Under the pieces are notes generated by a model. The model worked only from the letters and a program-made list of their open reading frames with translations, did no database searches and had not been told where the DNA came from. The translations under genes were made by a program, and so were the position numbers. Shown one piece after another: positions 1 to 20,642 of a DNA stretch of 20,642 nt (the first letter of the stretch is position 1; the number at the start of each line of letters is the position of its first letter). Source of the stretch: Candidatus Rokuibacteriota bacterium. Its GTDB lineage: Bacteria; Methylomirabilota; Methylomirabilia; Rokubacteriales; DASRDR01. Location: assembly GCA_044866005.1 (NCBI GenBank), contig JBIOTN010000002.1, positions 1 through 20,642 on the forward strand. The letters run 5' to 3'.

Positions 1-19
1 CCGCAGAGGCCCCCTCCGA
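1..19. repeat. Partial REP-like hairpin directly after the rpoA stop (cut by window edge)
   Basis: Minus strand reads TGA-TCGGAGGGGGCC-TCTGC-GG..; the arm resembles the hairpins at 7916-7943 and 12539-12565. Confidence 0.55.
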
Positions 20-1012
20 TCAGGCTTCGAAGGCGCGGTCGCGCTGCGCCTTCAGCCGCTCGAGCTCGGCAGGGTCCAGGCGCATCCCGAGCGAGAGTCC
101 CATCTCGCCGAGGATGGTCTTGATCTCGTTGAGCGACTTCTTCCCGAAATTCTTCGTCTTGAGCAGCTCCGCCTCGCTCTTCTGGACGAGATCGGCGATC
201 GTGCGGATGTTGGCCGTCTTGAGGCAGTTGTAGGCGCGGACCGAGAGCTCGAGCTCGTCGACGCTGCGGAAGAGGTTCTCGTTCAGCTCGACTTTCTCGG
301 CCTCGACCGGGACCTCCTCCTCCGGCTCGAGCCCGCGCGGGAAGCGGGAGAGCAGGTTGAAGTGGTCCTCCAGGATGAGCGCCGCCTCGCCGACGGCGTC
401 CTCGGGGGAGACGCTGCCGTTGGTCCAGATCTCCAGCACGAGCCGCTCCGCGCCGGGGTGGCGCTTGGCCGGCTCGACCTGGAAGTTGACGCGCCGGATC
501 GGGGAGAAGTCCGCGTCGAGGATCAGCGCGTTGACCGGCACCCCCTCCAGCTCACGCTTCTCGGCCGGTCCATAGCCGCGGCCCTTCTCGACCTGGACCT
601 CCATGGCCAGCACCGCCTCGCGGTCCAGCGTGGCCAGCGGCTGCTCGGGGTTCAGCACCTCGATGTTCGCGTCCGTCTGGAAGTCGCCGGCCTTCACGAT
701 GCCGGGCCCGGTGGCCCGGAGCTGGATCAACCGATCCCGGTCCCCGTGGAGCTTGAAGACGACTTTCCGGATGTTGTTGAGGACGTCCAGGGTATCCTCG
801 AGCATGCCCGGGAGGAACGAGAACTCGTGGAGCACGTTCTCGATCTTGACCCACGTGGGCGCGGCGCCCTCGATGGACGAAAGCAGGACCCGGCGGAAGG
901 CGTTGCCCACCGTCAGCCCGAACCCGGGTTCGAACGGCTCGACGATGAACCTGCCGTGTTCGGCCGCGAGGTCCTGCCACTCGTGCTTCCGCGGGAGCTG
1001 GAGCGTCGTCAT
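20..1012 (-). CDS. rpoA: DNA-directed RNA polymerase subunit alpha (stand-alone, divergent copy), 330 aa
   Basis: [40 protein letters not shown]; alpha-[15 protein letters not shown]...[24 protein letters not shown] at 1017-1024 (-). Confidence 0.95.
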
Positions 1013-1054
1013 GCAACCTCCTCCGGTTGGCGCGGGGATACGGGACGAATCTCG

Positions 1055-1060
1055 ATTATA
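1055..1060 (-). promoter_or_regulatory. Putative sigma70 -10 box for rpoA
   Basis: Perfect TATAAT on the minus strand about 40 nt upstream of the start; only a weak -35 (TTCCCT at 17-nt spacing). Confidence 0.55.
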
Positions 1061-1089
1061 GCCCGGGATGGCCGGTCAGGGAAGAGAGG

Positions 1090-1119
1090 TTGACCCGGGC
1101 TTCGGGGCGTCACTAGAAT
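1090..1119 (+). promoter_or_regulatory. Putative sigma70 promoter for mltG
   Basis: TTGACC (1090-1095), 18 nt, TAGAAT (1114-1119). Confidence 0.65.
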
Positions 1120-1203
1120 CGACCTCATGAGTCACCGCCCGGCTCGGCCCGGTCTCCTCCCCACCCCGGCCGCCACGGGGGGCAGGGCGCCGACCACGAC
1201 CCC

Positions 1204-2250
1204 ATGAGCGCCGGGGTGTCGCCCCCGCGCGCCCGGCCGCGCTGGCGGCGGCGGGCCGCGCTCGCCCTCCTCGCCGCTCTGGCGCTGCTCGGAGGGATCG
1301 AGGCGGCGCGGGCCGTGATCCCGCCGAGCGCGCTCCGCGCGGGCCCGCGGACCGTCGAGATCCCGCCCCAGCAGGGCCTCCTCCGCATGGCCCGCACGCT
1401 GGCGGACGCGGGCGTCATCCGCAGCCGCTTCGCCTTCGTCGGCCTCGCCGTCCTCCGGGGCACGGCCCGCTCGCTCAAGGCCGGCGAGTACGAGGTACCG
1501 CGCGGGGCCTCCCTCCTCACGACGCTCCAGCTGATCGAGGCCGGGAAGGTGAAGCCGCACCTCATCGTCCTGCCGGAAGGCTTCACCGTCCGCGAGCTCG
1601 CCCGCGAGCTCGAGAGCGAAGGCGTCGCGCCCGCCGCCGACGTCCTGCGGCTCGCCACGGCGCCCTTCTTCGTCCAGAGCCTGGGGATCGACGCCGACAG
1701 CGTCGAGGGCTACCTCTACCCCGACACCTACCAGGTCACCAAGGGCATGCGGCTGGAAGAGATCCTCGGGCGCATGGTCCATCGCCTCAGGGAGAAGGTC
1801 ACGACGCCGGAGGTCCAGGCGCGGGCCGCGGCGCGGGGGCTGACCGTACACGAGCTCCTGACCCTGGCCTCGATCGTGGAGAAGGAAGCCGTCGTGCCCG
1901 AAGAGCGACGGCTCATCGCCGCGGTCTTCTGGAACCGCCTCAAGCGCGGCATGCTGCTCCAGGCCGATCCGACCGTCGCGTACGCCGTCGGAAAGGACGG
2001 GCGCGCACCGACCCGCGAGGACCTCCAGGTGAACCACCCCTTCAACACCTACCGGAACCGCGGGCTGCCGCCCGGTCCGATCGGCAATCCGAGCTTCGCC
2101 TCGGTCGAGGCCGCTCTCGACCCGGCCCCGGTCCCCTACCTCTACTTCGTCTCGATCGACGACCGACGCCACCACTTCTCCGCCACCCTGGAGGAGCACA
2201 ACCAGGCCGTGGCGCGCTATCGCGTCTTCCGCACGCGTTCCGCCCTATGA
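1204..2250 (+). CDS. mltG: Endolytic transglycosylase MltG (YceG family), 348 aa
   Basis: N-terminal TM anchor, LKAGEY, PEGFT, EGYLYPDTY, catalytic LASIVEKE, LQADPT, NTY..GLPPGPIGNP. Confidence 0.95.
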   Translation: MSAGVSPPRARPRWRRRAALALLAALALLGGIEAARAVIPPSALRAGPRTVEIPPQQGLLRMARTLADAGVIRSRFAFVGLAVLRGTARSLKAGEYEVPRGASLLTTLQLIEAGKVKPHLIVLPEGFTVRELARELESEGVAPAADVLRLATAPFFVQSLGIDADSVEGYLYPDTYQVTKGMRLEEILGRMVHRLREKVTTPEVQARAAARGLTVHELLTLASIVEKEAVVPEERRLIAAVFWNRLKRGMLLQADPTVAYAVGKDGRAPTREDLQVNHPFNTYRNRGLPPGPIGNPSFASVEAALDPAPVPYLYFVSIDDRRHHFSATLEEHNQAVARYRVFRTRSAL

Positions 2251-2253
2251 CCC

Positions 2254-2283
2254 TTGCGGGGAATTATTGACGAGTGCTATAAC
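2254..2283 (+). promoter_or_regulatory. Putative sigma70 promoter with extended -10 for plsC-argH-lipoprotein
   Basis: TTGCGG (2254-2259), 18 nt, TATAAC (2278-2283) preceded by TG at 2275-2276; AT-rich patch in GC-rich DNA. Confidence 0.6.
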
Positions 2284-2302
2284 CCCAGTGGACCCCATCC
2301 CG

Positions 2303-3031
2303 ATGAGTCACCCGCACGGAGAGACGCCGCCGGCCTCCCCGTATGCCTCGGTGTTTCCGCCGCAGGCCGTCGAGCCGCTACCCGCACTGTACTCGGCGCT
2401 CCGGCGCGCGGTCCGGCCCGTCCTGGACAGGTTCTTCGACTTCCGCGTGGCCGGGCTCGAGCACGTCCCGCGCGGGGGGCCGTTCATCGTCGCCGCCAAC
2501 CACGCCAACTACCTCGACGGCGTCGTCCTCGGCGCCGCGCTGCCGCGAAAGATCGTCTTCCTGGTCATGCCGCGCGTCTATCGCGCAACCCCGCTCCACC
2601 CCTACTTCCATCGCCACGTCGGCTCGATCCCGATCGAGCTGGCGCGCCCCGACCCCGGCGCCATCCGGCGTGCGCTTCGCGTCCTCGAAGGCGGCGGGAT
2701 CGTCGGCATCTTCCCGGAAGGTCCGTGCGGCCGGGACGGCAAGCTCGTCCGGGGCCACCCGGGCGTGGCCCTGGTCGCGCTCCGGGCCGGCGTGCCGGTC
2801 CTGCCGGCCGCGATCACGGGCACCTTCCACGCGCTGGCCGCCCGGCGCTGGCACATCCCGCGCCGCGTCCCGCTCCGCGTGCGCTTCGGCCGCGCCCTCC
2901 GGTTCACCCAGCACGCGCCGTCCCCGCTCACGCAGACCATGCGCGCGGACGTGACGAGCCGGATCATGGCGGAGATCGCGAGCCTGCTCGCCGACGAGGA
3001 GGGACAGCGCGCGGCGATCGGGACGCCCTGA
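2303..3031 (+). CDS. plsC: 1-acyl-sn-glycerol-3-phosphate acyltransferase (PlsC/LPLAT family), 242 aa
   Basis: NHANYLD (HX4D), IFPEG, VPVLP. ATG 2303 chosen because TTG 2267 lies inside the predicted promoter. Substrate specificity uncertain. Confidence 0.85.
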   Translation: MSHPHGETPPASPYASVFPPQAVEPLPALYSALRRAVRPVLDRFFDFRVAGLEHVPRGGPFIVAANHANYLDGVVLGAALPRKIVFLVMPRVYRATPLHPYFHRHVGSIPIELARPDPGAIRRALRVLEGGGIVGIFPEGPCGRDGKLVRGHPGVALVALRAGVPVLPAAITGTFHALAARRWHIPRRVPLRVRFGRALRFTQHAPSPLTQTMRADVTSRIMAEIASLLADEEGQRAAIGTP

Positions 3032-3033
3032 CG

Positions 3034-4431
3034 ATGGAGCCGCCGACCCCCTCCGGCGCCCCCTGGGGCGGGCGCTTTTCCGAGCCCCCCGACGCGAGCG
3101 CGCAGGCCTTCACGGCGTCGCTGCCCTTCGACCACCGCCTCTGGCGCTACGATCTCGAGGGGAGCGAGGCATGGGCGCGCGCGCTGGCGCGGAGCGGCGT
3201 CCTCACCGAGGCGGAGCTCCGGACGATCCTGCGCGGCCTCGGCGAGGTCCGCGAGGAGCTCGCGGAGGGACGCTTCCCGTTCCGGCTCGAGCTGGAAGAC
3301 ATCCACATGAACGTCGAGCGCCGGCTCACGGAGAAGGTGGGGCCGGTCGGCGGCAAGCTGCACACGGGCCGGTCCCGCAACGACCAGGTCGCCCTGGACA
3401 TGCGGCTCTGGCTGCGCGCGGAGATCGACGCGATCCTCCCGGCGATCCGGGCGGTGCAGGCCGCGCTCGTCGAGCAAGCCGAGCGGCATCGCGACTGCCC
3501 CATGCCCGGCTACACCCACCTCCAGCGCGCCCAGCCGATCCTCCTGGCGCACCACCTGCTGGCCTACGTCTTCATGCTCCAGCGCGACCGCGGGCGTTAC
3601 GCGGACGCGCGCCGCCGGCTGGACGTCCTCCCGCTCGGCGCCGCCGCGCTCGCGGGCACGACGGTCCCCGTGGACCGCCACGCGCTCGCCCGCGACCTCG
3701 GCTTCGCCGCCCCCAGCCCCAACAGCCTGGACGCCGTCTCGGATCGGGACTTCGCCGTGGAGTTCCTCGCCGCGTCGGCCATCCTCGCCATGCACCTCTC
3801 GCGCCTCGGCGAGGAGCTGGTCCTGTGGGCGTCCGCCGAGTTCGGCTTCGTCGAGCTGCCCGACGCCTTCGCGACGGGCTCGTCGATCATGCCGCAGAAG
3901 AAGAACCCGGACATCGCGGAGCTGGTGCGGGGCAAGACCGGCCGGGTGTACGGCGACCTCGTGCGCCTCCTGACGGTGATGAAGGGCCTCCCCCTCGCCT
4001 ACCATTCGGACATGCAGGAGGACAAGGAGGCCTTCTTCGACGCGGCCGACACCGTCCGCGGCTGCCTCGGCATCCTGGCGCCGTTCCTCCGCGGCCTCCG
4101 CTTCCGTGTCGACCGGCTCCGGGCGCTCGCCGGCGAGGGGTACACGACGGCCACCGATCTCGCCGACTACCTCGCGCGGAAGGGCGTCCCCTTCCGGCTG
4201 GCGCACGAGGTGGTGGGGAAGGCGGTGGCGCTTGCCGTCGCGCGCGGCGTCGGCCTCCACGAGCTCCCGCTCGAGGAGCTCCGCGTGCTGTCGCCGTTCT
4301 TCGACGCCGACTTCCGGGAGGCGGTCAGCGTGGACGCGTCGCTGGCCGCCCGCCAGGTCTACGGCGGAACGGCGCCGAAGGCGGTGCAGCAGGAGCTCCT
4401 CGAGGCGCGGGCCCTTCTGGAGGCGCCGTGA
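3034..4431 (+). CDS. argH: Argininosuccinate lyase, 465 aa
   Basis: WGGRF, EDIHMNVE, LHTGRSRNDQ, MPGYTHLQRAQP, GSSIMPQKKNPD, GVPFRLAHEVVG. Confidence 0.97.
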   Translation: MEPPTPSGAPWGGRFSEPPDASAQAFTASLPFDHRLWRYDLEGSEAWARALARSGVLTEAELRTILRGLGEVREELAEGRFPFRLELEDIHMNVERRLTEKVGPVGGKLHTGRSRNDQVALDMRLWLRAEIDAILPAIRAVQAALVEQAERHRDCPMPGYTHLQRAQPILLAHHLLAYVFMLQRDRGRYADARRRLDVLPLGAAALAGTTVPVDRHALARDLGFAAPSPNSLDAVSDRDFAVEFLAASAILAMHLSRLGEELVLWASAEFGFVELPDAFATGSSIMPQKKNPDIAELVRGKTGRVYGDLVRLLTVMKGLPLAYHSDMQEDKEAFFDAADTVRGCLGILAPFLRGLRFRVDRLRALAGEGYTTATDLADYLARKGVPFRLAHEVVGKAVALAVARGVGLHELPLEELRVLSPFFDADFREAVSVDASLAARQVYGGTAPKAVQQELLEARALLEAP

Positions 4432-5549
4432 GGGTGCGCCTCGGGTCAGCCGGGTGGGCGGCGCTCCTCCTCGCCCTCCTCGTCCCCCTGGCGCTCGCCG
4501 CGTGCGGCCGGCGCGGCCCGCCGGTCGCGCCGGAGCGTCGCCTGCCCGCCGCGGTCCAGGACCTCTCGGCGACGGTGGTCGGCGAAGGCGTGCGCCTGGC
4601 GTGGACGCTCCCCCGGATCCGCGTGGACCGGAGCCAGCTGAAGGAGCTGCGGCGGACCGAGGTCTACCGGCGGCTCGAGGACGCCGGCGAGGCGACGCCG
4701 CCGCGACCGGCCATCCTCACGATCGGCGGCTTCTTCGGCGGCCCGAGCGGCGTGGCCGGGTTCGAGCGCGTGGCCACGATCGCGCTCGCCGCCCCGGCGC
4801 CGGCGGAGCTGGCCGGGAACCGGGTCAGCTACACCGATGCCCAGGGCCTCACCCTCGGCCGCCGCTACACCTACGTCGTGCTGGCCGTGGACGAGCAGGG
4901 CCGCGCAAGCCCCCCGTCGAATCGCATCGTGGTGGCGGTCGCGCCGCCGCCCAAACCGCCGACGGGGCTCACCGTCGAGCCGGGCGACGGCCAGGTCCGC
5001 CTGACCTGGAAGGCGCCGGAGAGCCTCGAGGACGGCTCGCCGGTGGAGGGGCCCGTCCTCTACGAGGTCTTCCGCGCGCCCTCCCGCGAGGCGCGCCCGG
5101 CGCGCCCGGTGACCCCGGAGCCCGTCGCGACCCCGTCGTTCGTGGACCTCGGCGTGGAGAACGACGCGACCTACTACTACTCGGTCCGCGCGCGCCTCGG
5201 CGCGGCGGGCCCGGCGAGCCGACCGACCGACGTGGTCGTCGCGACGCCCGAGGACATGACCCCGCCCGCGCAACCGCGGGGGCTCGTCGCGGTGCCCGCC
5301 GAGGGGCGGGTGCGCCTGGCCTGGGAGCCGGTCGCCGATCGGGACGTCGCCGGCTACCGCGTCTACCGGAGTACGACGCCGGGGCGGGGCTACGAGCTGC
5401 TCACCGGCGCCCTCCAGCCCGCCACGACGTACGTGGACGCCGGCGCGCGGCCGGGCCAGACGTACTACTACGTCGTCACCGCCGTCGACCGCGCGCGCCG
5501 CGCCAACGAGTCGGTCCCCTCGCCGGAGGTCTCCGTCCGCCTACCCTGA
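4428..5549 (+). CDS. Lipoprotein with about 3 fibronectin type III domains, 373 aa
   Basis: GTGA overlap with argH stop; signal peptide with lipobox LAAC (Cys at 4503); repeated V.L.W / Y.VYR / YxYxVxAVD FN3 patterns. Confidence 0.85.
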   Translation: MRVRLGSAGWAALLLALLVPLALAACGRRGPPVAPERRLPAAVQDLSATVVGEGVRLAWTLPRIRVDRSQLKELRRTEVYRRLEDAGEATPPRPAILTIGGFFGGPSGVAGFERVATIALAAPAPAELAGNRVSYTDAQGLTLGRRYTYVVLAVDEQGRASPPSNRIVVAVAPPPKPPTGLTVEPGDGQVRLTWKAPESLEDGSPVEGPVLYEVFRAPSREARPARPVTPEPVATPSFVDLGVENDATYYYSVRARLGAAGPASRPTDVVVATPEDMTPPAQPRGLVAVPAEGRVRLAWEPVADRDVAGYRVYRSTTPGRGYELLTGALQPATTYVDAGARPGQTYYYVVTAVDRARRANESVPSPEVSVRLP

Positions 5550-5588
5550 CGGCCGCGTCCTGGCGGCGATGTCTGCCCGGGCGCGCGC

Positions 5589-5617
5589 TTGATTTGCCCG
5601 AACCTGCATGCTACCGT
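5589..5617 (+). promoter_or_regulatory. Putative sigma70 promoter for lysA-dap genes
   Basis: TTGATT (5589-5594), 17 nt, TACCGT (5612-5617) with TG at 5609-5610. Confidence 0.55.
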
Positions 5618-5642
5618 CGCACAAACGGCTCGCGGCACGCGC

Positions 5643-6908
5643 ATGAACGCCTTCGGCTACCACGACGGCCAGCTCCACTGCGAAGGGGCGCCTCTCCCGG
5701 CGATCGCCGAGGCGGTCGGCACGCCGACCTACGTCTACTCCGCCGGCGCGATCCTGAACGCCTACGAGGCCTACGAGCGGGCCCTGGGGGGCCTCCCGCA
5801 CCTCTCCTGCTACGCGGTCAAGGCGAACATGAACCTGGCGGTGCTCGCCCTGCTCGCCCAGGCCGGCGCGGGCGCCGACGTCGTCTCGGGCGGCGAGCTC
5901 TACCGCGCGCTGCGCGCCGGGTTCGATCCGCAGAAGATCGTCTTCGCGGGCGTCGGCAAGAACCGGGACGAGATCCGGGAAGGCCTCAAGGCCGACGTCC
6001 TCTGCTTCAACGTCGAGTCGCCGGCGGAGCTCGCCGCGATCGACGAGGTGGCGCGAGCGGAGGGCACGCGGGCGCGGATCGGGATCCGGGTGAACCCCGA
6101 CATCGATCCGGAGACGCACCCCTACATCGCCACCGGGCTCAGGACCTCGAAGTTCGGGATCGCCTACCGCGAGGCGCGCGACGTCTACCGGCGGGCCGCC
6201 GGCCTCCCCGGGATCGAGGTGGTCGGCGTCCACATGCACATCGGGTCCCAGCTCACGAAGGTGACGCCGATCGCCGATTCGCTGACCCGGGTGGCCGACC
6301 TCGTCGAACGCCTGGCGGAGGACGGGATCACGCTCCGCTACCTGGACGTGGGCGGCGGGCTCGGCATCCGCTACCGCGAGGAGACCCCGCCGAACCCGGC
6401 CGACTACGTCCGCGCGCTCAAGCCCGCGCTGGAGCGGCTCGGGCTCACGGTCCTTCTCGAGCCCGGGCGCTCGATCGTCGGCAACGCCGGGGCGCTCCTC
6501 ACGCGCGTCCTCTACCGGAAGACGACCGAGGGGCGGCGCTTCCTGGTCGTGGACGCCGCGATGAACGACCTCATCCGGCCGGCGCTCTACAACGCCCACC
6601 ACGAGATCCGCCCGGCGGTCGAGCCGCCCGCCGCCGCGACGCTGGAGACCGTGGACGTGGTCGGCCCGGTCTGCGAGTCGGCCGATTTCCTCGCCAAGGA
6701 GCGCCCGCTACCCCCGGTCGCCGAAGGCGCGCTGCTGGCCGTGCTCTCGGCCGGCGCCTACGCCTTCGCCATGGCCTCGAACTACAACGCCCGGCCGCGC
6801 GCCGCCGAGGTGCTGGTCCAGGGGGACCGGTTCCAGGTGGTGCGCCGGCGCGAGAGCTACGAGGACCTGATCGCGGGCGAGAGCACGTGGGCGGACCCCT
6901 CGCCGTAA
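5643..6908 (+). CDS. lysA: Diaminopimelate decarboxylase, 421 aa
   Basis: GTPTYVYS, PLP-Lys YAVKAN, HMHIGSQ, DVGGGLG, EPGRSIV, GPVCESAD, MASNYN. Confidence 0.97.
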   Translation: MNAFGYHDGQLHCEGAPLPAIAEAVGTPTYVYSAGAILNAYEAYERALGGLPHLSCYAVKANMNLAVLALLAQAGAGADVVSGGELYRALRAGFDPQKIVFAGVGKNRDEIREGLKADVLCFNVESPAELAAIDEVARAEGTRARIGIRVNPDIDPETHPYIATGLRTSKFGIAYREARDVYRRAAGLPGIEVVGVHMHIGSQLTKVTPIADSLTRVADLVERLAEDGITLRYLDVGGGLGIRYREETPPNPADYVRALKPALERLGLTVLLEPGRSIVGNAGALLTRVLYRKTTEGRRFLVVDAAMNDLIRPALYNAHHEIRPAVEPPAAATLETVDVVGPVCESADFLAKERPLPPVAEGALLAVLSAGAYAFAMASNYNARPRAAEVLVQGDRFQVVRRRESYEDLIAGESTWADPSP

Positions 6909-6922
6909 GAAGGAGAACCACG

Positions 6923-7813
6923 ATGCGACGGACCTTCCAGGGCTCCCTGGTCGCCATGGTCACGCCGTTCCACGACGGGAAGGTCGACGAGGCGAAGCTC
7001 CGCGAGCTGGTCGAGTTCCACGTCGGCAACGGCACCGACGGGCTCGTCCCCTGCGGCACCACCGGCGAGTCGCCCACCCTGAGCCACGACGAGCACAAAC
7101 GGGTCGTGGAGATCGTCGTCAAGGCCGCCGCCGGGCGCATCCCCGTGGTCGCCGGCACCGGCTCGAACTCGACGGCGGAGGCGATCGAGATGACCGTCCA
7201 CGCCGCGAAGGCCGGTGCCGACGGGGCGCTCCTCGTCTCCCCCTACTACAACAAGCCCACCCAGCAGGGACTCTACCAGCACTTCCGCGCGGTCGCGCAG
7301 GCGGCGCCCGAGCTGCCGCTGATCCTCTACAACATCCAGGGCCGCACCGCCGTCAACATCGAGACCGAGACCGTCGCGCGCCTCGCCGAGATCCGCAACA
7401 TCGTCGGGGTCAAGGAAGCCTCCGGAAACCTCGACCAGATGACCTCGGTGGTCCTCGCCTGCGGGGCCGACTTCACGGTCCTGTCGGGGGACGACTCGCT
7501 CACCCTCCCGCTGATGGCGGTGGGCGGACGCGGCGTCATCTCGGTCGTGGCCAACGTCCTGCCGAAGGAGGTCGCCGAGCTGACCCACGCGGCGCTCGAC
7601 GGCGACTGGAAGCGCGCCCGCGAGCTGCACGGGAAGCTCTTCCCGATCTGCCGGGGAATGTTCATGGAGACGAACCCGATCCCGGTCAAGGAAGCGATGG
7701 CGATGCTCGGGCTCTGCCGCGCCGAATGGCGGCTCCCCCTGTGCCCGATGAGCGACGCCAACCGGGATCGCCTCCGCAAGATCCTCCTCAACGCCGGCGT
7801 CCTGAAAGCCTAG
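6923..7813 (+). CDS. dapA: 4-hydroxy-tetrahydrodipicolinate synthase, 296 aa
   Basis: VAMVTPF, CGTTGES, PYYNKP, YNIQGRT, GVKEASG, TNPIPVK; SD AAGGAG at 6910-6915. Confidence 0.97.
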   Translation: MRRTFQGSLVAMVTPFHDGKVDEAKLRELVEFHVGNGTDGLVPCGTTGESPTLSHDEHKRVVEIVVKAAAGRIPVVAGTGSNSTAEAIEMTVHAAKAGADGALLVSPYYNKPTQQGLYQHFRAVAQAAPELPLILYNIQGRTAVNIETETVARLAEIRNIVGVKEASGNLDQMTSVVLACGADFTVLSGDDSLTLPLMAVGGRGVISVVANVLPKEVAELTHAALDGDWKRARELHGKLFPICRGMFMETNPIPVKEAMAMLGLCRAEWRLPLCPMSDANRDRLRKILLNAGVLKA

Positions 7814-7954
7814 CAGGATGCTGAAGAAGGACGCCAGCGGCGAGAGACCCCTCGCGCCAGGAACGAGGCGCTCCGGGCGCGGGCTGGGCCCGCGCAACCC
7901 TCCCGGGGGGAGGAATCGGAGGGGGGCAGAGCCCCCCATCCGAGAGATCTCTAG
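7810..7954. repeat. CTAG-flanked palindrome-rich intergenic element (REP/MITE-like)
   Basis: CTAG at 7810-7813 and 7951-7954; hairpins GCGCGGGC-TGG-GCCCGCGC (7877-7895) and TCGGAGGGGGGC-AGA-GCCCCCCaTCCGA (7916-7943). Confidence 0.55.
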
Positions 7955-7972
7955 GCCCGCGCGCAGACCCCC

Positions 7973-8797
7973 GTGGTCGAGGTAGTCGTCGCCGGCGCCG
8001 CCGGCCGCATGGGCGGCCGGATCCTCGCGCTGGCGCGCGAGAGCCCGGACATTCGCGTGGCCGCCGCGCTGGAGCGGCCCGGACACCCGGCGCTGGGCCA
8101 GGACGCCGGCGGGCTGGCCGGCATCGGGCCGCTCGGCGTCCCGGTCAGCGACGACCCGGCCCCCGCCCTGACCCGCGACCGCGTGCTGGTCGAGTTCACG
8201 ACCCCCGAAGCGACGCTCGAGCACCTCCGCCTGGCCGCCGCGCAGGGCGCGCGGGCCGTCGTCGGCACGACGGGCCTCCAGCCGGCGCAGACCGACGAGC
8301 TGGCGGCGCTGGCGCGCCGCACCGCGGTCGTCTACTCCCCGAACATGAGCATCGGCGTGAACCTGGCGTTCCGCGTGCTGGCGCTCATGGCGCGCGCGCT
8401 CGGCGACGAGTACGACGTCGAGATCACCGAGATCCACCACCGGACGAAGAAGGACGCCCCGAGCGGGACCGCGCAGCGCATGGCCGAGGTGATCGCCGAG
8501 GCGCTCGGCCGGGACCTCGGGAAGGTCGGCGTCTACGGCCGGCACGGGATGGTCGGAGAGCGCGGGGCGAAGGAGATCGGCGTCCACGCGCTCCGGGGAG
8601 GCGACGTGGCGGGCGAGCACACGGTCGTCTTCTCCACGCTCGGCGAGCGGCTCGAGCTGACCCACCGCGCCCACAGCCGCGACACCTTCGCGCGCGGGGC
8701 GCTGCGCGCGGTGCGCTTCGTCGCAACGGCCAAGCCCGGCCTCTACTCCATGCACGACGTGCTCCGGATCCGGGCCCGCGAGGAGGAGAACCCCTGA
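7973..8797 (+). CDS. dapB: 4-hydroxy-tetrahydrodipicolinate reductase, 274 aa
   Basis: GAAGRMG, VVGTTG, PNMSIGVN, EIHHRTKKDAPSGTA, R..FARGA. Confidence 0.97.
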   Translation: MVEVVVAGAAGRMGGRILALARESPDIRVAAALERPGHPALGQDAGGLAGIGPLGVPVSDDPAPALTRDRVLVEFTTPEATLEHLRLAAAQGARAVVGTTGLQPAQTDELAALARRTAVVYSPNMSIGVNLAFRVLALMARALGDEYDVEITEIHHRTKKDAPSGTAQRMAEVIAEALGRDLGKVGVYGRHGMVGERGAKEIGVHALRGGDVAGEHTVVFSTLGERLELTHRAHSRDTFARGALRAVRFVATAKPGLYSMHDVLRIRAREEENP

Positions 8798-9966
8798 CCA
8801 CGCGCGCGCGGCTGGCCGACCGGCTCACCCGGTTGCCTCCCTACCTCTTCGCCGAGATCGACCGCCAGAAGAAGGAGGCGCGGGCGCAGGGCATCGACCT
8901 CATCGACCTGGGGATCGGCGACCCCGACCTGCCGACCCCGCGGCACGTGATCGAGGCCCTCGACCGGGCCGCGCGCGAGCCCAAGAACCACCGCTATCCC
9001 GACTACGAGGGGTTGCTCGCGTTCCGTGCGGCGGCCGCCGCCTGGTACCGGCAGCGGTTCGGCGTCACGCTGGACCCGGCGACGGAGGTCCTCACGCTCA
9101 TCGGCTCCAAGGAAGGGACCGCCCACATCCCGCTCGCCTTCGTGAACCCGGGCGACGTGGTCCTGGTGCCGGATCCCGGCTACCCGGTCTACGCCGCCGG
9201 CACCTGGTTCGCGGGCGGGGAGCCCCACTTCCTTCCGCTCCGCGCCGAGCGCCACTTCCTGCCCGACCTCGAGGCGGTCCCGCCCGAGGTCCTCCGCCGG
9301 ACCAGGATGCTCTTCCTCAACTACCCCAACAACCCGACCGCCGCCGTCGCGACGCGCGAGTTCTTCGAAGCGGTCGTCCGGTTCGCCGAGCGCCACGGCG
9401 TGATCGTGTGCCACGACGCGATGTACTCGGAGCTCCGGTTCGACGACTACGAGCCGCCGTCCTTCCTCCAGGTCCCGGGGGCGAAGGAGGTCGGCGTCGA
9501 GTTCCACTCCTGCTCGAAGACCTACTCGATGACGGGCTGGCGCATCGGCTTCGTCGTGGGCCACCGCGAGGTGCTGGCCGGGCTCGGCCGGGTCAAGACC
9601 AACGTGGACTCGGGCGTCTTCCAGGCGGTGCAGGAGGCGGCCATCGCCGCCCTCACCGGCCCCCAGGACGGGGTCGGCCGGATCCGGGCCATCTACCAGG
9701 AGCGGCGGGACGTGGTCGTCGCGGGCCTGCGCCGGCTCGGGCTCCCCGTGACCCCGCCGCGCGCGACGTTCTTCGTCTGGGCGCCCGTGCCGGACGGCGG
9801 GGACTCGCGCAAGTGGGCGGCCCGGCTCCTCCAGGAGGCGGGCGTCGTCGTGACCCCCGGCGTCGGATTCGGGCCGTCGGGCGAAGGCTACTACCGGATC
9901 GCGCTCACGGTCGACAAGGCACGGATCGCCGAGGCGATGGAGCGCCTCGGACGCCTCGCCCTGTAA
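8794..9966 (+). CDS. dapL: LL-diaminopimelate aminotransferase (class I/II PLP enzyme), 390 aa if started at CTG 8794 (first standard start is TTG 8833)
   Basis: LADRLTRLPPYLF, DLGIGDPD, GSKEG, NYPNNPT, SCSKTYSMTGWRIG; lies in the dap cluster. Confidence 0.85.
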   Translation: MTTRARLADRLTRLPPYLFAEIDRQKKEARAQGIDLIDLGIGDPDLPTPRHVIEALDRAAREPKNHRYPDYEGLLAFRAAAAAWYRQRFGVTLDPATEVLTLIGSKEGTAHIPLAFVNPGDVVLVPDPGYPVYAAGTWFAGGEPHFLPLRAERHFLPDLEAVPPEVLRRTRMLFLNYPNNPTAAVATREFFEAVVRFAERHGVIVCHDAMYSELRFDDYEPPSFLQVPGAKEVGVEFHSCSKTYSMTGWRIGFVVGHREVLAGLGRVKTNVDSGVFQAVQEAAIAALTGPQDGVGRIRAIYQERRDVVVAGLRRLGLPVTPPRATFFVWAPVPDGGDSRKWAARLLQEAGVVVTPGVGFGPSGEGYYRIALTVDKARIAEAMERLGRLAL

Positions 9967-9982
9967 CGGTCGCGGACGCCCG

Positions 9983-10369
9983 GTGAGCCCCGTCCGGCCC
10001 TCGCGCGGCGAGTCTGATATACTCCTCGTCGAGGACATCCGCTTTTACGGCCACCACGGGGCGACCGAGGCCGAGCAGCAGGTCGGCGCCTGGTTCTCGG
10101 TGGACGTCGAGCTGGCGCTCGATCTCACCCCGGCCGCGCTCTCGGACGACCTGGAAGCCACCGTCGACTACGGGCGGGTCGTCCGGCAGGTCGTCGGGAT
10201 CGGCACCGGCGAGCGCGTGCGGTTGCTCGAGCGGCTGGCGGGGCTCGTGAGCGAGGCGTTGCTCCGGGAGTTCCCCGCCCGCGAGGTGACCGTGCGCGTG
10301 CGGAAGCTGACCCCGCCGCTCGACGGGATCGCCGCCCTCCCGGGCGTCCAGATGAAGCGCAGCCGGTAG
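9983..10369 (+). CDS. folB: Dihydroneopterin aldolase, 128 aa
   Basis: FYGHHG...E..VG, SDDL..TVDY, LLERLA, VRVRK; adjacent to folK. Confidence 0.92.
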   Translation: MSPVRPSRGESDILLVEDIRFYGHHGATEAEQQVGAWFSVDVELALDLTPAALSDDLEATVDYGRVVRQVVGIGTGERVRLLERLAGLVSEALLREFPAREVTVRVRKLTPPLDGIAALPGVQMKRSR

Positions 10370-10427
10370 GGGGGCGGCGGCGGGGTCCGCGGCCGGCGCA
10401 GGTGGCGGGCGGATCCGGGCCTGAATC

Positions 10428-10940
10428 ATGGCGCGCGTGTTTCTCTCCCTCGGCTCGAACCTCGGCGATCGCCGGCGGTTCCTCGAGGACGCCCTCCGCG
10501 CCCTCCAGTCGCACGACGCGATCCGGGTCATCGCCTGCTCCCAGATCTACGAGACCGAGCCGTGGCCGGAGGAGCGGGTCACCCGCGACCGCTGGTACCT
10601 GAACTGCGCGGTCGAGATCGACACCGTTCTCGCCCCCCGCCCGCTCCTCAGGCTGCTCCAGCAGATCGAGGCCGCAGCCGGACGGGTGCGCGAGCCGATC
10701 GCGCCGCGGACGAGCTACGCGGCGCGCACCCTCGACATCGACATCCTGCTCTACGGGAGCGAGGTCCTCAGCGACCAGGACCTCCAGATCCCGCATCTCC
10801 TCATGCACGAGCGGCGGTTCGTGCTGGCGCCGCTCGCCGAGATCGCCCCCGAGTTCGAGCACCCGGTCCTCTACCGCTCGATCCGCGAGCTCCTCGCCGA
10901 GACGGAGGACCGGCGGGGCATCTTCCTCTACATCGCCTGA
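10428..10940 (+). CDS. folK: 2-amino-4-hydroxy-6-hydroxymethyldihydropteridine diphosphokinase, 170 aa
   Basis: LSLGSNLGDR, YETEP, RTLDIDILL, IPH..MHERRFVLAPL. Confidence 0.95.
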   Translation: MARVFLSLGSNLGDRRRFLEDALRALQSHDAIRVIACSQIYETEPWPEERVTRDRWYLNCAVEIDTVLAPRPLLRLLQQIEAAAGRVREPIAPRTSYAARTLDIDILLYGSEVLSDQDLQIPHLLMHERRFVLAPLAEIAPEFEHPVLYRSIRELLAETEDRRGIFLYIA

Positions 10941-10972
10941 GCGGCGCTTCGGCGGCCGAGCCCTCCCGGCGC

Positions 10973-11002
10973 TTGTCAGGCGAGAGCCCCTTCTGTTAGC
11001 GT
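10973..11002 (+). promoter_or_regulatory. Putative sigma70 promoter for the ECF operon
   Basis: TTGTCA (10973-10978), 18 nt, TAGCGT (10997-11002) with TG at 10994-10995. Confidence 0.5.
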
Positions 11003-11021
11003 GGCGGGACGGAGCGGAGCC

Positions 11022-11534
11022 GTGCCCGACCCTGCCAGCGACTTCCGGGCCCAGGCCCTCGGCCACCTCGACGCGCTCTATAACTTCGCCCTCTACCTGA
11101 CCAAGCGGCCCGCCGACGCGGAGGACCTCGTCCAGGAGACCTACCTCCGCGCCTTCCGGTTCGCCCACCAGTTCGAGCCGGGAACGCACCTGCGAGCTTG
11201 GTTGTTTCAGATACTGAGAAATACGTTCCTGACCTTCTACCGTCGCGAGGCGCGGGAGCTCGCCATGCTCGACAAGGAGGCCGCGGAGGCGCCCGAGGAG
11301 GGCTGGGAGGTCGAGGCGCCCATCGCCTCGGTCCCGACCGCCGTGGACCTCGAGCGCGCGCTCGTGGCGCTGCCGCAGGAGTTCCGCTCCGTGCTCCTCC
11401 TGGCGGACCTCGAGGGGTTTGCGCTGGTCGAGATCGCGCGGATCATGGACAGCCCGGTCGGCACCGTGAAGTCCCGGCTCTTCCGCGCGCGCCGGCTGCT
11501 GCGCCGACGCCTGGCCGATTACCGGGCCGGCTGA
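11022..11534 (+). CDS. ECF RNA polymerase sigma factor, 170 aa
   Basis: Region 2 DAEDLVQETYLRA..AWLFQI.RN; region 4 EIARIMDSPVGTVKSRLFRAR. GTG 11022 follows GGAGCGGAG; GTG 11001 overlaps the predicted -10. Confidence 0.93.
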   Translation: MPDPASDFRAQALGHLDALYNFALYLTKRPADAEDLVQETYLRAFRFAHQFEPGTHLRAWLFQILRNTFLTFYRREARELAMLDKEAAEAPEEGWEVEAPIASVPTAVDLERALVALPQEFRSVLLLADLEGFALVEIARIMDSPVGTVKSRLFRARRLLRRRLADYRAG

Positions 11535-11537
11535 CCC

Positions 11538-12326
11538 ATGCTCGACTGCCAGGCGACACGGGAGGCGCTGGAGGAACACCGCCGCGGCGAGCTGCCCGCC
11601 GACGCGGTCCGGCCGATCGAGGCGCACCTCTCGCAGTGCGAGCAGTGCCGCGCCCTGCGCGACGAGGCCGACCGCCTGGCGGCCCTCGTCCGCGGCCTGC
11701 CGCGCACGCCGGCCCCGCCGGGACTGGCCCGCCGGGTGGCGGCCCTCGGGCGCTCGCCGGGGCGCGCGCGCGGCTGGCTCGGGCGCCCGTGGACCGTGGC
11801 GGCGGCCACCGCCGCGGTCGTCGCGCTGGCGCTGTCGCCGTGGCTCCAGTTCCGGCCGCGCCCCGAGGACGATCCCGTCGAGCGGTTCCTGCAGGCCGCG
11901 CTGGCCGAGCACACGCGCATCCTGCTCCAGCTGCAGGCCGCGACGGCCGACGTGCCCGATCCCGACACGGCGCTCGCCACGGTGCGCTCGCTCACCGACA
12001 TCCAGATCCCGCCGGCGTTCGCGGGGAACGACGAGCTCACGCTCATCGCCGCGCGCCCGACGGTCATCGCCAACCGCAAGGCCGCCGCCGTCGTGCTCCG
12101 CGACCGCGCCTGGTTCATCACCACCTACTTCGCCGCATCGGGCACGGACCTCGCCATGCCCAGCCGGGGCCGGGTCCAGATCGAGCAGTACAAGCCCTTC
12201 ATGCGGCAGGCCAACGGCTTCAGCGTCATCTACTGGAAGCAGGGCGAGTACGCCTACGTGATGGTCTCCGACCTCGACGACCCGCGGAGCCGCCAGCTCT
12301 TCCTCAAGATGCGCAAGTCGTTGTAG
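11538..12326 (+). CDS. Transmembrane anti-sigma factor with zinc-binding ZAS/zf-HC2 domain, 262 aa
   Basis: N-terminal C...HLSQCEQC (HxxxCxxC), one TM helix, extracytoplasmic C-terminal domain; 3 nt after the sigma gene. Confidence 0.88.
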   Translation: MLDCQATREALEEHRRGELPADAVRPIEAHLSQCEQCRALRDEADRLAALVRGLPRTPAPPGLARRVAALGRSPGRARGWLGRPWTVAAATAAVVALALSPWLQFRPRPEDDPVERFLQAALAEHTRILLQLQAATADVPDPDTALATVRSLTDIQIPPAFAGNDELTLIAARPTVIANRKAAAVVLRDRAWFITTYFAASGTDLAMPSRGRVQIEQYKPFMRQANGFSVIYWKQGEYAYVMVSDLDDPRSRQLFLKMRKSL

Positions 12327-12538
12327 CGCCCGGGCCCTCTGAAGCCGGCCGCTGTCCCTCCTGGAGCTATCGTCTCGCGCGCGTCGTCACGGATCTCGCC
12401 CACCGCATCCGCCCTGGGGGAGGCAGGCCCGAGCCGTTCGGCCCCAGAGGTCGGGACGGACGCGAGGCCGCAGGCCGAGCGCGTCCCGGCCGGGACGAAG
12501 ATCGACGGCGAGCGGCTGGAGGTCCTCCACAGGGGCCC

Positions 12539-12565
12539 TCGGCGGGGGGCGGTGCCCCCCGCCGA
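12539..12565. repeat. REP-like perfect hairpin just after the ABC permease stop; possible terminator or stabiliser
   Basis: TCGGCGGGGGGC-GGT-GCCCCCCGCCGA, a 12-bp perfect stem with no U-tract. Confidence 0.7.
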
Positions 12566-12566
12566 A

Positions 12567-13370
12567 TCAAATCTTCAGGCCCTTGACGACGTACTCCTGG
12601 GCGAAGAGCGTGACGAGGACGGCCGGCCCGATCGCCATGACCGCGGTGGCGCTCATGAGGTGCCACTCGATCCCGGTCTCGTGCACGAACTGCGCCATCC
12701 GGACCGTGAGCATCGGCGTGCGGCTCCCCGTCAGGATCAGGGCGAACAGGAACTCGTTCCACGTGAAGAGCCACGACAGGATGAACAGCGCGACGATGCC
12801 CGGCGCGGCCATGGGCAGGGCGATGCGGAAGAACGCCCCCCAGCGCGAGCAGCCGTCGATGTAGGCCGCATATTCCGCTTCGGGCGAGATCCCGTCGAAG
12901 AAGCCCTTCATGATCCAGGAGAAGAAGCAGATGTGGATGGCGATGTGGGGCAGCAAGAGGCCCACGTAGCTGTCGAGGATGCCGAGCCACTGGGTCAGCA
13001 GGTAGAGCGGGATGACCCACGAGATGTACGGAATGCAGCGGAACAGGTAGATCAGGCCGAACCAGAGCCGGCTGGCGGCCGACTGGAAGCGCGACATCAT
13101 GTAGCCCGAGGTGATGGTGACGGCCAGCGAGAACACCGTCGCCAGCGTGGCGATGAGCGCGCTGTTGAGGAACGACTCCTTCATCTCCGGCTTCGCCAGG
13201 GCCTCCGCGAAGTTGCCCAGCGTGAACTCGCTGCCGCGGTGGACGTAGAAGACGCCGGACGCCGGCCGCAGCGACGTGAGGACCATCCAGGCGACCGGGA
13301 AGACCATGAGGAGCGTGACCGCGGTGATGGCCAGCCCGAAGAACGCGCGCTTCCAGCCCGGTGCGAGCAT
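12567..13370 (-). CDS. Carbohydrate ABC transporter permease (MalG/UgpE-like), 267 aa
   Basis: EAA-like loop EYAAYIDGCS, FFRIALPMAAPG, WNEFLFAL, QEYVVKGL; starts MLAPGWK. Confidence 0.92.
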   Translation of the reverse strand: MLAPGWKRAFFGLAITAVTLLMVFPVAWMVLTSLRPASGVFYVHRGSEFTLGNFAEALAKPEMKESFLNSALIATLATVFSLAVTITSGYMMSRFQSAASRLWFGLIYLFRCIPYISWVIPLYLLTQWLGILDSYVGLLLPHIAIHICFFSWIMKGFFDGISPEAEYAAYIDGCSRWGAFFRIALPMAAPGIVALFILSWLFTWNEFLFALILTGSRTPMLTVRMAQFVHETGIEWHLMSATAVMAIGPAVLVTLFAQEYVVKGLKI

Positions 13371-13378
13371 GCCCCCGC

Positions 13379-14317
13379 CTACCGCGAGACCTCGACGACG
13401 TAGCTCAGCGCCTTGTAGAGCACGCCGCCGACCACCATGATGATGGCCGCCCCGACGAGGGAGGCCGCCGAGCCGAGGTCGAAGTTCAGGTAGACGAAGG
13501 CGAGCTTGTAGGCGTAGATGCTGAAGACCTCCGTGGAGCGGGCGGGGCCTCCCTTGGTGATCGTCCAGACGATGTCGAAGACGCGGAAGGCGTCGATCGC
13601 CCGGATCACGATGCAGACCATCAGGACGGGACGCAGCAGCGGCAGCGTGATGTTGCGGAACAGCTGCCAGGGGCCGGCGCCGTCGATCCGGGCGGCCTCG
13701 TGGGGCTCGATCGGCAGGGTCTGGAGCGCCGCCAGGATGAGGATGGTGAACCACGGCGTCCACAGCCACACGTCCGTCATGACGACGATGGCGAGGCTCG
13801 TCCAGCGGCCGATGAGCCAGGGGATGGGCTCGAACCCCAGCGCCTCCAGCAGCACGTTGGCGATCCCGAACTGGTCGTTGAACATCCACGTGATCATGAT
13901 CGCCGCGACCACGGGCGGCACCATCAGCGGGAGCAGGATGGCGGTCCGGACGAGCCGCTCCCCGCGAAACCGCCGGTTGAGCATGACGGCGAGGGTGAGC
14001 CCCACGAGGAGGCCCCCGGCCACCGAGCAGCCCATGAAGAGGAAGGTGTTGGGCAGGACGGTGCCGTAGAACAGCGGGTCGGTCAGGATGCGGCGGTAGT
14101 TGGCGAACCCGACGAACGTCTTCTGGGGGTTGAACAGGCTCCAGGAGCGAAAGCTCGCGTTCGCGCCGATCAGGATGGGGACGATCTGGAAGCCGACCAG
14201 GACGCCGAAGGCGGGGAGGACGAGCGCGGCCATGAACCGCTCCCGCTCGCCGAGCCACCGACGCGCGGGAGATCGCCTGGTCGCCGCGCTGCCCGCGGCG
14301 AGCGCCGGCGGCGTCAT
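13379..14317 (-). CDS. Carbohydrate ABC transporter permease (MalF/UgpA-like), 312 aa
   Basis: FVGFANY, EAARIDGA, FRNITLPLL, FRVFD...TKGGP. Confidence 0.93.
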   Translation of the reverse strand: MTPPALAAGSAATRRSPARRWLGERERFMAALVLPAFGVLVGFQIVPILIGANASFRSWSLFNPQKTFVGFANYRRILTDPLFYGTVLPNTFLFMGCSVAGGLLVGLTLAVMLNRRFRGERLVRTAILLPLMVPPVVAAIMITWMFNDQFGIANVLLEALGFEPIPWLIGRWTSLAIVVMTDVWLWTPWFTILILAALQTLPIEPHEAARIDGAGPWQLFRNITLPLLRPVLMVCIVIRAIDAFRVFDIVWTITKGGPARSTEVFSIYAYKLAFVYLNFDLGSAASLVGAAIIMVVGGVLYKALSYVVEVSR

Positions 14318-14320
14318 CGA

Positions 14321-14357
14321 GCCTCGTCGGCGGGTCTGGGAAGACCTCGCCGGAGGC
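14321..14357 (-). promoter_or_regulatory. Intercistronic stem-loop overlapping the permease RBS
   Basis: GCCTC-GT-CGGCG-GGTCT/GGGA/AGACC-T-CGCCG-GAGGC; one arm contains the minus-strand GAGG (14322-14325). Confidence 0.5.
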
Positions 14358-14407
14358 CAAGGCCGCCGGGGCTCGCCGCGCGCTGGAAGGCCGTCACCGG
14401 AGGGCCG

Positions 14408-15730
14408 CTAGTCCCGCGCGGCGATCTCTCCCATCTTCCTGGCGCCCTCTTCCAGGCTCGCCTTGATCGCCTCGCGGGGGCCGGTCACCGCCTTGACCAT
14501 GTGGTCGATCCCGGTGGCGAAGAACTCCGGCCAGCGCGCGAAGTAGAAGGCGCCGTGGATGATCTTCTCGGACTCGACCGTCGCCGCGCGGAACCGCCTG
14601 AAGACGGCGTCGCTCTTCGCCAGCTCCTTCTGCACGTCCTCGTTCGGGGGGAAGCCGCCCGTCGCCTTCCACAGGTCGACCTGGACGTCGTGGTTCAGGT
14701 TGAGCCAGCTGAGCAGCTCCTTCGCGGTCTTCTTCTTCGCCGGATCGACGTGGACCGGGATGGCCCAGGCCCAGGCGTCCCGCCAGGCGATCGACTTGAA
14801 CTTCGCGCGGGGCCCCATGATGAAGGGCGCCACGCTGATCCGGCCCGCGACCTTCGACTGCTTGGGGTCGTTGAACTTTCCGTAGAGCGTCGTGTCGGCC
14901 ATGGTGATGGCGGCGTCACCGGCCATGAAGATGGCGTTCGCGTCGTCGCGCGAGTACCCCGGCATGCCGGGCGGGCTGATCTTGTGCACCTTGATGGCAT
15001 CCCACCAGAACTCCACGGCCTGGACCGCCTCCGGCTCGGCGATGCCGACCTTCCAGCCCGCCTTGGCCAGCTCCGCGTTCCGGCGCTCGTGCACGGGCAG
15101 CAACAGGTCGCCGCCGTTCGCCCAGATCGACCAGAAGAAGGAGAACCAGCCGTGGGGATACTTCATCCCGCCCACGAATCCCCACTTGACCTTTCCCGCT
15201 TTCTGGAGCCGCTGGGAGGTTTTCACGAGCTCGTCCCAGGTGCGCGGGACCTCGTTCTCCTTCAGGAGGTCGGTCCGATAGAAGAACGTCCCGATCGTCT
15301 CGACGAAGGGGACCCCCGTGTCCTTGCCTTCCCAGACGAAGGGCGGCTCGAGGATGAAGCGGGTCATCTTCTTGATGGCCGGGACGTCGTCCACGGGCTC
15401 CAGGTACCGGCCCCAGAGCTGGCCCCAGTCGTCGTTGTGCCAGATGATGTCGTACTGGCCGCCGCGCGAGGTCAGGTTCGCCGTCATCTTCTCCACGTAG
15501 ACCTCGTAGGAGGTGGGGACCAGCGTCAGCGTGACCTTGTGCTCGGCCGCCCACTGCTTCATCCACTTGATCGAGTTCTCGTGGATGGGATGCGGCATGT
15601 ACCCGATCTTGAGCTCGGTCCCCTGGGCCGCCGCCGGGACCGGGCCGGCGGGACCGGACGTCAGGGCGAGTGCGACGGTCAAGGCCGCGGCGAGGAGAGC
15701 GAGCCAGCGCCAGGTCCACGCTCGGGTCAT
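14408..15730 (-). CDS. ABC transporter substrate-binding protein (family 1, sugar-type), 440 aa
   Basis: Signal peptide ending AAAQ, YDII, FFYRTDLL, PRTWDEL, FMAGDAA; SD GAGAGGAGG at 15737-15745 (-). Confidence 0.9.
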   Translation of the reverse strand: MTRAWTWRWLALLAAALTVALALTSGPAGPVPAAAQGTELKIGYMPHPIHENSIKWMKQWAAEHKVTLTLVPTSYEVYVEKMTANLTSRGGQYDIIWHNDDWGQLWGRYLEPVDDVPAIKKMTRFILEPPFVWEGKDTGVPFVETIGTFFYRTDLLKENEVPRTWDELVKTSQRLQKAGKVKWGFVGGMKYPHGWFSFFWSIWANGGDLLLPVHERRNAELAKAGWKVGIAEPEAVQAVEFWWDAIKVHKISPPGMPGYSRDDANAIFMAGDAAITMADTTLYGKFNDPKQSKVAGRISVAPFIMGPRAKFKSIAWRDAWAWAIPVHVDPAKKKTAKELLSWLNLNHDVQVDLWKATGGFPPNEDVQKELAKSDAVFRRFRAATVESEKIIHGAFYFARWPEFFATGIDHMVKAVTGPREAIKASLEEGARKMGEIAARD

Positions 15731-15893
15731 CGTGCGCCTCCTCTCAGGCCCCCGCGGGGGGAGCCGGCCGCGCCACGCCCGCCGAAGCCCGTCGTCGATC
15801 CGGGCAGTCGCGCGGGCGGCGCGCGACGCGGCGTCGGTGCGGGGCGCTGTTGCTCGAGGGTCCGGCCAGGACACGCGCGGTTCGGTCGGGCGA

Positions 15894-15972
15894 TTTATCG
15901 CATGGCGCGACGCGGCGGTCAAGCCCGGCCCCGGGCGGGCCACTTGACGGCCGTTCACGGGCGGTGCATCGT
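15894..15972. promoter_or_regulatory. Back-to-back divergent sigma70-like promoters (ABC operon on -, oxidase operon on +)
   Basis: Minus: TTGACC (15922-15917), 17 nt, GATAAA (15899-15894) with TG extension. Plus: TTGACG (15944-15949), 17 nt, CATCGT (15967-15972). Confidence 0.45.
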
Positions 15973-16045
15973 CTGAAATCGATCGCCACCGGCCCCCCGG
16001 CGGGCGTGCGCCGCGCGTCCCGCGTGGCGCGGTGCCGGTCCCGAC

Positions 16046-17467
16046 ATGGCGCGCGCGACGGGCGAGGACGGAGCCACCAGGAACGACGAGCTGATCGACC
16101 GCGAGCTGATCCGCCGCTGGCTCGCGTGGGGCTTCCTGTGGCTGCTCGTCGCGCCCACCATCGGCGTCTTCGTCTCCACGAAGTTCACCTACCCCGAGTT
16201 CCTGGGCGACAGCGCCTGGCTCACCTTCGGGCGGCTCCGGCCGATCCACGTCAACGGCGTCATCCTGGGGGCCTTCTCCACCCTCTTCATCGGGCTCGCC
16301 TACTACGTCGTGCCCCGGCTCTGCGGCGTGCCGGTCTGGCGCGCGCGGTGGGGCCGGCCCGCCCTGTGGCTCTGGAACCTGAACCTCGTCCTCGGCTTCG
16401 TCTCGCTGGCGACCGGCCTGCCGTGGGGATTCAACCGGGGCTGGGAGGTGGGCGAGCTGCCGCAGCCGACGAACGTCGTCATCCTGCTCGTCCTCGTGTT
16501 CCTGACCGTGCAGCACCTCGTGACGATCAGCCGGCGCGTGCAGCGCGACCTCTACGTCTCGCTCTGGTACCTGATCGCCGCCCTCGTCTGGACGGATGTG
16601 AACCTCCTGCTCGGCCTGGTGGGCCCCTACGCGTTCCCCGGCATCAACAACGCGGCGATGCACGGCCTCTATCTCCACTACGTCGTCGGCCTCTGGATCA
16701 CGCCCGCCGGCTACGTCGTCATCTACTATTTCCTGCCGGCCAGCGTGCGGACTCCGATCTACAGCCACAAGCTCTCGCTGGTCGGCTTCTGGTCGCTCGC
16801 CCTGTTCTATCCGTTCGTGGGCATCCACCACTACCTCTACTCGCCCATCGCGGACTGGGCGGAGACGATCGCGATCGTCTCCTCGATGCTGCTCATCATC
16901 CCGGTGTGGACCGTCATCCAGAACTTCTTCGGCACCATGATCGGCCACTGGCGGGGCTTCGGCGAGAACCTGCCGGCGAAGTTCCTCATCACCGGCGCCC
17001 TCATCTACCTGGTCGGGTGCTTCCAGGGCTCGGTCGAGGCCCTCCGCTCGATCCAGCAGCCCACGCACTTCACCGACTTCGTCATCGCCCACGCGCACCT
17101 CACCGTCTTCGGCACCTTCGTCGTCTGGACCGTGGCGGGGGCCAGCTACGTGTGGCCGCGGCTCGCCGGCGCGCCGCTGTGGAGCTTCCGGCTGGGCAAC
17201 TGGAGCTTCTGGCTGATCACCCTGGGGATCTCGGTGATGGGCGTGGGCCTCTCCTTCCAGGGGCTCCAGCAGGGCTTCATGTGGATGACGGGCGTGGAGT
17301 GGCTGGACAGCGTGAACGCGATGAAGCCCGCCTGGCTCGTGCGGACGCTGGCCGGGATCACCATGGACGTCGGTCTCTCGCTTCTCGTCTACAACCTCAT
17401 GCGCTCCTCCGCCGTCGCCCCGCGCCTCCACCAGGCGCCCCTGACCGCGAGGCCGCCCGTCCCGTGA
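16046..17467 (+). CDS. ccoN: cbb3-type (C-family-like) haem-copper oxidase subunit I, divergent, 473 aa
   Basis: LTFGRLRPIH, WEVGEL, LYLHYVVGLWIT, PIYSHKLS, FYPFVGIHH, HFTDFVIAHAH: six His ligands plus helix-VII Tyr; about 12 TM segments. Confidence 0.88.
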   Translation: MARATGEDGATRNDELIDRELIRRWLAWGFLWLLVAPTIGVFVSTKFTYPEFLGDSAWLTFGRLRPIHVNGVILGAFSTLFIGLAYYVVPRLCGVPVWRARWGRPALWLWNLNLVLGFVSLATGLPWGFNRGWEVGELPQPTNVVILLVLVFLTVQHLVTISRRVQRDLYVSLWYLIAALVWTDVNLLLGLVGPYAFPGINNAAMHGLYLHYVVGLWITPAGYVVIYYFLPASVRTPIYSHKLSLVGFWSLALFYPFVGIHHYLYSPIADWAETIAIVSSMLLIIPVWTVIQNFFGTMIGHWRGFGENLPAKFLITGALIYLVGCFQGSVEALRSIQQPTHFTDFVIAHAHLTVFGTFVVWTVAGASYVWPRLAGAPLWSFRLGNWSFWLITLGISVMGVGLSFQGLQQGFMWMTGVEWLDSVNAMKPAWLVRTLAGITMDVGLSLLVYNLMRSSAVAPRLHQAPLTARPPVP

Positions 17468-19128
17468 AGACCATCAAGTCGCTCGCGCTGGGTGCGGGGG
17501 CCGGCTTCCTCACGCTCGCGGTCTTCGTCCAGGGGTTCCTCCCCTGGCTGGCGCCCGAGTCGCGGGACACGAAGGTCACGCGGGCCGTGCGGAACGAGCT
17601 CGGCGAGGTCAAGTGGCTCTGGTACGACGCCAGCGGCTACGCCGCCCGGGAAGCGCAGGGGCGGAGCGTCTACATCCGGGAGGGCTGCTGGTACTGCCAC
17701 AGCCAGTACGTCCGGCCGGTCACCGGGGAGGACCGGCGCTGGGGGCCGGTCTCGGAGGCGGGCGAATACCACTTCGACCAGCCGCACCTCTTCGCGACGC
17801 GCCGGGTCGGGCCCGACCTCACCCGGGTCGGCGGGAAGTACGCCGACGACTGGCACTACGCCCACCACTGGGACCCGCGCCTCGTGGTCCCGGACACGAA
17901 CATGCCGGCGTTCCGGTGGCTCTTCCACCAGGTCCGCGTCCTGGTCCGCCCCGACCCCGCCGGCGACACCCTCGCCGACGCCGAGCCGCTCGCGCGCTAC
18001 TTCACGATGACGCCGACGCCCGAGGTGGCGCTCCGGCCGAACGAGGCGGGACTCGCCTTCGCCGACCCGCGCGGGCAGGAGGGGAAGATCCGCGGCACGC
18101 CGGTGCTGGCGCTCGACCACTTCAAGGAGTCGCCGCCGCGGTTCCGGGAGATCACGGTGCTCATCCCCTCGTCGGACCTCGTGGCGCTCGTGGGGTACCT
18201 CCAGAAGCTCGGGACGAACCGGGGCGCCTGGCGCGACGTCTTCGAGCCCCAGGCGCTCGGCGTGAGCGTCATGGACGCGCCGCGGACCGGCGCGCTGGTC
18301 GAGCGCGGCCGGACGGTCTACGTGCGGCGGTGTGCGGGCTGTCACGGGGGGAACGGCGACGGCAACGGCCCGGCGGCGACGTTCCTCGATCCGCGCCCGC
18401 GCGACTTCACCGAGGCGGCGTTCAAGTTCCGCACGACGCCCTCCGGCGCGCTGCCGACCGACGGCGACCTCTTTCGCACCATCACGCGGGGGGTGCGGTT
18501 CACCGCGATGCCGACCTGGCACGAGCTGCCGGAGACGGACCGGCTCGCGGTGCTCCAGTTCATCAAGACCTTCGCCCCGGCGGCCTGGCGCGAGGCGCCG
18601 GAGCCGCCCCTCGTCATCCCGGCGCCCCCGCGCGCCACGCCCGAGCTGGTGGCGCAGGGCGGGCGGCTCTACCAGGCCGCGAAGTGCTGGGAGTGCCACG
18701 GCGACGAGGGCCGCGGGGACGGCCCGTCGGCCGGGCAGCTCCGCACGGACGCCGGCCTGCCCATCCGACCGACGGACCTCACGCGCGGCCAGCTCAAGGC
18801 CGGCACCGACGTGCGCGACGTCTTCCGGAGCATGTCCACCGGCCTCAACGGCACGCCCATGCCCTCCTACGCCGACGCCATGACCGACGACGAGCGCTGG
18901 GCGATCAGCTACTACGTGCTCTCGCTTTCCGCGTTCGCGGACCCGCTGACCGGGCGAAAGCTCGCGCTCGACGAGGCGACGCGCGCCGCGCTGAACCGGC
19001 CCGGGACAGCGGCGTCCATGCGGGAGGCCTACGACCGCGGGCGGGCCGGCCCGCTCGCCGAGCCGCGCGACCGGCCGCGCTACCGCTTCGGCCTCCGGGG
19101 CGGGCCGGTCAACGGCGAGGGAGGCTAG
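17464..19128 (+). CDS. ccoO: CcoO/FixO subunit II fused to two further class I cytochrome c domains (tri-haem), 554 aa
   Basis: GTGA overlap; YIREGCWYCHSQYVRP, RRVGPDL, DPRLVVPDTNMP, YLQKLG; extra CAGCH (18331-18345) and CWECH (18685-18699), each followed by an MP axial Met motif. Confidence 0.88.
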   Translation: MKTIKSLALGAGAGFLTLAVFVQGFLPWLAPESRDTKVTRAVRNELGEVKWLWYDASGYAAREAQGRSVYIREGCWYCHSQYVRPVTGEDRRWGPVSEAGEYHFDQPHLFATRRVGPDLTRVGGKYADDWHYAHHWDPRLVVPDTNMPAFRWLFHQVRVLVRPDPAGDTLADAEPLARYFTMTPTPEVALRPNEAGLAFADPRGQEGKIRGTPVLALDHFKESPPRFREITVLIPSSDLVALVGYLQKLGTNRGAWRDVFEPQALGVSVMDAPRTGALVERGRTVYVRRCAGCHGGNGDGNGPAATFLDPRPRDFTEAAFKFRTTPSGALPTDGDLFRTITRGVRFTAMPTWHELPETDRLAVLQFIKTFAPAAWREAPEPPLVIPAPPRATPELVAQGGRLYQAAKCWECHGDEGRGDGPSAGQLRTDAGLPIRPTDLTRGQLKAGTDVRDVFRSMSTGLNGTPMPSYADAMTDDERWAISYYVLSLSAFADPLTGRKLALDEATRAALNRPGTAASMREAYDRGRAGPLAEPRDRPRYRFGLRGGPVNGEGG

Positions 19129-19130
19129 CA

Positions 19131-19298
19131 TTGCTGGCGTACCTGACGCTCTACGAGTTCCTGGTCGCCCTCGCCATGGCGCTCGGCGGCCTCTGCGTGT
19201 TCGTCTGGGCCGCCGCCGCCGGCCTCATGCAGGACGTGGAAGCGGCGAAGCACCGGGTGCTCGCGGCCGAGGACGAGGGGGAGGGCCCGCGTGGCTGA
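19131..19298 (+). CDS. ccoS: cbb3 oxidase assembly protein CcoS/FixS-like, 55 aa
   Basis: TTG start after SD GAGGGAGG (19117-19124); TM helix then FVWAAAAGLMQDVEAAKHRVL, matching the CcoS F.WA...G..D.E....R.L pattern. Confidence 0.72.
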   Translation: MLAYLTLYEFLVALAMALGGLCVFVWAAAAGLMQDVEAAKHRVLAAEDEGEGPRG

Positions 19299-19482
19299 GC
19301 CCCGGCCGGACCCCGAGCACCGCGACCGCGGGCCCATCCGCGAGTACGCGGGGGGGGAGATCCGCACCTACGCGGGCCGCGTCAACCGGTGGCTGCTCGT
19401 GGTGTACGCGGTGCTGGCCGTCTGGGCGGTGTACTACCTCGTCCGGTACTGGGGCGGGCTGGGGCCGGGGCTCGGCCGGTGA
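19291..19482 (+). CDS. Small membrane protein resembling the CcoP N-terminal anchor, 63 aa
   Basis: REYAGGEIRTYAGRVNRWLLVVYAVLAVWAVYY resembles CcoP-N (H.YDGI.EY.NPLPRWW...WA..Y); no CxxCH; overlaps the ccoS stop. Confidence 0.65.
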   Translation: MAEPRPDPEHRDRGPIREYAGGEIRTYAGRVNRWLLVVYAVLAVWAVYYLVRYWGGLGPGLGR

Positions 19483-19601
19483 GGCCCCGCGTGCTCGAGC
19501 CGCTGCTCATCGCGCTCGCCGCCGCGAACCTCCTCGTACTGGCGGGCGACCTCGTCTACAACCTCGCCCGGGCCTCGGTCTCGCTGCTGGGCCTTCGCTG
19601 A
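19479..19601 (+). CDS. Hypothetical 40-aa membrane peptide
   Basis: GTGA overlap with the previous stop; MRPRVLEPLLIALAAANLLVLAGDLVYNLARASVSLLGLR; GC3-rich codons. Confidence 0.5.
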   Translation: MRPRVLEPLLIALAAANLLVLAGDLVYNLARASVSLLGLR

Positions 19602-19632
19602 TCGGCTCGCCGCGCGCGGCGGCCCCGCCGGC

Positions 19633-19851
19633 TCACGTCCCGCCGGCGAGGCCCACGACGATGCCGACGAGGTAGGCGCCCAGCACCTGCTGGAGCACGT
19701 ACCCCATCCCGAAGACGATGAGGCAGACGGCGAGCGCGCGCACCGTGCTGTCGTAGTCGAGGCCCTGCCGGACACCGACCACCAGCGCGGCGAACATCCA
19801 GAGCGACAGGGCGGACCGGAGCCACGGTCCGACCCCCGGAACGCTGGCCAT
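19633..19851 (-). CDS. Small two-TM protein matching the C-terminal part of bacterial Yip1-family proteins, 72 aa
   Basis: VPGVG...LWMFAALVVGVRQGLDYDSTVRALAVCLI; SD GGAGGAGG at 19858-19865 (-). Confidence 0.6.
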   Translation of the reverse strand: MASVPGVGPWLRSALSLWMFAALVVGVRQGLDYDSTVRALAVCLIVFGMGYVLQQVLGAYLVGIVVGLAGGT

Positions 19852-19872
19852 GCACGCCCTCCTCCGGCCGCG

Positions 19873-19930
19873 CGGTCCCCGCGCCGGCGGGGACCGGCGC
19901 CCGGTCGCACGTCCCGGGGTCGCGCCCCGG
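19873..19930. other. Two intergenic GC hairpins
   Basis: CGGTCCCCGC-GCCG-GCGGGGACCG (19873-19896) and CCGGGG-TCGCG-CCCCGG (19914-19930). Confidence 0.45.
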
Positions 19931-19950
19931 CCGGCGCCGGGGCGGACCCG

Positions 19951-20418
19951 TCAGCTGGCGAAGAACTCGATGAACTGTTTGAACTCGGCGTCCCCCATGA
20001 TCTTGATGTCCCTCGTCTCCTTGCCGGTCCGCCGGTAGAAGGTCGACTGCGTGCCGGACGAGGTGATGTAGAGCTCCTCCGGCTCCGGCGGCGCGGCGGC
20101 CTTCCGGTCCTCCCGGTGCACCTCGATCGTGCCGACGCACGCCGGGACGCCGGGCGAGGTCCCGATCCCCTCGACGGTCACGATCCGCTTGTAGGCCGCG
20201 GCGAGGATGATCCCGTTGTCCAGGGAGATGACCTGGATGCGGCTTCCCTCCGCGGTGATGTTCGCGTTCACCGCCGCGACGAGGTCCAGCACCTGCTTGC
20301 GAAAGCGCTCGACGCCCTCGTCGAAGCGCTTCCGCTCCGTCGCCTTGCGCTCGGCTTCCTCCGCGATGCGCGCCTCGACCTTCTTGGCCGTCGTCTTCGC
20401 CCAGTCGTCCGCTGGCAT
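19951..20418 (-). CDS. Hypothetical protein with N-terminal coiled coil, 155 aa
   Basis: ATG 20418 after SD GGGAGG; host-like GC3 bias; TAGAAT -10-like box at 20447-20452 (-). Confidence 0.8.
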   Translation of the reverse strand: MPADDWAKTTAKKVEARIAEEAERKATERKRFDEGVERFRKQVLDLVAAVNANITAEGSRIQVISLDNGIILAAAYKRIVTVEGIGTSPGVPACVGTIEVHREDRKAAAPPEPEELYITSSGTQSTFYRRTGKETRDIKIMGDAEFKQFIEFFAS

Positions 20419-20520
20419 GGGGTCCCTCCCAGGCTGAATAGTGCCCATTCTACAACTGCGTGCACGGTCTACGCGGACGCATAAGCGACGACGCCGGGTC
20501 GAGAACCGAGCAGCCCCAGA

Positions 20521-20642
20521 TGGAATGAAGCGGCTGACCTCCCCCGCGACGTGGTGGCATACACTGCCCCACAAGCAAACGCGGTCTGTGCCGCAAGCGA
20601 AGGAGGCCAGCCATGGAACATAGTGGCATCGACGTGCACAAG
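20521..20642 (+). mobile_element. Left end of an IS110-family element (IS1111-like architecture); exact boundary uncertain
   Basis: AATGAAG-CGGCTGACCTCC with an inverted copy GGAGGCCAGCC over the RBS; lower GC than the flanks; followed by a transposase start. Confidence 0.65.
20613..20642 (+). CDS. IS110-family (DEDD RuvC-like) transposase, 5' fragment cut by the window end
   Basis: SD AGGAGG (20601-20606), then MEHSGIDVHK; GIDVHK is the typical first catalytic-Asp motif; only 10 codons visible. Confidence 0.72.
   Translation, partial: MEHSGIDVHK

Follow-up and report, generated by a model that had tools for sequence, protein, structure and literature searches.

The window, that is, the whole stretch of 20,642 nucleotides analyzed here, opens with an rpoA gene that lies outside the usual rpsD-rpoA-rplQ gene position. 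This gene is hereafter called the orphan, and its features are collected in Table 1. The orphan matched itself with 100% identity at C2:23-1012 of the source assembly, GCA_044866005.1. In its N-terminal domain (NTD), RNA_pol_L (PF01193, 73.8 bits, residues 25-218) and RNA_pol_A_bac (PF01000, 98.2 bits, residues 55-170) were above the Pfam cut-off, as was RNA_pol_A_CTD (PF03118, 94 bits, residues 239-302) in the C-terminal domain (CTD). GRGY and FRRVLLSS, the latter containing the equivalent of E. coli R45, were both present. The first-pass annotation of this DNA had described RRVLLSS (R45), LHEF, GRGY, and the whole CTD as retained, and all of them occur in the 330-aa translation. EPFEPG and the shortened loop that it described were likewise recovered at the positions in Table 1, the loop being two residues shorter than the aligned stretch of E. 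coli K-12. The same substitutions were observed in 25-26 of 26 orthologues, indicating that the motif changes of the orphan are not chance features. In the CTD, all 23 complete orphan-type rows of the alignment retain the equivalents of R265, N268, C269, G296, K298, and S299.

Table 1. Features of the orphan rpoA locus (window positions) and location of the second rpoA gene (position in the source assembly).
Feature	Position	Strand	Remark
Orphan rpoA CDS	20..1012	(-)	330 aa, stop at 20-22; proposed alpha-I, beta-side subunit
C-terminal tail past the CTD, …DPxELERLRAQxERAFE	23..106	(-)	near-invariant in 23 complete orphan-type rows
Alpha-CTD of the orphan	107..298	(-)	PF03118; single PF03118 match in the source assembly
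N-terminal assembly domain of the orphan (dimerisation + insert)	317..1012	(-)	residues 1-232; aligns to E. coli 5-232
Rewritten 13-residue loop	440..478	(-)	residues 179-191; replaces E. coli 187-201; overlaps the beta'-protected segment
LHEF	821..832	(-)	residues 61-64; within the beta-protected E. coli segment 65-75
Arg41	890..892	(-)	retained; corresponds to E. coli R45, which beta binding requires; from alignment to E. coli
EPFEPG	923..940	(-)	residues 25-30; EPLERG in E. coli
Shine-Dalgarno GGAGGAGG	1017..1024	(-)	4 nt ahead of the orphan ATG
TATAAT	1055..1060	(-)	-10-like hexamer; putative promoter of the orphan's own
YceG/MltG gene (mltG)	1204..2250	(+)	upstream of the orphan, divergent
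Operon rpoA	C240:9349-10113		255 aa; (-) strand; between rpsD and rplQ

The region upstream of the orphan was then considered. The GAGGAGG/GGAGG block was kept in 10 of 10 aligned relatives and the TATAAT in 8 of 10, the surrounding spacer being poorly conserved (42% mean column identity); a tCTTCC box lies ~17 nt upstream of the TATAAT in these relatives. The TATAAT and Shine-Dalgarno sequence proposed by the first-pass annotation are both seen, although a consensus promoter scan did not list the TATAAT site, whose -35 is weak. The sole site listed by the scan was on the plus strand (1090-1119), facing mltG. Neither rpsK nor rpsD was found upstream of the orphan, and the neighboring genes bear out the divergent arrangement with mltG. 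Of 26 orphan loci, 24 have this gene as a neighbor, and the remaining two break off too soon to judge. The first-pass annotation had also described a hairpin after the orphan; no terminator-like site was found in the 19 bases between the stop codon and the start of the contig (window position 1). One soil metatranscriptome contained no more than a 0.05 share of the sampled words. Its contigs were rejected as transcription of the source orphan: they matched parts of the gene at ~90% identity, indicating that they are sequences of relatives, with DNA carry-over being possible.

The first-pass annotation had predicted a second rpoA in an rpsM-rpsK-rpsD-rpoA-rplQ arrangement, and such a gene was found elsewhere in the genome, on a separate contig (hereafter, the operon copy). 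The two proteins share ~46% identity. The operon copy matched just PF01193 (79.0 bits) and PF01000 (66.6 bits), both above the cut-off, and its stop codon overlaps the start of rplQ, leaving no space for a CTD. Its AF2 model showed a confident NTD (mean pLDDT 85.6) with a disordered tail at residues 233-254, and the model matched solved alpha NTDs with TM scores of 0.85-0.91 by target length. Across relatives, the operon type was flanked by rpsD and rplQ in 30 of 30 loci, and its frame was intact in 29; the exception, in a 70%-complete assembly (G018), runs on into rplQ. A CTD-less form of 249 aa recurs in a 21-member cluster found on many contigs. The loss of the CTD by the operon partner in the family of the source genome had not been foreseen by the earlier annotation.

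At least two rpoA matches were observed in 95 of 110 sampled Rokubacteriales genomes (94 of 107 when the unpublished G050, G077, and G106 are left out), and exactly one in 35 of 41 sister-order genomes. Two matches were seen in five sister-order genomes, in three of which they belong to one split or fragmentary gene. A sole rpoA in the lineage had been named in advance as evidence against a specialized orphan; instead, the source genome carries two copies, and the pair recurs across the order. The basal family f3, represented by one genome (G020, 73% complete), showed an operon-type gene alone, with THEF and the CTD still in place. PF03118 matched once per genome in 10 of 14 f1 genomes and once in the source genome, and two or more times in 72 of 83 f2 genomes; the operon copy has lost the CTD in two families, that of the source genome and one neighboring family. 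One CTD is thus the state of f1 and f4, and two CTDs that of f2 and f5. For beta and beta', one full-length match each was found in five of five near-complete relatives. A further, incomplete beta lies at the edge of a contig in G011, and in G010 beta' is in two adjacent pieces. Neither rpoB nor rpoC was found in the source assembly, which is 94% complete. That one of the two rpoA genes was brought in from another organism by assembly or binning is conceivable for an assembly of 247 contigs with 4.6% contamination, and isolated rpoA contigs of foreign appearance are present among the relatives (G006:C358 and G047:C124). However, the pair is also present in assemblies of 4-10 contigs, both types share a single contig in G012, G013, and G011, and the trees of the two types are congruent, as described below. 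Soil DNA contigs also bridge the rpoA-mltG junction, though these possibly come from the source sample. An artefact can thus be dismissed with near certainty.

Phylogenetic analysis placed each rpoA type in its own clade (100/99*), and the inner order ((f4,f1),(f5,f2)) was identical in both clades. Pairwise distances of the two paralogues correlated with r = 0.97 (300 non-independent pairs from 25 genomes). The orphan had dN/dS values of 0.10 in f1 and 0.21 in f2, and the operon copy 0.23 and 0.27, respectively; both paralogues are under purifying selection. A decaying orphan, which had also been named as counter-evidence, was not observed; the gene (dN/dS 0.10-0.21) has the lower rate of evolution of the two. 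In each of 126 same-family comparisons, the operon copy was the faster-evolving one, and its identity to the sister-order single copies was 39-48%, compared to 50-54% for the orphan. Together with its missing HEF motif (see below) and its CTD loss in two families, these values could mean that the orphan is the real alpha, acting wholly or mainly as a homodimer, and that the operon copy is a relic being lost or has a role outside the polymerase. We regard this as improbable. The operon frames are intact in all but one locus, the dN/dS of the copy is 0.23-0.27, and 29-30 of 30 operon rows retain K86, the counterpart of R45, and the loop on the beta' side. Moreover, the fold prediction is confident, the 249-aa form is recurrent, and the orphan lacks the canonical loop that an alpha-II position would be expected to need.

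Concerning the origin of the pair, the orphan and operon types did not join in free trees. An AU test did not reject a single clade for the two types (p 0.51), nor did it for the phylum in its entirety (p 0.12). These results are therefore compatible with both duplication within the lineage and transfer. A lone outside row next to the orphan clade, P0067, was set aside as a lead to the origin, as it showed at most 50% identity to anything among 61 phylum genomes.

Next, motifs were counted in 26 orphan-type, 30 operon-type, and 8 sister-order alignment rows, and were assigned to the beta or beta' side by sequence alignment with the E. coli footprints and mutants quoted in PMC3294249. In that map, segment 65-75 is beta-protected, and segment 195-210, loop 189-200, K86, and K200 are on the beta' side. 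HE[FYW] was found in 25 of 26 orphan rows, 1 of 30 operon rows, and 8 of 8 sister-order rows. Conversely, the canonical 15-residue loop (E. coli 187-201) was found in 0 of 26, 30 of 30, and 8 of 8 rows, and K86 in 0 of 26 (R instead), 29 of 30, and 8 of 8 rows, respectively. The orphan also has R at the K200 position. The motif loss is thus reciprocal: the orphan keeps HEF and has lost the loop, and the operon copy has lost HEF and keeps the loop. The identity to the sister-order consensus showed the same division, being 0.65 for the orphan and 0.29 for the operon copy in beta segment 65-75, 0.48 and 0.62 in beta' segment 195-210, and 0.44 and 0.41 in the rest of the NTD. The first-pass annotation had made its reading depend on where the altered residues of the orphan map; by the E. 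coli footprints as quoted in PMC3294249, they fall on the beta' side (loop 189-200, K86, and K200), and the beta-side motifs are kept. At the E. coli R33 position, P occurs in 21 of 26 orphan-type rows, K in the operon type, and R in the sister orders. HEF is not universal, since the H-E pair is missing in 9 of 96 diverse alpha representatives, two of which carry Planctomycetota names.

All 26 orphan-type rows and all 30 operon-type rows carry Arg where E. coli has R45, and both paralogues retain the L48 equivalent. The beta-side loss concerns HEF in Rokubacteriales and R45, replaced by Q, in Francisella alpha2 (PMC3294249), so that the clearest known orientation mark is absent here. The dimer-interface residues of the orphan look ancestral (F35 and S50), and an orphan homodimer is therefore possible. 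It could be proposed that two alternative polymerases are used by condition or promoter, a housekeeping enzyme with an operon-alpha homodimer (CTD-less in the source family) and another with an orphan homodimer bearing two CTDs. The separate promoters and contexts of the two genes would fit this, as would the R45 equivalent and dimerisation helices kept by both; up to four enzyme forms were first considered in the Francisella work (PMC3294249). However, each homodimer would place a motif-lacking subunit in one position, the operon copy without HEF or the orphan without the loop, and the operon-alpha core would be entirely without a CTD in 10 of 14 f1 genomes. Strict co-occurrence and co-divergence also fit obligate partners better than a facultative isoform. 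We therefore consider two alternative polymerases unlikely, if somewhat less so than a relic operon copy.

As judged from these sequences, the Rokubacteriales pair is probably an oriented alpha heterodimer, Francisella-like but of independent origin, in which the orphan would be alpha-I on the beta side and, where the operon copy is CTD-less, the sole carrier of a CTD. The first-pass annotation had read the orphan as an alpha specialized for the alpha-I side with a distinct alpha-II; the data support this reading, and none of the counter-evidence that it had named was encountered. That the two subunits dimerise with each other, and which side each of them takes, we infer. In the proposed course of events, an ancestor of Rokubacteriales (phylum Methylomirabilota) would have come to carry two rpoA genes, one of which remained in rpsD-rpoA-rplQ; the other is now a solitary gene that diverges from mltG and has a putative promoter to itself. 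Complementary losses may then have followed: the orphan would have retained the R45 equivalent and LHEF, with its loop rewritten and shortened and K86 and K200 changed to R, and the operon copy would have retained the loop and K86 and lost LHEF. The result would be one RNA polymerase core with the orphan at alpha-I, contacting beta, and the operon copy at alpha-II, contacting beta'. In the family of the source genome and one neighbor, the putative alpha-II has also shed its CTD, and in such families UP elements and activators would be contacted by one alpha-CTD, the one joined to alpha-I.

An oriented alpha heterodimer has been described for Francisella alpha1/alpha2 (rpoA1 and rpoA2; Mukhamedyarov et al. 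2011, PMC3294249). Both lineages have two conserved, diverged rpoA paralogues that evolved faster after the split, with complementary changes in beta-side and beta'-side determinants; the K200 position is T in Francisella alpha1, whereas the Rokubacteriales orphan has R together with the loop deletion. The Rokubacteriales pair belongs to a separate phylum, and neither paralogue groups with the other lineage, indicating an independent origin. In two Rokubacteriales families the operon alpha is CTD-less, whereas the Francisella alphas are full length, with 323 and 317 residues (PDB 6wmp). The Francisella pair has been tested biochemically (PMC3294249), whereas the Rokubacteriales pair is known from its genes. 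Other bacterial rpoA duplicates are mentioned there for Chloroflexus and Streptomyces avermitilis, and for the Chloroflexus pair the dimerisation and beta/beta' regions are described as free of drastic substitutions; in contrast, the Rokubacteriales substitutions are reciprocal and a domain has been lost.

The pair also resembles archaeal Rpo3/Rpo11 and eukaryotic Rpb3/Rpb11 (AC40/AC19), in that an asymmetric pair stands in place of a homodimer and the smaller partner is reduced. These alpha-like pairs are ancient and CTD-less, and their small partner has no insert domain. Unlike them, both Rokubacteriales partners have both NTD domains, and one has a bacterial CTD. E. coli polymerases with a CTD-truncated alpha are laboratory constructs. 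The larger archaeal/eukaryotic partner bears an R45-like beta-side surface, and oriented alpha heterodimers have been engineered in E. coli from R45A and wild-type alpha (PMC3294249). Such engineered enzymes, with non-equivalent alphas or one CTD, assemble and work; those of Rokubacteriales would be natural and lineage-wide. In Candidatus Termititenax persephonae, a 526-aa protein was found in which two alpha NTDs and one CTD are fused. In the first NTD, HEF is missing and the loop retained; the second has HEF and a loop four residues shorter, and bears the CTD, making the fusion an independent parallel to the division between orphan and operon copy. On balance, we lean slightly towards a broader reading, in which an obligate oriented heterodimer arose apart from Francisella, and the CTD-less beta'-side alpha of one branch gives a natural enzyme with a single CTD on its beta-side subunit. 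The pair would then be a living bacterial intermediate towards an Rpb3/Rpb11-like pair, and the Termititenax fusion would represent the same division once again.

The alpha homodimer of bacterial polymerase is commonly regarded as constant. Our literature search returned no paper on a two-gene alpha pair in Rokubacteriales, and a 2026 review of alpha-like subunits contains no occurrence of Francisella in its text. For annotation and phylogenomics, rpoA, a single-copy marker, corresponds to two deeply diverged copies in Rokubacteriales. If the proposed heterodimer is correct, the step from homodimer to heterodimer would be repeatable, and an entire order of bacteria common in soil would have taken it. 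The pair would serve as a natural experiment for telling beta-side from beta'-side residues, and the single-CTD enzymes would offer a natural means of probing the purpose of the second CTD. In the organisms with such enzymes, UP elements and activators would have one CTD to contact.

The orphan rpoA carries the dimerization, insert and C-terminal domains, the three Pfam domains typical of bacterial RNA polymerase alpha. Alignment with E. coli K-12 RpoA (NC_000913), used for residue numbering and loop length, confirmed that the loop matching E. coli 187–201 is two residues short. The positions that the first-pass annotation had given for this loop and for EPFEPG were exact, and the R45 equivalent, LHEF and C-terminal domain (CTD), described there as kept, were all found, the CTD by a Pfam match with conserved DNA-binding residues. 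The gene lies outside the ribosomal-protein operon, with no ribosomal-protein genes nearby, and beyond the divergent mltG are the usual housekeeping genes argH, lysA, dapB, an aminotransferase, folB and folK.

Features of the window
Feature	Position	Strand	Remark
Orphan rpoA CDS	20–1012	minus	330-aa product
Tail after the CTD	23–106	minus	near-invariant, ~20 residues, ...ELERLRAQxERAFE; absent in E. coli
Loop matching E. coli 187–201	440–478	minus	2 residues shorter than E. coli
LHEF	821–832	minus	
Arg41	890–892	minus	R45 equivalent
EPFEPG	923–940	minus	
YceG/MltG gene	1204–2250		divergent from orphan rpoA, upstream of it
ECF sigma factor gene	11001–11531		
zf-HC2 anti-sigma gene	11538–12323		
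Open frame	17613–19295	plus	561 aa; no Pfam match
Open frame	19954–20574	minus	207 aa; no Pfam match

The Shine-Dalgarno sequence GGAGGAGG and a TATAAT lie 4 and 43 nt upstream of the orphan ATG, respectively. In the alignment of upstream regions of relatives, the TATAAT (8 of 10 regions), a tCTTCC box ~17 nt further upstream and the ribosome-binding site were conserved, and the remaining spacer was not. A consensus promoter scan did not list this TATAAT promoter because the −35 is weak. Evidence for expression is weak. The tail after the CTD could be a lineage-specific contact site. Window position 1 is the contig start, leaving only 19 bases 3′ of the orphan stop; in relative G005 (locus L004, 2494–2695), ~19-base G+C-rich inverted arms ~165 bases apart follow the orphan stop, and the window contig may break (1–19) in such an inverted repeat.

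A second rpoA, sought in the order rpsM-rpsK-rpsD-rpoA-rplQ as the first-pass annotation had suggested, was found in the same genome (G000) on contig C240, within secY-adk-map-infA-rpsM-rpsK-rpsD-rpoA-rplQ. This operon copy encodes 255 aa, its TGA overlaps the rplQ ATG, and past the N-terminal domain it contains an acidic linker remnant and ~15 variable residues, nothing more. A Pfam search of this copy did not find the CTD; the only CTD match in the entire assembly was the window gene. The insert-domain family gave two matches in the assembly. Rpb11 is not known to carry an insert domain. The AlphaFold2 model of the operon copy (21 orthologues) showed a confident N-terminal domain, which superposes on solved alpha N-terminal domains, and a disordered tail.

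We then counted rpoA matches, which do not equal copy numbers, in 151 genomes of the phylum with completeness of at least 85%. As observed, 95 of 110 Rokubacteriales genomes gave at least two matches, 13 one and 2 none, and the 41 sister-order genomes gave one match in 35, two in 5 and none in 1. These counts take in unpublished G050, G077 and G106 (Rokubacteriales) as well as G067 and G135 (sister orders); if they are excluded, 94/107 had at least two and 33/39 had one, respectively. In three of the five sister-order genomes that gave two matches, a single gene is broken by a frameshift or contig ends. The extra copy of G047 looks like a mis-binned Rokubacteriales contig, because its flanking rpsD and rplQ are 75% identical to those of G000. 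The second copy of G122 is real: it is full-length and directly downstream of rplQ (G122:C3:118000–131000, locus L102, 1905–7433), in a cluster of LarA-like, L6, S11, rpoA and EF-G genes, and has an orphan-like loop (VEP.K...ERL) with HEF kept. In this genome, S11 is absent from its usual site between rpsM and rpsD.

The gene set comprised 65 rpoA genes drawn from 31 close relatives and from 10 genomes of sister orders: 26 orphan-type, 30 operon-type, 8 sister-order single copies and the extra copy of G122. The orphan adjoins mltG in 24/26 loci, the remaining two ending too early for a call, and rpsD and rplQ flank all 30 operon-type genes. The sister-order single copies also occupy the position rpsD-rpoA-rplQ.

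Operon-type length differed among the families of the order. It was 247–255 aa in 16/17 genes of the home family (f1) and 237 aa in the one f4 genome, and in families f2, f5 and f3 it was 325–347 aa with the CTD present. The f1 exception, from the 70%-complete G018, reads into rplQ; in that assembly (G018:C6, loci L030 and L044) the orphan is also in three frame-shifted pieces, and the frame breaks are likely sequencing errors. As f4 and f1 were sisters in both trees described below, a single CTD loss suffices. The 249-aa CTD-less version recurs on many contigs in a 21-member protein cluster, indicating that it is no assembly accident. Among 14 f1 genomes of at least 90% completeness, 10 had one CTD, 2 had none because the orphan is cut at a contig end, and 2 had two. 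Of the latter, G009 owes its second match to a different protein that is hit marginally and in part (24 bits), and G006 to a foreign-looking 2.2-kb contig (G006:C358:1–2232, locus L106), on which a canonical rpoA (HEF, loop, CTD) precedes rplQ. This contig is probably foreign, since its rpoA is at most 51% identical to every sequence in the gene set; an operon-type rpoA of G006's own was looked for and not found. In 83 f2 genomes (unpublished G050, G077 and G106 included), the CTD was found at least twice in 72, once in 9 and not in 2. The orphan CTD is near-invariant across the order, retaining equivalents of R265, N268, C269, G296, K298 and S299; where present, the operon-type CTD retains R265, N268, G296, K298 and S299, with E261, C269 and K297 changed.

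Next, we compared the contact surfaces, borrowing as a map the E. coli footprints and mutants given in PMC3294249. There, beta protects alpha most strongly at 30–55 and 65–75 and its binding requires R45 and L48; beta′ protects 175–185 and 195–210, and its binding is affected by K86, V173 and insertions at 180 and 200.

Motif counts and segment identities to the sister-order consensus (E. coli numbering)
Feature	Orphan type	Operon type	Sister-order single copies
H-E-F/Y, 66–68	25/26	1/30 (basal f3 gene only)	8/8
15-residue loop R-V/L-G-x-x-T/I-D-Y-x-K/R-L	0/26	30/30	8/8
K86	0/26 (R throughout)	29/30	8/8
Identity, 30–55	0.73	0.66	
Identity, 65–75	0.65	0.29	
Identity, 175–185	0.55	0.55	
Identity, 195–210	0.48	0.62	
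Identity, outside footprints	0.44	0.41	

The reciprocal motifs and segment identities indicated that each paralogue gave up a different contact surface: the orphan changed on the beta′ side (loop, K86), and the operon copy lost the beta-side HEF. R45 was retained in every row. At F35 and S50, named as dimer-interface positions in PMC3294249, the operon type has Y in 30/30 rows and A, V or I, respectively, and the orphan retains F and has S/A. We speculate that these operon-type changes might disfavor an operon-alpha homodimer; an orphan homodimer may occur as a minor form, similar to Francisella alpha1.

Phylogenetic analysis employed a quick tree of 112 rows (64/65 genes, the G018 read-through omitted, plus 48 of 96 outside representatives) and a careful tree of 54 rows (10/26 orphan-type, 11/30 operon-type, 9 sister and 24 outside rows), before which P0032, P0034 and P0133 were taken out. 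In both, the orphan and operon types each formed a fully supported clade, and the inner order ((f4,f1),(f5,f2)) was identical within the two, indicating that the pair already existed when these families diverged and was co-inherited from then on. Orphan and operon distances for the same genome pairs correlated at r = 0.97 (300 non-independent pairs, 25 genomes). Under an AU test, a single clade uniting both types was not rejected (p 0.51). Nei-Gojobori dN/dS of the N-terminal domain, from non-independent pairs, was 0.10 for the orphan and 0.23 for the operon copy in f1 (90 usable of 91 pairs), and 0.21 and 0.27 in f2 (36 pairs); dN was greater for the operon copy in all pairs compared. Both genes are therefore under purifying selection in this domain, and the orphan is not a decaying copy.

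Complementary surface loss would be expected of subfunctionalised partners in two non-equivalent alpha positions, the orphan as alpha-I on the beta side and the operon copy as alpha-II on the beta′ side. Judged from sequence, the two fit these positions, agreeing with the heterodimer proposed in the first-pass annotation, and the most likely arrangement in the family of G000 is an alpha heterodimer that is oriented and carries one CTD. None of the findings named in that annotation as contrary (a sole rpoA, altered residues without a preference for alpha-II contacts, a patchy and decaying copy) was observed. Beta and beta′ are single-copy in 5 near-complete relatives; a search of the G000 assembly found neither. 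However, some points stand against the heterodimer: R45 is present in both paralogues, whereas Francisella alpha2 lacks it (PMC3294249), the contact map is that of E. coli, and HEF is not indispensable everywhere, since 9/96 diverse alpha representatives, some named Planctomycetota, lack the H-E pair. Among alpha representatives from other lineages (P0027, P0060, P0146, P0052 and others), some are HEF-less with the loop retained, and in one the loop is short and orphan-like; specialised pairs of alphas may thus occur there too.

Support for the heterodimer came from searching the operon alpha against 1.84 billion representatives. A single unverified record on one 16.8-kb contig, GBR76562.1 (P0007, 526 aa) of Candidatus Termititenax persephonae, combines two distinct alpha N-terminal domains with one CTD. 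In the first, a 7-residue deletion takes the place of HEF and the canonical loop is intact; the second is the one attached to the CTD, with HEF retained and the loop shortened by 4 residues. These covalently joined domains can hardly do otherwise than pair mutually, and this one record, with the same division of labor, supports our reading of the Rokubacterial pair. Two further double alphas were seen: P0009 (JGI/IMG, 664 aa; A+T-rich organism) joins two diverged full alphas, and P0004 (ENA, 569 aa), an exact internal repeat, is probably an assembly artefact.

Our literature search, which left most subscription journals outside and hence is no proof of absence, found no paper on rpoA in Rokubacteria; in the accessible literature on duplicated or paralogous rpoA and on loss of the CTD, nothing concerned Rokubacteria or a natural CTD-less alpha. 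According to PMC3294249, Chloroflexus and Streptomyces avermitilis have duplicated rpoA genes that are not specialised in this way, and further cases are to be expected. Of the known cases, the Francisella alpha1/alpha2 heterodimer described there comes closest; the Rokubacterial pair has a common logic with it, although it belongs to another lineage, differs in its side-marking residues and has lost one CTD.
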